From the sequence record PZ295659.1: a DNA stretch of 64,000 bases; one strand, written 5' to 3'. A program made the position numbers and the translations under genes. Below the pieces are notes generated by a model. That model did no database searches. It had not been told where the DNA came from and worked only from the letters and a program-made list of their open reading frames with translations. Positions within the stretch are counted from its first letter, which is position 1. The number at the start of each line of letters is the position of its first letter. Of this stretch, positions 1-64,000 are shown in pieces. The DNA is from a phage.

Positions 1-1025
1 ATAAATACCCACGAGAAGAACACGCATGGGAATATCTTTGGTCTGAAATTTATAAACGGAACATTTATTTGAATGCTGAGAAACGTGATTTAGTTTCTAG
101 GTTCTTTGAGTCCAGAAGTTACGATTTTTATTCTACTAAAGGAACTGAAGCGTCGTATAAGTTTTTGTTTAAAGTTCTTTATAACGAAGACGTTGAAGTG
201 GAAATTGAGTCATCTGCTGGAACAGAGTACGATATCATAATTCAATCTGATTCTATAAGTGAAGATTTGGTTGGACAAACTATATACACCGCTACAGGTA
301 GATGTAATGTTACATATTTAGAAAGAAGCTATTCTAAAGGTAAATTACAATGGACTGTGACTATTCATAACCTTTTAGGTAGGCTTTTAGTCGGTCAAGA
401 AGTAAAAGCCGAAAGACTAGCAGATTTTGAAGGTGAAATAGTTCGCGGTATTAAAGGTAAAGAACTTGCCCAAAACACTATTGATTATTTTAATCGTGGT
501 AGAGCTTATTACGTCATGAAAATAAAGTCAAATCTTCCATCCTCTCGTTGGAAATCTGACGTACTACGTTTTGTACATCCGGTAGGATTTGGATTTATTG
601 CAATAACCTTATTAACAATGTTTATTAATACAGGATTAACGCTTAAACATGTTGAAACTATTATTAATAAATATAAAAATTATAAGTGGGATTCCGGACT
701 GCCTACGGAATATGCAGACCGCGTCGCTCGTTTAGACCCTCAAGGTAATGTAGAATTCAATCCTGTTACAGGTGAAGTAATTTATGATGCCGGTCCTTAT
801 GCCGGTATCGAATACCCTTTACCTGCAAATTATAACGAAGAAAATGATAACTCTATTTTCCAAGGACAATTACCGTCTGAACGACGCAAGCCAATGAGCC
901 CATTATTTGATGCATCAGGTACAACGTTCTCTAGATTTAGAGAGCTTGTTAATGAAAGATTGTTAGATAACGTGGGAAATCCTAGAGACCCGATTAATCC
1001 ACCACAGGTTAAATTAGATGAATGA
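1..1025 (+). CDS. 7: baseplate wedge protein gp7, C-terminal part (frame open from window start)
   Basis: Reading frame open from position 1; lies immediately upstream of a 334-aa gp8-like ORF with an 8-nt overlap, matching T4 gene order 7-8-9-10-11-12. Confidence 0.75.
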   Translation, partial: KYPREEHAWEYLWSEIYKRNIYLNAEKRDLVSRFFESRSYDFYSTKGTEASYKFLFKVLYNEDVEVEIESSAGTEYDIIIQSDSISEDLVGQTIYTATGRCNVTYLERSYSKGKLQWTVTIHNLLGRLLVGQEVKAERLADFEGEIVRGIKGKELAQNTIDYFNRGRAYYVMKIKSNLPSSRWKSDVLRFVHPVGFGFIAITLLTMFINTGLTLKHVETIINKYKNYKWDSGLPTEYADRVARLDPQGNVEFNPVTGEVIYDAGPYAGIEYPLPANYNEENDNSIFQGQLPSERRKPMSPLFDASGTTFSRFRELVNERLLDNVGNPRDPINPPQVKLDE

Positions 1026-2022
1026 TTCAAGTGTTGTCTATCGTGCGATAGTTACTTCAAAATTTAGAACTGAAAAAATGTTGAATTTCTACAATTCAAT
1101 AGGTGATGGTGATAATAAAAACACCATCTTTATAACGTTTGGTCGGTCTGAACCATGGGCTGCTAATGAAAATGAGGTGGGCTTCGCCCCACCGTATCCA
1201 ACAGACTCGGTTTTAGGTGTAACAGATATGTGGACTAACATGATGGGTTTAGTTAAAGTTATCCCATCTATGTTAGACTCGGTTATTCCTAGACGTGACT
1301 GGGGAGATATTCGTTATCCGGACCCTTATACATTCAAAATAAATGATATAGTCGTATGTAATACAGCCCCATATAATGCCACTGAAGTCGGGGCCGGATG
1401 GTTAGTATACCGTTGCGTAGATGTTCCTGATGTTGGGATGTGTTCTATTGAGTCTCTCGACAACAAAGAAGAATGTCTTAAATTAGGTGGTAAATGGACT
1501 CCGTCTGTTAGGTCTTTAACACCTCCTGAAGGCCGTGGAGATGCTGAAGGGATTATCGAAGTTGGTGATGGATATATATGGGAGTATCTTTATGAGATTC
1601 CACCTGATGTGTCTATAAACCGATGTACTAATGAATATATAGTCGTTCCATGGCCGGAAGAAGTTAAAGAAGACCCTGCTCGTTGGGGATATGAAAACAA
1701 TCTAACCTGGCAACAAGATGATTTTGGCCTTGTGTATAGAGTTAAAGCAAACATAATTCGTTTTAAAGCCTATTTAGACTCAGTTTATTTCCCTAATGCA
1801 GCACTGCCTGGTAATAAAGGATTTAGACAAATTTCTATTATCACAAACCCCTTGGAAGCTAAACTCCGTCCTAATGACCCTAATATAAAGGCTGAAAAGG
1901 ATTATTATGACCCCAGAGATTTACAGCGTCATTCTGGTGAAATGATTTATATGGAAAACCGTCCACCTATTATTATGGCAATGGACCAAACCGAAGAGAT
2001 CAATATTTTGTTTATGTTCTAA
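1018..2022 (+). CDS. 8: baseplate wedge protein gp8
   Basis: 334 aa, same length as T4 gp8; position between gp7 and gp9; UUCG hairpin terminator directly downstream. Confidence 0.8.
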   Translation: MNDSSVVYRAIVTSKFRTEKMLNFYNSIGDGDNKNTIFITFGRSEPWAANENEVGFAPPYPTDSVLGVTDMWTNMMGLVKVIPSMLDSVIPRRDWGDIRYPDPYTFKINDIVVCNTAPYNATEVGAGWLVYRCVDVPDVGMCSIESLDNKEECLKLGGKWTPSVRSLTPPEGRGDAEGIIEVGDGYIWEYLYEIPPDVSINRCTNEYIVVPWPEEVKEDPARWGYENNLTWQQDDFGLVYRVKANIIRFKAYLDSVYFPNAALPGNKGFRQISIITNPLEAKLRPNDPNIKAEKDYYDPRDLQRHSGEMIYMENRPPIIMAMDQTEEINILFMF

Positions 2023-2026
2023 TTTA

Positions 2027-2044
2027 GGGAGACTTCGGTCTCCC
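2027..2044 (+). terminator. GGGAGAC-UUCG-GUCUCCC hairpin after gene 8
   Basis: Identical 18-mer hairpin 5 nt after the gp8 stop, followed by UUUCG and the gene 9 late promoter. Confidence 0.6.
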
Positions 2045-2051
2045 TTTCGTG

Positions 2052-2059
2052 TATAAATA
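2052..2059 (+). promoter_or_regulatory. late promoter TATAAATA for gene 9
   Basis: Exact TATAAATA 26 nt upstream of the gp9 ATG. Confidence 0.6.
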
Positions 2060-2084
2060 GTATAAACTATTAAGGATTAGCCAC

Positions 2085-2948
2085 ATGTATATTCAAACTC
2101 CAAAACAATTGATTGACGTTGGCGAAATTGGTAACGCTTCTACAGGCGATATCCTTTTTGACGGCGGTGTTAAAATAAACAATGATATAAATGCTATTTA
2201 CAATGCGTTTGGTGACCAACGAAAAATGGCAACTGCTAATGGGACAGGACCAAATGGACAAATAATCCATGCCACTGGATACTACCAAAAAGGAGGTCCT
2301 ACTGATTATTTCACCCCTGTTCCAGTAGGAAGTAGACACGACATAGATGCTTCTACCGGTGGTGTTATTGTTACTGTTGCTAGAGGTGAACTCGGTGATT
2401 CCGTGGAATTTATAAATTCGAACGGGTCAATTTCTGTAAACAACCCATTAAGTATCCAAGCATTAGATTCTATTAAAGGTGTTGCAGGTAATTTAGTTAT
2501 AACTACACCTTATACTAAAGTTACTCTTCGTTGTATTTCTTCTGGTGCAGGCGGTTCAATATGGGATTATTCTACAGAAAGTATGTTTAGTCATACCGAA
2601 ATTCCTGTAGACGGGACATGGAATATTATTTCAGACTATGTCAATATTCCTCTATTTTATAAAACTGAATATAACGCTGCTAAACTTTTGGTTACATGCC
2701 AATCTGCCAACGGCAGAAAAATTAAATCATGCGAAATAAATATTCTAATAGATACAATTAATTCAAGAGTTATTTCAACCGAATACGCAGTTATGCGCGT
2801 TGGTAATGATAACGAAGAAGATGAAATTGCGAATATTAGTTTTTCGATAATTAACAATTTTGCCACTATGACAGTTTCTTCACATATAAATGGTCTTCGA
2901 GTGGCAGCTAAAGTTATTTCAACTCAGAAAATTAGGGTCGCTCAATAA
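2085..2948 (+). CDS. 9: baseplate wedge protein gp9 (long tail fiber socket)
   Basis: 287 aa (T4 gp9 288 aa); late promoter TATAAATA 25 nt upstream; synteny. Confidence 0.8.
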   Translation: MYIQTPKQLIDVGEIGNASTGDILFDGGVKINNDINAIYNAFGDQRKMATANGTGPNGQIIHATGYYQKGGPTDYFTPVPVGSRHDIDASTGGVIVTVARGELGDSVEFINSNGSISVNNPLSIQALDSIKGVAGNLVITTPYTKVTLRCISSGAGGSIWDYSTESMFSHTEIPVDGTWNIISDYVNIPLFYKTEYNAAKLLVTCQSANGRKIKSCEINILIDTINSRVISTEYAVMRVGNDNEEDEIANISFSIINNFATMTVSSHINGLRVAAKVISTQKIRVAQ

Positions 2949-4762
2949 TGAAACAAAATATTAAAATTGGGAACGTCGTTGATGACGGACAAGGCGATTA
3001 CCTTCGTCGTGGTGGTGCAAAAATTAATGAAAACTTTGATGAGTTGTATTATGAATTAGGCGATGGCGAAGTTCCGTATTCCGCTGGTGCCTGGAAAACA
3101 TACCATTCTTCAGATGGACTTAATTTAGCTGCTGAATGGGGTAAATCATACGCAATTGATACCTCAACAGGGCGTGTTTCTATAAATTTACCTAAAGGAA
3201 CAGTGGAAGATTATAATAAAGTAATTAGAGCCCGTGATGTATTCGCCACATGGAATATTAACCCTGTAACATTAATTGCTGCCAGCGGTGATACTATTAA
3301 AGGTTCTTCTAGCCCAGTAGAAATCAATGTGCAGTTTTCAGACTTAGAATTAGTTTACTGTTCTCCTGGGCGCTGGGAATACGTTAAAAATAAACAAATA
3401 GACAAAATTACTAGTTCTGATATTAGTAGTGTAGCTCGTAAAGAATTTTTAGTCGAAGTTCAAGGTCAAACTGATTTTCTTGATGTATTTGGGCCTGTTT
3501 CTTATAATGTGAATAATATCCGTGTAAAACATCGTGGTAACGAATTATACTACGGTGATGTGTTCAGTGACAATAGTGACTTTGGTTCTCCAGGAGCTAA
3601 TCCTGGAGAAATCGTTGCATTAGACGGTAAAAACATTCGTTTAAGACAACCATGTAATATTGGCGACACCGTACAAATTGAAACCTTTTTGGACGGGATT
3701 ACACAATTACGCAGTTCTTATTCTCGCCGCCAAATACGTATTTTAGATTCGAAATTAACAACCCGTCCTTCCTTAGAAGGAAGTGTATATGTCGCTGATT
3801 TGTCAACTTTGAAATCTATTCCTTTTTCGGCATTTGGAGTTAATCCTTCAGAACCGGTCAATACTAATTCTTTAGAAGTTCGTTTTAATGGCATTCTTCA
3901 AGAATTAGCTGGTACTGTTGGTTTACCTATGTTCAGATGTGAAGGTGCTGATGCAGAAACTTCTACTGAGTGTTCAGCTTTAGGTGGGACTTGGGTTACA
4001 TCTAACACAGATTATTCTATTGAATATGATGATAACGATGCAACTATTGCACGTGCTTTAGTCTTTGACCGTAAGTTTGAAGACCAAGACATTATTGATA
4101 TTACATGGTTTAATAACGATTTAGGCACCTTATTAAGTATCGATGACATTTTAGATACAACTGATGAAAAGTATGTCGCACAAGGTGCAACCGTAAATGT
4201 GACCGGCGATGTGGCTTTGACCGATTTCAATAATATCGGATGGCCTAATGTAGAATCTGTTCCGGCATATAGCAGGGAATTCTCATCTATTGCAAATATT
4301 TTTAACACTATTTACCCTGTCGGTACTATTTACGAAAATGCAGTGAACCCTAATAACCCAGCCACGTATTTAGGATTTGGTTCTTGGAAATTATGGGGAC
4401 AAGGAAAAGTATTAGTTGGATGGAACGACGATATTAGCGATCCTAATTTTGCATTAAATAATAACGACCTTGATTCTAGCGGGAATCCTACACATACCGC
4501 CGGTGGAACAGTCGGAACAACGTCTAACACACTAACTAATTCTGATTTACCTCCTACTCAAACTGACGAGAAAGTTCTTATTTCCGATGAGAACGGTACA
4601 ATTATTATTGGTGGATGTCAATACGACCCTGATGCAGAAGGTCCTATATACACCAAATACCGTGAAGGCCACGCCACAACGAATAGTACACACGTACCGC
4701 CTCAAACCGTAAATAATATTCAACCGTCAATTACCGTATACCGTTGGGTAAGGATTGCATAA
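2948..4762 (+). CDS. 10: baseplate wedge protein gp10
   Basis: 604 aa (T4 gp10 602 aa); ATGA overlap with gp9 stop; synteny. Confidence 0.85.
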
Positions 4763-5421
4763 TGACCATACTTAATACTAAAGCGGGAGTAATATCCCGC
4801 GAAGCAGATTTTTTAGGATTTAGAAAAAATCCTACTCAAATTGATATTTTAAACAACCAAGGCGTAGGTTCTGTAACTATTTCTCAATTGGCAAAAGGAT
4901 TCTACGATGATAACGTAGAATCTGCAATAAACGATGTTCATAATATTGCTAGAGCAGATGTAGGAACAGTTACAATTAACACCTCAGGTGTATCTCCTGA
5001 AGGAACTTCACAGGTAGATTATTGGTCCTTTAGTGGAAGTGTAACTGACCCTAGTTTGCCCGATGGAAGCCCTGTTATTGTAAAAGTTTACGGACTTCCT
5101 GTTAATGCTACTGTAGGTATGACAGCCGACGAATTTGTTGTACAATTACGTACTACTCTCCGGAATGCGATTTCCGACCAATTGGCCATTGCAGAGTATA
5201 AAGATGACCCTACTGTTGGGACTAAATTACAAATAACATATTTAGATAACCAAAGACACGTACTCCCAACGTATTCCGCTTATGGTATCACGGTTTCTCA
5301 AGAAATAGTGTCTCAGGCTAAGTCCGGGTACGGCACTTGGAATTTACTAGGTGCGCAAACCCTTACTCTTGACAACCATAATTCACCTACAACCTTTTAT
5401 TATTTTGTGAGAACCGCATGA
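4762..5421 (+). CDS. 11: baseplate wedge protein gp11 (short tail fiber attachment)
   Basis: Start moved to the ATG overlapping the gp10 stop (TAATG), giving 219 aa as in T4 gp11; N-terminus [13 protein letters not shown] and C-terminus FVRTA match recalled T4 gp11. Confidence 0.85.
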
Positions 5422-6968
5422 GTAACAATACATATCAACACGTTTCGAACGAATCTGTATATGTTGAATTTGACCCTACCGGGTCAAATTTTGATAGTTC
5501 AATAACCAATGTCCAGGCGGCCTTAGCCTCAATTAGCGCATATGGTGTTAAAGGTGTTCCGGACGCAAGTGAAACAGAAAAAGGTGTAATTCAATTAGCG
5601 TCGGAACAAGAAGTTCTTGACGGTTTTAATAGTACTAAGGCCGTTACACCTGCCACATTAAATGCAAGACTTCAGTATCCGAATGCGTCAGAAACACAAT
5701 ACGGCGTAACTAAATATGCAACACAAGAGGAGGCCATTGCTGGCACTTTAGACACTGTTTCTATTACTCCGCTTAAATTAAACCAAACTATTGATAACAC
5801 GTTCTCTACTCGTTATTCAACAGAAACAACTAACGGTGTTATTAAAATTGCAACTCAAACCGCTGCACTTGCCGGGTCTGATGACACCACAGCAATGACT
5901 CCGCTTAAAACGCAGCAATTAGCAATAAAATTAATTTCTCAAATAGCTCCTAATAACGACCCGGCTTCAGAATCTATTACCGGTGTTGTGCGTTTAGCTA
6001 CGGTGGCTCAAACACGTCAAGGAACTCTTCGCGAAGGATATGCAATTTCCCCGTATACCTTTATGAATTCTGTTGCAACACAAGAATATAAAGGTGTTAT
6101 ACGTCTAGGAACACAAGCGGAAATTAATAGCAATTTGGGAGATGTTGCTGTAACAGGTGAAACGCTAAATGGTAGAGGAGCTACCGGTTCTATGCGTGGA
6201 GTCGTAAAATTAACGACTCAGGCTGGTATTGCCCCTGAAGGCGATAGCTCTGGAGCATTAGCATGGAACGCAGATGTAATTAATACACGCGGTGGACAAA
6301 CTATTAATGGTTCTTTAAATTTAGATCACCTCACAGCAAATGGAATTTGGTCGCGTGGCGGAATGTGGAAAAACGGTGACCAGCCAGTTGCAACAGAGAG
6401 ATATGCATCTGAACGTGTTCCTGTTGGAACAATTCAAATGTTCGCAGGTGATAGCGCTCCTCCAGGCTGGGTTTTATGTCATGGTGGGACCATTTCTGGA
6501 AACCAATTTCCGGACTATCGAAATGTGGTTGGAACAAGATTTGGTGGTGATTGGAATAATCCTGGAATTCCGGATATGCGCGGTCTTTTTGTTAGAGGAG
6601 CTGGCACAGGCAGCCATATTTTAAATCAACGAGGACAAGATGGTTACGGGAAGGATAGACTTGGTGTAGGATGTGACGGAATGCATGTTGGCGGTGTCCA
6701 AGCACAGCAAATGTCATATCATAAACACGCTGGTGGATGGGGCGAATATCAACGTCATGAGGCGCCGTTCGGAGCATCCGTATATCAAGGTTATTTGGGT
6801 ACTAGAAAATACTCTGATTGGGATAACGCATCATATTTCACAAATGACGGCTTCGAATTAGGTGGTCACCGCGACGCAACAGGCACTCTTAACCGTGAAG
6901 GACTTATCGGATATGAGACTCGTCCATGGAATATATCTTTAAATTATATTATTAAAGTCCATTACTAA
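5418..6968 (+). CDS. 12: short tail fiber protein gp12
   Basis: 516 aa; internal repeated GV-K-ATQ--A-AG units typical of the gp12 beta-structure; ATGA overlap with gp11. Confidence 0.85.
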
Positions 6969-6977
6969 GGGTAAAAA

Positions 6978-8420
6978 ATGATCGAATTAAAAAGTCTACC
7001 ATACGTTGATGGCCCTCCTGATGAGGGTCAAAAACGTTTAAACTGGATTAAAAATTCAGAAGAAATAACTGGCGCTGATACGTTATACGGTTCTGAAGGA
7101 GTAATGAACCGTCCAATAACAGAAGTTCAACGAAATGTAGAAACAATTAACGATAACGTTAAGACTATCGCAGAATCTTTAGATACCGCTAATGCTGATA
7201 TTGTCACAATTAAAAGTATCTTGGATGTTTCTGGTGACGTAGATGCTTTAGCACAAATTGGACATAACACTGATGATATTGAAGTATTAAAACACACGGT
7301 AAATTCACACGGTGTTGATATTTTAAACACTGAAGAAAAACTAGATGATACTATTGCTAATATCGGAGTAGTTAATCCAGAAACAGATTCGGTGTATCGT
7401 ACGGTGCGTAACGACCTTCTTTGGATTAAAACCGAATTAGGGCAATATACTGGACAAGATATTAATGGTGTCCCAACCGAAGGTAATGAAAGCACCGGGA
7501 TGAAACGACGTATTATTACTAACAGTTCAGTGTTGGTTGACCAAGGCGTTCGTTTAACCGAGTTAGAAAATAAATTTGCCGATTCTGATGTTGGGGCTCT
7601 GACAACCGAAGTTGAAAACCTCCGTCAAGAAATAGGTCCTAGACCATCGTTAACAGTACCGGTTTACACTCGTTTATCCGGTATTGATTCATCCATTTCT
7701 ATCCAAACTAGAGATATTGCGGCATTAAAAGATTTTGTTGGATATCCTAATTCAACCGCTATTAAAACTCAAGTCGAGGCCAATCGTCTTTCTATATCAA
7801 CAATAAATTCAGACATTAACTCGCCTGGTGGTATTAAACCACGTTTGACAACGTTAGAAACTACTATAGGCTCTCCAGATTTACCGACTACTCTTCAGGG
7901 TAAGATCAAATTAAATACCGATTCCATTTCAGGTATTAACACAGTTTTAGGTGTTGATTCTTCTAGTGGTTTACGTTTTAATGTAGCATGGCTTAATCAG
8001 GTGGTTGGCGTTGATTCAAATGGTGGACAACCTGAACCGGCTGGTTCACTTTTATATAGGACCCGTATTCTTGAAACTGATGTTACTGACCTAGGCAATA
8101 ACATTCAAAACGTTCAAACCGAATTGGGAACTAATTCGTCCGGTATTAAAGGACAAGTGACTAGTTTAAATAAACTTATAAGCGGCACCAACCCAAACGG
8201 TCAAACCATAGAAGAACGTGGTATATTGCCAACAGTTAAAAACCATGATACGACAATTAATGGTTTAACTTCTAGAATTGCTACTCTTGAAACTGATTTG
8301 GCCGCCGCAGAAGCAGAAATTCAGGTCCTTAAAGAGGCTGGATATATTGAAGATGCTCCTTCAGACGGTAAATTCTATGTTCGTAAAGACGGTGCATGGG
8401 TTGAACTTCCTACAGCTTAA
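6978..8420 (+). CDS. wac: fibritin (whisker antigen control) Wac
   Basis: 480 aa; long heptad coiled-coil region; C-terminal foldon GYIEDAPSDGKFYVRKDGAWVELPTA. Confidence 0.9.
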   Translation: MIELKSLPYVDGPPDEGQKRLNWIKNSEEITGADTLYGSEGVMNRPITEVQRNVETINDNVKTIAESLDTANADIVTIKSILDVSGDVDALAQIGHNTDDIEVLKHTVNSHGVDILNTEEKLDDTIANIGVVNPETDSVYRTVRNDLLWIKTELGQYTGQDINGVPTEGNESTGMKRRIITNSSVLVDQGVRLTELENKFADSDVGALTTEVENLRQEIGPRPSLTVPVYTRLSGIDSSISIQTRDIAALKDFVGYPNSTAIKTQVEANRLSISTINSDINSPGGIKPRLTTLETTIGSPDLPTTLQGKIKLNTDSISGINTVLGVDSSSGLRFNVAWLNQVVGVDSNGGQPEPAGSLLYRTRILETDVTDLGNNIQNVQTELGTNSSGIKGQVTSLNKLISGTNPNGQTIEERGILPTVKNHDTTINGLTSRIATLETDLAAAEAEIQVLKEAGYIEDAPSDGKFYVRKDGAWVELPTA

Positions 8421-8426
8421 TGAAAA

Positions 8427-8440
8427 GGGCCTTCGGGCCC
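8427..8440 (+). terminator. GGGCC-UUCG-GGCCC hairpin downstream of wac
   Basis: Perfect 5-bp GC stem with UUCG tetraloop 7 nt after the wac stop codon. Confidence 0.55.
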
Positions 8441-8452
8441 TAAAGGATTTAT

Positions 8453-9379
8453 ATGTCAGGTTATAATGCACAAAACCCTAAAGAATTAAAGGACGTAATA
8501 TTACGTCGTTTAGGCGCTCCTATTGTAAATGTTGAATTAACTACAGATCAAATTTATGATTGTATTTCACGAGCGTTAGAACTTTATGGCGAATATCATT
8601 TTGATGGATTGAATAAAGGTTTCCATGTATTTTTTGTTGATGACGAAGAAAAATACCGTCACGGCGTATTTGATATGCGTGGTTCTAACGTATTTGCTGT
8701 AACAAGAATTATAAGAACAAACGTTGGCTCTATTACTTCAATGGATGGTAATGCAACTTATCCATGGTTCACTGATTTCCTTTTAGGAATGGCCGGTGTT
8801 TCAGGTGGTATGGGTAGTAATTGTGGTAAATTCTATGGACCGAACGCTTTTGGCGCTGATCTCGGGTATTATTCTCAATTAGTATCTTATATGGGTATGC
8901 TTCAAGATATGATTGCTCCTCTTCCAGATTTTTGGTTTAACTCTGCGAACGAGCAATTAAAAGTAATGGGTAACTTTAGACAGAAAGACGTCATTATCGT
9001 TGAATCGTATGTTCGCTCTTATATCGAGACCCATAAGATGGTAGGAAATACAGTAGGGTACGGTCAAGTAGGTCCTCGCGATTCATGGTCTATTTCTGAA
9101 CGTTATGATAACCCGGACCATAATTTGGTCGGACGTCGAGTTGGTGAAGATCCTGCAACTAAACAAGGCGCATATAACAACCGCTGGGTTAAAGATTATG
9201 CAACTGCATTAGCTAAAGAGCTTAATGGACAAATTCTTGCTAAACATCAAGGTATGATGTTACCGGGCGGCGTCACTGTCGATGGCGTTCGATTAATCGA
9301 AGAAGCTCGATTAGAGAAAGAAGCTTTACGAGAAGAGTTATATTTACTAGACCCTCCTGCAGGTATTTTGGTAGGTTAA
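8453..9379 (+). CDS. 13: neck protein gp13
   Basis: 308 aa (T4 gp13 309 aa); synteny wac-13-14-15. Confidence 0.8.
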
Positions 9380-9380
9380 T

Positions 9381-10145
9381 ATGGCAACTTATGATAAAAA
9401 TCTTTTCGCCAAACTAGAAAATCGCGGTGGGTATTCTCAGACAAATGAGACCGAAATCCTCAATCCATTTGTCAATTTTAATAACTATGAGAATAGTCAG
9501 ACATTAGCCGATGTTCTAGTGGCAGAAAGCATACAGATGCGCGGTATTGAATGTTTTTATGTTCCACGTGAATATGTTGCCGTGGACCTTATCTTTGGTG
9601 AGGACCTTAAAAATAAATTTACTAAAGCATGGAAATTTGCTGCATATCTGAACTCATTTGAAGGTTATGAAGGAGCGAAATCGTTCTTCAGCAACTTCGG
9701 AATGCAAGTTCAAGACGAAGTTACATTATCTATTAACCCAGGTCTTTTCAAACACCAGGTCAACAATCAGGAGCCTAAGGAAGGTGATTTAATATACTTC
9801 CCAATGGATAACAGTTTGTTTGAGATTAACTGGGTTGAACCATATGACCCATTCTATCAAGTAGGTAAAAATGCGATTCGTAAAATTACTGCAGGCAAGT
9901 TTATTTACTCTGGCGAAGAAATCAATCCGGTGCTTCAGAAAAATGAAGGTATCAATATACCTGAATTTAGTGACTTGGAACTTAACCCTGTTAGAAATCT
10001 TGACGGTATCCATGACATTAATATCGTTGAATATTCTGAAGTTGAGCAAATCAATTCAGAGGCAAGTGAATATGTTGAGCCGTATGTAGTAGTTAACAAC
10101 CGTGGTAGACAAAATTCACCATTTGACGATGGGTTTATGAATTAA
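9381..10145 (+). CDS. 14: neck protein gp14
   Basis: 254 aa (T4 gp14 256 aa); synteny. Confidence 0.8.
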
Positions 10146-10194
10146 TAAATAGATAAGATAAAGCAAACACCGGTCGAAAGGCCGGTTAGGAGAA

Positions 10195-11019
10195 ATGATG
10201 TTTGGTTATTTTTACAACTCGTCGTTCAGGCGATATATCACAATGATGGGCGATTTGTTTTCAAATATCCAAGTTAACCGTCAATTGTCTACAGGCAATA
10301 AATTAATTAGAGTTCCTATTACGTACGCATCTAAAGAGCACTTTATGATGAAACTTAATAAATGGACCTCTATAAACTCACAAGAAGATGTGGCTAAAGT
10401 CGAAACTATTCTACCACGTATAAATCTCCAAATGGTAGATTTCGTTTATAACCCAACGTTTAAAACGAATATATTGAATAACTCTCTTTTGAGTAAATCG
10501 ACTAAGGATATTGTAGACCAATACAACCCATCACCAATTAAAATGATTTTTGAACTGAGCATCTTTACTCGTTATGAAGATGATATGTTCCAAATCGTTG
10601 AGCAAATTATTCCATATTTTCAGCCGCATTTTAATACGACTATGATTGAGCAATATGGGCAGGATATTCCATTTGAAAGGGATATTAAAGTCGTATGGAT
10701 GTCAGCAGCAATGGATGAACAAATAGACGGTGATAATTTATCCCGTCGACGTTTAGAGTGGTCATTAACATTTGAAGTAAATGGATGGATGTATCCTCCG
10801 GTAGGCGCAGCTGAAGGCCTTATTAAAACGACTTATCTTGATTTTCATGCTAATGAACGAGACCTTCAAACAGCCGCCAGCGTTTTTGAATCAGTTGATA
10901 CAGAAATTAAACCGAGAGACGTTGAAGCACAAGATTGGAATGGCGAAGTTGAACAAACTTATACTCATGATATTCCAATCCCGACTCCACCAACCCCTCC
11001 TGGTCCTAGAAAACAATAA
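10195..11019 (+). CDS. 15: tail sheath stabilizer and completion protein gp15
   Basis: 274 aa; N-terminus MFGYFYNSSFRRY and length match recalled T4 gp15. Confidence 0.85.
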   Translation: MMFGYFYNSSFRRYITMMGDLFSNIQVNRQLSTGNKLIRVPITYASKEHFMMKLNKWTSINSQEDVAKVETILPRINLQMVDFVYNPTFKTNILNNSLLSKSTKDIVDQYNPSPIKMIFELSIFTRYEDDMFQIVEQIIPYFQPHFNTTMIEQYGQDIPFERDIKVVWMSAAMDEQIDGDNLSRRRLEWSLTFEVNGWMYPPVGAAEGLIKTTYLDFHANERDLQTAASVFESVDTEIKPRDVEAQDWNGEVEQTYTHDIPIPTPPTPPGPRKQ

Positions 11020-13345
<2,326 letters not shown>

Positions 13346-13372
13346 AAATAAAGCAAATTAAGAGGAATTAAA

Positions 13373-15355
13373 ATGGCACTTCTCTCTCCGGGCGTTGAGC
13401 TCAAAGAAACTACCGTACAGAGTACTGTAGTTAATAACTCCACTGGTACTGCTGCCCTGGCTGGAAAATTCCAATGGGGACCGGCATTCCAGATTAAACA
13501 AATCACTGATGAAGTTGCATTAGTTGATATGTTTGGTACTCCTAATACGGATACGGCAGATTATTTCATGTCTGCTATGAACTTCCTTCAATATGGTAAT
13601 GACCTTCGTGTTGTACGCGCAGTTGATCGTGCTACTGCTAAGAACTCATCTCCTGTAGCAGGCAATATTGAATTCACAATCTCTGCTGCTGGTAGTAACT
13701 ATGCAGTTGGTGATAAAATTATCGTTAAGTATTTGACCGAAACTGTTGAAGCAGATGGTTATGTCACTTCAGTTGATGTCGATGGTAAAATTCTTAACAT
13801 TTATATCCCAACCGGTAAAATTATTGCTCGTGCAAAAGAAATTAATGAATATCCGGCATTGGGTTCTAACTGGACCGCCGAAGTTGCCAGTTCTTCTTCT
13901 GGGCTTTCCGGCGTTATTACAATTGGTTCTATCGTAACCGATTCGGGTATTCTGTTAACTGAAGTTGAAACTTCTGAAGAAGCTATTACTTCTCTAACTT
14001 TCCAAGAATCTATTAAAAAATATGGTGTCCCAGGCGTAGTTGCTCTTTATCCTGGTGAACTTGGCGACCAGCTTGAAATTGAAATCGTATCTAAAGCGGA
14101 CTATGACAAAGGTGCTTCAGCCCAGTTAAAAATTTATCCTGATGGTGGTACTCGTGCATCTACTGCTAAAGCAGTGTTTGGATATGGCCCACAAACTGAT
14201 GACCAATATGCAATTATCGTTCGTCGTAACGATGCTGTAGTTCAGAGCGTAATTCTTTCTACTAAACGTGGTGAACGCGATATTTATGGTAGTAATATCT
14301 TTATTGATGATTTCTTTGCTAAAGGCGCAAGCAATTATATTTTCGCTACTGCACAAGGTTGGCCAAAAGGTTTCTCTGGCGTAATCAAACTGAATGGTGG
14401 CTTATCATCTAATGAAACGGTTGACGCTGGTGATTTAATGGAAGCTTGGGATTTGTTTGCTGACCGTGAATCTGTTAATGCGCAGTTGTTTATTGCCGGT
14501 TCTTGTGCAGGTGAATCTTTAGAAGTTGCTTCTACAGTTCAGAAACATGTTGTAGCAATTGGTGATTCTCGCCAAGATTGTTTGGTTCTTTGCTCACCGC
14601 CACGTGCAACTATAGTCGGTATTCCTGTTAATCGTGCAGTTGATAATCTGGTTGATTGGCGTACAGCGTCAGGAACTTACACTGATAATAACTTTAATAT
14701 AAGTTCTACTTATGCCGCTATTGATGGTAACTATAAATATCAATATGACAAATATAATGACGTGAATCGTTGGGTTCCATTAGCTGCTGATATCGCCGGT
14801 CTTTGTGCTCGCACAGACAATATTTCTCAGCCTTGGATGTCTCCTGCCGGTTATAACCGTGGACAAATTCTTAACGTTATTAAGCTTGCAATTGAAACTC
14901 GCCAACCACAACGTGATCGTTTGTATCAGGAAGCTATTAACCCTGTTACTGGTACCGGTGGTGATGGGTATGTTCTGTACGGTGATAAAACTGCCACTTC
15001 TGTTCCTTCACCGTTTGACCGTATTAACGTTCGTCGTTTGTTCAATATGGTTAAAACGAACATTGGTTCAGCATCTAAATATCGCCTGTTTGAATTGAAC
15101 AACGCATTTACCCGTTCTTCTTTCCGTACAGAGACTTCTCAATATCTACAGGGTATTAAAGCTCTTGGTGGTGTATATAACTTTAAAGTTGTTTGTGATA
15201 CTACCAATAACACCCCAGCAGTTATCGACCGTAATGAATTTGTAGCTACTTTCTACTTACAACCTGCCCGCTCGATAAATTATATTACGTTGAACTTTGT
15301 AGCAACAGCAACTGGTGCCGATTTCGACGAACTAATTGGTACTGTAAGTGGCTAA
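13373..15355 (+). CDS. 18: tail sheath protein gp18
   Basis: 660 aa (T4 gp18 659 aa); N-terminus MALLSPGVELKETT; synteny. Confidence 0.9.
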   Translation: MALLSPGVELKETTVQSTVVNNSTGTAALAGKFQWGPAFQIKQITDEVALVDMFGTPNTDTADYFMSAMNFLQYGNDLRVVRAVDRATAKNSSPVAGNIEFTISAAGSNYAVGDKIIVKYLTETVEADGYVTSVDVDGKILNIYIPTGKIIARAKEINEYPALGSNWTAEVASSSSGLSGVITIGSIVTDSGILLTEVETSEEAITSLTFQESIKKYGVPGVVALYPGELGDQLEIEIVSKADYDKGASAQLKIYPDGGTRASTAKAVFGYGPQTDDQYAIIVRRNDAVVQSVILSTKRGERDIYGSNIFIDDFFAKGASNYIFATAQGWPKGFSGVIKLNGGLSSNETVDAGDLMEAWDLFADRESVNAQLFIAGSCAGESLEVASTVQKHVVAIGDSRQDCLVLCSPPRATIVGIPVNRAVDNLVDWRTASGTYTDNNFNISSTYAAIDGNYKYQYDKYNDVNRWVPLAADIAGLCARTDNISQPWMSPAGYNRGQILNVIKLAIETRQPQRDRLYQEAINPVTGTGGDGYVLYGDKTATSVPSPFDRINVRRLFNMVKTNIGSASKYRLFELNNAFTRSSFRTETSQYLQGIKALGGVYNFKVVCDTTNNTPAVIDRNEFVATFYLQPARSINYITLNFVATATGADFDELIGTVSG

Positions 15356-15366
15356 TAAGACGCCTG

Positions 15367-15388
15367 ATGGGCTATTTCGGTAGCCCAT
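15367..15388 (+). terminator. hairpin after gene 18 (AUGGGCUA-UUUCGG-UAGCCCAU)
   Basis: 8-bp inverted repeat 12 nt after the gp18 stop; abuts the gene 19 late promoter. Confidence 0.45.
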
Positions 15389-15395
15389 ATAAATA
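15388..15395 (+). promoter_or_regulatory. late promoter TATAAATA for gene 19
   Basis: Exact TATAAATA within shared motif CCATATAAATATAACTATA (also found before gene 20 and uvsW). Confidence 0.6.
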
Positions 15396-15468
15396 TAACT
15401 ATATCGTTTAAAAATTAATTCTATGGGCATCTGGTTAATCCTAAGCCCATATTACTACAGAGGCTAAT

Positions 15469-15960
15469 ATGTTTGTAGATGACGTAACTCGTGCCTTCGA
15501 ATCAGGTGATTTCGCTCGCCCTAACCTGTTTGAAGTAGAAATCTCTTATCTTGGGCAAAACTTTAGCTTCCAGTGTCGTGCTACGGCTCTTCCTGCTGCG
15601 ATCGTTGAAAAGGTTCCTGTTTCTTATATGAACCGTAAAATTAACGTGGCTGGTGATCGTACATTCGATGATTGGACTATTACAGTAATGAACGATGATG
15701 CTCATAGCATTCGTCAGAAATTTGTTGATTGGCAAGGTATTGCAGCAGGACAAGGTAATGAAATTACTGGTGGTAAACCTGCTGAATATAAAAAGTCTGC
15801 TATCGTTCGTCAATTTGCTCGTGATGCTAAAACTGTCACTAAAGAAGTTGAAATTGTTGGCTTATGGCCTACTAACGTTGGTGAAGTATCTCTTGACTGG
15901 GACAGCAATAACGAGATTGAAACGTTCGAAGTAACTCTTGCTCTTGATTGGTGGGAATAA
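15469..15960 (+). CDS. 19: tail tube protein gp19
   Basis: 163 aa, same as T4 gp19; synteny. Confidence 0.9.
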   Translation: MFVDDVTRAFESGDFARPNLFEVEISYLGQNFSFQCRATALPAAIVEKVPVSYMNRKINVAGDRTFDDWTITVMNDDAHSIRQKFVDWQGIAAGQGNEITGGKPAEYKKSAIVRQFARDAKTVTKEVEIVGLWPTNVGEVSLDWDSNNEIETFEVTLALDWWE

Positions 15961-16008
15961 TCTGGTTGGGGAGAAATCCCCAGCTTCCCGTGATGACGGA
16001 GAAGTCCA

Positions 16009-16016
16009 TATAAATA
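16009..16016 (+). promoter_or_regulatory. late promoter TATAAATA for gene 20
   Basis: Exact TATAAATA 29 nt upstream of the gp20 ATG; preceded by a GAAA-loop hairpin at 15968-15984. Confidence 0.6.
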
Positions 16017-16044
16017 TAACTATAATTCCCATTCGGAGAATACA

Positions 16045-17616
16045 ATGAAATTTAATATCTTAAGTTTGTTTGCTCCATGGGCAAAAATGGACGAACGTGA
16101 TTACAAAGACCAAGAAAAAGAAAATTTAGAATCTATCACCACACCAAAATTAGACGACGGCGCTAAAGAATACGAAGTATCTGAAAATGAAGCACAGCAA
16201 ACATATAATGCTATGTTTCAGAGAATGTTCGGTAGCCAAGAACCAGGGCTCAAATCAACCCGTGAATTAATCGATACGTATCGAAATTTGATGACGAATT
16301 ATGAAGTGGATAATGCAGTCTCTGAAATAGTTTCTGATGCTATCGTATATGAAGATGATACAGAAGTCGTTTCTATAAATTTAGACAACACAAAATTTAG
16401 TCCAAATATCAAATCAATGATGTTGGATGAATTTAACGAAGTGTTAAATCATTTATCTTTCCAACGTAAAGGTTCAGATCATTTTAGACGTTGGTATGTG
16501 GATTCTCGAATTTTCTTCCATAAAATTATTGACCCTAAACGCCCTAAAGAAGGTATTAAAGAGCTTCGTCGTTTAGACCCACGTCAAGTTCAATATGTCC
16601 GTGAAGTTATTACAACCACTGAAGCCGGTGTTAAAATAGTCAAGGGTTATAAAGAATATTTCATTTATGACACATCACACGAATCTTATGCTTGTGATGG
16701 TCGCATATATGAAGCTGGCACAAAAATAAAAATCCCTAAAGCCGCGATTGTTTATGCCCATTCTGGTTTAGTTGATTGTTGTGGTAAAAATATCATTGGT
16801 TATTTGCATCGGGCTATTAAGCCGGCGAACCAATTAAAACTTCTTGAAGATGCCGTCGTAATTTATCGTATTACTCGTGCTCCTGATCGTCGTGTATGGT
16901 ATGTTGATACAGGTAATATGCCTTCAAGAAAAGCAGCAGAACATATGCAACATGTTATGAATACGATGAAAAACCGTATTGCATATGATGCTACTACAGG
17001 CAAGATTAAAAACCAGCAGCATATTATGTCGATGACCGAAGATTATTGGTTACAACGACGTGATGGTAAAGCGGTAACAGAAGTTGACACATTACCAGGT
17101 GCAGATAATACTGGAAATATGGAAGATGTACGTTGGTTCCGTAATGCGCTTTATATGGCTTTACGTATTCCTATTACCCGTATTCCAAGTGACCAAGGTG
17201 GTATACAGTTTGATGCTGGTACTTCTATTACACGAGATGAATTGACATTTGGTAAATTTATTCGTGAGCTGCAACATAAATTTGAAGAGATATTCCTAGA
17301 CCCGCTTAAAACTAATTTAATTCTTAAAGGAATTATTACAGAAGATGAGTGGAATGATGAAATAAATAATATTAAGATAAAATTTCATCGGGATAGTTAT
17401 TTCTCGGAATTAAAGGATGCTGAGATTCTGGAGCGTCGCATTAATATGCTTCAGATGGCCGAACCATTTATTGGTAAATATATTTCTCACAGAACAGCTA
17501 TGAAAGATATTCTTCAGATGTCTGACGAGGAAATTGAACAAGAGGCTAAGCAAATTGAAGAAGAGTCGAAAGAGGCTCGTTTCCAAGACCCCGACCAAGA
17601 ACAAGAGGATTTTTAA
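16045..17616 (+). CDS. 20: portal vertex protein gp20
   Basis: 523 aa (T4 gp20 524 aa); synteny 19-20-67-68-21-22-23. Confidence 0.9.
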
Positions 17617-17843
17617 TGGACGATTTAATTCAAGCTATTAAATCAAACGACCTCGTTGCTACTCGAAAGTTTTTTGAAAGTGCAATGGCAGAAAAAACGG
17701 TTCGTTTGATTGAAGCACGCAAAGCAGAAATCGCTTCTCAATTTTTGATTGAAGGCGAAGAACCTGAAGAAGAGAAAGATTCGGAAGACGACGCTGATGA
17801 AGGCGATGACGACGAAGACGAAGATGATGAGGACGATGAATAA
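17616..17843 (+). CDS. 67: prohead core protein gp67
   Basis: 75 aa with a poly-acidic D/E C-terminal tail; located between portal and gp68. Confidence 0.7.
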
Positions 17844-18268
17844 TGTATCTTATCCCTGAATCTTATGAATTGGTACTCGAAAATGTCGAAGCACTTATTC
17901 CTGAAGCACAGGGCCGAATCGATGCATTGTCTTCTGCTCTCGATATTGACGATATAAATACTATTATCGAGAACATGCTTGAAACTGAAACGGATTTAGC
18001 TGTTGCAATGGCTTCCATTATTAATGAAGAACAGTTAAATGAGTTTATCGTTAAACATGTTTCTTCTCGTGGTGAAGTCACTCGCACTAAAGACCGTAAA
18101 ACTCGTGAACGTAACGCGTTCCAAACAACTGGTCTTTCTAAAGCAAAACGTAGACAAATCGCTCGTAAGGTCGTTAAAGCTAAAAAAGCTAACCCTTCAG
18201 GCCAAGTTAAAGGCTTGCGTAAGCGTAAAAAAGCTCTTAAACGTCGTAAAGCATTAGGATTAAGCTAA
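17843..18268 (+). CDS. 68: prohead core protein gp68
   Basis: 141 aa, same as T4 gp68; basic K/R-rich C-terminus; synteny. Confidence 0.7.
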
Positions 18269-18909
18269 TGAATAAACCCGAGTTACTTATTGAAACTTGG
18301 GGTCAACCCGGTGAGATTATTGATGGCGTTCCAATGTTGGAATCTCATGATGGAAAAGATTCTGGCTTAAAACCAGGGCTTTATATAGAAGGTATTTTTC
18401 TTCAGGCAGAGGTTGTTAACCGAAATAAACGTTTATATCCTAAACGCGTTTTGGAAAAAGCAGTAAGTGACTATATTAAAGAACAAGTCGAAACCAAACA
18501 AGCCCTTGGAGAATTAAACCATCCACCTCGTGCAAATGTTGACCCCATGCAAGCCGCTATCATTATTGAAGATATGTGGTGGAAAGGAAACGATGTATAT
18601 GGACGTGCTAGAATTATTGAAGGCGACCATGGTCCCGGTGATAAATTAGCTGCTAATATACGAGCTGGTTGGATTCCAGGTGTTTCCTCTCGTGGTCTTG
18701 GTTCTTTAACCGACACCAATAAAGGGTACCGTATCGTGAACGAAGGATTTAAATTAACCGTCGGCGTAGATGCCGTATGGGGACCTTCTGCTCCAGATGC
18801 TTGGGTTACTCCTAAACAAATATCAGAATCAGAAAATTCGGTGGAAATCACCAAAAACAGTGCTGACGAAGCATTTAAAGCTCTCGCAGAGAGTTTAAAA
18901 GCATTATAA
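18268..18909 (+). CDS. 21: prohead core scaffold protease gp21
   Basis: 213 aa (T4 gp21 212 aa); synteny directly upstream of the scaffold gene. Confidence 0.85.
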   Translation: MNKPELLIETWGQPGEIIDGVPMLESHDGKDSGLKPGLYIEGIFLQAEVVNRNKRLYPKRVLEKAVSDYIKEQVETKQALGELNHPPRANVDPMQAAIIIEDMWWKGNDVYGRARIIEGDHGPGDKLAANIRAGWIPGVSSRGLGSLTDTNKGYRIVNEGFKLTVGVDAVWGPSAPDAWVTPKQISESENSVEITKNSADEAFKALAESLKAL

Positions 18910-18912
18910 ATA
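18905..18912 (+). promoter_or_regulatory. late promoter TATAAATA for gene 22
   Basis: Exact TATAAATA overlapping the gp21 stop, 30 nt upstream of the gp22 ATG. Confidence 0.55.
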
Positions 18913-18942
18913 ATAATGTAATCTAAACCACAGGACACTAAA

Positions 18943-19755
18943 ATGATCAAAGAACAACTTTTGAAAGAAGCTCAGAACATCGAGACTTCAGTTGCTCTTA
19001 ATAGTGTTTTCGAATCAGTAGAACTGTCTCCGGACGTTAAAGCTAATTTCAGCACTGTATTCGAAGCCACCGTTAAGCAGGAAGCAGTCAAACTGGCTGA
19101 ATCTCATATCAAAGCCATCGCCGAAAAGGCCGAAGAAGAAGTTGAAAAGGCTAAAGAAGATGCTGAAGAGAAAGCTGATAAAAAATTGGCTGAACAAGCT
19201 TCTAAATTCCTAGACCATCTTGCAAAAGAATGGCTCGCAGAAAACCAAATCGCAGTTGATAAAGGCATTAAAGCTGATTTGTTCGAATCCATGCTTGGTG
19301 GTCTGAAAGAACTGTTTGTTGAACATAACGTTGTTGTTCCAGAAGAATCTGTAGATGTTGTAGCAGAAATGGAAGAAGAGCTGGCCGAACATAAAGAAGA
19401 AACCGCTCGTTTGTTCGAAGAAGTTACCAAACGTGATGCATATATCAATTACGTTCAGCGTGAAACCGCTATTAATGAAAGCGTAAAAGACCTGACTGAA
19501 TCTCAGAAAGAAAAAGTTATTGGCCTGGTTGAAGGTATGGATTATTCTGACGCATTTGGTACTAAGTTAACTGCTATTGTAGAAATGGTTAAAGGTTCTA
19601 CTAAAGAAGAAGCCGCTATTACCGAAAATATAAATACAGTTGACAATGACGCTGCCGGTCTTAATTTTGTTGCCGAAGCAGTTGACACTACCACAACTCA
19701 GGTAGAACAGAATTCTAATGTAAGTTTATATGCGAAAGTCGCATCTCGTTTCTAA
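18943..19755 (+). CDS. 22: prohead scaffold protein gp22
   Basis: 270 aa (T4 gp22 269 aa); highly charged E/K-rich helical protein. Confidence 0.85.
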   Translation: MIKEQLLKEAQNIETSVALNSVFESVELSPDVKANFSTVFEATVKQEAVKLAESHIKAIAEKAEEEVEKAKEDAEEKADKKLAEQASKFLDHLAKEWLAENQIAVDKGIKADLFESMLGGLKELFVEHNVVVPEESVDVVAEMEEELAEHKEETARLFEEVTKRDAYINYVQRETAINESVKDLTESQKEKVIGLVEGMDYSDAFGTKLTAIVEMVKGSTKEEAAITENINTVDNDAAGLNFVAEAVDTTTTQVEQNSNVSLYAKVASRF

Positions 19756-19772
19756 TTTAAAGGTTAACACAA

Positions 19773-21341
19773 ATGACTACTATCAAAACTAAAGCTCAGC
19801 TCGTAGACAAATGGAAAGAACTGCTGGAAGGTGAAGGCCTGCCGGAAATCGCTAATAGCAAGCAGGCTATTATCGCTAAAATCTTCGAAAACCAGGAAAA
19901 AGATTTCGAAGTATCCCCTGAATATAAAGACGAGAAAATCGCTCAGGCATTTGGTTCTTTCTTGACCGAAGCTGAAATTGGTGGTGACCACGGTTATAAT
20001 GCTCAGAACATCGCAGCAGGTCAAACCTCTGGTGCAGTAACCCAGATTGGGCCGGCAGTTATGGGTATGGTTCGTCGTGCTATTCCTAATCTGATCGCTT
20101 TCGATATTTGTGGTGTTCAGCCTATGAACAGCCCTACCGGTCAGGTATTTGCTCTCCGTGCAGTATATGGTAAAGACCCTATCGCTGCTGACGCTAAAGA
20201 AGCTTTCCATCCGATGTATGCTCCAGACGCGATGTTCTCTGGTCAGGGTGCTGCTAAGAAATTCCCAGCTCTGGCTGCTAGCACACAAACCGTTGTAGGT
20301 GATATCTATACTCACTTCTTCCAGGAAACTGGTACTGTGTATCTACAAGCTTCCGCTGTAGTAACAATTGATGCTGGCGCTACCGATGCAACTAAACTGG
20401 ATGCTGAAATTAAGAAACAAATGGAAGCTGGTGTACTGGTAGAAATCGCTGAAGGTATGGCTACTTCTATCGCTGAACTTCAGGAAGGTTTCAACGGTTC
20501 TACCGATAACCCATGGAATGAAATGGGCTTCCGTATCGATAAACAAGTTATTGAAGCTAAATCTCGTCAGTTGAAAGCAGCTTACTCCATCGAATTGGCA
20601 CAAGACCTCCGTGCAGTACACGGTATGGATGCTGATGCTGAACTGAGCGGTATTCTTGCTACTGAAATTATGCTGGAAATCAACCGTGAAGTTGTTGACT
20701 GGATTAACTACTCCGCTCAGGTTGGTAAATCTGGTATGACTAATATCGTTGGTTCTAAAGCTGGTGTATTTGACTTCCAGGACCCGATTGATATCCGTGG
20801 TGCTCGTTGGGCCGGTGAAAGCTTTAAAGCTCTGTTGTTCCAGATTGATAAAGAAGCAGTTGAAATTGCTCGTCAAACCGGTCGTGGTGAAGGTAACTTC
20901 ATTATCGCTTCCCGTAACGTAGTTAACGTACTGGCTTCAGTTGATACTGGTATTTCTTACGCTGCACAGGGTCTGGCTTCTGGTTTTAATACCGACACTA
21001 CTAAGTCTGTATTTGCCGGTGTACTTGGTGGTAAATACCGCGTATACATCGACCAGTATGCTAAACAGGATTACTTCACCGTTGGTTACAAAGGCGCTAA
21101 CGAAATGGATGCAGGTATTTACTATGCTCCTTACGTTGCACTCACCCCACTGCGTGGTTCCGATCCTAAGAACTTCCAGCCGGTAATGGGCTTTAAAACT
21201 CGTTACGGTATCGGTGTTAACCCGTTTGCTGAAAGTTCCCTGCAGGCTCCAGGCGCTCGCATCCAGTCCGGTATGCCGTCTATCCTGAACAGCCTTGGTA
21301 AGAACGCTTACTTCCGCCGTGTATATGTAAAAGGCATCTAA
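19773..21341 (+). CDS. 23: major capsid protein gp23
   Basis: 522 aa; near-identical to recalled T4 gp23 (LLEGEGLPEIANSKQAIIAKIFENQEKDF, AIPNLIAFDICGVQPMNSPTGQVFALRAVYGKDP). Confidence 0.97.
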   Translation: MTTIKTKAQLVDKWKELLEGEGLPEIANSKQAIIAKIFENQEKDFEVSPEYKDEKIAQAFGSFLTEAEIGGDHGYNAQNIAAGQTSGAVTQIGPAVMGMVRRAIPNLIAFDICGVQPMNSPTGQVFALRAVYGKDPIAADAKEAFHPMYAPDAMFSGQGAAKKFPALAASTQTVVGDIYTHFFQETGTVYLQASAVVTIDAGATDATKLDAEIKKQMEAGVLVEIAEGMATSIAELQEGFNGSTDNPWNEMGFRIDKQVIEAKSRQLKAAYSIELAQDLRAVHGMDADAELSGILATEIMLEINREVVDWINYSAQVGKSGMTNIVGSKAGVFDFQDPIDIRGARWAGESFKALLFQIDKEAVEIARQTGRGEGNFIIASRNVVNVLASVDTGISYAAQGLASGFNTDTTKSVFAGVLGGKYRVYIDQYAKQDYFTVGYKGANEMDAGIYYAPYVALTPLRGSDPKNFQPVMGFKTRYGIGVNPFAESSLQAPGARIQSGMPSILNSLGKNAYFRRVYVKGI

Positions 21342-21365
21342 TCTTAATTGATTAAATCTTATTTT

Positions 21366-21383
21366 GGGAGACTTCGGTCTCCC
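21366..21383 (+). terminator. GGGAGAC-UUCG-GUCUCCC hairpin terminator after gene 23
   Basis: Perfect 7-bp stem with UUCG tetraloop followed by AUUUUGG; the same 18-mer recurs at 2027-2044 and, reverse-complemented, at 43864-43881 and 59231-59248. Confidence 0.7.
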
Positions 21384-21392
21384 ATTTTGGTT

Positions 21393-21662
21393 TTATTTCT
21401 GTGCAATTTCGATGTAAGTTTTCAAAATATTTTGCCAATTAGGCATACCTTCTTGGACATATGCTAGAGAACCGTCTTTGTTTTTGAATGATGCAAGTTT
21501 ATCAGTGGCCCAATAACCTTTAGCTCGAGCTTCAGAATCAACTTTCATCCATACTTTGTTGAAGGCATTACCATTAACTTTTGCACCATATTTTTCTACC
21601 AACTTAACTGCTTCAGCTTCCAGAACTTTTAAAGTATCTCGTAAGAAACGTGCTTTAGTCAT
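21393..21662 (-). CDS. hypothetical 89-aa protein, antisense to the late capsid operon
   Basis: Minus-strand ORF with its own early-type promoter and a GAGGAG RBS; sits in the 23-24 intergenic region where T4 carries segD; no recognisable motif. Confidence 0.5.
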   Translation of the reverse strand: MTKARFLRDTLKVLEAEAVKLVEKYGAKVNGNAFNKVWMKVDSEARAKGYWATDKLASFKNKDGSLAYVQEGMPNWQNILKTYIEIAQK

Positions 21663-21691
21663 TTTGTTTACTCCTCTGTAGTTGATAAGTC

Positions 21692-21721
21692 TATAGTATC
21701 ACATACTAAATACGTTGTAAA
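21692..21721 (-). promoter_or_regulatory. early promoter (GTTTAC-N18-TACTAT) for the 89-aa ORF
   Basis: Minus strand reads GTTTACAACGTATTTAGTATGTGATACTAT, matching the T4 early promoter architecture. Confidence 0.55.
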
Positions 21722-21727
21722 CAATCT

Positions 21728-21735
21728 TTATAAAT
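21728..21735 (+). promoter_or_regulatory. late promoter TATAAATA for gene 24
   Basis: Exact TATAAATA 28 nt upstream of the gp24 ATG. Confidence 0.6.
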
Positions 21736-21763
21736 AATCTATATCACATAAGGAAAAAATGCA

Positions 21764-23047
21764 ATGAGTAAAATCCAAAAATTATTGCGTGAATCTACAA
21801 CGTCTACTAGCAACTCAATTGGTCGCCCAAATCTCGTTGCTTTGACTCGCGCTACGACTAAATTAATATATTCTGACATTGTAGCAACACAAAGAACTAA
21901 TCAACCTGTTGCTGCTTTTTATGGTATCAAATATCTTAATCCAGATAACGAATTCACATTTAAAACTGGTGCTACTTATGCAGGCGAAGTTGGATATGTA
22001 GACCGAGAAAAAATTACTGAGCTCACAGAAGAATCAAAAGTCACACTAAATAAAGGCGATTTTTTCAAATATAATAATATCGTCTATAAAGTGTTAGAAG
22101 ATACACCATTTGCAGATATTCAAGAAAGTGATCTAGAATTAGCTCTTCAGATTGCGGTCGTTCATTTAAAGGTACGGTTATTTTCAGATGCAGCGGTAAC
22201 AAGCAAATTTGAAAGCTCTGGTAGCGAAATTTCTGATGCAAGATTCCAGATTAATAAATGGCAAACTTCGGTCAAATCTCGTAAACTTAAAACTGGTCTT
22301 ACAGTTGAATTAGCGCAAGATTTGGAAGCGAATGGATTTGATGCCCCTAACTTCTTAGAAGATTTGCTTGCTACTGAAATGGCTGATGAAATTAATAAAG
22401 ATATTCTTCAGTCTTTAATTACTGTATCGAAACGTTATAAAGTTACTGGAATTACTGACACCGGATTTATTGACTTGAGCTATGCATCCGCTCCAGAAGC
22501 AGGTCGTTCATTATATCGAATGGTGTGTGAAATGGTATCACACATTCAAAAAGAGACAACTTATACTGCAACGTTTTGTGTAGCCTCAGCTCGTGCAGCT
22601 GCTATTCTTGCTGCTTCCGGTTGGTTGAAACATAAGCCAGAAGATGACAAGTATCTTTCACAAAATGCTTATGGATTCTTGGCAAATGGATTACCTCTTT
22701 ACTGCGATACCAACAGTCCGTTAGATTATGTTATTGTGGGTGTTGTAGAAAATATCGGCGAAAAAGAAATTGTAGGGTCCATCTTTTATGCTCCATACAC
22801 TGAAGGAGTAGATTTAGATGACCCGGAACATGTCGGTGCATTTAAAGTTGTAGTTGATCCAGAAAGCTTGCAACCGTCTATCGGATTATTGGTTAGATAC
22901 GCTTTATCAGCAAATCCTTACACAGTAGCAAAAGATGAAAAAGAAGCGAGAATAATTGATGGCGGGGATATGGATAAAATGGCAGGACGTTCAGACTTGT
23001 CTGTTTTACTCGGTGTTAAATTGCCAAAAATTATCGTTGATGAATAA
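21764..23047 (+). CDS. 24: capsid vertex protein gp24
   Basis: 427 aa, same as T4 gp24; gp23-like fold paralog directly after the major capsid gene. Confidence 0.9.
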   Translation: MSKIQKLLRESTTSTSNSIGRPNLVALTRATTKLIYSDIVATQRTNQPVAAFYGIKYLNPDNEFTFKTGATYAGEVGYVDREKITELTEESKVTLNKGDFFKYNNIVYKVLEDTPFADIQESDLELALQIAVVHLKVRLFSDAAVTSKFESSGSEISDARFQINKWQTSVKSRKLKTGLTVELAQDLEANGFDAPNFLEDLLATEMADEINKDILQSLITVSKRYKVTGITDTGFIDLSYASAPEAGRSLYRMVCEMVSHIQKETTYTATFCVASARAAAILAASGWLKHKPEDDKYLSQNAYGFLANGLPLYCDTNSPLDYVIVGVVENIGEKEIVGSIFYAPYTEGVDLDDPEHVGAFKVVVDPESLQPSIGLLVRYALSANPYTVAKDEKEARIIDGGDMDKMAGRSDLSVLLGVKLPKIIVDE

Positions 23048-23052
23048 AACAA

Positions 23053-23070
23053 AGGGACCGTAAGGTCCCT
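23053..23070. terminator. bidirectional hairpin terminator between convergent genes 24 and rnlB
   Basis: AGGGACC-GUAA-GGUCCCU stem-loop flanked by an A-run upstream and a T-run downstream. Confidence 0.6.
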
Positions 23071-23077
23071 TTTTTCG

Positions 23078-24076
23078 TTATGATACTAATTCAATCCATG
23101 CAGGGCGCAGAACATCTTGCACCATTCGGACTAATTCTTTCTTAACAAGATTCGGATTATCAGATGATGTTAATACAATACCTTCACGAGAAGTTTCTTC
23201 CAGAATATCTTGAACAGTCAATCCCATCACTTTACCAAAATCTTTTGGCGTTACAGTCCCAATCTTAGAAATCACATTATTAACACGATTTAATGTAACA
23301 TAACAAGCTAGAACATCAAGCAAGTTTTTGTCAATTTCGGTTAATGGAACCTGAGTTTTAATAGGCTTATCAGACTTTTTCTTTTCACTGAATTTAGAGT
23401 TCTTGCACTTAATAGCTACACGAGTACCGTTTGGCAGCCATTTAGGGAAACAAGGCTTCAGAACATAACCTTCTGCCGTATTATCGCCAATAACATTAGC
23501 ATCAAATACACAATTATTTGCTTCTACAAGGTCTTCTGACGCAGTAGCATTATAAGCGGCTAAGATTGAATCAAGGTCATTTGGAATCATGATAAGAGAA
23601 TCAAATGTTCCACGTCCAAGCATTGGTGCCATTTTAAAACCGAATTCATTACAGAAATCTTGCATTTCGTAATCAGTCAAATACGTATTATCACCACTTT
23701 CTGTATTGATAAGGATATCGAACACATAAAAATCTTTTTCACCGTAGTCAACACCTTTCTGGATTCCACCACCAGCGAATTCACCGAATACTTGATATGA
23801 TACTGCTCGATCTGCGTGCATTAATTCCTGAACGGCTTTAATAGCTTTATCATACTTCTTGAGTACGATTTCATAGCCGTAAAAATCTTCTGCTGGAAGA
23901 ATAGGGCCTGTGCGCTTAGCGCATGTGACGTTGTCACGTTCAATTATTAACGAGAAGTTGGTCCCATGGATTTTCTCACGTGCTACCCAAACACCAGTAG
24001 TCAAACCATTAGTGTAGAGTTTTTCAATAAACTTAGAGTTGTAGTGGTTTTCAAGACTGCTGTATTTCTTAAACAT
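23078..24076 (-). CDS. rnlB: RNA ligase 2 (RnlB)
   Basis: 332 aa; nucleotidyltransferase motif I KIHGTN near the N-terminus; synteny next to gene 24. Confidence 0.85.
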
Positions 24077-24166
24077 AAATCACCATTATAAATAATAATA
24101 TCAAAATAATTAGCAGAGACTCTGTCTCCGACCCAATGTTTAATTTGAATGGATAGAACCTAGATT

Positions 24167-24192
24167 CATTATACCATCAAAAAATGTAAAGC
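24167..24192 (-). promoter_or_regulatory. middle promoter (MotA box TGCTTTA + TATAAT) for rnlB
   Basis: Minus strand reads TGCTTTACATTTTTTGATGGTATAAT: MotA box with a 13-nt spacer to the -10 element. Confidence 0.5.
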
Positions 24193-24195
24193 ATA

Positions 24196-24447
24196 CTAGA
24201 ACTTGATTTCTATCCAGTGCCCATCACGCTGGTCGTGATTAATTTTGTACTGAAAGCCGTTATCACGGAACCACTGACCGATTTGCTCGGTGATAGTTAA
24301 ATCATTCTTTGACGGATAGTATGTAAATTGTGTCTGGCCTTTGTCAGCGGCTTTCTCTGCCATCACAGAGAAGTTAGTAATAAAATCTTTCAACAAATTG
24401 GCTTTAGTGGCCAGCGCCCTTTCTCTTAATTCCTGTGCAAAACTCAT
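24196..24447 (-). CDS. hypothetical protein (83 aa)
   Basis: ORF between hoc and rnlB; ATGA overlap with the upstream small ORF. Confidence 0.45.
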   Translation of the reverse strand: MSFAQELRERALATKANLLKDFITNFSVMAEKAADKGQTQFTYYPSKNDLTITEQIGQWFRDNGFQYKINHDQRDGHWIEIKF

Positions 24448-24638
24448 TTCTTCACCTTTTTGTTAATAAAACGTTTACGGTATACAACTTTTTCTTTTGC
24501 TTTAAACTTTGACCGAGCTGTCTCAGCTTTAGTCCATAATAATCCAACTTCTTTAGGTTGTAAACCGATTTTTTGAGCAATTTCTACGAATGAAAATCCC
24601 GCCTCATGTAATGTATAAACTTCAACTTCAGCTCTCAT
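24444..24638 (-). CDS. small HTH-like protein with basic C-terminal tail (64 aa from ATG)
   Basis: Segment YTLHEAGFSFVEIAQKIGLQPKEV resembles a sigma region 4 / LuxR-type helix-turn-helix; the track start at 24644 is a TTG, the first ATG is at 24638. Confidence 0.4.
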   Translation of the reverse strand: MRAEVEVYTLHEAGFSFVEIAQKIGLQPKEVGLLWTKAETARSKFKAKEKVVYRKRFINKKVKK

Positions 24639-24716
24639 AATCAATCCCGTATTATTTGGTTTGTGCCATTATACATCAATCTCAAGACGTGTTTGTATGC
24701 TTTAAAAACGAAGAAA

Positions 24717-24730
24717 GGGGCCGAAGCCCC
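24717..24730 (-). terminator. GGGGC-UUCG-GCCCC hairpin after hoc
   Basis: On the minus strand, a 5-bp GC stem with UUCG loop followed by UUUCUUCGUUUUU, just after the hoc stop. Confidence 0.6.
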
Positions 24731-24736
24731 TTACGA

Positions 24737-25867
24737 TTATGGATAGGTATAGATGATACCAGTTTCTAAAGCAGTTTTATGAATGATGTATCCATTACGT
24801 GATTCTTGAACATCAACTTCTGGATAGTCTTTCATCATCTTCTGAAGGGTGTAACGATGCAAGTAGTACTTACTATCTGGGTCGTCAGTTTTCCAGTCTT
24901 TACCTTCTTCAGCCATTTTTTGGATTTCATCCATAACCCACCAACCGCACCAGATATAAGCTGAAGTACGATGTGGAAGAGGATGAACATAAGGTAATTC
25001 ACCTTCTGGTTCCGGAGCAACTTTATCAGTTACCTGAACTTGACCTGTTGTTTTAACTGTTTTGCTATCATAGTCAGTTGCTGTAACGACAGCAGTAACT
25101 TCAATAGTTTGACTTCCAACAGATGAGGTATCAATAGTATATACGTTAGTTGACCCTTCTACAGGAGAAGAATCTTTCTTCCACGAGTAAGTAATTTGTG
25201 CTGCGTCAGGTGCGCCAGTAACATTAGCAGTAAATGTAGCCGAAGCATCTTGCTGAACGTTAATAGAAGGAGGAGTCAATGCAATCTGTGGATTCATTGT
25301 CTTCTTATTAACCGTCAATGATACTTCATTAGAAGTAACGCTCAGTGCATCATAATCTGTCGCTGTTACTTGAGCTACACACTTGATTTTTTTAACTCCA
25401 CTTGTAGTAGGAGTGTAATTGAATGTAGCACTAGTTGCTTCGCTCACAGGAGAACCATCTACATGCCATTGATACGTAGCAGACGCCCCGGCCGGTTGAG
25501 AAGCTAAGGCAGCAGTAAATTGAACTGGGGTTCCAATTACTCCAGCTGAAGGACTATCAGGAGTTACAGCTAAGGTAGTCGTCTGTGTCTTGTTTTGAAC
25601 TGTGATAGTTGTAGTAGCTTCTGCTGTTTCAGCATCAGAATCAGGAATAGTATTTGTTGCAACTACCTTAATAGTCTTTTGACCGGCAGGTCCTTTTAAT
25701 ACATAATCAAAAGTTGCTTCAGCTCCATCTTGTGGAACATTATCTACAGTCCAAGCATATGTAATAGGTCCATCTCCAGTTTGACCACTGGGTGTAGCAG
25801 TAAACTGCTTGGTTTCATCAATAACTCCTGTTGGTGTTTTAGGAGTTATATCAACTGTAAAAGCCAT
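24737..25867 (-). CDS. hoc: highly immunogenic outer capsid protein Hoc
   Basis: 376 aa, same as T4 Hoc; S/T-rich repeated Ig-like segments (TATDYD repeated twice). Confidence 0.85.
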   Translation of the reverse strand: MAFTVDITPKTPTGVIDETKQFTATPSGQTGDGPITYAWTVDNVPQDGAEATFDYVLKGPAGQKTIKVVATNTIPDSDAETAEATTTITVQNKTQTTTLAVTPDSPSAGVIGTPVQFTAALASQPAGASATYQWHVDGSPVSEATSATFNYTPTTSGVKKIKCVAQVTATDYDALSVTSNEVSLTVNKKTMNPQIALTPPSINVQQDASATFTANVTGAPDAAQITYSWKKDSSPVEGSTNVYTIDTSSVGSQTIEVTAVVTATDYDSKTVKTTGQVQVTDKVAPEPEGELPYVHPLPHRTSAYIWCGWWVMDEIQKMAEEGKDWKTDDPDSKYYLHRYTLQKMMKDYPEVDVQESRNGYIIHKTALETGIIYTYP

Positions 25868-25876
25868 AAGTTATCC

Positions 25877-26545
25877 TTATTTTAATGTTACGAAAGAAGA
25901 ATTACGAGATTCACGAATTAGAACTGATCCATCGCGATTAATATAATAAATTAAGCTAAATAATGTTTGGTGAGCAGAAGCATGCACAAAACTAGTTGGG
26001 CGAGATTTCCAATCTGGGGTTTCGGCTATCCATTGATAAATCCACCAAGGAACAGTAACATATCCTGGGCTTTTGCCTAATTTAATGAGTGTAGGACTAA
26101 AATTTTCAGGCAGAACAAATTTTACTTCTTTATTTACCTCTGCCTCAGGCTCTTTTTCGGATTCAACAACCTGAGTAATTGCTTCTTCGAATTTATCATG
26201 GTCGAATTCTTTTTCTTGTTCAACAACTTCTAATACTTCAACTTGTTCTGTTGGAGAATCAAACAACAGAATAGCCTCTTCTTTAACTTCTTCGTTGGTG
26301 AAATTAACACCGTCTACATCATCTGCGGCAGTAATTAAATCGGTGATAGATAATCCATCAGTTTCAGGTAATGGTTCATCAGCCAGTGCGTTAAGAGCTT
26401 CTTCGATATCAATAACAATATTATCGAATGATTTTGTTTTCTTAACACTAATGCCAAATTGTTCTGCATATTCAAACAGTTTAGCTTTGGCTTCCTTTTT
26501 ATCAGAAAGAGCACGTAACTCTTCAATATAGTCTTTATCGATCAT
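25877..26545 (-). CDS. inh: Inh, inhibitor of prohead protease (internal head protein)
   Basis: 222 aa acidic protein immediately upstream of hoc (T4 Inh about 226 aa); synteny. Confidence 0.6.
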   Translation of the reverse strand: MIDKDYIEELRALSDKKEAKAKLFEYAEQFGISVKKTKSFDNIVIDIEEALNALADEPLPETDGLSITDLITAADDVDGVNFTNEEVKEEAILLFDSPTEQVEVLEVVEQEKEFDHDKFEEAITQVVESEKEPEAEVNKEVKFVLPENFSPTLIKLGKSPGYVTVPWWIYQWIAETPDWKSRPTSFVHASAHQTLFSLIYYINRDGSVLIRESRNSSFVTLK

Positions 26546-26558
26546 GGTATTTCCTCAT

Positions 26559-26566
26559 TATAAATA
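26559..26566 (+). promoter_or_regulatory. late promoter TATAAATA for uvsW
   Basis: Exact TATAAATA in shared motif ATAAATATAACTATA, 30 nt upstream of the uvsW ATG. Confidence 0.55.
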
Positions 26567-26595
26567 TAACTATATTTATTACATGGTAATTTGAC

Positions 26596-28110
26596 ATGAC
26601 TGACATTAAAGTACATTTTTATGATTTTAGTCACGTGCGCATTGAATGCGACGAAAGTACGTTTTACGAACTTCGTGACTTTTTTAGCTTTGAAGCTGAC
26701 GGGTATAAATTTAACCCAAAATATCGCTATGGGCAATGGGATGGTAGAATTCGACTTTTAGATTATAACCGTTTGTTACCATATGGACTTGTAGGACAAA
26801 TAAAAAAGTTCTGTAACAATATGAGTTATTCTGTATGGATTGACCCTAAAATCTTTGAGACAGAAGACCTTACCAGGGAAGATTTTGACGCATGGCTTTC
26901 TAAACAAGAAATTTATTCGGGCAACGCCAAAATCGAACCACATTGGTATCAAAAAGATGCAGTATACGAAGGACTAGTTAATCGTCGTCGAATTTTAAAC
27001 CTTCCGACATCAGCAGGTAAATCACTAATCCAAGCACTTTTAGCTCGATATTATCTAGAGAACTATGAAGGTAAAATTCTCATTATCGTCCCTACAACAG
27101 CATTGACAACCCAGATGGCTAATGATTTTGTTGATTATCGCTTGTTTAGTCATTCGATGATTAAGAAAATTGGCGGTGGTGCTGATAAAGCAGACAGAGC
27201 TAAAAACGACGCTCCAATTATTGTTGGCACATGGCAAACAGTAGTTAAGCAGCCTAAAGAATGGTTCTCTCAGTTCGGTATGATGATGAATGATGAATGC
27301 CACTTAGCAACAGGCAAAAGTATTTCTTCAATCATCTCAGGATTAAATAATTGCATGTTTAAATTCGGTTTATCTGGCTCATTAAGAGACGGAAAAGCCA
27401 ATGTAATGCAGTACGTAGGTATGTTCGGCGAAATCTTCCGTCCTGTTAGCACGTCTAAATTAATGGAAGACGGACAGGTAACTGAGCTTAAGATTAATAG
27501 TATTTTCCTTCGTTATCCAGACGAATTCACTGTTAAATTAAAAGGTAAAACATACCAAGAAGAAGTTAAAATTATTACCGGACTAAAACGACGTACAAAG
27601 TGGATTGCTCAACTTTCAGTCAAATTGGCTAAGAAAGACGAGAACGCCTTTGTAATGTTTAAACATGTTACACACGGTAAAGAAATATTTGAAGCTATTA
27701 AAGAGCTTGGATACGAAAAAGTTTATTACGTATCAGGTGAAGTTGATACTGAAACACGTAACGCGCTTAAAGTCATGGCAGAAAATGGTAAAGGCATCAT
27801 TATTGTCGCATCATATGGAGTATTCTCTACTGGTATTTCAGTCAAGAATCTTCATCATGTTATTTTCGCCCATGGTGTTAAATCAAAAATTATCGTACTT
27901 CAAACCGTAGGTCGCGTGCTTCGTAAGCATGGTTCTAAAACTGTTGCTACAGTTTGGGATCTCATCGATGACGCAGGTGTAAAACCTAAATCATTAAATA
28001 CTAAAAAGAAGTATACTCATCTTAATTACTTGTTAAAACACGGTATTGATCGTATCCAACGTTACGCTGATGAGAAATTTAACTATGTAATGAAAACAAT
28101 TAATTTATAA
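26596..28110 (+). CDS. uvsW: UvsW RNA-DNA / DNA helicase (SF2)
   Basis: 504 aa; Walker A PTSAGKS, DExH box MMNDECHL, helicase C-terminal motifs. Confidence 0.9.
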   Translation: MTDIKVHFYDFSHVRIECDESTFYELRDFFSFEADGYKFNPKYRYGQWDGRIRLLDYNRLLPYGLVGQIKKFCNNMSYSVWIDPKIFETEDLTREDFDAWLSKQEIYSGNAKIEPHWYQKDAVYEGLVNRRRILNLPTSAGKSLIQALLARYYLENYEGKILIIVPTTALTTQMANDFVDYRLFSHSMIKKIGGGADKADRAKNDAPIIVGTWQTVVKQPKEWFSQFGMMMNDECHLATGKSISSIISGLNNCMFKFGLSGSLRDGKANVMQYVGMFGEIFRPVSTSKLMEDGQVTELKINSIFLRYPDEFTVKLKGKTYQEEVKIITGLKRRTKWIAQLSVKLAKKDENAFVMFKHVTHGKEIFEAIKELGYEKVYYVSGEVDTETRNALKVMAENGKGIIIVASYGVFSTGISVKNLHHVIFAHGVKSKIIVLQTVGRVLRKHGSKTVATVWDLIDDAGVKPKSLNTKKKYTHLNYLLKHGIDRIQRYADEKFNYVMKTINL

Positions 28111-28122
28111 GGGCTTCGGCCC
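28111..28122 (+). terminator. GGGC-UUCG-GCCC intercistronic hairpin
   Basis: Perfect hairpin immediately after the uvsW stop and before the uvsW.1 RBS. Confidence 0.45.
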
Positions 28123-28134
28123 TTAGGAGATAAA

Positions 28135-28368
28135 ATGGTACTTGAATTTAAACAATTTTTATACGAAGCATCTATTGACGAATTCATGGGTAAAATTGCT
28201 AGTTGTCATACCTTAGAAGGGCTTGAAGAATTGGAAGCTTATTATAAGAAACGTATAAAAGAAACGGAATTAAAAGATACAGATGATATTTCTGTCAGGG
28301 ATGCCTTAGCAGGTAAGCGTGCCGAACTTGAAGGCGACGATGATGAGGATGAGGAAGAAGACTTCTAA
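28135..28368 (+). CDS. uvsW.1: UvsW.1 accessory protein
   Basis: 77 aa (T4 UvsW.1 76 aa) with acidic C-terminus; directly after uvsW. Confidence 0.7.
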   Translation: MVLEFKQFLYEASIDEFMGKIASCHTLEGLEELEAYYKKRIKETELKDTDDISVRDALAGKRAELEGDDDEDEEEDF

Positions 28369-28375
28369 TTAAAAA

Positions 28376-28403
28376 AAGGCCCGACCTTTTTGGAAGGGCC
28401 AAA
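28376..28403. terminator. bidirectional bulged hairpin between uvsW.1 and the uvsY operon
   Basis: GGCCCGACCUU...AAGGGCC stem flanked by A-runs on both sides (U-runs on either transcript). Confidence 0.45.
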
Positions 28404-28427
28404 AACCATAGGCAAAAAAAGGTAACA

Positions 28428-28595
28428 CTATAGTAAAAGTTGGGTTTCGTTCAATTGCTCTTCTGAACTTTCTGAAACCGGCATTTGTTGGACATAATTA
28501 TAACAAGGTCCAGGATGTGCTGGTCCTTTGTCTGTTTCAACAACCAATGCAGAATCGATTGGAGTTTTACAGACAACACAAATCTTATCTGACAT
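28428..28595 (-). CDS. small Cys-containing protein (55 aa), uvsY.-2-like
   Basis: Hand-translated minus-strand ORF MSDKICVVCKTPIDS...GPCYNY, below the ORF-track size cutoff; strong AGGAGG RBS 7 nt upstream. Confidence 0.5.
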   Translation of the reverse strand: MSDKICVVCKTPIDSALVVETDKGPAHPGPCYNYVQQMPVSESSEEQLNETQLLL

Positions 28596-28625
28596 GATTG
28601 CCTCCTAAGTTGAAATTACATATCT

Positions 28626-28633
28626 ATTTATAC
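28626..28633 (-). promoter_or_regulatory. late promoter TATAAATA (minus strand) upstream of the 55-aa ORF
   Basis: Plus-strand TATTTATA is TATAAATA on the minus strand, 31 nt upstream of the ATG. Confidence 0.4.
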
Positions 28634-28852
28634 CACTCGCATGCACATATCGATACCCATATCTTTTGTATAAAAATACTCGTCGATGTACCCAGCAAAC
28701 TTCCCTTTAATATAAAGGACGTCTTCGCCACAAGGATGGTCTGCCAGAATACGAATATCCTGACGACGTAGACGATACTTTTCCATTAAGAATTTAATTT
28801 CAGTTTCAAATTCTTCATCATTATTAAAGGCATCTTCAATCGAATAACGCAT
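28628..28852 (-). CDS. hypothetical protein (uvsY.-1-like)
   Basis: 74-aa ORF directly downstream of uvsY with ATGA-type overlap; synteny. Confidence 0.5.
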   Translation of the reverse strand: MRYSIEDAFNNDEEFETEIKFLMEKYRLRRQDIRILADHPCGEDVLYIKGKFAGYIDEYFYTKDMGIDMCMRVV

Positions 28853-29265
28853 TATTGCCCCGCTTCAAATTCTCGCATATCCTGGATATGTTTAAGTGCA
28901 AAACTACGAGACTTAACTGCGTCAAGTGCACCACTACAGAACTCAAGTAAAATTCCCCAGTATTGTAAAGTAGTCTCTATTTTAAGCACATCTTTATCTG
29001 CAGCCAGGACAGTTTTCATTTCAGATTTCTCGTATCTGTCCATACTGAATTCATCACCGTCACCTCGTCCCGAGTAGTAGTCTAATCTTGCTTTTAGAGC
29101 AGTTTTCTTCTGAGTCTCTATACGCAACATTTCTTTACGAATAAATGAGTGCTTACGTAGCCATTTGCTGTATAACTTAACATTATTCGCCGTCTCATAT
29201 TGCAACTTTGTCATATCAATAGCTAAGTCTGCGTCTAACTCTTCCTGTAAATCTTCCAGCTTCAT
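28852..29265 (-). CDS. uvsY: UvsY recombination mediator protein
   Basis: Start set at the internal ATG (MKLEDLQEEL...), giving 137 aa as in T4 UvsY; most of the sequence matches recalled T4 UvsY (KARLDYYSGRGDGDEFSMDRYEKSEMKTVL). Confidence 0.9.
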   Translation of the reverse strand: MKLEDLQEELDADLAIDMTKLQYETANNVKLYSKWLRKHSFIRKEMLRIETQKKTALKARLDYYSGRGDGDEFSMDRYEKSEMKTVLAADKDVLKIETTLQYWGILLEFCSGALDAVKSRSFALKHIQDMREFEAGQ

Positions 29266-29320
29266 AATGTTCTCTCTTTTAACTAATAATCTCCCGGCTG
29301 TATCGGAAGGACCTAAAACC

Positions 29321-29345
29321 ATTATACATAGGTTGCCTTGAAGCA
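29321..29345 (-). promoter_or_regulatory. middle promoter P-uvsY (MotA box TGCTTCA + TATAAT)
   Basis: Minus strand reads TGCTTCAAGGCAACCTATGTATAAT with a 12-nt spacer; uvsY has a classic MotA-dependent middle promoter in T4. Confidence 0.65.
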
Positions 29346-29744
29346 TTACACTCTATTGCTTGACGCTAACTGAAGTTTAATTTGTTCAATATCATCAGGG
29401 TTGTCTACGACAGAAAATCTAATCTCTACTATAACCGTATAGTCATCATATACTGGCGTTACGCTTACAGAAAGTTTGTCGATGCGTGGCTCATAGTTAC
29501 GAACAGCTGCCTGGATATTACGTTCAATCGTATCGGCTGTAAGTGGTGTCATGTTCTCGAAAAGTTCGTCGACCAAATCGCATCCAAATTCAGGGTCGAA
29601 GGGGCGTGAGCCTTTTCTAGTTGTCACTATGCCAAGAAGACTATTTTTAATAGAACGAAGTCCTACAGAACGAGCAACATCCTTGTTCCAATCCATACGC
29701 ATTTCTGGGTCGATATCTGAATAAAGTTTATTGATATTAGACAT
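29346..29744 (-). CDS. 25: baseplate wedge protein gp25
   Basis: 132 aa, same as T4 gp25; synteny. Confidence 0.85.
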   Translation of the reverse strand: MSNINKLYSDIDPEMRMDWNKDVARSVGLRSIKNSLLGIVTTRKGSRPFDPEFGCDLVDELFENMTPLTADTIERNIQAAVRNYEPRIDKLSVSVTPVYDDYTVIVEIRFSVVDNPDDIEQIKLQLASSNRV

Positions 29745-30370
29745 TATAGTAACTCAAAGAATTCTTTGAGGCCTCGTATTGTGTGAACGTGTGACGCCCC
29801 ACATTTGGGACATTTAATAGGGGTTGCCAGATAAATTGATGGCGATACTAAAAGATTTTTAATATTGATCATGTCATCTTCTGTTATAAGGCCGTAAAGG
29901 TCGTTTATTTCTGCTTCAGTTAAATCTTCAACAGGGATGGACTCTCCATTGACAAAAACGGCCTCAATACATGAAGCAATCATTAATGCGATATTTTTAT
30001 CGTCAAATAATTTAGGTTGACGGAACTTAATTTTAATACCACTGAACGAATACCAGGGATCGGCCTGTTCATCTAATTGAGTGTGCAATAAATTCATATA
30101 GACTTGAAATGAATGCCCACAGGAACAATTCCAGGTGTGTTCTTGATTCACTTCACCTAATGAATGTGCCCACAGATTTACCAACAATAGCTCGGCTTCT
30201 TGTTTAGTCAAGTTTTTAGCATTAGAGCAATTAGTGATAATATTGTTCACTGCTGATTCAATAGTACCGGTAGCCCGCGCACCTATGAGTCCTAAATATT
30301 CTTTTAAAGTAAAGGCTCTACAATTCACTTCTTTATCGCCTAAACGTACGGTAAACGTATATTTGTACAT
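29744..30370 (-). CDS. 26: baseplate hub protein gp26
   Basis: 208 aa, same as T4 gp26; divergent from gene 51. Confidence 0.8.
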   Translation of the reverse strand: MYKYTFTVRLGDKEVNCRAFTLKEYLGLIGARATGTIESAVNNIITNCSNAKNLTKQEAELLLVNLWAHSLGEVNQEHTWNCSCGHSFQVYMNLLHTQLDEQADPWYSFSGIKIKFRQPKLFDDKNIALMIASCIEAVFVNGESIPVEDLTEAEINDLYGLITEDDMINIKNLLVSPSIYLATPIKCPKCGASHVHTIRGLKEFFELL

Positions 30371-30388
30371 GTTAACTCCTTTATTGTG

Positions 30389-30396
30389 TATTTATA
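30389..30396 (-). promoter_or_regulatory. late promoter TATAAATA (minus strand) for genes 26-25
   Basis: Plus-strand TATTTATAAATA holds overlapping TATAAATA boxes on both strands; the minus copy is 18 nt upstream of the gp26 ATG with an AAGGAG RBS. Confidence 0.55.
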
Positions 30397-30400
30397 AATA
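30393..30400 (+). promoter_or_regulatory. late promoter TATAAATA for gene 51
   Basis: Exact TATAAATA 18 nt upstream of the gp51 ATG. Confidence 0.6.
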
Positions 30401-30417
30401 ATAGAAAAGGAGTAATT

Positions 30418-31170
30418 ATGGCTAATATAATTCGTTGTAAATTACCGGATGGTGTTCATCGTTTTAAGCCGTTCACTGTGGCGGATTATAGAGACTTTTT
30501 ACTAGTTAGAAATGATATCGAACATCGTTCGCCGCAAGAACAAAAAGAAATAATTGCCGATCTGATTGATGATTATTTTGGCGAGTACCCTAAAACATGG
30601 CAACCATTTATATTCCTGCAAGTTTTTGCAGGCTCTATAGGCAAAACAAAAGTTCCTGTTATTTTCACTTGCCCTAAATGCTCTAAAGAAAAAACTGCAC
30701 CATTTGAGATATATCAAAAAGAACTAGTCGAACCTGAACTTGATGTTGCTGGTATAAAAATACGTTTTTCTTTCCCTGAAAAGTTTTATGACAATAAAGC
30801 ATTAATGATAAGTGAAAACATAAAAGAAATATATTATAATGATGAATGGTACCCATGGAATGATTTGACTGAAGAGAACCAAATCCAAGTAATAGAAGCA
30901 ATAGACATTGACTCACTCGAAAAGGTTATTGCTTCTATGAACCCTATTAATTTGACCCTTAGATTAGGTTGTTGTGAACGTCATGTTAAAACATATACTG
31001 ATATCTTAGAGGTTTTTAAATTGTTAGTTAACCCTGATGAGATTTTTACATTCTATCAGATAAACCATTCACTAGTAAAGAGTCAATACACATTGGATTC
31101 TATTATGCAAATGATTCCTGTTGAACGTGGTATTGCTTTAACATTAGTAGAAAAGGACCATAAAAAATGA
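30418..31170 (+). CDS. 51: baseplate hub assembly catalyst gp51
   Basis: 250 aa (T4 gp51 249 aa); synteny 51-27-28-29-48-54. Confidence 0.8.
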
Positions 31171-32339
31171 CAGTATTCCAACGTCCAGGATATCCTAACT
31201 TAAGCGTTAAATTATATCAAGATTATTCGGCTTGGCAAGAAAATAGATATGTTGAACTCGCAGCAACAATAACAACTTTAACCATGCGAGATTCGCTATA
31301 TGGAAGAAATGAAGGGATTCTTCAATTTTATGACACTAAAAACATCCACACTAAAATGGATGGTAGACAGATAGTCCAAATCTCTGTTTCAAATTCAAAC
31401 ACACCTCTCCAAGTTAGAACTCGAATTTATGGATGCAGACATTATTCTGTGTCTGTGGACTCAAAAGGTGACAATATTATTGCAATTGAGCTTGGAACAA
31501 TACATTCTATAGAGAACCTTAAATTTGGGCGACCATTCTTCTCAGACGCAGGAGAATCTATACGTGAAATGTTAGGTGTCATATATAAAGACCGTACGTT
31601 AATTACTCCGCCAATAAACACTATTAATGCTTATGTTCCTGATATTCCTTGGACAAGCACATTTGATGATTATTTGGCATATGTCAGAGAATTAGGACTT
31701 GCTACAGCGAGTGATAAGTTCGTATTCGTATGGCAAGATATTTTAGGCGTAAACATGATTGACTATGATACTCTTATTGGTCAGGAAGGCATTAAGATGA
31801 TTGTAGGCGAGCCAAATACTGTAGGTCAGTATATTCAAGAGCTTGAGTATCCATTAGTATGGGATTTCACCTGGATGACTAAAGCTAACCAATTTACAAG
31901 AGACCCTATTAAAAACGCCACGATATTCGCTCATTCATTTTTAGATACATCTATTCCGGTTATTGTTACAGGTGATGGTGATAATGCTATTCTTGTATCA
32001 AGATCAGGTGGATATTCTGAAATGACCTATCGTAATGGATTTGAAGAAGCAAGTCGTCTTCAGACAATGGCTCAATATGACGGATATGCTAAATGCACTA
32101 CTACAGGTAATTTTAACATAACACCTGCTACTAAAATTATATTTGTTGACCAAAAGAACCAATTCAAATCTGAATTTTACGTGGATGAAGTTATTCATGA
32201 GTTATCAAATAACAACTCACAAACTCATCTGTACATGTTTACCAACTCAATGGTGTTAGAACCTGTTAACCCAGTTAAGGTTAAAAATGAACTTAAATCT
32301 GATTCTACCTCTAAAGAAAATAATTCTACCACAGTCTAA
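31167..32339 (+). CDS. 27: baseplate hub protein gp27
   Basis: 390 aa (T4 gp27 391 aa); synteny. Confidence 0.85.
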
Positions 32340-32820
32340 TAAAAAGGTGATGATTCCCAAATTAGGGCTCAAACATTATAATCTTTTAAAGGACGTTAAA
32401 GGTCCTGACGAAAACATGAAAATCTTAGCTGATTCTATTTGTAAAAATATGAGTCCAGCAGATTTTGATTTTGCGTGTCTACACATATTGGAATTTAATA
32501 ACAAACTTAAGTCTGAAGTTGAAAAAGATGGATTCACTTATAAACTAGATGACGTCTATGTATGCCAACGAACAGAATTCCAATTTCAAGGTAATACTTT
32601 TTATTTTAGACCCCCAGGCAAATTTGAACAGTTCGCTACAATCAGTGAAATGCTATCAAATTGCTTAATAAAAGTTAATGACGAAGAGAAAGAAATTTCT
32701 TTCCTTGAGATGCCTGCTTTTGTAATCAAATGGGCAGAAGACCTTTCGACAACTATTGCTATTCCAGGCCCTAATGGTCCTATTAAGGGTATAGCAGAAA
32801 TTATTGGATTGCTTGAATGA
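32287..32820 (+). CDS. 28: baseplate hub distal subunit gp28
   Basis: 177 aa, same as T4 gp28; overlaps the gp27 3' end. Confidence 0.75.
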
Positions 32821-34592
32821 AACCTGAAGAAATGAAATCCATGCGTAGAAATAAGGTCATTGCCGATAATAAACCACAAAAAGTAGCTGCAACAGCAGCT
32901 ACTGATTCATTAGAAGCATTGAATGACATTTCATCAAAACTAGACGATGTCCAAGCCGCGTCTGAACTCACATCACAAAGTGTAGAAGATAAAGGCAATG
33001 GAATTATTGAATCAATTGGAGACTTAAAGAATTCGACAGATAATACTGCTGAAGGCACAGAGCTTATCGCAGAAGTTATTGAAAAACAAACTGAAGTCAC
33101 TAAAAGTATAAACGAAGTTTCTAGTGCAATAAGCTCTAAGTTAGACCGATTAGCTACATTATTAGAGCAAAAATTACAAACATCTACCGCTATTCAAAAT
33201 ACAGGAGGCACCTCTCTTGAAGTAATTGAGAACGCAATACCTGTTAAAGTGGTTGATAACGAAACTTATGATGAGTTGTTTAAAGCATTACCTACACCTG
33301 AAAAGATTGATAATAAGCCAGACGAAGATTTCTTCCCAGCCCCGGTTCAAGAAAGTGCTAATTCTACTTCTTCTGATTCTAAAGGCGGAATTAGCTTTAA
33401 ATTGAGCGATAAAATTGCAATGCTCACCAAAACAGTTCAAGCCGGGTTTAATAAATCAATATCAATTTCAGACAGAATTGCTGGAATGCTTTTCAAATAC
33501 ACTATAACGGCTGCTATTGAAGCAGCAAAAATGGCCGCACTTATTCTTGGTATTGTTATCGGTATTGATTTATTGATAGTCCATTTCAAATATTGGACAG
33601 ACAAGTTCACTTCTGCCTGGGATTTATTTGATGAAAACTTTACTAAATTCTCCGATGAAGCTAAAGAGTGGGGTAAATTCTTAAGTGATATATTCACTTC
33701 TATTGACTCGATAAAACAATTGTGGGAAGCCGGAGACTGGGGTGGTTTAACCGTTGCTATTGTCAAAGGTGTAGGAACAGCATTAATGAACTTAGGTGAA
33801 CTAATTCAATTAGGAATGGCTAAACTCTCCGCGTCTATATTGCGTGCTATAGGTTTTGGTGATACCGCAGACGAAATAGAAGGACGTGCTTTGGAAGGAT
33901 TCCAAGAAACTACCGGGAACAAATTAAAGAAAGAAGACCAAGAGAAAGTCGCTAAATATCAAATGAAGCGTGACGACGGGGAATTAGGAACCGTTTCTAA
34001 AGGTCTTGATATGTTACAACGCGGCAAAACATTCGTTACTAACTGGGTTCGTGGTAATGACAATAAAGAAGAGTTTAGTACAAGCGATGAGCGTGCTGCG
34101 GAATCGGCAAAATTAAAAGAGTTACCTGAAGAGGAGCGTAAAGAGGCGTATATAAAAGCTAATGAAACTCGTGCGGCACTAGTTAGATTTGAGGATTATA
34201 TCGATAAAATCGATATGTCTAATCCGGAAAATGCTAAAAACGTCGAGAAGTCTTATGCTGATTTAAGTAAACTTATTAAAGACCCTGAACTTAATAAAAC
34301 TCCTGTTGTTAAAAAGGAATTGGATGCTAGATTTGAAAAGCTAAATAATAAAATGGCTGAAGCCAAAAAGGCTCAGACGACAGTTAAGCCTGAATCTTCG
34401 ACTAAATCTCCGGAAGCAAAACAAGTTCAGTCAATAGAGAAAGGACGTGCTTCTGAATCTAAACAACAGCAACCGGTAGCGGCGATTAGTAACACAAATA
34501 ATGTCGTCAAAAAGAATACCGTAGTCCAGAATATGACCCCTGTAACAAGTACAACGGCTCCTGGAATTTTCCATGCCACCGGTGTTAATTAA
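32817..34592 (+). CDS. 29: tail length tape measure / baseplate hub protein gp29
   Basis: 591 aa (T4 gp29 590 aa); internal hydrophobic segment; synteny. Confidence 0.85.
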   Translation: MKPEEMKSMRRNKVIADNKPQKVAATAATDSLEALNDISSKLDDVQAASELTSQSVEDKGNGIIESIGDLKNSTDNTAEGTELIAEVIEKQTEVTKSINEVSSAISSKLDRLATLLEQKLQTSTAIQNTGGTSLEVIENAIPVKVVDNETYDELFKALPTPEKIDNKPDEDFFPAPVQESANSTSSDSKGGISFKLSDKIAMLTKTVQAGFNKSISISDRIAGMLFKYTITAAIEAAKMAALILGIVIGIDLLIVHFKYWTDKFTSAWDLFDENFTKFSDEAKEWGKFLSDIFTSIDSIKQLWEAGDWGGLTVAIVKGVGTALMNLGELIQLGMAKLSASILRAIGFGDTADEIEGRALEGFQETTGNKLKKEDQEKVAKYQMKRDDGELGTVSKGLDMLQRGKTFVTNWVRGNDNKEEFSTSDERAAESAKLKELPEEERKEAYIKANETRAALVRFEDYIDKIDMSNPENAKNVEKSYADLSKLIKDPELNKTPVVKKELDARFEKLNNKMAEAKKAQTTVKPESSTKSPEAKQVQSIEKGRASESKQQQPVAAISNTNNVVKKNTVVQNMTPVTSTTAPGIFHATGVN

Positions 34593-34600
34593 GGATTATT

Positions 34601-35710
34601 ATGATTAGTGTAAAAGAAATAGTAGTAGATGCAAAGGATTTAAATAAAGCAATCCCAGTCTCAGAAAGTGCTGGGCAAAGCACTAAAACCGAAACAACTA
34701 CTAAAACTTATGTTGCTCAATTTCCTACAGGAAGAGCAGCCGGAAATGACTCCACAGGAGACTTCCAGGTAACAGACCTTTATAAGAATGGATTATTATT
34801 TACCGCGTACAATATGTCTGCACGCGATTCAGGATCCCTCAGGAATTTACGTCCGGCATACGCCGGCACTTCATCTAACGGTATCATATCAGATTTAACT
34901 GATAATGTGAAAGATGCAGTGACTAAATTCTCTAATGGGTTGCTTCCTGCCGGAGCTAATAAACCTACTATAAATAAAACTCCTGTTGCTAATATACTTT
35001 TGCCACGTTCCAAATCTGACGTTGATACAACTTCACATCGTTTTAATGATATTGGTGATAGCCTTATTACTAAAGGTGGAGGTACTGCTACGGGCGTTTT
35101 AAGTAACATTGCTTCTACTGCAGTTTTTGGTGCATTAGATTCTATTACTCAAGGGCTTATGGCTGATAATAACGAACAGATTTATACGACTTCTCGTAGT
35201 ATGTATGGCGGTGCTGAGAACCGTACTAAAGTCTTTACATGGGATTTAACTCCGCGTTCAACTGAAGACCTTATGGCTATTATAAACATTTACCAGTATT
35301 TTAACTATTTCTCATATGGTGAGACCGGTAAATCACAATACGCCCAAGAGATTAAAAGTTATTTAGACGAATGGTACCGTTCAACGTTTATTGAGCCTAT
35401 GACGCCTGATGATGCAGTAAAAAATAAGACATTGTTTGAAAAGATTACTGCGTCATTAACAAATGTATTAGTTGTAAGCAACCCTACAATTTGGATGGTT
35501 AAAAACTTTGGTTATACGTCTAAATTTGATGGATTAACTGACGTATTTGGCCCATGTCAAATTCAAAGCGTACGTTTTGATAAAACTCCAAATGGACAAT
35601 TTAATGGTCTTTCTGTTGCTCCTAACTTACCGTCAACATTTACGTTAGAGATAACAATGCGAGAAATTATTACATTAAACCGTTCTTCACTTTATGCGGG
35701 GACTTTCTAA
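34601..35710 (+). CDS. 48: baseplate tail tube cap gp48
   Basis: 369 aa (T4 gp48 364 aa); synteny. Confidence 0.85.
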   Translation: MISVKEIVVDAKDLNKAIPVSESAGQSTKTETTTKTYVAQFPTGRAAGNDSTGDFQVTDLYKNGLLFTAYNMSARDSGSLRNLRPAYAGTSSNGIISDLTDNVKDAVTKFSNGLLPAGANKPTINKTPVANILLPRSKSDVDTTSHRFNDIGDSLITKGGGTATGVLSNIASTAVFGALDSITQGLMADNNEQIYTTSRSMYGGAENRTKVFTWDLTPRSTEDLMAIINIYQYFNYFSYGETGKSQYAQEIKSYLDEWYRSTFIEPMTPDDAVKNKTLFEKITASLTNVLVVSNPTIWMVKNFGYTSKFDGLTDVFGPCQIQSVRFDKTPNGQFNGLSVAPNLPSTFTLEITMREIITLNRSSLYAGTF

Positions 35711-36672
35711 TGTACTCTTTAGAAGAATTTAATAACCAAGCTATAAATGCAGATTTCCAACGAAACAATATGTTTAGTTGTGTATTTGCTACTACACCAT
35801 CGACCAAATCGTCTTCACTAATTTCGTCAATTGGTAGTTTTGCTTATAATAACTTAGGGTTGGATTCCGATTGGCTAGGATTGACTCAAGGTGATATCAA
35901 TCAGGGCGTAACAACCCTGATTACAGCAGGAACACAGAAATTAATTCGAAAATCAGGTGTAAGTAAATATCTGATTGGAGCAATGAGTCAACGTACGGTA
36001 CAAAGCTTGTTAGGCGAGTTCACAGTAGGATCTTATCTGATAGACTTCTTCAATATGGCATATAATAATACAGGTTTAATGATTTATTCTGTAAAAATGC
36101 CTGAGAACCGATTATCTTATGAAACAGATTTCAACTATAACTCCCCGAACATCCGAATTACCGGCCGTGAAATGGACCCGTTAGTAATAAGCTTTAGAAT
36201 GGATTCCGAAGCATCTAACTTTAGAGCAATGCAAGACTGGGTAAACTCGGTCCAAGACCCTGTAACAGGTCTTCGTGCTTTACCACAAGACGTCGAAGCA
36301 GATATTCAGGTTAATTTACATGCACGAAATGGTTTACCACATACCGCTGTCATGTTCACTGGATGTATTCCTGTTAGTGTCTCTTCTCCTGAGTTAACGT
36401 ATGATGGTGATAATCAGATAACAGTTTTTGATGTAACATTTGCTTATCGCGTTATGCAATCAGGTGCTGTAAATAGACAGGCCGCTTTAGAATGGCTGGA
36501 ATCAGGACTTATTAGTAGTGTTTCAGGAATGTTTGGAAATAATCAGAATGATTCTGGCCTAGGAAGTGCAGTATCAAGACTTTCTAGATTAGGTGGGACT
36601 GCTGGAGGTGTGTCTAATATAAACACATTGACAGGTGTGGTGAATTCTACGTCAAGAGTTTTAGGACTATAA
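35710..36672 (+). CDS. 54: baseplate tail tube initiator gp54
   Basis: 320 aa, same as T4 gp54; ATGA overlap with gp48. Confidence 0.85.
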   Translation: MYSLEEFNNQAINADFQRNNMFSCVFATTPSTKSSSLISSIGSFAYNNLGLDSDWLGLTQGDINQGVTTLITAGTQKLIRKSGVSKYLIGAMSQRTVQSLLGEFTVGSYLIDFFNMAYNNTGLMIYSVKMPENRLSYETDFNYNSPNIRITGREMDPLVISFRMDSEASNFRAMQDWVNSVQDPVTGLRALPQDVEADIQVNLHARNGLPHTAVMFTGCIPVSVSSPELTYDGDNQITVFDVTFAYRVMQSGAVNRQAALEWLESGLISSVSGMFGNNQNDSGLGSAVSRLSRLGGTAGGVSNINTLTGVVNSTSRVLGL

Positions 36673-36680
36673 GAAAAAAA

Positions 36681-36699
36681 AGGGAGACGTTGTCTCCCT
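36681..36699. terminator. bidirectional hairpin terminator between gene 54 and the alt region
   Basis: AGGGAGAC-GUUG-GUCUCCCU stem-loop preceded by an A-run and followed by UUUAGGGG. Confidence 0.55.
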
Positions 36700-36707
36700 T
36701 TAGGGGT

Positions 36708-37001
36708 TTATTTACGGAATGAAAGGAATGCTGGTGCTCGGAATGGAGTATCATCTTTAGAGTATTTAACTAATACGACCATTGGCACCTCTGTTTCTAA
36801 ATGACCTGTCACTACACCGACAAAAATTTGATCAGTGTGCTCAGGGTCACGAAAGTTTTTAAGAGGTTCCATAGCAATATGGAATGCACCTGGGAATACT
36901 CGATTCAATTCGTCAATCACAGCTTCGTTAAAAGCATCATCCGCTGGGATAACATCTTCAACTACTAGTTCTTGACCATTAAAGCGAAGCATAGATTTCA
37001 T
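36708..37001 (-). CDS. hypothetical protein (97 aa, alt.-1-like)
   Basis: Start moved to an internal ATG preceded by a GAGGAAAA RBS so it no longer overlaps alt; own early promoter upstream. Confidence 0.4.
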   Translation of the reverse strand: MKSMLRFNGQELVVEDVIPADDAFNEAVIDELNRVFPGAFHIAMEPLKNFRDPEHTDQIFVGVVTGHLETEVPMVVLVKYSKDDTPFRAPAFLSFRK

Positions 37002-37030
37002 AACGTTTTCCTCATGTTGTTGATGGGATG

Positions 37031-37060
37031 ATAGTATCACACATCCATGTGTTTGTAAAC
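37031..37060 (-). promoter_or_regulatory. early promoter (GTTTAC-N18-TACTAT)
   Basis: Minus strand reads GTTTACAAACACATGGATGTGTGATACTAT, between the alt stop and the downstream ORF. Confidence 0.5.
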
Positions 37061-39147
37061 TATCCTTGGACAAATTTAAACGGAACTGATTCTAAATCCA
37101 TTAAAGATGCTAACAATTTCAATCCTTTAGGAGCACTAGTTTTTTCTACAAATGAGGAGAACGATATCGGCTCATCTGATTCGATTTCACCCGTCATAGC
37201 AACCACCTCACCTGTTTCCATGAGAACATCACCGTCGTAAATGACAGCTTCGTCCAACTGGTCTGAGGACATGACTTCAGCTTGAATAAATTTAAGGTTG
37301 GATTCTAAACCTGCACCAGTGTCAGATGACGCATCTGTAATTTTATTTATCTGCAAGAGAATGCCTCTAGGCAAAATAATTTCTTGCTCATTAGGGTGAT
37401 TACTCAACTGTCCAGGATAAATCACGTTAACTTTATGGGCGCCATCAATAGCCCATCCAACGTTAACACGGATTTGGTCTGGTGCATGCATAGCTGTTCT
37501 TACTTGACTAGGAGAAATAGTAACACCTTCGTCATTATTGTCAATGTTAAGCTCTTTGCGAACTTCTTCAGGAGCAAGTCCAAGGGCAACGTTCTCTTTA
37601 AACCCACCGAAAATAATAGGAGCTAGTGAAGTGGAAACATAGTTTCTGAAGTAGAATACCTTATTTTTAACCATTGCTTCGTAAATAGGCATTCTGATAG
37701 ACTGAGCTCTATATAACGTTAGTCCTTCAGGTAAACGGTCTCCATTTAAAAACGCTGAATCAAGACCATCAATAGCGCGTTTAACTTCATCTTCATCTGC
37801 AACATCGTAAAAATCTGGTTTATAACGACCTAACAGCATATTATTGATATCGGTATACGCAGAAGAGGCATATTCACGAATAGCTCGTTTTTCAGCAACA
37901 GAGTATTGATTAGGGACCCGATTCATTGTTATATTAAAGGTGCCTCTAGCCGATTCTCGTGCATAAGTATACATCACATTAGACAAGAACGCTGATTTAC
38001 GTTGTTTCCAAGTTTTTTCAGATACTTCAGCTAAAACGTCGTCAGCCAGTTGGAAATTATCACGTCTAAAATCTTCAAACCATTCGTCTTTAATAGAGTC
38101 GGCAATTTCATTTGCAGCTTCAACAAAAGCAGTTAATGCTTTAACAGATGTTGTTTTTTCAGTTTTAATTTTCTTAGCAAACTTTTCTAAAGTTGGCTTA
38201 ATAACACTACCATAAGAAACTTCATCAGCAAATCTAAAGGATTCATCAATACGATTATAAATCTTATTTTCGATATCAGCAACTAAAGTGCCTTTTGCTG
38301 TGGACGATGCTTGGGCTAGTACGATTTCATATGCTTCAGGAAGTAATTCGGCTGTAGCTGGGCCACTAACTTCTTTAGCAGAATTTTCGTATTTCTGGAA
38401 TAACTCACCTTCTTGTCGGTCAGCTTCTAAAGATTGACTTGCTGCAATAGCACGACGAGAAATTTTAGTACGAGCAATAACAGGCTTATCTTTACGTTTT
38501 TCTTCTACAGCAGCAATAGAACCAGCGATAGCCGTTTCTTTGGTGACCTTTTCGCCAGTCTTTTTACTCACATAAACTTCGCCAACATCAGAATCTACTT
38601 TCGTGTACAACTCTGTGTTAATGTTAGGGATGCCTTTAATATCTTCAATGTTGGCATTTTTACGAACCATCATCACATAGGTGTGTTTACCTGTGAATTG
38701 ATACATTGCCGACAATACTTTAAAACGACCACCGGTTTTAGTAGAAACTAAACGAGCAAGAAGAGTTTGAAGCTGCTGTCCGCGTCCTTTCAATTTCTTG
38801 GTAGGGAATCGGAATAGAACTGCATCCATACGAAGAGCTTTAACCTGTTCATATACTGTATTGAAAATGGTGTTGATTGCATCAATAGGAGCAGGACCAA
38901 GGCCATTTTTCAATTCAGCGAGATTGCCCTTTTCAGATAGACTCATAATAACAACATGAGCGTATTTGTCGCCAAGTTTAACTTGTTTTACAGCATCACC
39001 TTCGGAAAGGTAAGAGAATAAGCGAACTACGATGTTTGTATCGATATCACCAATTTTCCAGACTTGTGGAACTTTAGCTTTAGGGTTCAAATTGACGACA
39101 GGAAGACTGCCTTCAGATTCAAACACTTCATTTAATTGTTCAGACAT
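37060..39147 (-). CDS. alt: Alt ADP-ribosyltransferase (capsid-packaged, modifies host RNA polymerase)
   Basis: 695 aa (T4 Alt 682 aa); arginine-specific ART triad in order: Arg in TLYRAQS, S-T-S in NYVSTSLAP, E-x-E in NEQEIILPRG. Confidence 0.85.
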   Translation of the reverse strand: MSEQLNEVFESEGSLPVVNLNPKAKVPQVWKIGDIDTNIVVRLFSYLSEGDAVKQVKLGDKYAHVVIMSLSEKGNLAELKNGLGPAPIDAINTIFNTVYEQVKALRMDAVLFRFPTKKLKGRGQQLQTLLARLVSTKTGGRFKVLSAMYQFTGKHTYVMMVRKNANIEDIKGIPNINTELYTKVDSDVGEVYVSKKTGEKVTKETAIAGSIAAVEEKRKDKPVIARTKISRRAIAASQSLEADRQEGELFQKYENSAKEVSGPATAELLPEAYEIVLAQASSTAKGTLVADIENKIYNRIDESFRFADEVSYGSVIKPTLEKFAKKIKTEKTTSVKALTAFVEAANEIADSIKDEWFEDFRRDNFQLADDVLAEVSEKTWKQRKSAFLSNVMYTYARESARGTFNITMNRVPNQYSVAEKRAIREYASSAYTDINNMLLGRYKPDFYDVADEDEVKRAIDGLDSAFLNGDRLPEGLTLYRAQSIRMPIYEAMVKNKVFYFRNYVSTSLAPIIFGGFKENVALGLAPEEVRKELNIDNNDEGVTISPSQVRTAMHAPDQIRVNVGWAIDGAHKVNVIYPGQLSNHPNEQEIILPRGILLQINKITDASSDTGAGLESNLKFIQAEVMSSDQLDEAVIYDGDVLMETGEVVAMTGEIESDEPISFSSFVEKTSAPKGLKLLASLMDLESVPFKFVQG

Positions 39148-39182
39148 AGTGTTTTCCTTTTAGTAATAATTTATATTTATGC

Positions 39183-39200
39183 CAAAAAGAGCCCGAAGGC
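39183..39200 (-). terminator. AAGAGCC-UUCG-GGCUCUU hairpin upstream of alt
   Basis: Perfect 7-bp stem with UUCG loop on the minus strand between the small ORF and alt. Confidence 0.5.
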
Positions 39201-39202
39201 TC

Positions 39203-39391
39203 TTAATCCACAATCGGGAGCAAAGTACGATAAACTTCAAAATTAGGGCCTTTTTCGTACCCATTAACGTTATCTACGAAAACCCGATACGAATTTTCAT
39301 TAGGAAAATCTAATATAATCTGAGAGCAAGAGGTGGAAACATCTCCACCATCCTTCTTAGCTACAATAACTGTTTCTAAATAAGCTTTCAT
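39203..39391 (-). CDS. hypothetical small protein (62 aa)
   Basis: ATG overlapping the gp30 stop codon (TAATG coupling); start moved from the track's upstream in-frame codon. Confidence 0.4.
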   Translation of the reverse strand: MKAYLETVIVAKKDGGDVSTSCSQIILDFPNENSYRVFVDNVNGYEKGPNFEVYRTLLPIVD

Positions 39392-40884
39392 TATAAACCT
39401 GTCTGGGACCACGGTCCAAATACGTCTTCAAATGAATCCGCTTCTGTTTTATCAAAACGGAACCCTTTAATAATTGGAAGGAAAATACCTACAGTGCCTT
39501 CACGGCCTTTAGAATGAACCCAACCATTACATTCACAATCAGCGATACGTCCGATTAATTTACCTTCACGAGCTTCGGTCATTAATCGTTCACGGTCTAA
39601 ATCATGACGCTCGTCTAAAGGAATAAGAACCTTTACACCGTCAACTGTTTTATGAGTTGTATCTTTAAACCCTGAACCACAATCGGTTGTAATACGACGA
39701 CAACGTGATACGAGTTCGACACCACCTAATTTGTTAGGGTCTTTAGAATGTTCATAGTATCCTACAACTTCTAAAGCGATATCAATAACTTCTTTAAATT
39801 TAATTAGGTTCTTAGAGCGTTTGTTTTCCCAATATGAATCACGGTTTTTAAGGATAATACCTTCAAGACCTTGGTCAACATATTTTTTATAAACCACTTT
39901 AGCTTCGTCAAGATTACGAACTAACTGATTTTCAATTGGCTCAATTCGCTTAAAGCCTTCAGCCATATTTTCAAGAGCAGCAAAACGAACATCGTATTTC
40001 TGACCTTTAATTTTGCCATCAGAATAGACTTCATCTAAAGGAATATAGTCCCAGGCTTGAAGAACCATACCTTCCGCTTCTTTAGGAGAAATAGTCCCTT
40101 GAAGAGATTTATTTGCTAAACCATTTGAAGTGCTACGGTCTGCAACCTGTACTTCTTCGGATTCTTCATTATCACCAAATAAGAACGACAGGTCATTTCC
40201 TGAGCTCACAGCCTTTTTAATATCGAATGAATGATAAACTAATTCACCGTCGATTAAAACCCCATTAGGGTGTCTTTCACGAGCTTCTTTAGTCATTTCC
40301 ATTAGTTCATCAGCTAATAGAGTAAGACCGTGGTATTCGTTACCAGCACGAGAAAAGAATTGAACACCATCATCGCGAACTTCAGCGAAACAACGAGCAC
40401 CATCTGCTTTTAATTGGGCAAATGCGGGCCATTTAATATTTTTAGTAATCAATTTCTCATCATATGCAGATGCTAACATCTGTGGTTGCAATTGAATAAG
40501 TCCAGGCCACACCTTATTCGCGATAGACACTGAAGCACCTACTTCAAGGTCGCGCATCATTACACGACGAAGGACTTCTACATCATCAGGTTTACCGTCA
40601 GCGATATAACCCATGAGCTCTTTAATTGCAGCATTACCAGTGAGTTTACGAGTGGCTAATGTGAACTCAATAAAATCCAACATGTCATCTAATTCAAGAA
40701 GTCCATATGCTTGAGACCTTTCACCCGGTCCAGGCCATTTCTTAATATAATACTGGATACCACGTGCATATGTTAAACGATACACACGTTCAAGTAATTT
40801 GTTGTCCTTATTTTTCTTAAGGATTTCTTGTTTTGTTTTAGTAGAACCGATCGCAGCTATTTGGTTTAAAATATCTAAAATCAT
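39391..40884 (-). CDS. 30: ATP-dependent DNA ligase gp30
   Basis: 497 aa (T4 ligase 487 aa); adenylation motif I KADGARC. Confidence 0.9.
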   Translation of the reverse strand: MILDILNQIAAIGSTKTKQEILKKNKDNKLLERVYRLTYARGIQYYIKKWPGPGERSQAYGLLELDDMLDFIEFTLATRKLTGNAAIKELMGYIADGKPDDVEVLRRVMMRDLEVGASVSIANKVWPGLIQLQPQMLASAYDEKLITKNIKWPAFAQLKADGARCFAEVRDDGVQFFSRAGNEYHGLTLLADELMEMTKEARERHPNGVLIDGELVYHSFDIKKAVSSGNDLSFLFGDNEESEEVQVADRSTSNGLANKSLQGTISPKEAEGMVLQAWDYIPLDEVYSDGKIKGQKYDVRFAALENMAEGFKRIEPIENQLVRNLDEAKVVYKKYVDQGLEGIILKNRDSYWENKRSKNLIKFKEVIDIALEVVGYYEHSKDPNKLGGVELVSRCRRITTDCGSGFKDTTHKTVDGVKVLIPLDERHDLDRERLMTEAREGKLIGRIADCECNGWVHSKGREGTVGIFLPIIKGFRFDKTEADSFEDVFGPWSQTGL

Positions 40885-41150
40885 TTGATGTCCTCGATTT
40901 TGGTTACGGTTCTATTATAAGCCACTTCATCTAGAAGCGATTTCAGCGTTTTCTGATAAGTGGTAACCCATTTACCAAGTCCTTCAACATAATATTCTGA
41001 AATGTAGATGAACCCTTGTTCAACACACTCTTTAAATATTTCTGCGTCTTTTACTGAACGAAACATTGGCCAGTCTCGAAAGAACATGTTAACGTGACCG
41101 TAGTCACGCGTTGTGTTTTTGCCATCTGTAATATCATGAACTACAAACAT
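40881..41150 (-). CDS. hypothetical protein (30.1-like)
   Basis: 89-aa ORF translationally coupled upstream of the ligase gene; synteny with the T4 30.x cluster. Confidence 0.5.
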   Translation of the reverse strand: MFVVHDITDGKNTTRDYGHVNMFFRDWPMFRSVKDAEIFKECVEQGFIYISEYYVEGLGKWVTTYQKTLKSLLDEVAYNRTVTKIEDIK

Positions 41151-41159
41151 AATTAACCC

Positions 41160-41975
41160 TTAACAATTTGTAGACCAAGTCCATTTGGACGAATCTAAAG
41201 GAAAGTTTTGAATCGTCCACCACGGCTGCATATCGGTTGGTCCTGGGGTTCGCCAGGTACATGGATTCGACGGACCGCCAATTTGATTAGGCCATGCGCC
41301 TGGACTTGTTGTACCAGATTCTTTAAGCAAATCAGCCAATCGTTTTAAAAGGTCTTCACGATCTGAATCTGAATTATGCTCGGGTGGAACCAAACGAGAT
41401 TCAATATCATCCCACGTGTGTACACGTTGTGCAGTACGAGGAATGGCATCACGTTCACCACGAGCCAACCAATAAATCGGTACATTAAGAATTTCTGCTG
41501 CATGGTCACAGTGATGAGCTAAATCGTCAACGTAACAAATCACGTTATATTTTGTTTTAGCTAGTTCGAATAATTGTTCCTTTGAAGAATCATGACCACA
41601 CATCATTACTTCAGAGAAAGCGCCTGGGAACAAAGCATTCAAATTAAATTGTCTATTCAATCGAGCATCAATTGAATCACCTAGCGCCGTCACGGCTACA
41701 AAATTATAGTCTTCTTTTATTTTATTGATAACTCGAAGAGCATCCGAATAAGGCGCTAAGTAACGAATAAAATCAGAGCTATTATATTTTTCTATTAATT
41801 GTTTACCGAGGTTATCGTCGGTATTGAATAGTTTACCAGGAGAAATAAATTTTTCGTCCTGAATCATTTTTAAAATATGTTCTAACGGAAGATTATATTT
41901 TTGGGCAAAATAAGGAAGTCCAGATTGCCAACTTAAACATACACCATCAATATCGGTCAAAATAGTAGGCTTCAT
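41160..41975 (-). CDS. HAD-like phosphatase-fold protein with W/P-rich C-terminal tail (30.2-like)
   Basis: N-terminal DxDG motif (LTDIDGV) and downstream YVDD resemble the HAD superfamily; 271 aa. Confidence 0.5.
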   Translation of the reverse strand: MKPTILTDIDGVCLSWQSGLPYFAQKYNLPLEHILKMIQDEKFISPGKLFNTDDNLGKQLIEKYNSSDFIRYLAPYSDALRVINKIKEDYNFVAVTALGDSIDARLNRQFNLNALFPGAFSEVMMCGHDSSKEQLFELAKTKYNVICYVDDLAHHCDHAAEILNVPIYWLARGERDAIPRTAQRVHTWDDIESRLVPPEHNSDSDREDLLKRLADLLKESGTTSPGAWPNQIGGPSNPCTWRTPGPTDMQPWWTIQNFPLDSSKWTWSTNC

Positions 41976-42424
41976 AAAGAGTCTCTTAATAGGTTTAACA
42001 CATCAATAAATTCAGCTTCGGTTAGTATTGTATCATCTTTTGTTAGGTGGCTGGCCATGCTGTGCTTCAAAACTTTTCCTTTCGAGGCTTGTAATGCATC
42101 ACGAAAGCCCCTGTTTTGGATCGCTGCTTCAAAATATGCATTTGTGTATAATTCTTTCCACGCCGGAGAGTATCTTGAAAACGGAACTCCAAGCCAGAAG
42201 AGGGTCCCACGGTCCTGAGCTCTAGCATAAGCTCGTCCAGCTTGTTGGGCGGCAAGCCCGGATAACCCAAATATACGTTTTTGTTGTTCAACATTTTTCA
42301 CCTTACATCCTTGGAGAAATCCTTCAAGTCCTCCGAATTGAATACCATCCATAACAAAAGGCCATTGAGCAAAGTTACTTAATGCACATGACGGCCATGG
42401 AAAATTGCTTCTGATTTCAATCAT
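41972..42424 (-). CDS. NADAR / YbiA-like (DUF1768) domain protein (30.3-like)
   Basis: LSNFAQWPFVMDG...EGFLQGCK matches the YbiA/NADAR signature FSNFAAWP..VDG...EHYFQA.K as recalled. Confidence 0.55.
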   Translation of the reverse strand: MIEIRSNFPWPSCALSNFAQWPFVMDGIQFGGLEGFLQGCKVKNVEQQKRIFGLSGLAAQQAGRAYARAQDRGTLFWLGVPFSRYSPAWKELYTNAYFEAAIQNRGFRDALQASKGKVLKHSMASHLTKDDTILTEAEFIDVLNLLRDSL

Positions 42425-42615
42425 AGTCTTTTAAGGCTTTTGATAATTTCTAATTCAGAACTCATGCGAACGTCTTCAGTTCCATCGACCCATAGGACGG
42501 TGTAGGCTTCTTTAATTTGAGTATTACCTAATTTAAAAGCAGGTAGAACCTTGGAAATCATTCCAGGAATACCTATACCTTTTAACTGGACTGTTTGTGA
42601 TAAGAATAGTTGCAT
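42421..42615 (-). CDS. hypothetical protein (64 aa)
   Basis: ORF in the coupled 30.x operon (ATGA overlaps on both sides). Confidence 0.4.
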   Translation of the reverse strand: MQLFLSQTVQLKGIGIPGMISKVLPAFKLGNTQIKEAYTVLWVDGTEDVRMSSELEIIKSLKRL

Positions 42616-42902
42616 TAGAACCTCATCTGAAAGCCGTGCGATTTAACATTACCACCATAGATGTCAGAGGTATTGACTTCACGGGCGACACTTGGGTCGA
42701 TATTGATGTCACAGTTGAGCTTAGTGATTGCCAGGGTATCACGTTCATTAACAGTACGGAATTCTACCGGGCATACAACATCAGCATAAGCCTTAATAGA
42801 TTCACGAGTAGGTTGTTTGTCGGCAGGAACATCTTTACCAGCTTTAGAGAAAACAACTTCACAGAAATTTTTACGAGTATCAAAATAAGTGGTCATAAAC
42901 AT
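42615..42902 (-). CDS. hypothetical protein (95 aa)
   Basis: ORF downstream of a UUCG terminator hairpin and an upstream gene; no motif recognised. Confidence 0.45.
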   Translation of the reverse strand: MFMTTYFDTRKNFCEVVFSKAGKDVPADKQPTRESIKAYADVVCPVEFRTVNERDTLAITKLNCDINIDPSVAREVNTSDIYGGNVKSHGFQMRF

Positions 42903-42917
42903 AATATTTTCCTAAAA

Positions 42918-42933
42918 GGAGGCCGAAGCCTCC
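42918..42933 (-). terminator. GGAGGC-UUCG-GCCUCC hairpin
   Basis: On the minus strand the hairpin follows the stop of ORF 42944-43309 and is followed by UUUUAGG. Confidence 0.5.
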
Positions 42934-42943
42934 ATTTTTAAGA

Positions 42944-43309
42944 TTAGATATCAAATTCGTTAAGAACTACATCAAAGATTGCTTCGAGATGTTCAGGTTT
43001 AGCTCGGTTGCTCAGGATGTGACGAATCCAAGTTTTAACCAGAAGTTTACGATTAACACCGTTCCAGCAAGGATGAGTACCTAAATCACGTTGACGGAAA
43101 TCGTCATCTAATGCAATTTTGAAGTTGGAACCTTCCATCGTGATTGAAACCGTGATGCCATTTTCAAATCGCATATAAACGTAATTAGGAGTCATATACT
43201 GCTCAATTTCGCATACTGAACCGTTATTATGCTTCCATAAGCAAATTGTATCGATAGAACCAGCAATACCGTTAGAAACATATTTACGTTCGAAGTTGAT
43301 GTAGTTCAT
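42944..43309 (-). CDS. hypothetical early protein (121 aa)
   Basis: Own early promoter; translation initiation region GGAGAATAAAATGAAC identical to that of the next gene. Confidence 0.5.
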   Translation of the reverse strand: MNYINFERKYVSNGIAGSIDTICLWKHNNGSVCEIEQYMTPNYVYMRFENGITVSITMEGSNFKIALDDDFRQRDLGTHPCWNGVNRKLLVKTWIRHILSNRAKPEHLEAIFDVVLNEFDI

Positions 43310-43350
43310 TTTATTCTCCAGATGTTTAAGTTGTTTGTTGGTACAGGTCT

Positions 43351-43379
43351 ATAATAACAAAACCTGTACCAAAGTAAAC
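43351..43379 (-). promoter_or_regulatory. early promoter (GTTTAC-N17-TATTAT)
   Basis: Minus strand reads GTTTACTTTGGTACAGGTTTTGTTATTAT, upstream of ORF 42944-43309. Confidence 0.5.
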
Positions 43380-43383
43380 ATTT

Positions 43384-43755
43384 TTATTTGATTTTTGTCC
43401 ACTTAGCTGAATCAATAACACCTTTTGCTTTAATCTTCTCGATTAATGACTCTGCACGATTTCTGGCATTTTCATACCATACAACATCTTCAGAGTAACC
43501 TGTTTCTTCATCTTCGTAAGTTTTAGAACGAATACAACCATAAACTGTAGAATTCAGACGGTAAATTTCACCAGTGAAAAAGTTTTCGATTTCGATATGA
43601 TAACAAAAATCGTCTGAAGGGCCATCAGGAGTTGTACAATAAACTACATCACCTTGAATCGAACGAACCATCCACTGTAACTCGTTAACAACTTGAGATT
43701 TATATCCATCGTGGTCACGGCATTTAATTGTAGCATTTAAATTGATAGTGTTCAT
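43384..43755 (-). CDS. hypothetical early protein (123 aa)
   Basis: Own early promoter and the same RBS-start cassette as its neighbour; several Cys residues. Confidence 0.5.
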   Translation of the reverse strand: MNTINLNATIKCRDHDGYKSQVVNELQWMVRSIQGDVVYCTTPDGPSDDFCYHIEIENFFTGEIYRLNSTVYGCIRSKTYEDEETGYSEDVVWYENARNRAESLIEKIKAKGVIDSAKWTKIK

Positions 43756-43797
43756 TTTATTCTCCGGTTGTTTTTATTGATTAGGTGGTACAAGTCT

Positions 43798-43826
43798 ATA
43801 GTAACACATCCTACAGGAGAGTAAAC
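43798..43826 (-). promoter_or_regulatory. early promoter (GTTTAC-N17-TACTAT)
   Basis: Minus strand reads GTTTACTCTCCTGTAGGATGTGTTACTAT, upstream of ORF 43384-43755. Confidence 0.5.
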
Positions 43827-43863
43827 ATCTTTTTTAAACTTTTTCTGCCCTAAACGCACAAAA

Positions 43864-43881
43864 GGGAGACCGAAGTCTCCC
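43864..43881 (-). terminator. GGGAGAC-UUCG-GUCUCCC hairpin terminator
   Basis: Third copy of the identical 18-mer hairpin, 5 nt after the stop of the 59-aa ORF and followed by a U-run on the minus strand. Confidence 0.6.
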
Positions 43882-43886
43882 TAAAA

Positions 43887-44066
43887 TTATGCAACAACCT
43901 TTCCAAAACGAGAAGCATCATCTCGAAGAACTGCACGTGCTCTGCGCATGATCTTCTCAACGGTTTGATTAATACGAGAGTTCGACCCACGCTTGTATCC
44001 AGCGCGTTTAGAGGTACCATCAACTTTCTTTTCTACTGCTTTCTTTGCTTTAGCTTGTTTTGCCAT
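43887..44066 (-). CDS. small basic protein (59 aa), absent from the ORF track
   Basis: Hand-translated MAKQAKAKKAVEKKVDGTSKRAGYKRGSNSRINQTVEKIMRRARAVLRDDASRFGKVVA; terminator hairpin immediately downstream. Confidence 0.45.
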   Translation of the reverse strand: MAKQAKAKKAVEKKVDGTSKRAGYKRGSNSRINQTVEKIMRRARAVLRDDASRFGKVVA

Positions 44067-44285
44067 TATAAATTCTCTTTAAATGAAAATGCAGGACTTA
44101 TTGACATTGCCTGCCCAAGCCCTCAAGGGGAACATAGGTTTTTGGATATTTAACGACAGGATAACCATAAACCCGTCATCATACCGACCACGACTTAGAC
44201 AGATAACCTTTTTCTGACGCGTGATAGTACAAAATACATTCAAGAGGTACACCGTAAAATTGTCGGGGCGGTACTTCTAAAACAT

Positions 44286-44303
44286 ATCGATTCGCAAATC
44301 GAT
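44286..44303 (-). terminator. perfect palindromic hairpin downstream of rIII
   Basis: AUCGAUU-loop-AAUCGAU 7-bp stem about 33 nt after the rIII stop; no clear U-tract. Confidence 0.35.
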
Positions 44304-44335
44304 AATCAGACAATTCGACGGCTCCTCGATTTAAC

Positions 44336-44584
44336 TTACTTCAGGGTAATAACAAAATGACGAACTGCTTTACGTGCTGCAGAAGCCAGAGGCTTAGCAT
44401 ATTTCAATTCATCTTTCTGAACCAGGATATCGCGAAGATCGGCTTGTGCTGGATTCAGATGTTTGAAATACTGTAAGATTTCAAGAGCTTCGGCTTCAAC
44501 ATCAATAGATGCGCCGTAATTGTCATGGCCATTATTCCATGCATGGCGTTGCAGTTCAAGAGCGTGTTGTAATTGTTTAATCAT
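44336..44584 (-). CDS. rIII: rIII lysis inhibition accessory protein
   Basis: 82 aa, same as T4 RIII; located just downstream of gene 31 on the same strand as in T4. Confidence 0.65.
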   Translation of the reverse strand: MIKQLQHALELQRHAWNNGHDNYGASIDVEAEALEILQYFKHLNPAQADLRDILVQKDELKYAKPLASAARKAVRHFVITLK

Positions 44585-44700
44585 TTTAAATTCTCAATTC
44601 GAGATAATACTTAGTAGCCACGTTCTTCTGAATTTCACTTTCTTTCGACAAGTCTCTCAGTTGTAGGCTACCGCTTAGAAGAGTGTTCTCTTCATATAGT

Positions 44701-44708
44701 TATTTATA
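44701..44708 (-). promoter_or_regulatory. late promoter TATAAATA (minus strand) between gene 31 and rIII
   Basis: Plus-strand TATTTATA immediately after the gp31 stop. Confidence 0.4.
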
Positions 44709-45041
44709 TCACTTATAAAGACATGGAATAGCTTTATAGTGGCATGTTACGAATTTCTGTTTAATTTCTTTAGGTTGTTTAAGACCTAAAGCCACAAATG
44801 GATGTGGAACATTTCGAATTTGTCCAACCGGTAGTGGAGTCAAATCACCGACTTCAACAAAACCTTCAGGAACATCAGGACCTACAGAATGAACTACACA
44901 TAGTTCAGGAACTTCACCTTGAACACGTTTACCAATCACAAGTCCTGATTCTGTAACTTCTTCATCACCCGCTTGAGCGGGTTCAGAAACCAGAATGACA
45001 TATTCACCAACAGCACGAATTGGGAGTTGTACTTCAGACAT
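44709..45041 (-). CDS. 31: head assembly co-chaperonin gp31 (GroES analogue)
   Basis: 110 aa (T4 gp31 111 aa); synteny next to cd; middle promoter upstream. Confidence 0.85.
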
Positions 45042-45071
45042 CTTATTTCCTTGTTGTTTGACGATAGATTA

Positions 45072-45096
45072 ATAATACCATACTATTCGTAAAGCA
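45072..45096 (-). promoter_or_regulatory. middle promoter (MotA box TGCTTTA + TATTAT) for gene 31
   Basis: Minus strand reads TGCTTTACGAATAGTATGGTATTAT with a 12-nt spacer, 30-55 nt upstream of the gp31 ATG. Confidence 0.55.
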
Positions 45097-45098
45097 TA

Positions 45099-45395
45099 TT
45101 ACATAAGAAGCAAACTTTCCACCGGAGTACCATCAACCGAAATTACTTTATCAAGGCGGAAAGAACGCCACTGACCTAACTTGGTGTCGAATGCTCGAAC
45201 TGATTCACGAGGTTCATAACGAACTTCTGTTGCTGGATTGTTATTTTCATATTTGACTTCAAGTTCATCGCGCGAAGCAAACATAGTGCGTACCTCGCCG
45301 TTAGCCTTTTCAAATACAACACAATGAACGCCTACAGATAGAATAGTTTTAATACGTTCACGAAGAACCATAGTTTCTTGTTCAGTTAAAATCAT
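45099..45395 (-). CDS. hypothetical protein (98 aa, 31.1-like)
   Basis: Start moved to the ATG 2 nt after the cd stop; the track start is a GTG inside cd. Confidence 0.5.
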   Translation of the reverse strand: MILTEQETMVLRERIKTILSVGVHCVVFEKANGEVRTMFASRDELEVKYENNNPATEVRYEPRESVRAFDTKLGQWRSFRLDKVISVDGTPVESLLLM

Positions 45396-45396
45396 A

Positions 45397-45978
45397 TTAT
45401 TCACCACAAAAGTTTCGGATTTGTTCCCAATTCAGAGAACGAAGATTATTACGAGAGTACTGAATTACTTCAATACCGGCTTGTTTTAGAATGTCTGCCC
45501 AATTTTCAGGAGATCTGTCATATAATTCTGCGTATACAACCTTTTTAATACCTGACTGCGTAATAGCTTTAGTGCAATCAGGACATGGAGAAAGCGTCGT
45601 ATATAACGTAGCACCTTCAATAGAATTACCTTTACGAGCTGCAAACAAAATTGCATTCAATTCTGCATGGATTTCATTATTAGCAGACCATGCACTATGA
45701 GCGGCCCGATGTTCTTTAGCCAAAACAAAATTATCTGCCCGTCCAAATGCTGTAGTGCCTTCTTTATGTCCAGCAACGATGACCGGGCTTGGTTTATTCT
45801 TCAACCAACCGTTTTCGGATGCATGTTCGCAACAGTTTGTACCACCTGAAGGAGAGCCATTATAACCTGTAGAAATAATGCGTCCATCTTTTTCAATGAC
45901 TGCGCCAACTTTCCATGAACAACATTTTGATTCTTGAGAAATCAGATATGCAATCTGAAGGTATGTGCTAGCTTTCAT
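45397..45978 (-). CDS. cd: dCMP deaminase
   Basis: 193 aa, same as T4 Cd; zinc-binding cytidine/deoxycytidylate deaminase motifs HAELNAI and PCPDC. Confidence 0.9.
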   Translation of the reverse strand: MKASTYLQIAYLISQESKCCSWKVGAVIEKDGRIISTGYNGSPSGGTNCCEHASENGWLKNKPSPVIVAGHKEGTTAFGRADNFVLAKEHRAAHSAWSANNEIHAELNAILFAARKGNSIEGATLYTTLSPCPDCTKAITQSGIKKVVYAELYDRSPENWADILKQAGIEVIQYSRNNLRSLNWEQIRNFCGE

Positions 45979-46970
45979 TATTGAACCTTATTAATATAAG
46001 TTAACAGCTCTTTAGTTTGTTCCCAACTGATGCACGCATCGGTAATGGAAACGCCATAGGACATATTATCAGAAATTTTTTGATTTCCTTCATGTAGGAA
46101 TGATTCTATCATAATTCCTTTGACCAAATCATTAGCTGCTAAATTTTTACCAATACCAATTTGATTGCTATAATGCCCATCAGCGTTTGCATGGCTACAG
46201 TCAACCATTACATAATGATTCAGACCTACTGCACTTGCTTTGTTAGAAGCTTCTTGAATATCAGAAGAATGATAGTTCGGGCCGTTGGTCCCGCCACGCA
46301 ATACGATATGCGTATTCTGATTACCTTCAGCTTCAACAATGCCTATAGTACCATCGACGTCCATACCCATATACCGATGAGGCCAGGCGGCACTATACAT
46401 CGCGTCTGTAGCTACTTTAATAGAACCATTGGTTGCGTTCTTGAAGCCTACGCACATCGGTAGACCTGAAGCAATTTCACGATGTGTCTGACTTTCAGTC
46501 GTACGGGCGCCAATAGCAACCCATGAGAAAATACCAGAAAGATACTTAATCGTGAATGGGTCTAATACTTCAGTTGCTAATGGAAGTCCCATACGTAGAA
46601 GTTTACGACACAATGTTCGTGCAACTATAAGACCGTGGTTCATATCAAAACTTCCGTCAAGATATGGATCATTTACAAGACCTTTCCAACCTACGGTAGT
46701 TCGAGGCTTTTCAAAATAAACGCGCATCACTAACAGAACATTAGGAAGACGAGTTTGAAGTTCAGCCAGACGTTTGCCGTATTCAACAGCAGCAATAGGG
46801 TCATGAATTGAACAAGGACCTACAACAATAAGTTTGCGTGGGTCTTCACCGTTCATAATCGAATTAACTTGTTCGCGATGAGAAGCCACTTGTGATGCGT
46901 AAGCTTCCGACAAAGGAATAATCTCAGCCAGTTCTTTTGGAGAAATAAGTTTTCTGACGATAGGTAACAT
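45978..46970 (-). CDS. 3-deoxy-D-arabino-heptulosonate-7-phosphate (DAHP) synthase, class I AroG/AroF/AroH-like
   Basis: 330 aa aligning along its length with E. coli AroG as recalled: KLIVVGPCSIHDP, MRVYFEKPRTTVGWKGL, SWVAIGARTTESQTHRE, GFKNATNGSIKVA, IVLRGG, MVDCSHAN, ESFLHEGNQ, SITDACISWE. Confidence 0.85.
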   Translation of the reverse strand: MLPIVRKLISPKELAEIIPLSEAYASQVASHREQVNSIMNGEDPRKLIVVGPCSIHDPIAAVEYGKRLAELQTRLPNVLLVMRVYFEKPRTTVGWKGLVNDPYLDGSFDMNHGLIVARTLCRKLLRMGLPLATEVLDPFTIKYLSGIFSWVAIGARTTESQTHREIASGLPMCVGFKNATNGSIKVATDAMYSAAWPHRYMGMDVDGTIGIVEAEGNQNTHIVLRGGTNGPNYHSSDIQEASNKASAVGLNHYVMVDCSHANADGHYSNQIGIGKNLAANDLVKGIMIESFLHEGNQKISDNMSYGVSITDACISWEQTKELLTYINKVQ

Positions 46971-47090
46971 AACAATCCTTAGGAGATATAAACAGATTCT
47001 GATTCAACAATACCTTTAACCGGATTAGACAGGCTAAGTTGGTAGTGCTCAGATTTATGACCATTCTCGATAGTAATGAGATAGCTCTAA

Positions 47091-47327
47091 TTATAGTGTT
47101 CCATATACTCGAGTTGCTTCAACAAGACCATCACTGCCTAATTTAAGATTAGTAATTTGGTCACCATCTTTAGGATTAACGATTATGAGAAAAGAACGTG
47201 GAGATTCTTGAATAACTCGTAATGTTGCATCCTGGAAACGTTCAGACACTTTATTGATGAGTGCTTGAGCGAATTCTTTTACTTTAATCTGAAATTCGTG
47301 TACTGTAATTGGATTTTCACTTAGCAT
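47091..47327 (-). CDS. hypothetical early protein (78 aa)
   Basis: ORF with an early promoter upstream; first gene of the transcript that continues into the DAHP synthase and cd. Confidence 0.45.
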   Translation of the reverse strand: MLSENPITVHEFQIKVKEFAQALINKVSERFQDATLRVIQESPRSFLIIVNPKDGDQITNLKLGSDGLVEATRVYGTL

Positions 47328-47354
47328 TTCGATTTCCTCATTTTAGTAGAGTTA

Positions 47355-47384
47355 ATCATATCACAACTCTACTGTGTTGTAAAC
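47355..47384 (-). promoter_or_regulatory. early promoter (GTTTAC-N18-TATGAT)
   Basis: Minus strand reads GTTTACAACACAGTAGAGTTGTGATATGAT. Confidence 0.5.
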
Positions 47385-47660
47385 TTAAATTGCAAAACAT
47401 TTAATTTCTTGTGAATCGAAATCAACTTCACATTGAATTACTAGATCAGCGTCAAGTCCAAACACAACAATCACATGAGCCGAGCTTGGCAACAGTGTAA
47501 CAGACACAGAATCCACTTGGTCCGGGACCAGAGTATTCAAAACGTAAAGTAGTTCAGAGTGGACCTTAAGCTCAGTAGCCGTATCCGGCTTATCAAAGAA
47601 ATGATTTGCGATAATCTGACTAAAAACTACCTTTACAATTTCAGAATATTTAGGGAACAT
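47385..47660 (-). CDS. hypothetical protein (91 aa)
   Basis: ORF in the cd-pseT accessory interval. Confidence 0.45.
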   Translation of the reverse strand: MFPKYSEIVKVVFSQIIANHFFDKPDTATELKVHSELLYVLNTLVPDQVDSVSVTLLPSSAHVIVVFGLDADLVIQCEVDFDSQEIKCFAI

Positions 47661-47667
47661 AATTACC

Positions 47668-47892
47668 TCAGTGTACAGTATTTACTTTAACTCGAACAAC
47701 AAATTGCTCGGTCGGTTCACCTACAGGAACAAACTCTACATGATATTCACCTTTGTAACGAGTATTCAGGTCGTTACGAATTTCGGTAAGCTTGTTGATT
47801 AATGTAGAACTCATATTAAGTCCCACTAGTTTACGAAGCATTTTGTATGCTTCATCTTCGATTTCATGATGTTTATCGTACATAGTTTTCAT
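47668..47892 (-). CDS. hypothetical protein (74 aa)
   Basis: ORF in the cd-pseT accessory interval. Confidence 0.45.
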   Translation of the reverse strand: MKTMYDKHHEIEDEAYKMLRKLVGLNMSSTLINKLTEIRNDLNTRYKGEYHVEFVPVGEPTEQFVVRVKVNTVH

Positions 47893-48063
47893 TTAACCAT
47901 TCAATTGCCTGGTCGACGTTATCAAATATACCGCCGTCCAAACGTTCTTCATGCTCATAGTCCAGCACATCAATACCGAACTGTCCATTTACTAAAGGCC
48001 AGGCTACAAACAAATATTCTTTATGCTGTTCGATGGCCTCAATCACTTCATATAATCGTTTCA

Positions 48064-48064
<1 letters not shown>
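47873..48064 (-). CDS. hypothetical acidic protein (63 aa)
   Basis: ORF coupled to the pseT stop (ATGA-type overlap). Confidence 0.45.
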
Positions 48065-49150
<1,086 letters not shown>

Positions 49151-49151
<1 letters not shown>

Positions 49152-49450
49152 TATTTTATTCCTAAGAAAGTTTCAAGAATACGAATGTTATGCTCGCGCC
49201 GATCTTTGTTAATTTCAGCAACGTTTTTATTAATTGACGTACTTCTAACGTTTGAAGAAATAAATTTAATCATATGGCTTTTGAGTTGTTGCAAATCTAA
49301 CCCTTTTTCTTTAGCAGCTTTACGAAGAGCTTTACCTGCTTCATCTAGTGCCTTTGCTGCATCTTTGTCATAATCACCAAGTGACATTCCACGGCAGATG
49401 TCAATATACTCATCAGACCGTTTGATGTAATTCTCTAGTAATGTTTTCAT
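49151..49450 (-). CDS. hypothetical protein (99 aa)
   Basis: ORF with an early promoter upstream. Confidence 0.45.
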
Positions 49451-49478
49451 TTAGATTTCCTCAATTATCCATAGGAGC

Positions 49479-49508
49479 ATTATACTCTGCTCCCGAGAGT
49501 TTGTAAAC
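49479..49508 (-). promoter_or_regulatory. early promoter (GTTTAC-N18-TATAAT)
   Basis: Minus strand reads GTTTACAAACTCTCGGGAGCAGAGTATAAT. Confidence 0.55.
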
Positions 49509-49732
49509 TATTTTACTAAAGATTCAATATACTCATGAAGAGCTTTAGTCGCTACTGCCCACTTATTCTGATATTCATTTTTCAGATTAGCACGAGACTG
49601 AACTAACAAGCGGTCGTTAGTCGGAGGCAAAGACTCTAATCGTTGAATCTGACGGCCATAAATCATAGCCGCCATTTCAGAGTCATAGATAAGTCCTTTA
49701 AGGTATTCATGCTGTTCTTTAGTCATTGACAT
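49508..49732 (-). CDS. hypothetical protein (74 aa)
   Basis: ORF between the spanin pair and the pseT-proximal genes. Confidence 0.45.
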   Translation of the reverse strand: MSMTKEQHEYLKGLIYDSEMAAMIYGRQIQRLESLPPTNDRLLVQSRANLKNEYQNKWAVATKALHEYIESLVK

Positions 49733-50013
49733 TTTTCCTCTTTTAAACCACTACGATAATAACATAACATAGTCTTCTGGTCATGTACATATCTTTTTAC
49801 GTCGTTTAACCAGATACGAAATTCTTGAGAGTCTTCAAATGGCATTCCAACCCACGGACTACCATCAATAACCTTTACTTGCCATTTCTGGTTATATTCA
49901 CCAATAGATTCAGGCCATGGCGGATGTAAAGTTTCTTTAGGGCTTAAGGGCACATCCTGGGCACATCCGGCTAAAATGCCAATAGATAATACAACTGCGG
50001 TTAATTTAATCAT
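49723..50013 (-). CDS. outer-membrane spanin lipoprotein (o-spanin, pseT.2-like)
   Basis: 96 aa; N-terminal signal peptide with lipobox LAGC; gene immediately follows the i-spanin candidate with a 4-nt overlap. Confidence 0.6.
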   Translation of the reverse strand: MIKLTAVVLSIGILAGCAQDVPLSPKETLHPPWPESIGEYNQKWQVKVIDGSPWVGMPFEDSQEFRIWLNDVKRYVHDQKTMLCYYRSGLKEEKCQ

Positions 50014-50366
50014 TCTGAGAGCTTCCTGAGGTCTTCTGCAAAGGAATCGAAGGACCTGTTGATTTGTTTTTCGACCAATCCTGGTTTACTTGCCACCACG
50101 TTCTTCTTCTTCGAATCCTTACGGAGCTTTTCATTTTCGGCCTTAAGTTGGTCAACTAAAACACGGTTCTTATAAGTCATTTCTTCGATTGACTGATATT
50201 GAACCTTGAAGTCGTCTAATACTTTAGCATTGTTTTTAGCGGTCTCTTTGACAGAAGCTAATTCAGTATTCAACGAATCAACTTTGTTGTTTAAGACAAC
50301 TATTGTTACCGTAGAAACTAGAGCAAAAGCTGCTACTATAGCGTAAATCGGATTTACTTTAAGCAT
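50010..50366 (-). CDS. inner-membrane spanin (i-spanin, pseT.3-like)
   Basis: 118 aa; N-terminal transmembrane helix IYAIVAAFALVSTVTIVVL followed by a charged coiled-coil region. Confidence 0.6.
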   Translation of the reverse strand: MLKVNPIYAIVAAFALVSTVTIVVLNNKVDSLNTELASVKETAKNNAKVLDDFKVQYQSIEEMTYKNRVLVDQLKAENEKLRKDSKKKNVVASKPGLVEKQINRSFDSFAEDLRKLSE

Positions 50367-50854
50367 GTTTTAATAATCTCAATGATTTCATCTCGGGATA
50401 ATCCATTGATAAGAACGGTTTTCGGGCCATCACACTGGATTTTGTACGATTCAAACAATACACACAACTCTTCTGCTGTATGATACGGACTTGAAATTCC
50501 GAGGCGGTTGAATTTGTCGGTAAGAGGGTCGCAAATAATGTAGAATTTTATACCTGCGATATGTACGTTTGGTTGACTAATATTAATGAACACATTAGCG
50601 TCGTATTTAGTCAAATTGTTTTGAAGAAATTCTACCATGGCATTAACTGCTTCTGGCATCGCTTCACGTTTCTCTTCGGTGTAACGTGTTGAATATTCCT
50701 TTTGCTTTAACTTCTTTTTAAGATTTTTGGCCAGTGTAACACGTAGGTCAGTAAGATAACCAACTGGACGTCCTTTCTTAAAGACTCGGATTCCATCTGT
50801 AGAATCACCAAATGCTGCCACAACCATATCGTTAGTAATCAATTGCATATTCAT
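50354..50854 (-). CDS. alc: Alc-like protein (inhibitor of host transcription on cytosine-containing DNA)
   Basis: Start set at an internal ATG with GAGGAGAAAATT RBS (166 aa; T4 Alc 167 aa); located between rnlA and the spanins; an early promoter lies inside the track's 5' extension. Confidence 0.5.
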   Translation of the reverse strand: MNMQLITNDMVVAAFGDSTDGIRVFKKGRPVGYLTDLRVTLAKNLKKKLKQKEYSTRYTEEKREAMPEAVNAMVEFLQNNLTKYDANVFINISQPNVHIAGIKFYIICDPLTDKFNRLGISSPYHTAEELCVLFESYKIQCDGPKTVLINGLSRDEIIEIIKTCLK

Positions 50855-50884
50855 AATTTTCTCCTCGTGATGTTGATAAAAGCC

Positions 50885-50914
50885 ATAGTAACACCATCCT
50901 TGGTGTTTGTAAAC
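50885..50914 (-). promoter_or_regulatory. early promoter (GTTTAC-N18-TACTAT)
   Basis: Minus strand reads GTTTACAAACACCAAGGATGGTGTTACTAT. Confidence 0.5.
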
Positions 50915-50916
50915 CA

Positions 50917-52050
<1,134 letters not shown>

Positions 52051-52068
52051 TCAGTTAGTTTTTTTTAA

Positions 52069-52098
52069 ATTGTACCACAATCCTTGTGGTATGTAAAC
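52069..52098 (-). promoter_or_regulatory. early promoter (GTTTAC-N18-TACAAT) for rnlA
   Basis: Minus strand reads GTTTACATACCACAAGGATTGTGGTACAAT. Confidence 0.5.
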
Positions 52099-52508
52099 TA
52101 CTTTTTCTTATGTTGGATATTCCAAGGCGGGTTGAACTTTTTGATAAAAAGCGGTTCTTCAAGGTCCATTGTTGCGATGGTCATTGAACCAAGTTCATTG
52201 GTGACTGAAAGGTCAAAACATTGGCGGGCCCAGAATTCAACCTTTTTGCCTTGCATTAAGGCATCCAAAATCATAAGTGATTTTCTTGAATCTGAAGTCT
52301 GGTCTTTTCGATTTATGGCTGTTCGATAATAGTTAATGCGTTTCTTTAAATTCTTGGTTTTACCAATATACACAAGTTCGTCATCTATAGCAATAGCATA
52401 TATAACATTTTTCTTATTAGGGGCATCAATGGTTTTAATTGTTGCATCTTCTAATAGCTCCAATTCTATATATTTAATAAAGGAATATTCGGCGGCAATA
52501 TCTTTCAT
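52098..52508 (-). CDS. denA: endonuclease II (GIY-YIG)
   Basis: 136 aa, same as T4 EndoII; GIY-YIG-type motif VIYAIAIDDELVYIGKTKNLKKRINYY. Confidence 0.8.
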   Translation of the reverse strand: MKDIAAEYSFIKYIELELLEDATIKTIDAPNKKNVIYAIAIDDELVYIGKTKNLKKRINYYRTAINRKDQTSDSRKSLMILDALMQGKKVEFWARQCFDLSVTNELGSMTIATMDLEEPLFIKKFNPPWNIQHKKK

Positions 52509-52516
52509 AATAAAGT

Positions 52517-52530
52517 GGGACCGAAGTCCC
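52517..52530 (-). terminator. GGGAC-UUCG-GUCCC intercistronic hairpin between nrdB and denA
   Basis: UUCG-loop hairpin located 4 nt after the nrdB stop and 8 nt before the denA ATG. Confidence 0.45.
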
Positions 52531-52534
52531 GTCC

Positions 52535-53713
52535 TTAGAAATATTTTTTGTATGAATTGATTACATTTTGGTCTACATCATTATCAATTTGTGCAACAAG
52601 ATAAGAACTGATTTCAACTTCCTGAGGAGCTGCTTGAACTAAATCAGAGTTCAGATATTCACGAATCCAAGGATAAGGATGTTTGGTCGGAGCATCAGTA
52701 ATTGGACACGGCAAACCACACTGTTTCATACGAGACACAGTCAAGTAATCAACAAAAGCACACATACTCTGTGTATTGATACCTGGACATGTACCGTCTT
52801 TAAAGAGATGTGCAGCCCATTCCTTCTCTTGTCTATTTACTTCCATAAAAATGTCAACTGCTTCTTGTTCACATTCTTTAACAATTTGAACCCACTCATC
52901 ACCATCAGTACCAGATTGAAGTTGACGGATAATGTACTGAGTACCCTTGAGGTGGAGTTGTTCGTCACGAGCAATGAACTTCATAATCTTTGCATTACCT
53001 TCCATAATTTCCATATTTTTATGGAAGTTGAAAGTACATGCAAATGATACGTAAAAACGAATAGCTTCTAAGGCGTTGATAACATGCAAACAGAGATAAA
53101 GAGACTTCATTAAATCACGCTTAGCAGCGGCTTCTTGCTTAATAGCACGTTCTAATTGAAGGTCTGCATTAATTGACGCTTTGGCTAGTTCCGTGAATTC
53201 TTTCTGGTTTTCCCAATGGCGAGTCTTGACTAGAACATCATCGTAATATTTACCTATTGATTCAGCTCGTTTCATGATTGCTTCGTCTAATACAATTTCA
53301 TCAAATACCTTAGATGGATCAGTATAAAGATTTCGCATAATATGAGTATACGAACGAGAGTGAATAGTTTCACTGAATGTCCATGTTGCAACCCACGTAT
53401 CTAATGAAGGGTCAGAAATCAGTGCCATAAGTACCGCAGATGGGGCCCTGCCTTGGATAGAATCTAATAATGATTGATATTTAAGATTGTTTGTAAAGAT
53501 GTCCTGTTGGAACTGAGGAAGCTTATTGAACTGCGCAGAGTCCAACATCAAGTTTACCTCTTCAGGACGCCAGAAAAATGATAATTGCTTTTCGGTTAAA
53601 TCTTCAAAAACTTTATGGCGTTGAATATCATAACGCGCAATACCAAGACCAGAACCAAAGAACATCGGTTCATTCAAAACATCGACTTGTTGTGTGTTAA
53701 AAACTGTACTCAT
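52535..53713 (-). CDS. nrdB: ribonucleotide reductase class Ia beta subunit
   Basis: 392 aa (T4 NrdB 388 aa), continuous with no intron; di-iron/radical site segments including YVSFACTFNFH. Confidence 0.9.
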   Translation of the reverse strand: MSTVFNTQQVDVLNEPMFFGSGLGIARYDIQRHKVFEDLTEKQLSFFWRPEEVNLMLDSAQFNKLPQFQQDIFTNNLKYQSLLDSIQGRAPSAVLMALISDPSLDTWVATWTFSETIHSRSYTHIMRNLYTDPSKVFDEIVLDEAIMKRAESIGKYYDDVLVKTRHWENQKEFTELAKASINADLQLERAIKQEAAAKRDLMKSLYLCLHVINALEAIRFYVSFACTFNFHKNMEIMEGNAKIMKFIARDEQLHLKGTQYIIRQLQSGTDGDEWVQIVKECEQEAVDIFMEVNRQEKEWAAHLFKDGTCPGINTQSMCAFVDYLTVSRMKQCGLPCPITDAPTKHPYPWIREYLNSDLVQAAPQEVEISSYLVAQIDNDVDQNVINSYKKYF

Positions 53714-53766
53714 TATATTTTCTCACTTAGTTTAACTCATCCATGAGTAAATTATAATCAAAAGTC

Positions 53767-56022
53767 TTAAAGCTTACAAGCAGAGCAATCTTCAGCTTTA
53801 GGTGTTTCTAATTCATAGTCATCTGTACCTGACCCATCACGAGTGTTATGATAGTAGAGGTTTTTTCCACCAAAGTACCAGAAGTAAAGCAGATCGTCAA
53901 GCATTACCGACATTGGCACTTTACCTTTCTCAAATACCGCAGGGTCATAATAAGTATTAGCAGAAGCAGATTGGCACACCCATTTCAACATGATAGCAAC
54001 TTGGGTCAAATAAGGTTTATTACCTTTCTTAGCAAGTTTCCACGCGTAGTCGTAAAGACTCATGTTATGTTCGATATTAGGAACAACCTGACGGAAGTTA
54101 CCTTCTTTAGATTCTTTAATACTTACCGGACCACGTGGAGGTTCGATACCGTTTGTAGAGTTTGATACTTGACTGCTTGACTCACAAGGCATGAGTGCAG
54201 ACAACGTCGAGTTACGAATTCCATGTTCTTTGAGTTCAGCTCGAAGTTCTTCCCAGTCACAGACGTAGTTCGGGGCTGCGATTTGGTCAATCTTTTTATT
54301 GTACCAGTCGATAGGTAATTCGCCTCTAGACCATTTAGTATCTGAATAATACTCGCAAGGTCCTTTTTCTTTGGCGAGTTTGATTGAAGCTTTAATAAGG
54401 CCATATTGCAATCTCTCGAACAATTCATGAGTCAAATCGTTAGCGTCTTCATATGAAGCAAAGTTAGAAGCTAACCATGCAGCATAGTTCGTCACACCGA
54501 CACCGAGATTTCGACGCTTTTTAGCTTTTAAAGCTTCTGGAACCGGATAATCTTGATAGTCTAACAGGTTATCAAGTGCACGTACTTGTACTTCAGCAAG
54601 TTCATTAATTTTATCTTGGTCTTGCCAATCAAATTTATCTAATACAAAAGCAGATAATGTGCATAAACCAATTTCAGCATCAGGACCATTCACATCATTA
54701 GTTGGAATAGCGATTTCACAACATAAGTTACTCTGACGAATTGGAGCTTTTTCACGAATAAACGGAGTGTAGTTATTCGTGTTATCAACAAACTGTGGAT
54801 AAATTCGAGCAGTGCCAGAACGTTCAGTCATGAACAATTCAAAGAGTTCTAGTGCTTTGATTCTTTTCTTTCTGATTGTTGGGTCTTTTTCAGCTTTCTC
54901 ATAAAGCTCACGGAATTTATCTTGATCTTCAAAGAACGAGTAGTATAGTTCGCCTGACATTTCGTGAGGGCTAAATAAAGTAATATAATCATTTTTACCA
55001 AGGCGTTCCATCATGAGGTCATTAATCTGAATTCCGTAGTCCATATGTCGAATACGGTTTTCATCCACGCCTTTGTTATTTTTCAGAACTAATAGGTTCT
55101 CTACTTCTAAGTGCCACATCGGATAATACGCTGTAGCAGCACCACCACGAATACCACCTTGAGAACAAGATTTTACTGCAGTTTGGAAATGTTTCCAGAA
55201 TGGAATAACACCAGTATGTCGAACTTCACCCATACCGATCTTAGAACCTTCTGCACGAAGCATACCAACGTTGATACCGATACCAGCTCGTTTAGAAATA
55301 TATTCAATAATTGATGCTGAAGTTTTGTTAATAGATTTTAACGAATCACCGGCTTCAATAACTACACAACTAGAGAACTGGCGAGTCGGAGTACGAGCAC
55401 CTGCCATAATTGGGGTTGGCAATGAAACTTGATGAGTAGAAACGGCATCATAAAAACGAATAATATGTTTCAAACGGTCATGAGTTTCGTCTTGATGTAA
55501 GGCCATACCGATAGCCATGATAGCAAACTGTGGAGTTTCATAAATCTTACCAGTTGTTTTATCTTTAACCAGGTATTTTTCTTTAAGCTGCATAGCACCA
55601 GCATAAGTCAGATCAAAATCTCGCTCATGTTTAATCCGAGAATCAAGATAAATGATTTCTTCTGCAGAATATCTAGACAACAACTCAGGATCATATTTGC
55701 CTTCATTAACACAATAAGAAATATGGTCGATAAAAGCAGGCGGTTCAAACTGCCCATATACATCTTTACGAAGTGCAAACATTAGCCCTTTGGCGGCGAC
55801 ATACTGATAATCAGGTTCTTCGACAGAAATCGAGTTAGCTGCAACTTTAATACAAATCTTCTGAATATCTTTGGTGCTCATCCCATCGACAAGATGGGTC
55901 TTAATTTCTTCGTATAATTCATATGGGTCAATTTGTGTTCCTTCACATTGCCAAGTTAAAACTTGAATAATTTTCTGTGCATCAAAATTTTGGGATACAC
56001 CACTGCTCTTAGTTACTTGCAT
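53767..56022 (-). CDS. nrdA: ribonucleotide reductase class Ia alpha subunit
   Basis: 751 aa (T4 NrdA 754 aa); ATP-cone N-terminus; active-site region SNLCCEI; C-terminal CxxC tail (CSACKL). Confidence 0.95.
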   Translation of the reverse strand: MQVTKSSGVSQNFDAQKIIQVLTWQCEGTQIDPYELYEEIKTHLVDGMSTKDIQKICIKVAANSISVEEPDYQYVAAKGLMFALRKDVYGQFEPPAFIDHISYCVNEGKYDPELLSRYSAEEIIYLDSRIKHERDFDLTYAGAMQLKEKYLVKDKTTGKIYETPQFAIMAIGMALHQDETHDRLKHIIRFYDAVSTHQVSLPTPIMAGARTPTRQFSSCVVIEAGDSLKSINKTSASIIEYISKRAGIGINVGMLRAEGSKIGMGEVRHTGVIPFWKHFQTAVKSCSQGGIRGGAATAYYPMWHLEVENLLVLKNNKGVDENRIRHMDYGIQINDLMMERLGKNDYITLFSPHEMSGELYYSFFEDQDKFRELYEKAEKDPTIRKKRIKALELFELFMTERSGTARIYPQFVDNTNNYTPFIREKAPIRQSNLCCEIAIPTNDVNGPDAEIGLCTLSAFVLDKFDWQDQDKINELAEVQVRALDNLLDYQDYPVPEALKAKKRRNLGVGVTNYAAWLASNFASYEDANDLTHELFERLQYGLIKASIKLAKEKGPCEYYSDTKWSRGELPIDWYNKKIDQIAAPNYVCDWEELRAELKEHGIRNSTLSALMPCESSSQVSNSTNGIEPPRGPVSIKESKEGNFRQVVPNIEHNMSLYDYAWKLAKKGNKPYLTQVAIMLKWVCQSASANTYYDPAVFEKGKVPMSVMLDDLLYFWYFGGKNLYYHNTRDGSGTDDYELETPKAEDCSACKL

Positions 56023-56109
56023 ATAGTCCTCAGTATAGGTTGATAGACATTACTCCAAACGGGATAGTATTTATCCCGTTAATTTATTATAAACTTTTAA
56101 ACTGAAGCG

Positions 56110-56364
56110 TTAATTATCTTCAGCAATAATTTCTTCGTATTCTTTAGGTGTCAAGACTGTGATATCGAAATAAACCAACGGTTCTTTTTCTATACCGTAA
56201 CCACCACAAAATTCACGATAGTCATAAATTCGTTCATGTGAATAGCAAATGAATCGTTCACCTTTAACTGTGATTTCACTATTCGGTGAAGGGATATCCA
56301 GTTCGGTAGGATTTTTCATTTCAAAAATTGTGGTGCCGTATGAATTAATAAAACGTAAAATCAT
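56110..56364 (-). CDS. hypothetical protein (84 aa)
   Basis: ORF between td and nrdA, coupled to the td stop. Confidence 0.45.
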   Translation of the reverse strand: MILRFINSYGTTIFEMKNPTELDIPSPNSEITVKGERFICYSHERIYDYREFCGGYGIEKEPLVYFDITVLTPKEYEEIIAEDN

Positions 56365-56365
56365 T

Positions 56366-57226
56366 TTATACCGCCATTTTAGCTTTGATAGCTGGATGTG
56401 ATTCGTAATTTTTAAGAACGAAATCAGAATATGTCATCGTTCCAGTAACCCAGTCCATTTGGATTTTTGTAGGCCAATTCTCAAAATTACTAGGCCAATT
56501 AATTTCAAGAGAACATAACTCTTTAGGTTCACGACGAAGAACTTCTTTGCATTGTTCTACATGATTGCTGTAGATATGCGTGTTGCCGCCTGAGAACACT
56601 AAATCACCTGGGATAAGGTTACACATCTTCGCTACAATATGCGTCAAGGCAGCGTACGAGGCAATGTTGAACGGCAGGCCTAAGAAAACATCTACACTGC
56701 GTTGGTACCATTGTAAATCAAGATGTCCATTACGCACATTAAATTGATAGAACATATGACAAGGAGGAAGAGCCATTTGGTCAATTTCGGCCGGGTTCCA
56801 TGCAGAAACTATTTGACGACGATCATTAGGAAGAGCTTTAATACGGTCGATAGTTTTGACCAATTGGTCTACACCGCCGAAATCACGCCATTGCTTACCA
56901 TAAATAGGACCAAGTTCGCCACTATGATATCCAAGGTCTTTTGCCTGATTTTCATAGTTATCGTCCCAAATAGTTTTACCTTGAATAAGACTACCATGAG
57001 TACGAATACGCAAATCATTAACATTGGTAGAACCAGACATGAACCACAGCAACTCGGCAATACAAGCTTTCCATGCAAGCTTCTTGGTTGTTACTGCAGG
57101 AAATCCTTTAGTAAGGTCCCATCTCAATTTAGTTCCGAATAGAGCAATAGTGCCGGTACCTGTACGGTCGTCTGTTTCATAGCCATTTTCTAAGATAACT
57201 TTAATCAAATCTTGATATTGTTTCAT
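56366..57226 (-). CDS. td: thymidylate synthase
   Basis: 286 aa, same as T4 Td, continuous (no intron); catalytic region ALPPCHMFYQFNV and DLQWYQRSVD. Confidence 0.95.
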   Translation of the reverse strand: MKQYQDLIKVILENGYETDDRTGTGTIALFGTKLRWDLTKGFPAVTTKKLAWKACIAELLWFMSGSTNVNDLRIRTHGSLIQGKTIWDDNYENQAKDLGYHSGELGPIYGKQWRDFGGVDQLVKTIDRIKALPNDRRQIVSAWNPAEIDQMALPPCHMFYQFNVRNGHLDLQWYQRSVDVFLGLPFNIASYAALTHIVAKMCNLIPGDLVFSGGNTHIYSNHVEQCKEVLRREPKELCSLEINWPSNFENWPTKIQMDWVTGTMTYSDFVLKNYESHPAIKAKMAV

Positions 57227-57241
57227 TTAGCACCTATATAA

Positions 57242-58424
<1,183 letters not shown>

Positions 58425-58448
58425 TTTATTCTCCTTCACTTTTATTTG

Positions 58449-58472
58449 ATAGGGCTACTATAACATAGCCCT
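58449..58472 (-). terminator. UAGGGCUA-loop-UAGCCCUA hairpin
   Basis: Perfect 8-bp stem after the stop of ORF 58486-58878. Confidence 0.4.
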
Positions 58473-58485
58473 ATTATGTTTTACA

Positions 58486-58878
58486 CTACTTTTTAAAAGT
58501 TTTTTGCAAAAGTTTGATGATTTCGTCGACGTTGGTTTCATCTACGATACAATGGATTTTTGTTACACCTAAAGTTATACCTTCGTTAGTAGGTTGAGGC
58601 TTTACTAAATCTACCTCAATAAAGTATTTGAACTCGTCAGGATAAATCTCAAAATAAGTTTCAATTTCACCACCGGCCGAACATACAGTACCGTCTTCCA
58701 TAGTTACACTTACTACGTTTGACGTATCGCTATCATAATCAGGTTCCATTCCGTTTACAACAAAACTAGGCCCATGGAGTTCAATCAATTTTAACATCTT
58801 AGCGTTATTGTGTGGTGCTTCTTGAACAAAGTCGTCTTTAAATAAAGGGTTGATGATATAAGATTTTCCGATTTCCAT
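58486..58878 (-). CDS. hypothetical protein (130 aa)
   Basis: Start moved to the internal ATG with GAGGAAA RBS, which removes an 89-nt overlap with the upstream ORF. Confidence 0.45.
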   Translation of the reverse strand: MEIGKSYIINPLFKDDFVQEAPHNNAKMLKLIELHGPSFVVNGMEPDYDSDTSNVVSVTMEDGTVCSAGGEIETYFEIYPDEFKYFIEVDLVKPQPTNEGITLGVTKIHCIVDETNVDEIIKLLQKTFKK

Positions 58879-58888
58879 TTTGATTTCC

Positions 58889-59140
58889 TCATTTGTTGAT
58901 GTGTTGTAATAAAGATTCTGCAAACATCTCATATGATTCCAGGTGTTCTTCTTTAATGCGAACTGCATGATTATCACCCGAAGAATAGAACATCTGTACG
59001 ATAAGAGCTTCGTAATCAGACGAAATACATGCTACGTTTTCCGGCTTCAGGCATTCATTGTATGTCGCAACCGGGTCAGTGAAAGCTGCAACGTTTTTGC
59101 TACCGCAGTAATCCATACTTCTTTGAATAATAAAAATCAT
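58889..59140 (-). CDS. hypothetical protein (83 aa)
   Basis: First ORF downstream of the gp32 terminator with its own early promoter and GAGAGGAAAA RBS. Confidence 0.45.
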   Translation of the reverse strand: MIFIIQRSMDYCGSKNVAAFTDPVATYNECLKPENVACISSDYEALIVQMFYSSGDNHAVRIKEEHLESYEMFAESLLQHINK

Positions 59141-59170
59141 TTTATTTTCCTCTCATTTGTTGATAAGTCT

Positions 59171-59199
59171 ATAGTATCATGTTTAAAGGAAAAGTAAAC
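59171..59199 (-). promoter_or_regulatory. early promoter (GTTTAC-N17-TACTAT)
   Basis: Minus strand reads GTTTACTTTTCCTTTAAACATGATACTAT; shares the 20-nt block TTGATAAGTCTATAGTATCA with the promoter at 21692-21721. Confidence 0.55.
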
Positions 59200-59230
59200 A
59201 ACTTTTTTGGCAATTTACAGATACTCAAAA

Positions 59231-59248
59231 GGGAGACCGAAGTCTCCC
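59231..59248 (-). terminator. gene 32 terminator hairpin GGGAGAC-UUCG-GUCUCCC
   Basis: Fourth copy of the identical 18-mer, 7 nt after the gp32 stop, followed by UUUUGAG on the minus strand. Confidence 0.7.
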
Positions 59249-59254
59249 AATTTA

Positions 59255-60154
59255 TTATAGACCAGCTAACAGGTCATCGAGGTCGCCATCGTCAGAAGAC
59301 GAGGAACTCATGAAGTCATCTTCAGTTTTTGCAGAACTAAAGGCTTCCATGTCTTTATCAAAATCGTCAAGGTCAGAAGCAACTTTATCTGCAACAGAAG
59401 CTGCGGCAGCTGCTGCACCGCCCAGAGCGGCAGTACCAAGAACTTGTTTAAATTTAGTATTCAATTCTTCAAACGATTTGAACTTATCTTTAGAAGTCAT
59501 TTCAGAAAGGTCAACCATTTGTTCGAACAATTCTTTCTGGAAAGATTCATCATCAATGTTTGGAATCGCAGATTGATTCAGGAATTTAGATTCGTCGTAA
59601 TTACTGAAACCAGAAACCTGTTTAACTTTCAGCACAAAGTTAGCACCTTCCCATGGGCAAGTTACATCAACAGGAGTTTCACCCATTTCAGTATCGACTG
59701 CAATCATTGCATTGATTTTGTCCCAAATCTTTTTACCAAAACGGTATTTGAATACTTTACCTTCATTATCTGGAGCTTGTGGGTCTTTAACAACCAGGAT
59801 ATTAGCCCAATAAGAAGTTTTACGTTTCAGTTGAGAATATTCTGTTTTGTTTGTATTGTACAGATCATTTTTACTAATGTACTGACATACTGGACAAGAG
59901 TCATAATCGCCGTGTGTAGATGAACAGGTTTCAATATACCATTTGCCGTTTTTCTTGAACCCGTGGTTAACAAGAATTGCAAACGGAAGTGCGTCATCTG
60001 TTTTTGCCGGCAGGAAACGAATTACCGCTTGACCATTACCGGATGCATCGAGTTTCAGCTTCCATTCACCTTTATCTTCTGAAGAGAAACCTTTGTTACC
60101 ATTCAGTTTAGCCATCTGAGCTGCGAGGTCTGCGGTACTTTTACGTTTAAACAT
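59255..60154 (-). CDS. 32: single-stranded DNA-binding protein gp32
   Basis: 299 aa (T4 gp32 301 aa); near-identical to recalled T4 gp32 including the zinc-binding region [11 protein letters not shown] and the acidic S/D-rich C-terminus. Confidence 0.95.
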
Positions 60155-60271
60155 TTTATTTGCCTTTATTTAGATTATTAATTAAATTTTACAGTTGGTT
60201 GCTACGACACTTATACCTCGTAGCTGGTATGATTTATTTATAAAGTAATTTTAACACACAAGAAATAAAGC
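60155..60271 (-). promoter_or_regulatory. gene 32 leader: A/U-rich translational operator with upstream hairpin and late promoter
   Basis: A/U-rich stretch AAAUUUAAUUAAUAAUCUAAAUAAAGGCAAAUAAA before the AUG; CUACGA/UCGUAG hairpin upstream; TATAAATA on the minus strand at 60235-60242. Confidence 0.45.
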
Positions 60272-60925
60272 TTAATACTTACATGATTTGATTGTTTCTA
60301 TGAACAATTTCTTAGCAGCATTTCCATCGATTTGAAGTATTTTTCGATATGCCTTTAATTTGGTAGAATAATTTTGCCAGACTAAGTTATCGGTGAGTTC
60401 GTCGTGCTTATCTATAATATTCAAAAATGAGTCCAACAATAAGAAAGTCTCAAATGAAATTATATTGCTTTGTAGCAATTTGAATATGTAGCTCGACTGA
60501 ACTTTGTTATTATAATCAAATATCTCTTGAAGCGCACTAACTTCAACTTTCTTACTGAAATAGTAGATGTTACGTACGTCTTCAGCAAACGTCTCTTTAG
60601 CTTGTTTGAGACGTCCAATATATTCCCTATAGAAAACTAATGCATCAGCGTCTGATATCTCACCAATCCATGCATCTTGGTTAGCAACTAAGTTGCTTAT
60701 GAATATCAAGGTGAGTTCCTTCAATTTATATTTCTCTGCTAGTTTTTCAAAGAAATATTTATCTCGGCGTTTTTGATACGCGTTATCAGAAACACGCATG
60801 CACCAGTTATATTTGATTACGTCATACCGACCACCAAAATGGTTTTTGCACATCAAGTATAGTTTATATACCGATTTTCCATTAATATAACGTTCTCCAT
60901 CAGGAGGCATGCGTATTTTAATCAT
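60272..60925 (-). CDS. 59: helicase loader gp59
   Basis: 217 aa, same as T4 gp59; synteny 33-59-32. Confidence 0.85.
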   Translation of the reverse strand: MIKIRMPPDGERYINGKSVYKLYLMCKNHFGGRYDVIKYNWCMRVSDNAYQKRRDKYFFEKLAEKYKLKELTLIFISNLVANQDAWIGEISDADALVFYREYIGRLKQAKETFAEDVRNIYYFSKKVEVSALQEIFDYNNKVQSSYIFKLLQSNIISFETFLLLDSFLNIIDKHDELTDNLVWQNYSTKLKAYRKILQIDGNAAKKLFIETIKSCKY

Positions 60926-61260
60926 AATAAGAAATCTAATGTATTAGTTTTTTCACCACGAGCAACTGATGGGCGAAGCATGTTTTCGTCAATTGCTTCG
61001 CTTGTAATTTTTTCGACAATTCCTGTAGGAATAAATTTAGCAAATTGTGTTTCTGGAATAGAATTTTCTTCCAAGAAAGCAGTTGTTGCTTCTAAATAAG
61101 ACATACCAAATTGTTCAACCATGGATTCGATAATGAATCCGTTTTCTTGTCTGTCAAGCAATTTAGCGATATCATCTTTATCGTGTTTTACTGCTAATTC
61201 TTGTTCAGATAAACCGGCCTCATCAACCGGCTTAATATCACTTAGTGAAAACTGTGTCAT
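60922..61260 (-). CDS. 33: late transcription co-activator gp33
   Basis: 112 aa, same as T4 gp33; acidic protein; synteny. Confidence 0.8.
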   Translation of the reverse strand: MTQFSLSDIKPVDEAGLSEQELAVKHDKDDIAKLLDRQENGFIIESMVEQFGMSYLEATTAFLEENSIPETQFAKFIPTGIVEKITSEAIDENMLRPSVARGEKTNTLDFLL

Positions 61261-61525
61261 AAAGCTCGACTACCTCTTCGTTTTCAGCTTCAAATTGGTC
61301 ACGAGCATCTTTATGATAAAGAGCTAACAAACGATTAAACATTTTTCCATCAACGCCAAGCTCTTCTTTAGCACGAGTACGAATGTCTTTAATCAGTTCA
61401 TTATAACCAGAAATTTTAAGTTTGTTATCGGAAGCTTCCTTGACTAGTTTAGCCAGTTCTTCACCATGCACATCTTGATTAAATTCAACTGCTTCTTTCT
61501 TAGCCATGTTTACCTCAGAATTCAT
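61238..61525 (-). CDS. dsbA: double-stranded DNA-binding protein DsbA
   Basis: 95 aa (T4 DsbA 89 aa); position between rnh and gene 33. Confidence 0.7.
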   Translation of the reverse strand: MNSEVNMAKKEAVEFNQDVHGEELAKLVKEASDNKLKISGYNELIKDIRTRAKEELGVDGKMFNRLLALYHKDARDQFEAENEEVVELYDTVFTK

Positions 61526-62432
61526 TAATTACACTTGTTAATTTAGAAAGACCGGATTTTACAAAGTATGAATAAATCTTGCCTTTAGGTTGTTGTTTAT
61601 ATGAGTTATAATACTCTATAATGGTTGAAGCAATATTATCAGGGATATAATCAAAATCAATGAGAACCAAATTTTCTTGATACCGTTTATATTCTTCTGC
61701 ACTTAATAATACTTCAGCTTGAGAACGGTCATTGGCAATTGCTTCAATAATCGTTGTTTTCATGCTTGGAGTTCGTTCGCCTTCAACTCGAGTAAACCAG
61801 AAATCACCACGAACTCGAACAGACGCAACACCGTCTTTACGGTCGCCTTTAAGAATTTTAGTCATGCAATCAATTTCGGCAGAACCATTCTTAATTTTAA
61901 CCCATTTTTTCTGCGGTGGCGACCACTGTTTAACGTTAGGATATTTGTGTAATTGTGTAAAGTCACCATCCGATGCAACAATACATACCTTATGTCCAGC
62001 TAATGACAAATATTTAGTTAATACACCGATATGGTCATCCGCTTCATACTTGTCAATATCCATTACAACGTATGGCATGTATTTCTTAATCTCATCAACA
62101 ACTTGACGGAGCGCAGTAAAATATCCTTCCCAATCCCACTTTGAAGCTTCACGATCGGTTTTACGATTTTTCTTGTAATAGTAAGCAAAGTCACGACGCC
62201 AATAACCTGAAGTAGCATTATCCATACACAATACAAATTTTGTATAGCCTTGCTTACGGAACATCACTACGTTTTTACGAATTGAATTCAAGATTACATG
62301 GCGAACCATCGGAACGGTAATTTTATCACCATCTTCAAAGTTGTTTAATGCAGCTGCCAATGCAATGTTACTAAAGTCTGCAAGCGCAATACCTTCTTTG
62401 TAATCTTCATCCAACATCATTTCTAAATCCAT
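61515..62432 (-). CDS. rnh: RNase H (5'-3' exonuclease, FEN family)
   Basis: 305 aa, same as T4 RNase H; acidic-residue clusters of the FEN-type nuclease fold. Confidence 0.9.
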   Translation of the reverse strand: MDLEMMLDEDYKEGIALADFSNIALAAALNNFEDGDKITVPMVRHVILNSIRKNVVMFRKQGYTKFVLCMDNATSGYWRRDFAYYYKKNRKTDREASKWDWEGYFTALRQVVDEIKKYMPYVVMDIDKYEADDHIGVLTKYLSLAGHKVCIVASDGDFTQLHKYPNVKQWSPPQKKWVKIKNGSAEIDCMTKILKGDRKDGVASVRVRGDFWFTRVEGERTPSMKTTIIEAIANDRSQAEVLLSAEEYKRYQENLVLIDFDYIPDNIASTIIEYYNSYKQQPKGKIYSYFVKSGLSKLTSVINEF

Positions 62433-62465
62433 ATGAACCTCTTGTTCAGTTAGTCAACTTAGACC

Positions 62466-62495
62466 ATAGTAACATACTAGTTCGAAAGCGTAAAT
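62466..62495 (-). promoter_or_regulatory. early promoter (ATTTAC-N18-TACTAT) for rnh
   Basis: Minus strand reads ATTTACGCTTTCGAACTAGTATGTTACTAT. Confidence 0.45.
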
Positions 62496-62510
62496 AGTCT
62501 TTTACTCATT

Positions 62511-62518
62511 TATAAATA
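62511..62518 (+). promoter_or_regulatory. late promoter TATAAATA for gene 34
   Basis: Exact TATAAATA 35 nt upstream of the gp34 ATG; AAGAGGA RBS. Confidence 0.6.
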
Positions 62519-62552
62519 GTAAAATAGAACACATAATGATAAGAGGACTACC

Positions 62553-64000
62553 ATGGTTGACATCAAACGTAAGTTCAGGGCCGAAGATGGTCTTGACGCA
62601 GGCGGTGATAAGATAGTTAACGTTGCGCTTGCTGACCGCACAGTTGGCACCGATGGCGTGAACGTTGACTTTTTGGTGCAAGAAAACACCGTACAGAATT
62701 ATGACGAGACGCGCGCGTATACAAAAGATTTTATTGTTCTTTATGATAATCGTTTTTATCAAGCTTTAAACGATATTCCAGCTCCGGCGGGCCCTTTCTC
62801 TTTGGCTAAATGGAAGGCAACTCGTACAGATGCAGAATGGATTACAGTTCAAGGCGGAGATTTCCAATTATCAGTAGGTAACTCTATTGCGGTTGATACT
62901 TCAGCTGGCACTGATATTAATTTCACTTTGCCTCAAAATCCTTTAGATGGCGATACAGTTATTTTGTCTGATATTGGCGGTAGAGTAGGCTATGTAAAAG
63001 TTCAAATTACTGCAGCGGCTCAAAGTATTGTAAACTTTAGAGGACAACAGGTTCGTTCAGTTTTAATGACGCACCCAAAATCTAAAATGGTCTTCATTTT
63101 TAGCAACCGCCTATGGCAAATGTATGTTTCTGATTACGAACGTAATGCAGTCACAGTGACTCCTGCTACGCCATATCAAGCACAACCTAATGATTTTATC
63201 ATTCGACGTTTTACATCAGCCGCTCCTATTAATATTACATTGCCTCGTAATGCTAATAATGGCGATATTATTAATTTAGTGGATTTAGACAAATTAAACC
63301 CATTATATCACACAATTGTCAAAACTTACGATGATACAACTTCTATACGAGAAGCGGGTGTTCATGTAGCAGAAGGACGTAATACTGCGGAAGCATTCTT
63401 TGTTTATGATTCTGCCAATAGTTTATGGCGTGTTTGGGAAGGTGACCAGAAATCTCGTTTACGTATAGTTCGTAATGATACTGATTTACGCCCTAATGAA
63501 GAAGTTCTTGTTTTTGGAACTAATAATGATACAATCTCGACGGTAAATCTTACTTTGCCTACAGATATTTTGTCTGGCGATACTGTTAAAATATCGTTGA
63601 ATTATATGCGTAAAGGGCAAACTGTAAAAATTAAAGCTGCTGAAGGCGATACAATTGCTAGCAGTATTTCTTTATTACAGTTCCCAAAACGTTCGGAGTA
63701 TCCACCTGATGCACAATGGGTTTCTGTTAGTGAGCTGGAATTTAATGGTGATACTTCGTATGTACCTGTACTTGAGTTATCTTATATAGAAGATTATTCA
63801 TCTGAAACAAAATATTGGGTAGTTCAACAAAACACCGTAACCGTCGAACGAGTCGATGCATCTAGCAATAACACTCGAGCTCGTTTAGGTGTTATTGCTC
63901 TTGCTTCTCAAGAGCAAGCAAATGTCGATTTAGAAAATGCTCCTGGTAAAGAACTGGCTATTACTCCGGAAACATTAGCAAATCGTACAGCAACTGAAAC
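62553..64000 (+). CDS. 34: long tail fiber proximal subunit gp34, N-terminal part (runs off window end)
   Basis: ORF absent from the track because it has no stop in the window; N-terminus MVDIKRKFRAEDGLDAGGDKIVNVALADRTVGTDGVNVDF matches recalled T4 gp34; repeated LP-N--DGD-I-L-D modules. Confidence 0.85.
   Translation, partial: MVDIKRKFRAEDGLDAGGDKIVNVALADRTVGTDGVNVDFLVQENTVQNYDETRAYTKDFIVLYDNRFYQALNDIPAPAGPFSLAKWKATRTDAEWITVQGGDFQLSVGNSIAVDTSAGTDINFTLPQNPLDGDTVILSDIGGRVGYVKVQITAAAQSIVNFRGQQVRSVLMTHPKSKMVFIFSNRLWQMYVSDYERNAVTVTPATPYQAQPNDFIIRRFTSAAPINITLPRNANNGDIINLVDLDKLNPLYHTIVKTYDDTTSIREAGVHVAEGRNTAEAFFVYDSANSLWRVWEGDQKSRLRIVRNDTDLRPNEEVLVFGTNNDTISTVNLTLPTDILSGDTVKISLNYMRKGQTVKIKAAEGDTIASSISLLQFPKRSEYPPDAQWVSVSELEFNGDTSYVPVLELSYIEDYSSETKYWVVQQNTVTVERVDASSNNTRARLGVIALASQEQANVDLENAPGKELAITPETLANRTATE

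Follow-up and report, generated by a model that had tools for sequence, protein, structure and literature searches.

A predicted early gene on the antisense strand between capsid genes 23 and 24 of a T-even phage

Introduction

Why does a small open reading frame (ORF) lie on the opposite strand between two late capsid genes of a T-even phage, is it a gene with a transcription unit of its own, and what might its product do? The locus is part of a 64,000-nucleotide stretch of phage DNA, here called the window (record PZ295659.1), that belongs to a Mosigvirus, an RB69-like T-even phage. Gene 23, which encodes the major capsid protein, is found at 19773..21341 on the plus strand and forms the left flank. 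Gene 24, which encodes the capsid vertex protein, is found at 21764..23047 on the plus strand and forms the right flank. The slot at 21342-21763 is the exact gap from the stop of gene 23 (21341) to the start of gene 24 (21764), and an initial annotation that had delimited it as the 23-24 interval matches both gene ends exactly. Gene 24 is followed by rnlB, which is on the minus strand. The Mosigviruses HX01, JS09, PhAPEC2 and APCEc01 share 99% identity with the window across the interval and its flanks.

The ORF is already annotated as a 'hypothetical protein', in more than 200 genomes. A literature search found no transcript, protein or phenotype data for it in any phage, and the Mosigvirus transcriptome literature yielded no expression data. 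A search of the literature for the names and accessions of the ORF found the 2006 RB69 genome paper only.

The Antisense ORF and Its Homologs

The 89-amino-acid ORF is located at 21393..21662 on the minus strand, so that it converges on gene 23 and points away from gene 24. Both this position, antisense to the late capsid genes, and the translation given in the initial annotation are confirmed. The assignment of the ORF to the RB69ORF188c/189c family (PHROG 6003) comes from the ORF list, a profile match and syntenic homologs. The profile match (E = 7.2e-45) covers the full length of the protein and aligns its residues 1-89 with positions 1-90 of the 90-position profile. A tblastn search finds the ORF in 240 phage records, with an identity of 90% or more in about 120 of them and of less than 60% in 119; the intact 89-amino-acid form is also present in about 120 other Mosigvirus records.

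Syntenic homologs with 31-71% identity are common to four T-even genera and lie antisense between genes 23 and 24. Examples include the copies of Dhakavirus JS10 (32% identity), Gaprivervirus VR20 (38%) and Tequatrovirus EP01 (34%), the last showing that some Tequatrovirus carry the ORF, and three metagenomic T4-like contigs that have it in the same slot at 71, 70 and 60% identity. Pairwise Nei-Gojobori comparison of the syntenic loci gives dN/dS values of 0.04-0.47 with dS near saturation, a pattern that shows clear purifying selection. The protein of gene 24 is about 95% identical to its Tequatrovirus counterparts and about 70% identical to those of Dhaka- and Gapriver-type phages, and the small ORF (31-38% identity), judged by these alignments, evolves much faster than the neighboring genes.

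A Predicted Early Promoter

The initial annotation had described a promoter, GTTTAC-N18-TACTAT, and a GAGGAG ribosome binding site in front of the ORF. Both are present where it placed them, and the promoter stands well above chance. The promoter occupies 21693..21722 on the minus strand and is predicted to be of the T4 early (sigma-70) type from a position weight matrix (PWM), the enrichment of its class and its conservation. Its -35 element GTTTAC (21722-21717) is followed by an 18-nt spacer and by TACTAT (21698-21693), which is preceded by TGA and thereby forms an extended -10 element, TGATACTAT (21701-21693). Transcription is predicted to start near 21686. The Shine-Dalgarno (SD) sequence GAGGAG, read directly from the sequence, lies at 21671..21676 on the minus strand; the -10 element is 17 nt upstream of it and the ATG follows 8 nt later. 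All homologous loci have an SD-like GGAG core at the equivalent place.

A generic sigma-70 scan of the region shows no excess of promoter-like sites over shuffled sequence, and the phage's own promoter class was tested instead. The window contains 13 copies of the pattern GTTTAC-N16-19-TANNNT where 4.35 would be expected. None of the shuffles gave as many, and 11 of the 13 copies are on the minus strand. A two-block PWM was trained on nine other minus-strand sites, with the ORF's own site left out. In this leave-one-out setting the ORF promoter scores 45.4 bits and ranks second among all positions on both strands. With the training sites and their shifted copies set aside, the next best position reaches 18.4 bits, and the best position in shuffled sequence reaches 27.4 bits. 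The layout of promoter, SD and ATG recurs at eight of the 10 other minus-strand sites. Two other promoters repeat parts of the ORF promoter without a change, the one at 59199 its TACTATagacttatcaac stretch and the one at 37060 its GTGATACTAT block. The position of the promoter and its 18-nt spacer are kept in RB69, LF82-5, JS10, VR20, EP01, T4 and the three metagenomic loci, and the -35 GTTTAC is kept in five of six homologous loci. By its -35 element, its spacer and extended -10 element, and the SD and ATG that follow, the promoter belongs to the T4-type early class. Inspection by eye revealed no MotA-box middle promoter upstream of the ORF, and neither inspection by eye nor the list of TATAAATA sites gave a minus-strand late promoter there.

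A late promoter, TATAAATA, is predicted for gene 24 at 21729..21736 on the plus strand, 28 nt before the gene. The two promoters stand back-to-back, and the late one reaches into the region upstream of the early one. The late box is found at 18 sites in the window, where 7.5 would be expected, and most of these sites are on the plus strand. The gene 24 copy is invariant in all aligned loci. Counterparts of both promoters were predicted in RB69, the early one as Pe:109605 (minus strand, score 29.9) and the late one as Pl:109573 (Nolan et al., 2006, PMC1524935). The reading of the locus as an early gene with its own promoter is thus well supported in silico and was in part published in 2006.

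Could the ORF be no more than a fortuitous frame in the spacer between the two genes, with a promoter-like motif in front of it by coincidence? The flat result of the generic sigma-70 scan is what such a frame would give, but the phage-specific model places the site second in 64 kb, and the full-length homologs in the same slot have saturated synonymous and constrained non-synonymous positions. The conservation data in effect refute a chance frame, which we consider extremely improbable. Because syntenic homologs, low dN/dS, the conserved promoter position and spacer, the SD and the late box all coincide, the ORF is, on comparative evidence, a genuine and old gene. It is very probably also an independently transcribed early gene.

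The Hairpin and the End of the Transcript

An intrinsic terminator of the gene 23 transcript is predicted at 21365..21394 on the plus strand. It comprises an 8-bp stem and a cUUCGg tetraloop followed by UUUUGGUUUU. The hairpin itself, GGGAGAC-UUCG-GUCUCCC at 21366-21383, had been proposed to terminate both the gene 23 transcript and the convergent one. It is stable on either strand (plus, dG -14.4 kcal/mol and z = -4.0; minus, dG -13.5 kcal/mol and z about -4) and its role for gene 23 stands; its role for the minus strand does not, since on that strand the sequence past the hairpin reads AAAAUAAGAUUU and contains no U-run. The extra-stable cUUCGg form of the loop exists only on the strand of gene 23, a terminator scan calls the hairpin on the plus strand only, and in RB69 a TransTerm terminator labelled '23-><-RB69ORF188c' was listed at the equivalent place, again on the plus strand only (PMC1524935 supplement). 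The missing minus-strand U-run and the plus-only calls of both the scan and TransTerm rule out a bidirectional intrinsic terminator, and the U-run on the plus strand alone makes the hairpin a terminator for gene 23 only. The hairpin is conserved in five of six loci, and so is the asymmetry of the U-run. The exception is VR20, whose hairpin is a different one and is flanked by a T-run on either side. An Rfam scan of the interval found no RNA family.

If the transcript of the ORF is not stopped here, antisense transcription itself could be the main role of the unit, as an 'anti-late' RNA or by transcriptional interference that would hold the capsid genes silent early on, and the ORF would then be secondary. 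During T4 infection, RNA complementary to late mRNA is made early. The lack of a minus-strand U-run past the hairpin in those five loci would allow read-through, there is no convincing minus-strand terminator for more than 1 kb inside gene 23, and the promoter is kept even in T4, which is without the ORF. The protein appears to matter, however, given the purifying selection on the ORF and the strong SD in every locus. The VR20 hairpin, with its U-run on the ORF strand, would block read-through there, and untranslated antisense RNA would be a good substrate for Rho. T4 late genes, moreover, require gp55, gp33 and gp45 and are hence already silent early. We consider a primarily antisense role quite unlikely.

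segD and the Exchange of Alleles

As the initial annotation had it, the interval from gene 23 to gene 24 holds segD in T4. The T4 gene is on the minus strand and thus shares both slot and orientation with the ORF. The initial annotation further took the ORF to stand here in place of segD. The shared slot holds, but the ORF family is the common occupant of it across four genera and probably an older one than segD. The region upstream of T4 segD aligns with the promoter region of the window and reads ATTTAC-N18-TATTAT at the same position. It scores 17.6 bits against 45.4 for the ORF promoter, and from this alignment the T4 segD promoter is a homologous copy, decayed or weaker.

A review found no promoter for segD and considered its transcript to be probably vanishingly low (Edgell et al., 2010, PMC2988022). 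In time-resolved omics of T4, segD is classed as 'early RNA / middle protein', and its protein was quantified by mass spectrometry (PMC9697503 supplements). Since T4 segD occupies the homologous slot behind a homologous and weaker promoter and is classed as early RNA, early transcription of the ORF slot is indirectly backed by homology; among experimental hints of early timing, this T4 result is the best one.

The initial annotation had also regarded the interval as a hotspot of insertion, and Mosigvirus LF82-5 bears out that it is one of exchange: exactly this ORF is swapped there for a divergent allele together with a segD homolog. Both flanks of the slot in LF82-5 match the window at 94-95% identity. 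The replaced stretch corresponds to window positions 21394-21670; it begins immediately past the SD, runs to the stop codon, and in LF82-5 holds a JS10-type allele (97% amino acid identity to JS10, 32% to the window). The SegD homolog lies downstream of the allele on the same strand. It is 57% identical to T4 SegD (E = 3e-86) and matches SegE_GIY-YIG weakly. The order of ORF and then segD is also found in Dhakavirus IME341 and in several other Mosigviruses. The class of the allele does not track genus. Three genera share the JS10-type allele at 92-97% identity while their capsid genes differ far more, and this near-identity implies that alleles move horizontally through the slot. Homing with co-conversion would be the natural vehicle for the exchange, and the pattern fits it.

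Such traffic raises the question of whether the ORF is merely a passenger that is co-converted beside the segD site and brings the phage no benefit. The exact replacement of the SD-to-stop stretch by a JS10-type allele plus segD in the LF82-5-type Mosigviruses, the recurrence of the ORF-then-segD order in IME341 and the independence of allele class from genus are all in keeping with a passenger. Most carriers, however, are without segD (the window, JS10, VR20, EP01 and the approximately 120 Mosigvirus records), the dN/dS well below 1 over a deep divergence indicates selection on the protein, and the homologs in unrelated phages have no endonuclease nearby. We therefore regard a mere passenger as improbable.

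Protein Family and Predicted Fold

The protein is small, soluble and basic (pI 9.6). The initial annotation had reported no recognisable family for it. Pfam yields no domain apart from a sub-threshold match to DUF4859, NCBIfam yields no match, and PADLOC, whose models describe defense rather than anti-defense proteins, yields no family at E <= 1. The statement holds for these three collections and fails in one respect: the protein belongs to PHROG 6003 and is the product of the RB69ORF188c/189c gene. Homology search and structure prediction, both of which had been suggested, give PHROG 6003 as the only family and a fold without a known relative (AlphaFold2, Foldseek).

An exhaustive HMMER profile search of 1.84 billion representative proteins returned seven matches, and a second profile search of 5.8 billion proteins returned 25 clusters, all of stand-alone proteins of about 85-100 amino acids and without useful annotation. 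The pI is at least 9.2 (9.2-10.1) in 24 of the 25 family members; the median pI of small SD-preceded minus-strand ORFs in the window is 5.6. The AlphaFold2 model (pLDDT 87, pTM 0.75) predicts a helix at residues 3-25, a second helix at 31-48, a beta-hairpin at 56-70 and a third helix at 76-88. The loop between helices 1 and 2 carries a nearly invariant NGN (N30, G31, N32), and the invariant residues of the family cluster there. A profile search of PDB sequences gave chance-level matches only (E of at least 0.095) and Foldseek found nothing below E = 0.5 in the PDB. Among viral structures Foldseek found a single significant match, an 88-amino-acid member of the family itself (TM 0.77, 30% identity). 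On the model, the fold is confidently predicted and has no known relative. The PDB and viral fold searches revealed no similarity to known anti-defense or host-takeover proteins.

Several other identities were considered and rejected. A match to a 655-amino-acid protein with six Cyt-b5-like repeats (PF00173) covers a motif of about 24 residues (50-70) that resembles the N-terminal strand region of the repeat, its score is inflated by five repeats, and the ORF compared with PF00173 directly gives no match. The ORF is not a GIY-YIG homing endonuclease of the seg family, as Pfam detects no GIY-YIG domain in it. T4 internal proteins carry an N-terminal capsid-targeting sequence that resembles MKTYQEFIAE. 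The N-terminus of the ORF, MTKARFLRDT, is without such a sequence, and a packaged internal protein is rejected; the match of the ORF to the 'internal virion protein' family PHROG 8765 is non-significant (E = 0.022).

Accessory Status and Genomic Settings

The ORF is lost or shortened in a number of phages. In the RB69 reference its frame is broken by indels into fragments of 29 and 41 amino acids (ORF189c and ORF188c), shortened versions of 51 and 64 amino acids occur in the phages mogra and 310Ecol104PP, and most Tequatrovirus records are without it. From this distribution the ORF is most likely a dispensable, fast-evolving accessory gene. Outside the T-even phages, its homologs are found in large unrelated phages within long arrays of small ORFs, unannotated and all on one strand, or, in another setting, at the junction of tail and replication modules. 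Such arrays and junctions are typical habitats of early accessory genes. As a separate observation, the repeated loss of the ORF could also mean that its contribution to the phage is small.

Proposed Role

The overall explanation that we find best, and moderately probable, is a self-contained early unit that opposes the late capsid operon and whose product is a host-directed accessory protein. Within the first minutes after infection, the sigma-70 polymerase of the host would initiate at the strong promoter GTTTAC-N18-TGATACTAT and make a leader of about 24 nt that contains GAGGAG, after which the 89-amino-acid ORF would be translated. The stop codon of the ORF lies 9 nt before the terminator hairpin of gene 23. 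The early transcript may then end inefficiently at the hairpin, or by the action of Rho in the untranslated antisense of gene 23; an ending of one of these two kinds is probable because the hairpin is without a U-run on the ORF strand, and read-through is a third possibility. Early in infection the product would bind, in stoichiometric fashion, an acidic macromolecule of the host. This partner could be a nucleic acid or an acidic protein, and such binding would make the product a host-takeover or counter-defense factor, a plausible role that the initial annotation had also raised. The basic pI that is kept across the family speaks for an acidic partner and is by itself a weak pointer to any particular one. 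That the product is a host-directed binding protein of some kind is about an even call, and a specific function in counter-defense is possible and rather doubtful.

In a more elaborate version, the protein would have a new fold and would act early to inhibit a host factor or an anti-phage defense system. The two allele classes, window type and JS10 type (about 32% identical), would represent alternative specificities that pass from one T-even genus to another through the 23-24 slot, with segD as the vehicle of allele replacement. This is a tentative idea and we think it less likely still. A milder variant of it supposes that the ORF region contains the target of SegD, so that the divergence of alleles doubles as immunity to cleavage.

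The product might instead be a small nucleic-acid-binding regulator of the phage's own expression, with the adjacent early and late promoters or the capsid mRNAs as its targets. The conserved basic pI would suit such a protein, as would the position of the gene within the head-gene cluster in four T-even genera and the overlap of its promoter with the upstream region of the gene 24 late promoter. Low-ranking Foldseek matches in the PDB include several winged-helix or DNA-binding domains. These matches are scattered and not significant (E about 1, TM 0.2-0.3), and we treat the winged-helix ones as noise. The homologs in unrelated phages also lie away from capsid genes, in early small-gene arrays or after tail genes. 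Finally, the gene is broken in RB69, which is fully viable, and the ORF is thus not needed for expression of the capsid genes. A regulator of the phage's own expression is unlikely in our judgment, and a host-directed accessory protein remains the preferred reading.

Significance

The ORF adds one more small early accessory gene to a familiar class in T-even phages, in a mobile slot. With a confident fold that has no relative and a top-ranking predicted early promoter, it is a reasonable candidate for host-takeover or counter-defense screens. The antisense slot between genes 23 and 24 would be an early transcription unit conserved across four genera, and such a unit would explain how T4 segD can be expressed early despite a review that reports no promoter for it. 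The swap of the SD-to-stop stretch for a foreign allele and segD offers a clean natural case of endonuclease-linked exchange in an essential capsid operon.

Comparison With Known Systems

RB69ORF188c and RB69ORF189c (NP_861878 and NP_861879) are the same gene as the ORF described here. Over the interval the DNA is 97% identical, and promoter, SD and hairpin are shared. The RB69 reference has the gene in broken form and the window has it intact, with 89 amino acids; neither name comes with a function.

T4 segD shares with the ORF the slot, the antisense orientation, and the position and spacing of the promoter. The proteins, however, are unrelated: the ORF is less than half the length of SegD and is without a GIY-YIG domain.

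The growth-inhibitory proteins of Mosigvirus AV110 (e.g., Emp/Gp94) are small, early and restricted to Tevenvirinae, and have a fold without known function; their role is likened to the one proposed for the ORF. No sequence relationship between them and the ORF was found. The AV110 screen covered 45 early proteins that were picked by homology to T4 early proteins (bioRxiv 10.64898/2026.09.14.751387). The ORF has no T4 homolog, and the choice by T4 homology therefore places it outside that toxicity screen.

The ORF also resembles the small early 'novel ORFs' described by Nolan et al. (2006), for which 13 early promoters were listed upstream of novel ORFs in RB69 (PMC1524935). The ORF shares with these genes the type of promoter, a strong SD, small size, a lack of database matches and variable presence. 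It differs from them in its location: most novel ORFs lie in early regions and are co-directional with their neighbors, whereas the ORF of the window stands alone inside the late head-gene cluster.

Allelic replacement at the 23/24 junction and gene 24 duplication

The interval between gene 23 and gene 24, which in the window holds the 89-aa ORF on the minus strand, is variable among relatives. In Mosigvirus LF82-5 (L012 2494-3430), window 21394-21670 is exactly swapped for another cassette, which consists of a JS10-type allele and a segD homolog. The junctions of the swap fall at the SD at one end and at the stop codon at the other. Judged from the sequence, the replacement looks like a footprint of homing and co-conversion within the capsid operon. 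The gene for the vertex protein, gene 24, is duplicated in tandem in Dhakavirus JS10 (L002 1-2399), in Gaprivervirus VR20 (L003 1-2394) and in a 173-kb metagenomic T4-like contig (L008 337-2901); the window carries one copy.

The ORF in RB69 and among database matches

The RB69 reference (NC_004928) has the gene at L005 1792-2032, corresponding to window 21393-21662, where it is broken into two annotated mini-ORFs, 188c (41 aa) and 189c (29 aa). The frame is split because of a short divergent stretch that bears an insertion, together with a 1-nt deletion. The split gene is either a laboratory-strain pseudogene or an old sequencing error.

P0006, a 90-aa phage protein homologous to the ORF and encoded on a 173-kb contig, is labeled by JGI as "NADPH-dependent curcumin reductase CurA," which is evidently a mis-annotation. 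P0013, which matches ORF residues 40-70, is a 655-aa metagenomic protein with six cytochrome-b5-like repeats. It has a motif of about 24 residues (WTxEKLAxYNGKNGQPAYI) in common with the β-hairpin region of the ORF (YWATDKLASFKNKDGSLAYV). The E-value of this match is inflated by five repeats, and the resemblance was set aside as probably due to chance or to a shared local hairpin motif.

Promoters

Across the whole window the late and early promoter classes have strong strand biases in opposite directions. The late-promoter box TATAAATA occurs 18 times (7.5 expected), 14 of them on the plus strand; of the 13 GTTTAC-type early promoters, 11 are minus-strand sites. Such a split between the strands is classic for T-even phages. 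One minus-strand early promoter, at 24536-24565, lies within the gene 24.3 coding region and is directed at 24.2 and rnlB. It scores 44.7 bits with the two-block PWM, of whose training set it is a member, and its RB69 equivalent is Pe:112451. The promoter and 5' leader of the ORF (21659-21752) have 77-79% DNA similarity to stretches that neighbor ipI (the gene for internal protein I) and further small genes in Tequatrovirus and Klebsiella T4-like phages. The genes themselves are probably not homologous; the likeness would come from early-promoter and leader DNA that they have in common.

In T4 (NC_000866), where segD occupies the same slot and strand as the ORF, the early promoter persists in degenerate form (ATTTAC-N18-TATTAT, 17.6 bits with the PWM) upstream of segD at L014 5234-5323. 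A 2010 review stated that segD has no promoter (PMC2988022), while T4 omics class it as early RNA with detectable protein (PMC9697503). The homologous T4 promoter, as read from its sequence, may resolve this discrepancy.

Follow-up and report, generated by a model that had tools for sequence, protein, structure and literature searches.

The 18-nt sequence GGGAGACTTCGGTCTCCC, which is present in four identical copies in the 64,000-nt stretch of phage DNA analyzed here (sequence record PZ295659.1, hereafter referred to as the window), very probably represents a Rho-independent terminator that is used after genes 8, 23, 30.9 and 32 of an RB69-like phage, and the hairpin that it would form in the transcript probably also shields the 3' end of the message. 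We infer both termination and RNA stabilisation from the anatomy of the hairpins, from their conservation in relatives and from analogy to known systems. The window derives from a Mosigvirus (an RB69-like T-even phage of the T4 family) and is 97-98.7% identical to vB_VIPECOMC06, ZQ3, SF and APCEc01. Genes were identified from the ORF list and the annotation of G53, SF and RB69. The gene names proposed in an earlier reading of the window, made from the letters alone (the sequence-only reading), were right by orthology, the phage being RB69-like and not T4 itself.

Four identical hairpins downstream of genes 8, 23, 30.9 and 32

An exact search of both strands of the window returned exactly four matches to the 18-mer, at the same coordinates as in the sequence-only reading (Table 1). 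No additional copies with up to three mismatches were found when the whole window was searched, and dinucleotide-preserving shuffles give an expectation of 0.00-0.01 copies. Each copy is positioned after a coding region, and at all four the sense strand reads TTCG and not CGAA, the loop being closed as ...GAC-UUCG-GUC..., which makes it a C(UUCG)G tetraloop. We folded 44 nt of context per copy with ViennaRNA. The RNA hairpin was the minimum-free-energy structure in all four contexts (−13.4 to −14.7 kcal/mol), which bears out the earlier description of a UUCG loop on a 7-bp stem in the transcribed strand. The bare 18-mer folds at −12.0 kcal/mol and its complementary strand with the CGAA loop at −11.1 kcal/mol, a gap that reflects the tetraloop bonus built into the program and is not a measurement. 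With a stem of 7-8 bp that includes five G-C pairs and a loop of 4 nt, all four copies fall within the range of G+C-rich terminator hairpins (stems of 5-14 bp, loops of 3-8 nt). The stem reaches 8 bp at copy 1 through the pair A2026/T2045 and at copy 2 through the pair T21365/A21384, the tail of copy 2 being TTTTGGTTTT.

The sequence-only reading had also described the stems as being followed by U-rich sequence, and this holds in part. Five T are present among the 8 nt past the stem at each copy (TTTCGTGT at copy 1, ATTTTGGT at copy 2, TTTTGTGC at copy 3 and TTTTGAGT at copy 4), but only three to four of them are consecutive and the runs are interrupted (UUUCG, AUUUUGG, UUUUGUG, UUUUGAG), which makes them shorter than those of T4. 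When a simple terminator scanner was run over copies 1, 3 and 4, it reported copy 4 and missed copies 1 and 3; the T-tail rule of a stricter in-house scan was passed by copies 2 and 4 and failed by copies 1 and 3. No Rfam family matched in the window, these hairpins included, and generic terminators are not expected in Rfam.

The flanks of the four copies have only A+T richness in common and are unrelated right up to the stem. The repeated unit is therefore the hairpin alone, which rules out a mobile repeat with conserved flanks.

Copy 1 is followed by a T4-type late promoter box that is kept at the same place after the gene 8 hairpin in T4; the window holds 18 matches to this box compared to 7.5 expected. 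Copy 2 separates gene 23 from a convergent ORF of 89 aa (21393-21662, minus strand). A bidirectional terminator at this place was considered and ruled out, because on the minus strand the loop reads CGAA and the sequence past the stem, AAAATAAG, lacks a U-run. Both copy 1 and copy 2 belong to the conserved block of late genes, and neither has an early promoter. An early-type promoter follows each of copies 3 and 4, with gene 30.8 coming next at copy 3. A scan with TTTACW-N16-18-TAYWAT, based on the consensus for the T4/PST group (PMC4122927), gave 10 matches in the window compared to 0.89 expected, all 10 of them on the minus (early) strand. The T4-type early promoters past copies 3 and 4 were not detected by a sigma-70 consensus scanner.

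Table 1. Coordinates of the 18-mer copies, the preceding genes, the adjacent promoters and the other hairpins of the window.
Feature	Position	Strand	Basis	Relation to the 18-mer
18-mer copy 1	2027-2044	+	exact search; fold; identical sequence after RB69 gene 8	
18-mer copy 2	21366-21383	+	exact search; fold; annotated terminator in G53	
18-mer copy 3	43864-43881	-	exact search; fold; RB69 annotation; stem_loop in TuIa record AJ621579	
18-mer copy 4	59231-59248	-	exact search; fold; RB69 annotation	
gene 8 (gp8, baseplate wedge), ORF	1018-2022	+		copy 1 starts 4 nt past the stop
gene 23 (gp23, major capsid), ORF	19773-21341	+		copy 2 starts 24 nt past the stop
gene 30.9 (gp30.9, 59 aa), ORF	43887-44066	-		copy 3 starts 5 nt past the stop
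gene 32 (gp32, ssDNA-binding protein), ORF	59255-60154	-		copy 4 starts 6 nt past the stop
T4-type late promoter box TATAAATA	2052-2059	+		7 nt past copy 1, ahead of gene 9
early-type promoter TTTACT-N16-TACTAT	43798-43825	-		38 nt downstream of copy 3
early-type promoter TTTACT-N16-TACTAT	59171-59198	-		32 nt downstream of copy 4
AGGGCC-TTCG-GGCCCT after wac	8426-8441	+	hairpin census; terminator in G53	
TAAGGGC-TTCG-GCCCTTA at uvsW end	28108-28125	+	hairpin census	
AAGGGGC-TTCG-GCCCCTT after hoc	24715-24732	-	hairpin census; identical to T4 hoc hairpin	
AAGAGCC-TTCG-GGCTCTT upstream of alt	39187-39204	-	hairpin census	
GGAGGC-TTCG-GCCTCC after gene 30.7	42918-42933	-	hairpin census	
GGGAC-TTCG-GTCCC after nrdB	52517-52530	-	hairpin census	
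AAAGGGAGAC-GTT-GTCTCCCTTT (GTT/AAC triloop)	36679-36701			fifth use of the 7-bp stem

Orientation of UUCG hairpins and a fifth use of the stem

A census of TTCG-loop hairpins with a perfect stem of at least 5 bp identified 10 in the window, compared to a mean of 0.79 and a maximum of 4 in shuffled sequences. All of the further UUCG hairpins listed in the sequence-only reading (after wac, uvsW, hoc and nrdB, upstream of alt and at 42918-42933) were recovered. The TTCG hairpins are in the sense orientation in 10 of 10 cases in the window, in 22 of 22 in the complete SF genome and in 19 of 20 in T4. Since the stem is palindromic and only the loop and the tail tell the strands apart, this bias argues for a role at the level of the transcript or of transcription rather than of duplex DNA. 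The exact 18-mer is found in the complete SF genome only at the same four sites. In the window, the count and orientation check that had been proposed earlier gave four copies, all in the sense orientation. A near variant, AAAGGAGAC-TTCG-GTCTCCTTT, is present in SF in two copies at other places in the genome.

The 7-bp stem is used a fifth time with a triloop, which had previously been missed. This stem lies between the convergent gene 54 (plus strand, ending at 36672) and an alt.-3 homologue (minus strand, ending at 36708). Downstream of it on the minus strand comes TTTTTCTTAT; added to the three T that end the extended stem, this makes a run of 8 T. The plus strand has no more than TTT after GTCTCCC. 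The stem probably serves as a terminator of the alt.-3 homologue and, with less strength, of gene 54.

Hairpins at the orthologous sites of relatives

The comparison with orthologous sites in related phages, likewise proposed earlier as a check, showed the identical 18-mer at all four sites in RB69, and in T4 a hairpin at each of the four, followed by 5-6 T in a row. The stems and loops of T4 are other than those of the window, namely AGGGAGCC-CATG-GGCTCCCT after gene 8 (GGGAGCC-CAUG), AGGGAACC-TTCG-GGTTCCCT after gene 23 (GGGAACC-UUCG), AGGACTCC-TTCG-GGAGTCCT after gene 30.9 (GGACUCC-UUCG) and GGGGACCC-TAGA-GGGTCCCC after gene 32 (in RNA GGGGACCC-UAGA-GGGUCCCC followed by U6). The T4 gene 32 terminator thus has the same position and the same architecture as copy 4 but a different stem and loop, the RB69 type having a UUCG tetraloop and a shorter U-run.

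Relatives carry annotations at several of these places. The gene 23 copy and a variant GGGAGCC-TTCG hairpin after gene 8 are annotated as putative terminators in G53, the gene 30.9 copy is annotated as a stem_loop in the TuIa record AJ621579, and the place orthologous to the stem at 36679-36701 is annotated as a terminator in G53. Searches of a phage database with 100-nt queries centred on each hairpin matched 48 (gene 8), 119 (gene 23), 151 (gene 30.9) and 153 (gene 32) records at 90% identity or more. Judged by these matches, the four-site hairpin feature is genus-wide, with the gene 8 copy apparently confined to about a third of the genomes. For the gene 8 terminator of G53, an abrupt recombination junction was considered and ruled out: identity is ~80% upstream and ~70-77% downstream, and the whole region is diverged.

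For a wider survey we made use of IMG/VR loci that encode relatives of gp23, gp32, gp8 and gp30.9. In these T4-like phages the best hairpin within ~120 nt past the stop had a median score of 21-26, compared to 13-15 in coding-region controls. The 95th percentile of the controls was exceeded at 97% of the gene 23 loci, 77% of the gene 32 loci, 100% of the gene 30.9 loci and 25% of the gene 8 loci, the last figure being low on account of a long upper tail among the gene 8 controls. A hairpin follows gene 23 in nearly all T4-like phages sampled. TTCG was the commonest loop at each of the four sites (26/65, 33/60, 19/44 and 12/18 loci), with UACG, GCAA and GAAA as further loops, and the stems vary between lineages through fully compensated changes (GGGAGAC, GGGAGCC, GGGAACC, GGGACC, GGAGCC, GGACTCC). 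At the gene 32 site some phages have the T4-type hairpin and others the GGGAGAC-UUCG type. Position and structure are therefore kept while the sequence turns over, as would be expected of terminators. We dropped a covariation count on the best hairpin per sequence as circular and used the comparison of post-stop hairpins with coding-region controls instead. IMG/VR genomes with 95-96% gp23 identity were rejected as a source of Mosigvirus polymorphism, as alignment showed them to be T4-type and not RB69-type; RB69 itself and the 100-nt database queries took their place.

Occurrence of the 18-mer in unrelated genomes

The exact 18-mer was found in at least 120 unrelated viral contigs of IMG/VR, which among the matches listed range from 30 to 63% G+C and have unrelated flanks, and, in a scan that took one genome from each bacterial and archaeal species, in at least 120 bacterial contigs from many phyla. 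Among the matches listed, the TTCG strand continues into a T-rich tail in 96 of 110 distinct viral contexts (at least 5 T in 8 nt) and in 102 of 125 distinct bacterial or archaeal contexts. The permuted purine arm GGAGGAC-TTCG-GTCCTCC was present in 108 viral contigs of IMG/VR, and the arm-swapped control GTCTCCC-TTCG-GGGAGAC in only 5, so that a purine-rich 5' arm is favored more than 20-fold over swapped arms (at least 120 versus 5 viral contigs). By these counts, C(UUCG)G hairpins with a purine-rich 5' arm are a generic and repeatedly used putative terminator core, of which GGGAGAC is one popular member. Loci of environmental phages contained 15 UUCG terminators in 2 Mb, which is too few to define a stem repertoire.

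Identity of the four copies and reuse of stems within genomes

The sequence-only reading had taken the exact identity of the four copies to suggest either strong selection or spread by recombination. Given the wide occurrence of the 18-mer, this argument is weaker than claimed. T4 also repeats stems of its own (AAGGGGC-TTCG twice, or three times at the 16-mer level, AAAGGCC-TTCG twice and AGGACTCC-TTCG twice). As the 18-mer is generic and T4 has its own duplicated hairpins, four identical hairpins among about 20-22 can come from a small preferred repertoire, and the identity of the four copies needs no special element. The repertoire account is semi-quantitative, and we infer the cause of the identity from sequence comparison.

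There is, in addition, an excess of stem sharing within genomes. In 26 T4-like genomes compared at the four sites, the same 6-nt arm was present at different sites of one genome in 30 of 99 pairs, whereas shuffling the genomes per site gave 11.1 ± 2.8 pairs and none of 5000 permutations reached 30; this test ignores kinship among the genomes and overstates the significance. Stem reuse between sites is thus about 2.7 times that of random pairing, again with kinship ignored, and with the Mosigvirus genomes left out the figures are 24 of 93 pairs versus 10.1 (kinship ignored as well). Individual lineages use GGGACC at three sites, GGAGCC at two or three, or GGAACC-CTAGT at two, and in some genomes a longer unit, (G)ATGGGAGAC-TTCG-GTCTCCCAT(T), is common to two sites. 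The pattern recurs in at least six lineages. Lineage-specific selection and gene conversion fit this excess equally well.

One way to account for the identity is that short-patch gene conversion or recombination between terminator hairpins, acting within the Mosigvirus lineage, carried a single terminator to the remaining sites, where its function would still be termination. We hold this to be possible though on balance doubtful. It would agree with the presence of four different hairpins in T4 where Mosigvirus has one, with the excess of shared arms both with and without Mosigvirus, with the longer unit at two sites, with the use of the same stem under a different loop at 36679-36701, and with an RB49 recombination junction that was mapped inside the stem-loop of a PeSL cassette (PMC2839356). 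On the other hand, the flanks are unrelated up to the stem, which limits a conversion tract to about 18 nt or less; the appearance of the 18-mer in many unrelated phages and bacteria makes convergence clearly possible; the permutation test takes no account of kinship; and the same pattern would be expected from lineage-specific selection, for example by the RNA polymerase or the RNases of the host. A broader and somewhat more speculative version is that the terminator hairpins of T4-like phages constitute a multi-copy family that evolves in concert, one stem being spread to unrelated terminator sites of a lineage by very short-patch gene conversion. Five sites carry the GGGAGAC/GUCUCCC stem, among them late-gene terminators that lie outside the hyperplastic regions.

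Relation to known hairpins of T4-like phages

CUUCGG hairpins are reported to be abundant between the genes of T4 (Tuerk et al. 1988, PNAS 85:1364, as cited in PMC8948821). C(UUCG)G hairpins were first described in T4, as the sequence-only reading had stated. The hairpins of the window resemble this class in having a UUCG loop closed by C-G, in being mostly intergenic and in lying on the transcribed strand; of the four orthologous sites in T4 itself, the two after genes 23 and 30.9 have a UUCG hairpin. However, the stem of the window differs from every T4 copy, and the window uses one stem at four sites (five with the triloop version) and has shorter U-runs. The window hairpins likewise share with Rho-independent terminators a G+C-rich stem, a short loop, a position few nucleotides past the stop codon and, in a weaker form, a 3' U-run, but differ from typical ones in that the U-tract contains only 3-4 consecutive U, so that they may be leaky attenuators.

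A second known system is formed by the PeSL cassettes of T4-like phages, which combine a stem-loop with an early promoter (Arbiol et al. 2010, PMC2839356; Comeau et al. 2014, PMC4122927). PeSL-type stem-loops of RB49 and phi1 caused termination about equal to that of rrnB T1 in a lacZ reporter, and recombination between PeSL cassettes has been documented, once within the loop itself (PMC2839356). For the T4/PST group the PeSL early promoter is sigma-70-like (TTTACW-N17-TAYWAT), and lineage-specific stem consensus sequences have been described (PMC4122927). The layout of a hairpin followed by an early promoter is present at copies 3 and 4 and is absent from copy 1 (late promoter), copy 2 (convergent ORF) and the stem at 36679, which like copies 1 and 2 is located in the late structural block. 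At most two of the four copies would thus qualify as PeSLs by their sequence context. Moreover, unlike PeSLs, which are cassettes of ~100 bp, the four copies have only the hairpin in common. In the single example of TuIa (AJ621579), gene 30.8 is missing and gene 30.7 comes directly after the hairpin-promoter cassette of copy 3; the junction falls within a promoter/ribosome-binding-site repeat that the window has ahead of 30.8 as well as of 30.7. Past the copy 4 promoter, T4 and the window have different ORFs, also a single example.

Proposed mode of action and alternative explanations

We propose that GGGAGAC would pair with GUCUCCC in the mRNA to form a stem topped by the C(UUCG)G tetraloop, which is very stable, and that the weak rU:dA hybrid of the short U-run would then allow release of the host RNA polymerase, probably only in part. 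Indeed, as the U-runs comprise 3-4 U, are interrupted and are shorter than the 5-6 U of T4, partial termination (attenuation) is to be expected. The hairpin left at the 3' end would block 3'-to-5' exonucleases and so shield the messages of genes 8, 23, 30.9 and 32, and transcription could restart just downstream, from the late promoter after gene 8 and the early promoters after genes 30.9 and 32. The identity of the copies would follow if T4-like phages choose their terminator stems from a limited set whose 5' arm is rich in purines, GGGAGAC-UUCG being very frequent in that set, and if individual lineages tend to adopt a single stem for several of their sites, through preference or through gene conversion between terminators. 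The terminator or RNA-stability function suggested in the sequence-only reading is well supported by position, orientation and comparative conservation, and stands as a prediction from sequence. In the literature searched, no 3'-end mapping or termination data were found for these sites or for T4-like phages.

An alternative is that the hairpins act mainly after transcription, as a barrier to 3' exonucleases or a processing end-point that sets mRNA stability, or by keeping the GGAG of the 5' arm in a duplex and so hiding it from the phage RegB endoribonuclease, while the polymerase largely reads through. The U-runs are indeed weak compared to those of T4, and gene 9 and others share the direction of late transcription with a promoter directly next to the hairpin, so that full termination is not required. 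In addition, CUUCGG hairpins are reported to have varied roles, among them mRNA stabilisation (PMC8948821), and the stem contains GGAG, the target motif of RegB (PMC1702504). Nevertheless, the same 18-mer in other phages and bacteria is mostly followed by a long T-run, which is a terminator signature, and the orthologous T4 hairpins have T-runs that are typical of terminators. We therefore consider a mainly post-transcriptional role unlikely; a protective role is in any case compatible with termination, since a terminator hairpin also protects the 3' end.

We regard as very improbable that the 18-mer is an element acting at the DNA level, such as a cruciform or hairpin for a recombination, replication or packaging protein, or a linker of mobile cassettes, with only secondary effects on transcription. 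The PeSL layout of copies 3 and 4 would suit this idea, as PeSLs have been proposed to be recombination linkers (PMC2839356, PMC4122927), and the TuIa arrangement with its missing gene 30.8 fits recombination between repeated promoter/ribosome-binding-site cassettes. Yet that junction lies in the promoter/ribosome-binding-site repeat and not in the hairpin. A cruciform is symmetric, whereas loop orientation is sense throughout the window and SF and the arm-swapped form is more than 20 times rarer. Furthermore, copies 1 and 2 belong to the conserved late-gene block without an early promoter, and the four copies have no common flanks and hence no common cassette. A functionless coincidence, for which nothing but the short length of the repeat speaks, is refuted: shuffles give no copies, all four copies are intergenic and sense-oriented, and the hairpin is kept across about 50-150 Mosigvirus genomes, depending on the site, and at the same places in other genera. 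Termination by hairpins that also shield the 3' end remains the preferred reading.

Implications

The finding is already known in kind from the T4 CUUCGG hairpins of 1988, from the terminator and stem-loop annotations of relatives and from the PeSL papers. RB69, with the same four copies, has been public for many years (AY303349, NC_004928). The sole point that goes past textbook knowledge is the within-genome excess of shared stems. As a rule of thumb, GGGAGAC-UUCG-GUCUCCC can be regarded as a near-universal compact terminator core across many unrelated phages and bacteria, and the asymmetry of the purine-rich 5' arm may be of some interest for terminator design. For the RB69-like phages, the hairpins probably mark the ends of transcription units (genes 8, 23, 30.9 and 32) and should be annotated as terminators. 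If gene conversion is behind the shared stems, it would add a small new facet to the genome dynamics of T-even phages. Should the terminator hairpins indeed evolve in concert, the PeSL idea would widen from early-promoter cassettes to terminators in general, and short identical linkers for modular exchange would be present over the whole genome.

Recurrent use of one stem in phage hairpins

We observed that the GGGAGAC/GTCTCCC stem of the 18-mer, the UUCG hairpin found after genes 8, 23, 30.9 and 32, has a fifth use in the window, where it carries a triloop instead of UUCG. When this stem is read on the minus strand it shows a run of eight T, three of which are the last bases of the extended stem. 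From its sequence it appears to terminate the alt.-3 homologue strongly and gene 54 weakly. The hairpin list of the sequence-only reading did not include this site.

A 22-nt hairpin is present in two identical copies at distant sites in SF (a close Mosigvirus relative). One copy follows the gene 41 homologue and the other sits in the tail-fibre block; both fall outside the stretch corresponding to the window. Counting this pair, the GGAGAC/GTCTCC core has seven uses in a Mosigvirus genome. Identical UUCG hairpins are duplicated within T4 as well, and the T4 copy of the hoc hairpin (AAGGGGC-TTCG-GCCCCTT) shows no differences from that of the window (24715-24732).

Positions of duplicated hairpins, promoter elements and the antisense ORF
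Feature	Record and position	Strand	Location
AAAGGAGAC-TTCG-GTCTCCTTT, two identical copies	SF NC_055749 101466-101487 and 135586-135607		
AAGGGGC-TTCG	T4 NC_000866 29952 and 110165; plus 16-mer at 69291		
AAAGGCC-TTCG	T4 NC_000866 5381 and 125541		
AGGACTCC-TTCG	T4 NC_000866 15303 and 130340		
GGGAGAC/GTCTCCC stem, GTT/AAC triloop, A/T extensions	window 36679-36701		between gene 54 (+) and alt.-3 homologue (-), convergent
89-aa ORF	window 21393-21662	minus	antisense, between genes 23 and 24
Early-type promoter match	window 21693-21721	minus	upstream of 89-aa ORF
Promoter/ribosome-binding-site cassettes GTTTACT...TAYTATAGACYTGTACCA...GGAGAATAAAATGAAC	window 43300-43400 and 43745-43830	minus	upstream of 30.7 and 30.8

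The 18-mer in bacterial contigs and a contig with two gp8 genes

Among the matches listed, many 18-mer-bearing bacterial contigs come from Gallionellaceae, Sideroxydans or Nitrosomonadales, and several of these, together with one unclassified beta-proteobacterial MAG, carry the 18-mer twice within ~0.7-3.6 kb. The context of the paired copies is often ACAG-18mer-CTGTTTTT. This sequence pattern suggests that this bacterial group, too, favours the hairpin as a terminator core. The 121-kb contig IMGVR_UViG_2974739009_000001 encodes gp8 twice, 13.5 kb apart and 100% identical to that of the window. Possibly this contig represents the genome of the window itself, carrying an assembly duplication or a terminal redundancy.

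Early promoters, an antisense ORF and a possible deletion in TuIa

The published early-promoter consensus of the promoter-early stem-loop (PeSL) cassettes (PMC4122927), TTTACW-N16-18-TAYWAT, has 10 matches in the whole window against a chance expectation of 0.89. All 10 are on the minus strand, which fits the counter-clockwise early transcription of T-even phages. The place of the 89-aa ORF is occupied in T4 by segD, a homing endonuclease gene. The sole Pfam match of the ORF is a sub-threshold one to DUF4859 (E = 0.003). From the side of this ORF, the gene 23 hairpin presents a CGAA loop without a U-run; the predicted transcript would enter it from the wrong side, and could extend antisense into gene 23.

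Genes 30.8 and 30.7 are each preceded by a cassette, and the two cassettes are near-identical. In phage TuIa (AJ621579 1-160) the hairpin and first cassette are joined straight to 30.7 and 30.8 is absent, an arrangement that, judged from the sequences, would be as expected of a PeSL-type deletion by recombination between the two cassettes.

Follow-up and report, generated by a model that had tools for sequence, protein, structure and literature searches.

What does a protein of 64 amino acids do for a T4-like phage if it carries, standing alone, a helix-turn-helix (HTH) of the kind that is normally part of a larger factor? The question is raised by a small open reading frame (ORF) in the 64,000 nucleotides of phage DNA that were analysed (sequence record PZ295659.1, the whole stretch being referred to as the window), in which a sequence-only reading had seen an early protein with a sigma region 4 or LuxR-like HTH and a lysine-rich tail that could be a new transcription modulator or DNA-binding regulator. 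The ORF is present at 24444–24638 (stop codon included) and its translation is exactly the 64 residues quoted in that reading, which had given no strand. It is encoded on the minus strand, with an ATG at 24638–24636 and a TGA stop at 24446–24444, and the mass of the protein is 7.5 kDa. Six nucleotides 5' of the ATG the sequence reads GGGA (24645–24648, minus strand), which resembles a Shine-Dalgarno element and has a GAGA as its T4 counterpart at the same place. An in-frame TTG is found at 24644, two codons 5' of the ATG, and initiation there is unlikely because T4 annotates the same ATG.

The protein matched the Pfam family DUF2774 (PF11242) with 107.4 bits against a gathering cut-off of 29.2 (E = 4e-31) and the match was full length, residues 1–64 being aligned to profile positions 1–63 of 63. 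The window protein has every signature residue of the family (E12, G14, F17, I20, A21 and the V-Y-R-K-R motif). The PHROGs match was phrog_1566 (E = 3.9e-30), which is annotated as unknown function. Gene 24.3 of T4T is 65% identical over 63 residues and of the same length class, the genes annotated as 24.3 in RB32 and PEi20 also show 65% identity, and phage RPN187 encodes a protein that is 100% identical. An 801-bp stretch around the ORF is 97–98.6% identical to many Escherichia Tequatrovirus phages and, from the surrounding gene order, the window is a T4-like (Tequatrovirus) genome. The 64-aa protein is the ortholog of T4 gene 24.3, in a catalogued family of unknown function. The suggested novelty was therefore not upheld, as a T4 ortholog, a family entry and the identical copy in RPN187 all exist, and the gene is an ordinary member of its family, a small phage HTH protein, rather than a new kind of system. 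Even in T4, which has been studied more than any other virulent phage, about half of the genes, 24.3 included, are without known function; our literature search found no functional study of gene 24.3 or DUF2774.

A single-sequence query of a word-indexed protein database gave only one cluster, and the family was collected by an exhaustive HMMER search combined with a profile search. Among 1.8 billion representatives, HMMER found only 33 proteins at E ≤ 0.001, mostly small phage proteins of the DUF2774 family, and the search with the family profile gave 132 protein clusters, whose named sources were all phages, of Enterobacterales and in one case of Pseudomonas. The four family loci for which taxonomy was checked (T4T, PEi20, KPV15 and kaaroe) all belong to the Straboviridae. 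With tblastn, 1,071 phage records were matched, with essentially a single match in each genome, and no paralog was detected within the window when it was searched in all six frames by tblastn and the family HMM.

An ORF of this size might have arisen by chance or be a non-functional remnant, and both the short length (64 aa) and the neutral knock-down of the T4 ortholog described below would fit such an origin. The codons for V-Y-R-K-R are GTA TAC CGT AAA CGT in the window and GTC TAT AGA AAA AGA in T4, and since the codon changes across this invariant motif are synonymous, selection acts on the 24.3 protein. The retention of invariant residues through synonymous changes, the E-value of the profile match together with more than 1,000 orthologs, the detection of the protein in T4 and the confidently predicted fold all argue against a chance ORF. 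This explanation is refuted by the conservation data and its probability is close to zero.

The gene order in the window is 23(+), 24(+), rnlB(−), 24.2(−), 24.3(−), hoc(−), inh(−) and uvsW(+). The order hoc-24.3-24.2-rnlB-24 is common to the window and T4T, on the same strand, and the orthologous position of 24.3 between hoc and gene 24 is held in T4T, PEi20, KPV15 and kaaroe, with variable genes downstream. The hoc transcript is ended by an intrinsic terminator hairpin with a UUCG loop and a T-run (24715–24732, minus strand), and the unit that contains 24.3 lies just downstream of it. The same arrangement of a terminator followed by 24.3 is found in T4, PEi20, KPV15 and kaaroe, with 24.3 in first place behind the hoc terminator in the genera Kanagawavirus, Jiaodavirus and Krischvirus. 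What stays constant is the place of 24.3 at the head of a small leftward unit just downstream of hoc, except that in kaaroe a 65-aa ORF comes first.

The next gene in the unit is the ortholog of T4 24.2 (24196–24447, minus strand; 83 aa, 54% identity to T4 24.2), which belongs to phrog_2416 of unknown function and has no Pfam family match. Its ATG overlaps the stop codon of 24.3 (ATGA), and this overlap suggests translational coupling of 24.3 and 24.2 in the window and in T4. An obligate pairing of the two genes was considered and rejected as a general rule, since in KPV15 they are separated by an unrelated gene and the kaaroe locus contains 24.3 but neither 24.2 nor rnlB. The 24.2 proteins of the window (24196–24447, minus strand), T4 and PEi20 (locus 3203–3571) share the C-terminal motif DQRDG-(D/H)-W-(I/L/V)-EI, a weaker version of which is found in KPV15 (locus 3658–3915).

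The putative promoters of 24.3, which we infer from the sequences of the different genera, are not alike. In the window, a TATAAT that is a candidate -10 element (24668–24673, minus strand) lies inside the conserved block GATGTATAATGGCAC, and the block TATAATGGCAC is common to the window, T4 and Krischvirus kaaroe. Neither a good -35 hexamer nor a MotA box was found upstream of 24.3 in the window, and in T4 and the window (24639–24745) only the -10-like TATAATGGCAC precedes the gene. The promoter region of kaaroe (locus 2587–2797) has a consensus TTGACA-16 nt-TATAAT, and those of PEi20 (locus 2903–2994) and KPV15 (locus 2906–2994) have a MotA-box-like sequence 12 nt upstream of the -10 element. 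A MotA-dependent middle promoter for 24.3 was considered for the window and rejected, as no MotA box upstream of the gene faces the right way. The hoc-24.3 intergenic region does contain a perfect MotA box, TATGCTTTA (24696–24704), but on the plus strand, opposite to 24.3, and followed by no -10 element; T4 has GTGCTTTC there. A textbook T4 middle promoter is found at 24168–24195 on the minus strand, just after the 24.2 stop and upstream of rnlB, and consists of the MotA box TATGCTTTA (24195–24187), a 13-nt spacer and TATAAT (24173–24168). When the promoter region of 24.3 was compared by eye between the genera, no conserved operator-like repeat was observed.

Data on expression and fitness are available for the T4 ortholog. 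In a time-resolved omics study of T4 infection (Wolfram-Schauerte et al., PMC9697503, supplement), 24.3, 24.2 and rnlB were all classified as "early-RNA_middle-Protein", and given this class, 24.3 was detected as a protein in T4. The description of the product as early is thus supported through its T4 ortholog (PMC9697503 supplement). In a genome-wide CRISPRi-ART screen of T4 (PMC11879866), the knock-down of 24.3 was scored "Not Fit" (score −0.52, p = 0.86), and from this neutral result (PMC11879866) it follows that 24.3 is dispensable in laboratory E. coli. A neutral knock-down is unlike what would be expected for a core component of the take-over of RNA polymerase.

Dispensability raises the possibility that 24.3 is an accessory of host range or counter-defence, which would bind and neutralise a host factor that laboratory strains do not have, or be a decoy for it, so that the loss of 24.3 would be neutral in K-12 or B and costly in wild hosts. 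The gene is non-essential in the T4 screen and yet kept as a single copy by about 1,070 genomes from many genera of the Straboviridae, it is early in T4, and its operon neighbours vary as is typical of accessory regions, all of which is compatible with such a role. However, no likeness to known anti-defence proteins was seen in Pfam or PHROGs, and the strong conservation of 24.3 is at odds with the fast turnover that is usual for counter-defence genes. We regard this explanation as very doubtful.

The proposed HTH was borne out by structure prediction. With a single sequence as input, AlphaFold2 gave helices at residues 2–12, 17–24 and 28–62 (pLDDT 76), and with an alignment of 100 family sequences the mean pLDDT was 87.4, with helices at 3–12, 17–24 and 28–47 (pLDDT 89–95) and residues 48–64 as an extended tail or coil (pLDDT 66–72). 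The predicted three-helix HTH, which is of the sigma region 4 type and ends in the long helix 3 (residues 28–47), comprises residues 3–47 (24498–24632, minus strand). The best structural matches were sigma region 4 domains, namely those of FliA, SigR (region 4), SigW (domain 4) and SigF, the sigma-like domain of PhyR, region 4 of E. coli sigma E on -35 DNA (2H27) and domain 4 of an M. tuberculosis sigma factor (3HUG, with the anti-sigma factor RslA). LuxR/GerE-type domains came next (RcsB, TraR, NarL and GerE). Domains of that type have four helices, the last of which serves dimerisation, whereas the model of the window protein has three helices and then coil; GerE of B. subtilis is a stand-alone HTH protein of 74 aa. 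The three-dimensional fold of sigma region 4 is present in the predicted model, and the fold is, as modelled, a three-helix HTH of the sigma region 4 type followed by an extended and very basic tail.

At the level of sequence the link to sigma factors is more distant. The window protein did not match Sigma70_r4 (PF04545) or Sigma70_r4_2 (PF08281) even at E ≤ 10, nor GerE (PF00196), and its sole marginal Pfam matches were to HTH_40 and HTH_38. Among 23 family members, sub-threshold matches were found to HTH_38 (5/23), Sigma70_r4_2 (4/23, best E = 0.023) and HTH_7 (4/23), and GerE (PF00196) was matched by 2/23 with a best E of 0.0029, which is under the gathering score. When the sequences of the PDB were searched, using the protein itself and two profiles, no match was significant and no relative with a solved structure was found. 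The sub-significant matches were to designed repeat proteins and, weakly with the family profile, to HTH domains of RpoE, VirB and an IS21-type transposase.

The nearest sequences outside the family are long proteins made up of tandem HTH units of about 35 residues, which match residues 6–38 of the window protein, and Pfam assigns these units to Sigma70_r4 (P0003, E = 7e-57). The match therefore provides a transitive link to sigma region 4, but the E-values of such repeats are inflated by summing over the units. The claim of a sigma region 4 or LuxR-like HTH thus stands with regard to the predicted fold and the tandem Sigma70_r4 proteins as nearest sequences, and fails in that no sequence model was matched at threshold. 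The tandem proteins that were examined (P0003, P0015, P0016, P0020, P0026, P0031 and P0033) have from 4 to more than 10 units of about 35–45 residues that resemble sigma-70 region 4; P0016 and, by sequence, P0020 end in HNH-associated repeats, and the solved "CAP REPEAT" protein 8VD6 consists of the same kind of HTH unit.

Whether the domain could read DNA in the way that sigma factors do was judged from an alignment with sigma E, for which the sequence in the E. coli K-12 record was used. Using hhalign, residues 9–31 were aligned with TLRELDGLSYEEIAAIMDCPVGTV of sigma E over 23 columns with a probability of 13%. An ungapped extension of this alignment places R171, S172, F175, R176 and R178 of sigma E, which we take to be its contacts to the -35 element, opposite G32, L33, T36, K37 and E39 of the window protein. 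The family columns at these positions contain A/M, K/Q/L, V/A/L, K/D/E and mostly E, respectively. Given that the columns that would read the -35 element are variable or acidic, a sigma-like reading of the major groove is unlikely, and the HTH domain might instead bind a protein. In the model and in this alignment, the window protein appears to have the fold of sigma region 4 but not its DNA-reading surface. There are further differences from sigma factors. Region 4 of sigma-70 is part of a larger factor, whereas the window protein is free-standing, with 64 aa and without region 2 or 3, and the ORFs that adjoin it are 24.2 and hoc, with no sigma region 2 partner there. The invariant basic tail of the window protein is an addition that sigma factors do not have, and the HTH domain of the window protein is net acidic, unlike sigma region 4.

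The distribution of charge and conservation along the protein is uneven. Residues 1–41, the HTH part, have a net charge of −2 (family mean −0.3), and residues 42–64 contain 9 K, 3 R and 1 E, which amounts to a net charge of +11 with a pI of 11.3 (family mean +9.8). In the HTH the conserved scaffold is E12, G14, F17, D/E19, I20, A21, K/R22 and G25, and H8, H11, E12 and G14 are conserved positions on the surface of helix 1. Over the 100 aligned sequences the mean column identity is 32%; E12, G14, F17, I20, A21, V52 and R56 are conserved in at least 90% of the sequences and Y53, R54 and K55 are invariant, while R/K48, K/R50 and R56 are nearly invariant in the family. The extended basic tail (residues 48–64; 24447–24497, minus strand) holds the family motif (R/K)48-E49-(K/R)50-(V/I)51-V52-Y53-R54-K55-R56-L57 in its residues 48–57, and the codons for V52-Y53-R54-K55-R56, the best-conserved residues of the family in the 100-sequence alignment, are found at 24471–24485 (minus strand). 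That the protein has a lysine-rich tail was correct and even understated, since the tail holds VVYRKR, the best-conserved motif. The alignment thus shows that the invariant element of DUF2774 is the C-terminal VVYRKR arm and not the recognition helix, which as far as we could find has not been described before.

These observations bear on the possibility that the HTH-like domain is a protein-binding module which mimics sigma region 4 on the transcription machinery. The protein would then sit where sigma70 region 4 normally binds, for instance on the beta-flap tip, or sequester a binder of region 4 (for example AsiA, Rsd, an anti-sigma factor or an activator), and the basic arm would hold nearby DNA or RNA. 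Several of the best structural matches, all of them sigma region 4, are of domains with an anti-sigma factor (FliA/FlgM, SigF, SigW/RsiW, SigD4/RsdA and PhyR/NepR). An HTH part that is acidic to neutral, putative DNA-reading positions that are not conserved, surface positions of helix 1 (H8, H11, E12, G14) that are, and expression early in T4 infection, when the host polymerase is being reprogrammed, also agree with mimicry. The small T4 proteins AsiA, MotA and gp33 re-program RNA polymerase via sigma70 region 4 or the beta-flap, and AsiA and MotA are expressed early to middle, as is T4 24.3. Like gp24.3, they are small and come from one and the same group of phages. No homology or fold similarity was found between the window protein and AsiA, MotA or gp33; a link of gp24.3 to sigma region 4 is conceivable. 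Action as a mimic of sigma region 4 on the transcription machinery is, in our estimate, rather unlikely. Its more specific form, in which gp24.3 is a free-standing mimic that does not read DNA and docks on the beta-flap tip or captures a binder of region 4 while YRKR clamps nucleic acid, is less probable still. If mimicry were true, gp24.3 would be another small factor in the take-over of RNA polymerase by T4, and a so far unrecognised and conditionally important player in the re-programming of host RNA polymerase by T-even phages.

The basic segment is open to a different interpretation. In lambda N and HIV Tat an arginine-rich motif binds structured RNA, and if YRKR were such a motif the protein might be an RNA-binding regulator that alters how phage transcripts are translated or terminated or how stable they are, perhaps in conjunction with RNA ligase 2, whose gene is a neighbour. 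An extended and strongly basic tail with an invariant Tyr-Arg-Lys-Arg would suit this role, as would the position of 24.3 at the head of a small operon that in most genera includes rnlB. On the other hand, Krischvirus phages keep 24.3 and have no rnlB at the locus, the only conserved RNA structures that we found near 24.3 are ordinary UUCG-loop terminators, and an HTH fold is typically a binder of DNA or protein. We consider regulation through RNA improbable.

The reading that we favour, with a probability of roughly 50%, is that gp24.3 is an accessory early regulator that binds nucleic acid. An affinity for nucleic acid is suggested by the net charge of +11 in the C-terminal part and the invariance of Y53, R54 and K55. 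In the proposed mechanism, T4-like phages of enterobacteria and their relatives would produce the protein in the early to middle part of infection. The near-neutral HTH module would act as a scaffold and perhaps provide specificity or a protein contact. The DNA backbone or minor groove would be contacted chiefly through the Tyr-Arg-Lys-Arg arm and the basic end of helix 3, and these two would contribute most of the affinity. The glucosyl-hydroxymethylcytosine of T-even DNA would not stand in the way of such binding. The protein may then tune how some of the phage or host genes are transcribed and would not be needed for growth in laboratory E. coli. Homeodomain and Hin-type HTH proteins have an Arg/Lys-rich minor-groove arm at the N-terminus. 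The concept of a three-helix HTH with a short, extended Arg/Lys-rich arm is the same, with the arm at the C-terminus in the window protein, and as a functional analogy, for which no homology is claimed, the homeodomain/Hin arm could be a model for how the tail works. The net charge of −2 in the HTH part (family mean −0.3) counts against a DNA-binding regulator as proposed, as do the variable or acidic columns opposite the -35 contacts of sigma E and the lack, by eye, of a conserved operator-like repeat in the promoter region of 24.3. The invariant tail might just as well serve for docking to a conserved host protein or bind RNA as an arginine-rich motif.

With these results DUF2774 gains a confidently predicted HTH fold of the sigma-4 type, and an anonymous ORF becomes testable. 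If RNA polymerase is contacted, a textbook system would be extended, and if gp24.3 is a plain accessory DNA binder it would be one more small phage regulator.

Some database entries of the family deserve comment. The label "DNA primase-helicase subunit" is attached to members from Klebsiella phage ValerieMcCarty04 and Yersinia phage vB_YenM_P8 (P0052) and to the BFVD entry Q0MUT0 (Klebsiella phage KPP95); the name has no support in the sequence and looks like a propagated mis-annotation. A 167-aa protein of Klebsiella phage vB_Kpn_AM_K4 (P0035), on a 288-kb contig, contains two near-identical tandem copies of DUF2774, and because the repeats are almost identical it is probably an artefact of assembly or concatenation and not a true duplication.

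Between the window protein and T4 gp24.3 there is no difference of substance apart from the shorter entry in the T4 reference NC_000866, which lacks 11 residues of helix 3. In this reference (NC_000866.4, locus 316–486) gene 24.3 encodes 56 aa, and the 33 nt (11 codons) that it lacks are present in T4T (locus 2501–2704) and in the window (24444–24638); all other family members compared are also longer than the T4 reference copy. The UniProt-style name "6.6 kDa protein" stems from the short T4 form. The missing 33 nt are flanked by two CTCGAG (XhoI) sites, and since the gap is bounded by these sites it looks like a small XhoI fragment that dropped out when the old reference was assembled, or else like a deletion that arose in a laboratory strain.

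Follow-up and report, generated by a model that had tools for sequence, protein, structure and literature searches.

Does a phage of the T4 type that encodes a small NADAR-like protein use it to remove ADP-ribose from DNA and, if so, which ADP-ribosylating system does it counter? The question is raised by an open reading frame of 150 codons with an ATG start, located at 41972..42424 on the minus strand of the window, the whole stretch of 64,000 nucleotides of phage DNA that was analysed (PZ295659.1). An original prediction, made from the sequence alone, had described the product as a NADAR/YbiA-like protein, had proposed that it counters DarT-type ADP-ribosylation by the host, and had linked it to the ADP-ribosyltransferase Alt encoded nearby. 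We conclude that the ORF is, with high probability, the Mosigvirus orthologue of T4 adfN (gene 30.3) and encodes a DNA ADP-ribosylglycohydrolase directed against DarTG1. This function is already published, and the window gene adds no discovery to it; in fact, it was predicted by bioinformatics in 2012 (de Souza and Aravind, as reported in the papers that cite it) and again in 2022, followed by the in vitro proof in 2024 (PMC11125620) and by the genetic proof in 2025 (PMC11825919), when T4 gp30.3 was renamed AdfN, for anti-DarT factor NADAR (Johannesman et al., Nat Commun 2025). The annotation is nevertheless of value, as the gene still carries the label 'hypothetical protein' in most of the related GenBank records.

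The 30.3 locus and its gene order

The start of adfN is unambiguous, an in-frame stop being present three codons upstream, and the coding sequence was annotated as that of a NADAR-fold DNA ADP-ribosylglycohydrolase of the gp30.3 subfamily from the ORF itself, the Pfam family PF08010, the identity to T4 and RB32, an AlphaFold2 model and its fold matches. On the minus strand the order of the genes is 30.3, 30.2 (41160-41975), 30.1 (40881-41150), the ligase gene 30 (39391-40884) and alt (37060-39147), with a small alt.1-like ORF between the last two. The distance of 'two operon positions' between adfN and alt given in the original prediction must be corrected, as three annotated genes, plus the alt.1-like ORF, lie in between. 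Two ATGA overlaps delimit the gene on the minus strand: one, read from the sequence, joins the stop of the 30.5-like gene to the start of adfN (42421..42424), and the other, also found in T4 and RB32, joins the stop of adfN to the start of 30.2 (41972..41975) and suggests that adfN and 30.2 may be translationally coupled. Judging from the T4 gene order, transcription of adfN would proceed from the minus strand as part of the 30.x cluster, with its translation coupled to that of its neighbours. The early expression of 30.3 is known from T4; in the window, a promoter and terminator scan of positions 36800-45200 was uninformative, as the 27 promoter-like sites that it detected are close to the 24.6 expected. 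C(UUCG)G tetraloop hairpins are a classic feature of T4 mRNAs, and the window contains ten perfect ones (stems of 5-8 bp), where shuffled sequences would give 0.1; those at 43863-43882, 42918-42933 and 39187-39204 lie on the same strand as the 30.x genes (minus), in or beside intergenic gaps of the cluster.

The DNA surrounding adfN is 96-97% identical to that of several coliphages, and the closest annotated relative is phage SF, a member of Mosigvirus, the genus of RB69. The RefSeq record of SF (NC_055749.1) has no CDS at 30.3, yet an intact adfN of 152 aa is encoded there (L009:3977-4423). The slot of the gene, directly upstream of 30.2 and then of the ligase gene, agrees with the order in T4, RB32, RB69 and SF, and the agreement of the 30.x order is looser in straboviruses of Acinetobacter, Aeromonas and Klebsiella; the succession of 30.3, 30.2 and ligase is itself retained in Acinetobacter phage Konradin, Aeromonas phage Aeh1 and a Klebsiella Slopekvirus; in phages of Vibrio, Tenacibaculum and Agrobacterium, no 30.2 was found up to 5 kb from the 30.3 homologue. 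The T4 gene belongs to a Tequatrovirus genome and that of the window to a Mosigvirus genome, but the two share this slot as well as the catalytic Glu and Lys, the His and the C-terminal helix discussed below.

Gene 30.4 is missing in the window and adfN starts two codons later than in T4; it is because of the absence of 30.4 that the protein is two residues shorter at the N-terminus (MIEIR here, MSELEIR in T4). The same arrangement lacking 30.4 occurs in several independent isolates (vB_VIPECOMC06, AV112/113, RPN187 and ST2), and 30.4 is kept in SF, PHB12 and the NHEP phages. The sole ORF between 30.6 and 30.3 is a 30.5 homologue of 64 aa (42421-42615), 66% identical to that of T4. Elsewhere on the minus strand, directly after the dCMP deaminase gene, the window encodes a DAHP synthase (phospho-2-dehydro-3-deoxyheptonate aldolase; 330 aa, 45978-46970; PHROG 5045, E=5e-182), which is annotated in SF, while RB69 has cd.2 in that place, and which appears to be an auxiliary metabolic gene for making aromatic amino acids.

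Family membership, fold and active site

Searched against Pfam with hmmscan, the protein matches PF08010 (Phage_30_3, 'Bacteriophage protein GP30.3') with E=1.2e-69 and 232.9 bits (cutoff 36). For the NADAR model, PF08719, the single sequence gave no match at E<=1 and did not reach the gathering threshold; the search of NCBIfam gave no match, and in PHROGs the protein is placed in phrog_652, a family without assigned function whose profile is 296 positions long. A phmmer search of the single sequence against the PDB returned only an N-type ATP pyrophosphatase (E=0.24), which was discarded as spurious. The missing PF08719 match was not taken to refute NADAR membership, as it is an artefact of the separate curation of gp30.3 in Pfam, and the evidence from the fold and from profile-profile comparison is strong. 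A deep HMM search recovered 1,383 representatives at 50% identity (E<=0.001), and 64 diverse single-domain members were aligned; PF08010 is matched by all 64 and PF08719 also by ten of them (best E=1.1e-4), so that the two models are linked by sequence. The profile check that had been proposed for this protein was thus negative for the single sequence and positive for ten members of its family. Some gp30.3-family proteins are tandem duplications, in which the family matches two stretches of a protein of about 290 aa or, in one case, three of a protein of 480 aa, and others are fused to further domains, reaching up to 559 aa (P0023, P0024, P0025, P0028, P0045 and P0116); the homologue of Tenacibaculum phage pT24 lies inside a CDS of 292 aa (L007:5004-5882).

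When family profiles were compared with 177,635 PDB sequences, YbiA (2b3w) was the best match and the sole one below E=0.4 (E=0.0068 and 0.0015), and the alignment covers the motif from which the original prediction had been made. BLASTP against YbiA of E. coli K-12 (NC_000913.3) aligns residues 15-64 with YbiA 29-79 at E=2e-5, beyond chance, pairing LSNFAQWPFVMDG...EGFLQGCK in the window with FSNFAAWPIKVDG...EHYFQAQK in YbiA, and hhalign extends the alignment of the 64-member profile with YbiA to 136 columns, nearly the whole protein (94.9% probability, E=4.8e-8). An AlphaFold2 model built from nine sequences has a mean pLDDT of 83 and a pTM of 0.81, with lower values, pLDDT 49-64, in residues 1-20; it shows an alpha+beta fold, in which two small beta-sheets flank a helical core, and can be superposed on NADAR structures that have been solved, and the top three matches of a fold search made with it are NADAR structures. 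The protein is therefore a member of the NADAR superfamily, as had been predicted, and belongs to a separately curated phage gp30.3 subfamily that lies outside the PF08719 model; the fold searches, hhalign and the link to PF08719 through family members all agree on this point.

In the 64-member alignment N17, E34, H121 and T135 are invariant, and K41 and R84 nearly so. The N-terminal NADAR motif is formed by Glu34 and, seven residues on, Lys41, and both hhalign and BLASTP pair these residues with E48 and K55 of YbiA. Glu34 (codon 42323..42325, minus strand; GAA, ttc on the plus strand) corresponds also to E36 of T4 AdfN and E43 of PnNADAR and is the catalytic residue in contact with the distal ribose; Lys41 (codon 42302..42304, minus strand), equivalent to K43 of T4 AdfN and K50 of PnNADAR, is pyrophosphate-binding and is conserved in 91% of the members. 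In PnNADAR, E43, K50 and E125 were named in the study in which NADAR structures were solved and the hydrolysis of guanine-ADPr was described (Schuller et al., 2023, PMC11543638). In the last strand, the acidic residue that is Glu in the YbiA family and Asp in the BC4488/DarG1 family is not found in the window protein, which has His121 instead (codon 42062..42064, minus strand), a residue that marks the phage, gp30.3-type NADARs; in the literature, His in place of this Glu is treated as a signature of the phage subgroup and not as a ground for exclusion. hhalign places H121 in the LVEH strand of YbiA with an ambiguity of one residue, a one-residue gap pairing it with H126 and the gap-free register with E125. 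The catalytic residues whose presence was to be checked are thus in place, together with the phage-type histidine. The C-terminal alpha-helix, residues 136-150 (41975..42019, minus strand; 136-149 in the model), lies within the last 19 residues, which are identical to those of T4, and is required for full activity, as truncated T4 AdfN is impaired (PMC11825919).

YbiA being the best match in both structure and sequence, the protein could be read as a YbiA-like housekeeping N-glycosidase acting on reactive intermediates of the riboflavin pathway, which we consider extremely improbable. E. coli YbiA (2B3W), the founding member of NADAR/DUF1768, is indeed a housekeeping N-glycosidase of riboflavin intermediates, encoded in a LexA-controlled operon, but it is only about 20% identical to the window protein, it contains a DAYWGDGG segment that the latter lacks, and Glu125, the residue that defines the YbiA family, is replaced by His in the phage clade. 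Moreover, in the published phylogeny the closest neighbours of the gp30.3 proteins are antitoxins of the DarG1 type rather than YbiA, and the phenotype of the gene is one of anti-defence.

Over its full length the protein is 95% identical to T4 gp30.3 and 97% identical to RB32 gp30.3; a tblastn match to T4 that seemed limited to residues 2-142 was an artefact of the low-complexity filter, and the unfiltered match runs to residue 150. There are eight differences from T4, all at variable columns: the two residues missing from the N-terminus and six substitutions, namely Pro9 (R11 in T4), Lys49 (R51), Ala65 (S67), Arg105 (K107), Met123 (I125) and His126 (G128). A much more severe change is known in RB69, whose sensitivity to DarTG1 was attributed to a one-base insertion that makes the protein 15 residues shorter (PMC11825919). 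We confirmed this lesion in the sequence, where an extra T changes ...TILTEAEF... into ...TILT* and the last 15 residues, with the C-terminal helix, are lost. RB69 gp30.3 is in this respect a natural loss-of-function allele, in a phage that shares with the window the genus and the flanking genes and whose gene, like that of SF, is of the same type as the 5' part of the window gene; the frameshift is absent from the window allele, in which the reading frame is intact. Orthology, the open frame, the fold and the conservation of the catalytic residues are, therefore, properties of the window allele itself.

The RB69 truncation demonstrates that small changes can disable the protein, and the window allele might in turn be functionally weakened, giving only partial protection, the loss of 30.4 having reshaped its start and an internal tract having made it a hybrid; the MIEIR terminus, Pro9 and the intragenic mosaic described below are in line with this possibility. 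We judge it very unlikely, since the changes in the window allele all fall at poorly conserved columns, the start varies among the family members, Pro is the commonest residue at position 9, and the arrangement without 30.4 has been kept in independent isolates. The preferred reading, that of an active adfN orthologue, meets some points that speak against it: the shorter N-terminus and Pro9 fall in the region that the model predicts with low confidence, PF08719 is not reached by the single sequence, and the register of His121 is ambiguous.

Probable action against DarTG1 and the neighbourhood of alt

For the T4 protein, enzymatic activity and both necessity and sufficiency against DarTG1 have been proven (PMC11825919). 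The resistance of T2 and T4 to DarTG1 was mapped to gene 30.3; deletion of adfN makes both phages sensitive to DarTG1, but not to DarTG2; RB69 is rescued by ectopic expression of adfN; the E36A and K43A mutants of T4 AdfN are impaired, and the purified protein de-ADP-ribosylates DNA (PMC11825919). No interaction between AdfN and DarT1 was detected in the same study, and AdfN therefore acts on the lesion and not on the toxin. In vitro, T4 gp30.3 removes ADP-ribose from guanine and not from thymidine (Toxins 2024, PMC11125620), and AdfN is without effect on DarTG2, whose toxin modifies thymidine (PMC11825919), so that the specificity for guanine-ADPr identifies DarTG1 as its target. The methods of PMC11125620 describe the 'T4 phage NADAR (gp30.3)' construct as residues 1-208, against the 152 aa of T4 gp30.3 in AF158101. 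The removal of ADP-ribose from guanine that had been suggested as an in vitro check is, in this way, already on record for the T4 protein, and the proposed role in countering DarT-type modification of DNA holds, for the 95%-identical orthologue, against DarTG1 and not against DarTG2.

Given this 95% identity, the window allele would be expected to hydrolyse guanine-ADPr on DNA and to be needed against DarTG1, as proven for the T4 and T2 proteins. In the mechanism that we propose, the DarT1 toxin of the host would ADP-ribosylate guanines of the phage DNA, blocking replication; AdfN, by analogy with the T4 enzyme, would hydrolyse the N-glycosidic bond between ADP-ribose and guanine in an active site probably composed of Glu34, Lys41 and the phage-specific His121; removal of the modification would restore replication and allow plaques to form on DarTG1 hosts. 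If the window allele is active, the phage should be resistant to DarTG1, unlike its genus-mate RB69, and the intact adfN would predict plaquing on E. coli carrying DarTG1, which bears on the choice of therapeutic phages.

The mechanism is incomplete in one respect, since the full activity of T4 AdfN is confined to infection by T-even phages. T4 gp30.3 fails to rescue cells from DarT1 (PMC11125620), and T4 AdfN gives no protection to uninfected cells and only weak protection to T5 and Bas25, for which its authors suspect a potentiating factor encoded by T-even phages. Rescue of cells from DarT, one of the checks suggested beforehand, was hence negative for the T4 protein in two studies, whereas the other, the sensitivity of a deletion phage, was positive for DarTG1. 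DarG1 differs in this regard: the antitoxins of the BC4488 family (G. lovleyi 8BAT, E. coli C7) are encoded beside their toxin and neutralise DarT1 in uninfected cells, and they have a positively charged N-terminal extension and Asp where the phage proteins have His. AdfN-Bas32 of a T5-like phage and AdfN-Bas60 of a member of the Vequintavirinae, phage orphan NADARs acting against DarTG1 and not DarTG2, represent other, independently acquired clades of NADARs, and are active without a context specific to T-even phages.

The gene alt lies 2.8 kb downstream of adfN on the same strand, and such proximity could indicate that the main role of AdfN is in ADP-ribose chemistry made by the phage itself, i.e., reversal or editing of the modifications by Alt, ModA and ModB, or in the degradation of soluble immune signals derived from ADP-ribose, the repair of DarT1 lesions being secondary. 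However, in Konradin and Aeh1 alt and the 30.3 cluster are on opposite strands, and in phages of Vibrio, Tenacibaculum and Agrobacterium no alt was found in the 5 kb to either side of the 30.3 homologue. A functional link drawn from adjacency was accordingly rejected, also in view of the genes that separate the two, and the connection to Alt made in the original prediction finds no support: the proximity is a matter of general T4-type synteny, with no conserved operon link. In addition, T4 Alt modifies arginine in proteins, whereas the NADARs tested so far act on guanine-ADPr. Iyer et al. (2022, PMC9503650) had earlier noted that the NADAR genes of T4-like phages are expressed early, together with ADP-ribosyltransferases (ARTs), and that phage NADARs may favour low-molecular-weight ADPr derivatives, and the authors of the AdfN study proposed that other defences based on ADP-ribosylation may likewise be detoxified by factors of this kind. 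Against these arguments, the phenotype of the adfN deletion is specific to DarTG1 (PMC11825919), and in a T4 transposon screen (10.1101/2025.11.20.689424) adfN is conditionally essential on DarTG1 and dispensable on K-12. On balance, we regard a main role in phage-made ADP-ribose chemistry as unlikely and retain that of an anti-DarTG1 glycohydrolase.

gp30.2 and a T4-type tract within adfN

The product of the gene that follows adfN, gp30.2 (271 aa, 41160-41975, minus strand), starts with MKPTILTDIDGV, which contains a HAD-type DxD motif (DIDG); its matches to HAD_2 (E=0.053) and to a 5'(3')-deoxyribonucleotidase, 2jao (E=0.15), are below threshold and non-significant, and its conservation in distant straboviruses is limited to roughly the first 195 residues. 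That gp30.2 might be a cofactor of AdfN is a speculation, and it is weakened by the transposon screen, which, in the part of its report consulted, names adfN alone as a DarTG1 hit.

The 5' part of adfN and its interior have different affinities. Among 26 diagnostic sites, defined as positions at which T4 and RB32 are identical and both differ from RB69 and SF, 18 consecutive ones, at coding positions 162-352, are of the T4/RB32 type, and the gene is of the Mosigvirus type at 33-108 and 449. The Tequatrovirus-type tract extends at least over 42073..42263 on the minus strand (bounds 41977-42316). The flanking proteins are less T4-like than AdfN, with identities of 64% for the ligase, 57% for 30.1, 69-74% for 30.2 and 38% for 30.8. 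This pattern of sites indicates a probable intragenic recombination tract in an otherwise Mosigvirus-type gene, and is consistent with exchange between co-infecting T-even phages, a process that the authors of the AdfN study exploited experimentally. The tract is the only, and minor, novelty of this gene, and offers a small natural example of the recombinational swapping of counter-defence alleles. Two further ideas, independent of each other, can be formulated here: that the T-even potentiating factor is gp30.2, or that the tract is a natural gene conversion of adfN under DarTG1 selection; we consider this pair quite unlikely.

Inside adfN, and within the T4-type tract, the counterpart of T4 30.3' is present as an overlapping ORF of 75 aa in the +1 frame (42067-42294, minus strand). 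The frame is open in the window and in T4, and is broken by a stop codon in RB69 and SF; this poor conservation argues against a conserved coding role for 30.3'.

Follow-up and report, generated by a model that had tools for sequence, protein, structure and literature searches.

Genes 30.8 and 30.7 of an RB69-like phage as probable occupants of separate T4-type early expression cassettes

Two adjacent ORFs of 121 and 123 amino acids, both beginning MN-IN, lie on the minus strand of the 64,000-nucleotide stretch of phage DNA analysed here (the window), and their upstream regions resemble each other. The arrangement raises the question of whether the two genes are products of an old tandem duplication or whether different genes have come to stand behind the same kind of expression cassette. 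The initial annotation, which described the ORFs and their starts correctly, had put forward both possibilities. We consider it likely, with a probability of about 0.8, that the pair is the orthologue of the T4 30.8-30.7 early unit and that it consists of unrelated genes, each behind its own standard T4-type early cassette. Coordinates below refer to the minus strand unless marked otherwise.

Two early genes at a known T4-type locus

The region of ~1.4 kb around both ORFs matches Escherichia phage PHB12 at 98.6% identity and RB69 (genus Mosigvirus) at 93%. Judged by this match, the source of the window is an RB69-like T4-type phage. The RB69 annotation names the matching ORFs 30.8 and 30.7 and has them between rIII/30.9 and 30.6, and the gene order at the locus is the same in T4 and in the window. 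Gene 30.8 (43384..43755, minus strand; 123 aa, MNTIN...) encodes a member of Pfam family Phage_30_8 (PF06019; E 3e-74, 247 bits against a cut-off of 25), and gene 30.7 (42944..43309, minus strand; 121 aa, MNYIN...) encodes a member of Phage_T4_Gp30_7 (PF06919; E 2e-52, 176 bits against a cut-off of 27). Both matches are full length and above the gathering threshold. Our literature search found no functional study of gp30.7 or gp30.8, and a search of NCBIfam and PADLOC returned no family, the single match, to a methyltransferase (E 0.01), being insignificant. No promoter features are annotated at 30.8/30.7 in the T4 GenBank records.

The work of Truncaite et al. from 2006 (Virology 344:378) is said to concern the T4 30.9-30 early gene cluster, with the same genes in the same order. 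For T4-related phages it reportedly described a pair of strong early promoters, together with two RegB sites, upstream of the ligase gene cluster.

Further along the locus, a 64-aa ORF (42421-42615, minus strand) has its best match in T4 gene 30.5 (66% identity; T4 locus 4968-5159), and its RB69 counterpart is annotated 30.4.

The initiation block and the early promoters

The sequence GGAGAATAAAATGAAC occurs exactly twice in the window, at 43750-43765 and 43304-43319 (minus strand), before 30.8 and 30.7 respectively; the chance expectation is 0.1 even with two mismatches permitted. An initiation region identical over 18 nt had been reported here. The block is indeed common to both genes, but the identical run is 16 nt long and the flanking bases differ. 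Its first 11 nt are an exact copy of the T4 consensus for strong sites of the RegB/S1 endoribonuclease, GGAGAAUAAAA (PMC1702504, PMC3014915), and the remainder is the TG of the start codon plus one AAC codon. The 11-mer GGAGAATAAAA, in each case an exact match to the RegB/S1 consensus, makes up the Shine-Dalgarno sequence and spacer of both 30.8 (43755..43765) and 30.7 (43309..43319), and at both genes GGAGAATAAAATG, comprising Shine-Dalgarno sequence and start codon, ends the cassette on its 3' side.

The full 11-mer has three exact copies in the window, each at a translation start. Among ~65 putative translation starts, GGAG is found at 11 and the full 11-mer at those 3, most starts having GAGG or AGGA; the 11-mer is therefore a class-specific signal and no genome-wide ribosome-binding site. 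The initial annotation had allowed that the shared leader might be explained by a consensus ribosome-binding site found throughout the genome, which was right in so far as the block is a known consensus, that of RegB/S1, but wrong as to its distribution. T4 has the identical 11-mer at both genes, and 35 IMG/VR loci retain it at both, some of them from lineages in which protein identity is only ~50%. The identical 16-mer is a functional consensus, composed of RegB/S1 site, start codon and AAC codon, and hence no vestige of gene duplication.

All intergenic GGAG motifs of T4 were tested by Durand et al. 2006 (PMC1702504). The early 30.7 transcript of T4 is a known RegB target that is cut in its Shine-Dalgarno region (PMC9409239, citing Truncaite et al. 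2006), and it served as a RegB substrate 2 min after infection (PMC9409239). The sites in the window, which are known from sequence, resemble such T4 targets in having the exact consensus in the initiation region and a leader predicted to be single-stranded (PMC1702504, PMC3014915); in T4 the orthologous 30.7 site is cleaved (PMC9409239). RB69 has an annotated regB; RegB of the RB69 type is a homologue that has diverged (PMC3014915). By analogy with RB69, the phage of the window would carry regB, whose region lies outside the window, and by analogy with T4 its transcripts would be cut at both the 30.8 and the 30.7 site and would be made early.

Each block is preceded by a predicted early promoter. 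P30.8 (43798..43826) has the -35 box GTTTAC (43821-43826), a 17-nt spacer and the -10 box TACTAT (43798-43803), and P30.7 (43351..43379) has GTTTAC (43374-43379), a spacer of the same length and TATTAT (43351-43356). These are two of the three matches to GTTTAC-N17-TANNAT in 64 kb, against 0.3 expected by chance. The claim that an early promoter precedes each ORF is thus borne out, in the form GTTTAC-N17-TAYTAT. Both also match the consensus TTTACW-N17-TAYWAT of the T4/PST elements known as PeSLs (PMC4122927). T4 early promoters have been described as UP/-35/TGn/-10 promoters (PMC2988021); an A-rich, UP-element-like tract, GCAGAAAAAGTTTAAAAAAGAT, lies at 43827..43848 upstream of the -35 box of P30.8, and the corresponding A-rich tract of P30.7 runs into the final codons of 30.8. 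A generic scan of the window for sigma-70 promoters and terminators gave the same counts as shuffled sequences and failed to pick up P30.8, owing to the poor score of GTTTAC against TTGACA. Promoter activity and +1 positions are those expected from T4. With +1 so placed, the predicted 30.8 leader (43766..43792) is A/C-rich and G-poor, with a minimum free energy of 0 kcal/mol, and 200 of 200 shuffles fold at least equally well. From predicted start to ATG, both leaders give 0 kcal/mol and are predicted to be single-stranded, as a RegB/S1 substrate must be.

The regions upstream of 30.8 and 30.7 align over ~90 nt with 76-78% identity, so that the similarity noticed initially is real and longer than was thought. 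We compared it with that among the nine early-promoter-plus-leader cassettes located on the minus strand of the window, which show pairwise identities of 66-75%. The P30.8/P30.7 pair scores highest in alignment (47, the runner-up reaching 34), largely owing to the unusual length of both leaders, 30-31 nt compared with 15-18 nt in the other cassettes; the two leaders also have in common the motif GAC(C/T)TGTACCA(A/C)C. When the parts are scored separately, the promoters are 71% identical and the leaders 71%, whereas other pairs reach 80% and 76%, respectively. The two promoters are therefore members of a family and no exceptional duplicate, and other, unrelated early genes in the window have equally similar cassettes.

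Four further observations concern the initiation region. The MN-IN codons of the two genes, ATGAACACTATCAAT (43741-43755) and ATGAACTACATCAAC (43295-43309), both on the minus strand, are identical at 11 of 15 nt. The RegB consensus leaves this common start unexplained, and T4 gp30.8 begins MKTIN; the resemblance may reflect chance, a preference in translation initiation or a piece of exchanged cassette. In the P30.8 spacer, TCTCC after the -35 box is complementary to the GGAGA of the gene's own Shine-Dalgarno sequence (43805-43822 and 43757-43766, minus strand). Such TCTCC...GGAGA pairs are also present in the P30.8 regions of the related loci L007, L019, L031 and L036, with TTCCTTTG/CAAAGGAG as the T4 counterpart; folding is predicted to be weak (z -2 to 0). 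The N-terminal extensions MMYTQSTTKLQTEN and MYTQSANWITK called in P0003 and P0012 (30.8 family) and P0048 (30.7 family) arise by translation of ATGTACACTCAATCA, the motif common to the leaders on the downstream side of the -10 box, so their starts are probably mis-called. Finally, rIII (44336-44584, minus strand) lies two genes upstream of both perfect RegB sites, and its protein has been reported to bind S1 and thereby block S1 activation of RegB (PMC9409239).

Taken together with knowledge from T4, this anatomy, namely A-rich tract, GTTTAC-N17-TAYTAT promoter, unstructured A/C-rich leader and GGAGAAUAAAA at the AUG, suggests how both genes would be expressed. Unmodified host RNA polymerase would fire both promoters immediately after infection (PMC2988021, PMC3014915), and GGAG, as Shine-Dalgarno sequence, would direct strong early translation. 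Minutes later RegB, activated by S1 on the 11-mer, would cut GG/AG and inactivate both messages, so that the two genes would be turned off together.

Hairpins of the early unit

A terminator hairpin, AGGGAGAC-UUCG-GUCUCCCU followed by a U-run, lies after gene 30.9 at 43863..43882 (minus strand). In the P30.8 cassette it provides the stem-loop, with 36 nt between its end and the downstream -35 box. A second terminator hairpin, GGAGGC-UUCG-GCCUCC followed by UUUU, is found after 30.7 at 42918..42933 (minus strand). By their predicted structures, the two UUCG terminators bracket the 30.8-30.7 early unit, the latter closing its end. An Rfam search over 42700-44100 gave just sub-threshold noise at the terminator hairpin. 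The hairpin GGGAGAC-TTCG-GTCTCCC occurs four times in the window, at 43863-43882 and 59231-59248 on the minus strand and at 2026-2045 and 21365-21384 on the plus strand; those at 59248 and 43882 both have an early promoter after them and have a 23-nt run, GGGAGACTTCGGTCTCCCTTTTG, in common.

At P30.7 the stem-loop is of a different kind. An 11-bp inverted repeat, UUGGUACAGGU / ACCUGUACCAA (43338..43372, minus strand), holds the -10 box in its loop, with the 5' arm in the promoter spacer and the 3' arm over the predicted start of transcription; formation of the hairpin is therefore restricted to read-through RNA from upstream. Its predicted energy is -20.8 kcal/mol (z -3.1), compared with z +0.4 for the P30.8 region. 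Among relatives, nearly every P30.7 has a hairpin, of -17 to -24 kcal/mol (z -3 to -7), built from at least six different stem sequences, and no comparable hairpin was found in their P30.8 regions. When 11 distinct P30.7 sequences are aligned, pairing extends to 86% of cells, against 26-40% when the partner is slid; compensatory changes affect 6 of 13 pairs, and none of 500 shuffles reached the observed covariation. Mismatches in the stem are G opposite T on the coding strand, a pattern that fits an RNA hairpin of read-through transcripts. The hairpin lacks a U-run, which makes a terminator role doubtful, and we propose that it may act as an attenuator or insulator or protect 3' ends. As a new feature the inverted repeat had to be dropped, since PeSL stem-loops that overlap the -10 box and contain G-T pairs are already described (PMC2839356).

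In seven relatives (L016, L017, L018, L021, L033, L034 and L035) the P30.7 stem, situated ~70 nt ahead of the ATG of 30.7 (locus position 2501), is 11-13 bp long, as in CTCCGTTGTATGT/ACATACAACGGAG, and its 3' arm takes in the GGAG of the Shine-Dalgarno/RegB site. The L034 stem has compensatory changes (CTCCGAGGTTT/AAACCTCGGAG). In such lineages read-through RNA would mask the GGAG site and RNA started at P30.7 would leave it open. The arrangement recalls the masking of the ribosome-binding sites of T4 e, soc, 49 and I-TevI, in which the hairpin likewise forms only in transcripts started upstream and RNA from the proximal promoter lacks the 5' arm (PMC3014915). It differs from them in that the proximal promoter of 30.7 is early rather than middle or late, and in that the hairpin of the window excludes the Shine-Dalgarno sequence, which stems of the L016, L017, L021 and L034 type include. 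We entertain, as a possibility with the odds against it, a combined reading in which the P30.7 stem-loop is a conserved RNA switch that distinguishes transcripts by promoter of origin and the RegB-site block is a preferred point of crossover. Read-through RNA would then be folded, with the 3' arm of the L016/L017/L021/L034 type hiding both Shine-Dalgarno sequence and RegB site, and RNA started at P30.7 would, as in T4, be open, translated and then cut by RegB.

Inverted repeats are also present at the early promoters at 47384, 49508, 52098, 50914 and 37060 (minus strand). Those at 47384 (GTAGAGTT/AACTCTAC) and 49508 (GGAGCA/TGCTCC) span the -10 box, and at the others the repeats lie within the spacer (ACCACAA/TTGTGGT, ACACCA/TGGTGT and ACACAT/ATGTGT). 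The third exact GGAGAATAAAATG of the window precedes an 82-aa ORF, MRLQR..., in an element at 58419-58485 (minus strand). Upstream of this ORF, a 9-bp stem-loop, ATAGGGCTA/TAGCCCTAT, overlaps the -10-like TATAGT and the -35 box is degenerate; in sequence the element looks like a decayed PeSL.

Exchange between cassettes and the descent of the two genes

PeSLs are defined by an AT-rich tract, sigma-70-like boxes and a stem-loop, and end in a Shine-Dalgarno sequence and ATG; they serve as linkers in recombination, and the crossovers, which yield deletions and replacements, have been mapped to the interval from the -10 box to the Shine-Dalgarno/ATG (PMC2839356, PMC4122927). Both cassettes studied here share with the PeSLs of Arbiol et al. 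2010 and Comeau et al. 2014 the AT-rich tract, the TTTACW-N17-TAYWAT promoter and the Shine-Dalgarno sequence and start codon at the 3' end, as well as a stem-loop, which would be the UUCG terminator hairpin upstream of the promoter for P30.8 and the covarying stem-loop across the -10 box for P30.7. Small non-essential ORFs adjoin the cassettes, and the locus shows insertions, deletions and replacements between related genomes, again as in PeSLs. The hairpin of P30.7 differs from published PeSLs in having no U-run. The likeness of P30.8 and P30.7 to PeSLs is one of sequence, and promoter and terminator activity and mini-circles are features of the published PeSLs (PMC2839356). The 30.8/30.7 pair is absent from the text of the 2014 T4/PST PeSL paper (PMC4122927). 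The standard-cassette reading is thus essentially the published PeSL model with a RegB site added, of a known kind and at a known locus.

Because the cassettes are alike, they would also serve as short homology arms, and recombination between them would account for the replacement or deletion of the 30.8 coding sequence in relatives and for leaders homogenized in some lineages. The window and L009 are 98-100% identical up to the 30.8 ATG, 50-75% identical over the 30.8 coding sequence and again 98-100% identical from the P30.7 -35 box onward; by this alignment, their difference is a swap of 30.8 alleles bounded by both cassettes. T4, L007, L012 and L013 show the identical break in similarity at P30.7, and in L012 a promoter and leader of the L007 type are joined to a 30.8 allele of the L009 type. 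Compared with L028, L029 lacks 1015 bp (30.8 and a 170-aa ORF; L028 1486-2500) with 96-98% identity on both sides. Inside the cassettes the two homology blocks share 83 nt, with the junction in the GGAGAATAAA box, so that both endpoints of the deletion sit in the two early cassettes. In other lineages zero, one or two extra ORFs are found between 30.8 and 30.7. The earlier suggestion of repeated cargo capture into a standard expression cassette comes close to the published shuffling of PeSLs (PMC2839356, PMC4122927), and the 30.8 swap and the L029 deletion support it.

The leaders point in the same direction. Within the genomes of L007, L010 and L012, the two 37-nt segments of leader that precede GGAG have 92-97% identity to each other and only 76-81% to the orthologous leaders; the within-genome identity is 49% in T4 and 73% in the window. 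This pattern indicates that exchange between the copies took place in some lineages and not recently in that of the window, whose cassettes are no more alike than other pairs, so exchange between both copies is demonstrated only in relatives. These data weigh on the stronger of the two rival explanations, that the upstream likeness comes only from a common long functional consensus, with no exchange between copies. Such convergence would agree with the 66-75% identity among the nine cassettes of the window, with a promoter and leader that are no outliers in this pair, with the 11-mer being a functional consensus (PMC1702504) and with the restricted alphabet of G-poor unstructured leaders. We nevertheless regard it as improbable, since it fits poorly with leaders that resemble each other more within a genome than they resemble their orthologues, with the L028/L029 junction inside the cassettes and with the exceptional length and common motif of the 30.8 and 30.7 leaders.

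The proteins bear on the question of descent. The initial annotation had reported weak similarity between them; beyond the common MN-IN start we detected none, BLASTP of gp30.8 against gp30.7 giving E=13. Profile-profile alignment with hhalign, using family alignments built from database homologues of each protein, gave a probability of 3.2% and aligned only the first 7 residues. PHROGs, like Pfam, places gp30.8 and gp30.7 in two separate families, here without assigned function. Both AlphaFold2 models (pLDDT 91 for gp30.8 and 78 for gp30.7) have an N-terminal beta-sheet followed by C-terminal helices. In Foldseek searches of BFVD, each model found significant matches in its own family only, with no cross-match among the best 50, and the predicted structures look unrelated, an outcome that the initial annotation had named as counting against common origin. 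For the gp30.8 model Foldseek found no PDB structure with E<0.4, and a PDB sequence search with both family profiles found nothing meaningful.

We also surveyed conservation by tblastn against 50,697 phage records. Each gene is present in one copy per genome, in ~1,000 genomes each, and the two evolve in opposite ways. The gp30.7 sequence is at least 90% identical in 709 records, whereas gp30.8 has 95% identity or more in just 24 and falls below 60% in 821. Relative to T4, gene 30.7 differs by 39 nt and its product by 3 aa, which indicates strong purifying selection, and gp30.8 is 38% identical to its T4 counterpart. Across T4, RB69 and JS98-like phages gp30.7 is almost invariant, and gp30.8 falls into at least four allele classes, with ~100%, 57%, 38% and 37% identity to the protein of the window. 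A 154-aa predicted protein from an ENA metagenome, P0038, contains PF08010 (gp30.3) and PF06919 (gp30.7) domains, which suggests that a deletion fused 30.7 to 30.3 in some metagenomic phage.

Thus, it is very improbable that a single gene was long ago duplicated in tandem, promoter and ribosome-binding site included, and that the coding sequences have since diverged beyond recognition: the adjacency of the genes, their lengths of 123 and 121 aa, MN-IN starts, similar upstream regions and common order of sheet and helices would suit such a duplication, but proteins without detectable homology, in separate families with own-family structural matches and opposite modes of evolution, do not support it, and nor do the equally similar cassettes of unrelated early genes.

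In summary, under the preferred reading of unrelated genes behind standard cassettes, the locus is a clean textbook case of how accessory genes are wired in T4-type phages and carries little weight as a discovery. Its use for annotation is that GGAGAATAAAATG behind GTTTAC-N17-TAYWAT marks immediate-early genes under RegB control. The near-invariant gp30.7 and the hypervariable gp30.8, with its several allele classes, are early proteins that deserve functional study. For the biology of these phages, a strong early promoter combined with a ribosome-binding site that doubles as a nuclease target would give a sharp pulse of expression, and the same standardized cassettes would also be linkers for the swapping of accessory genes.
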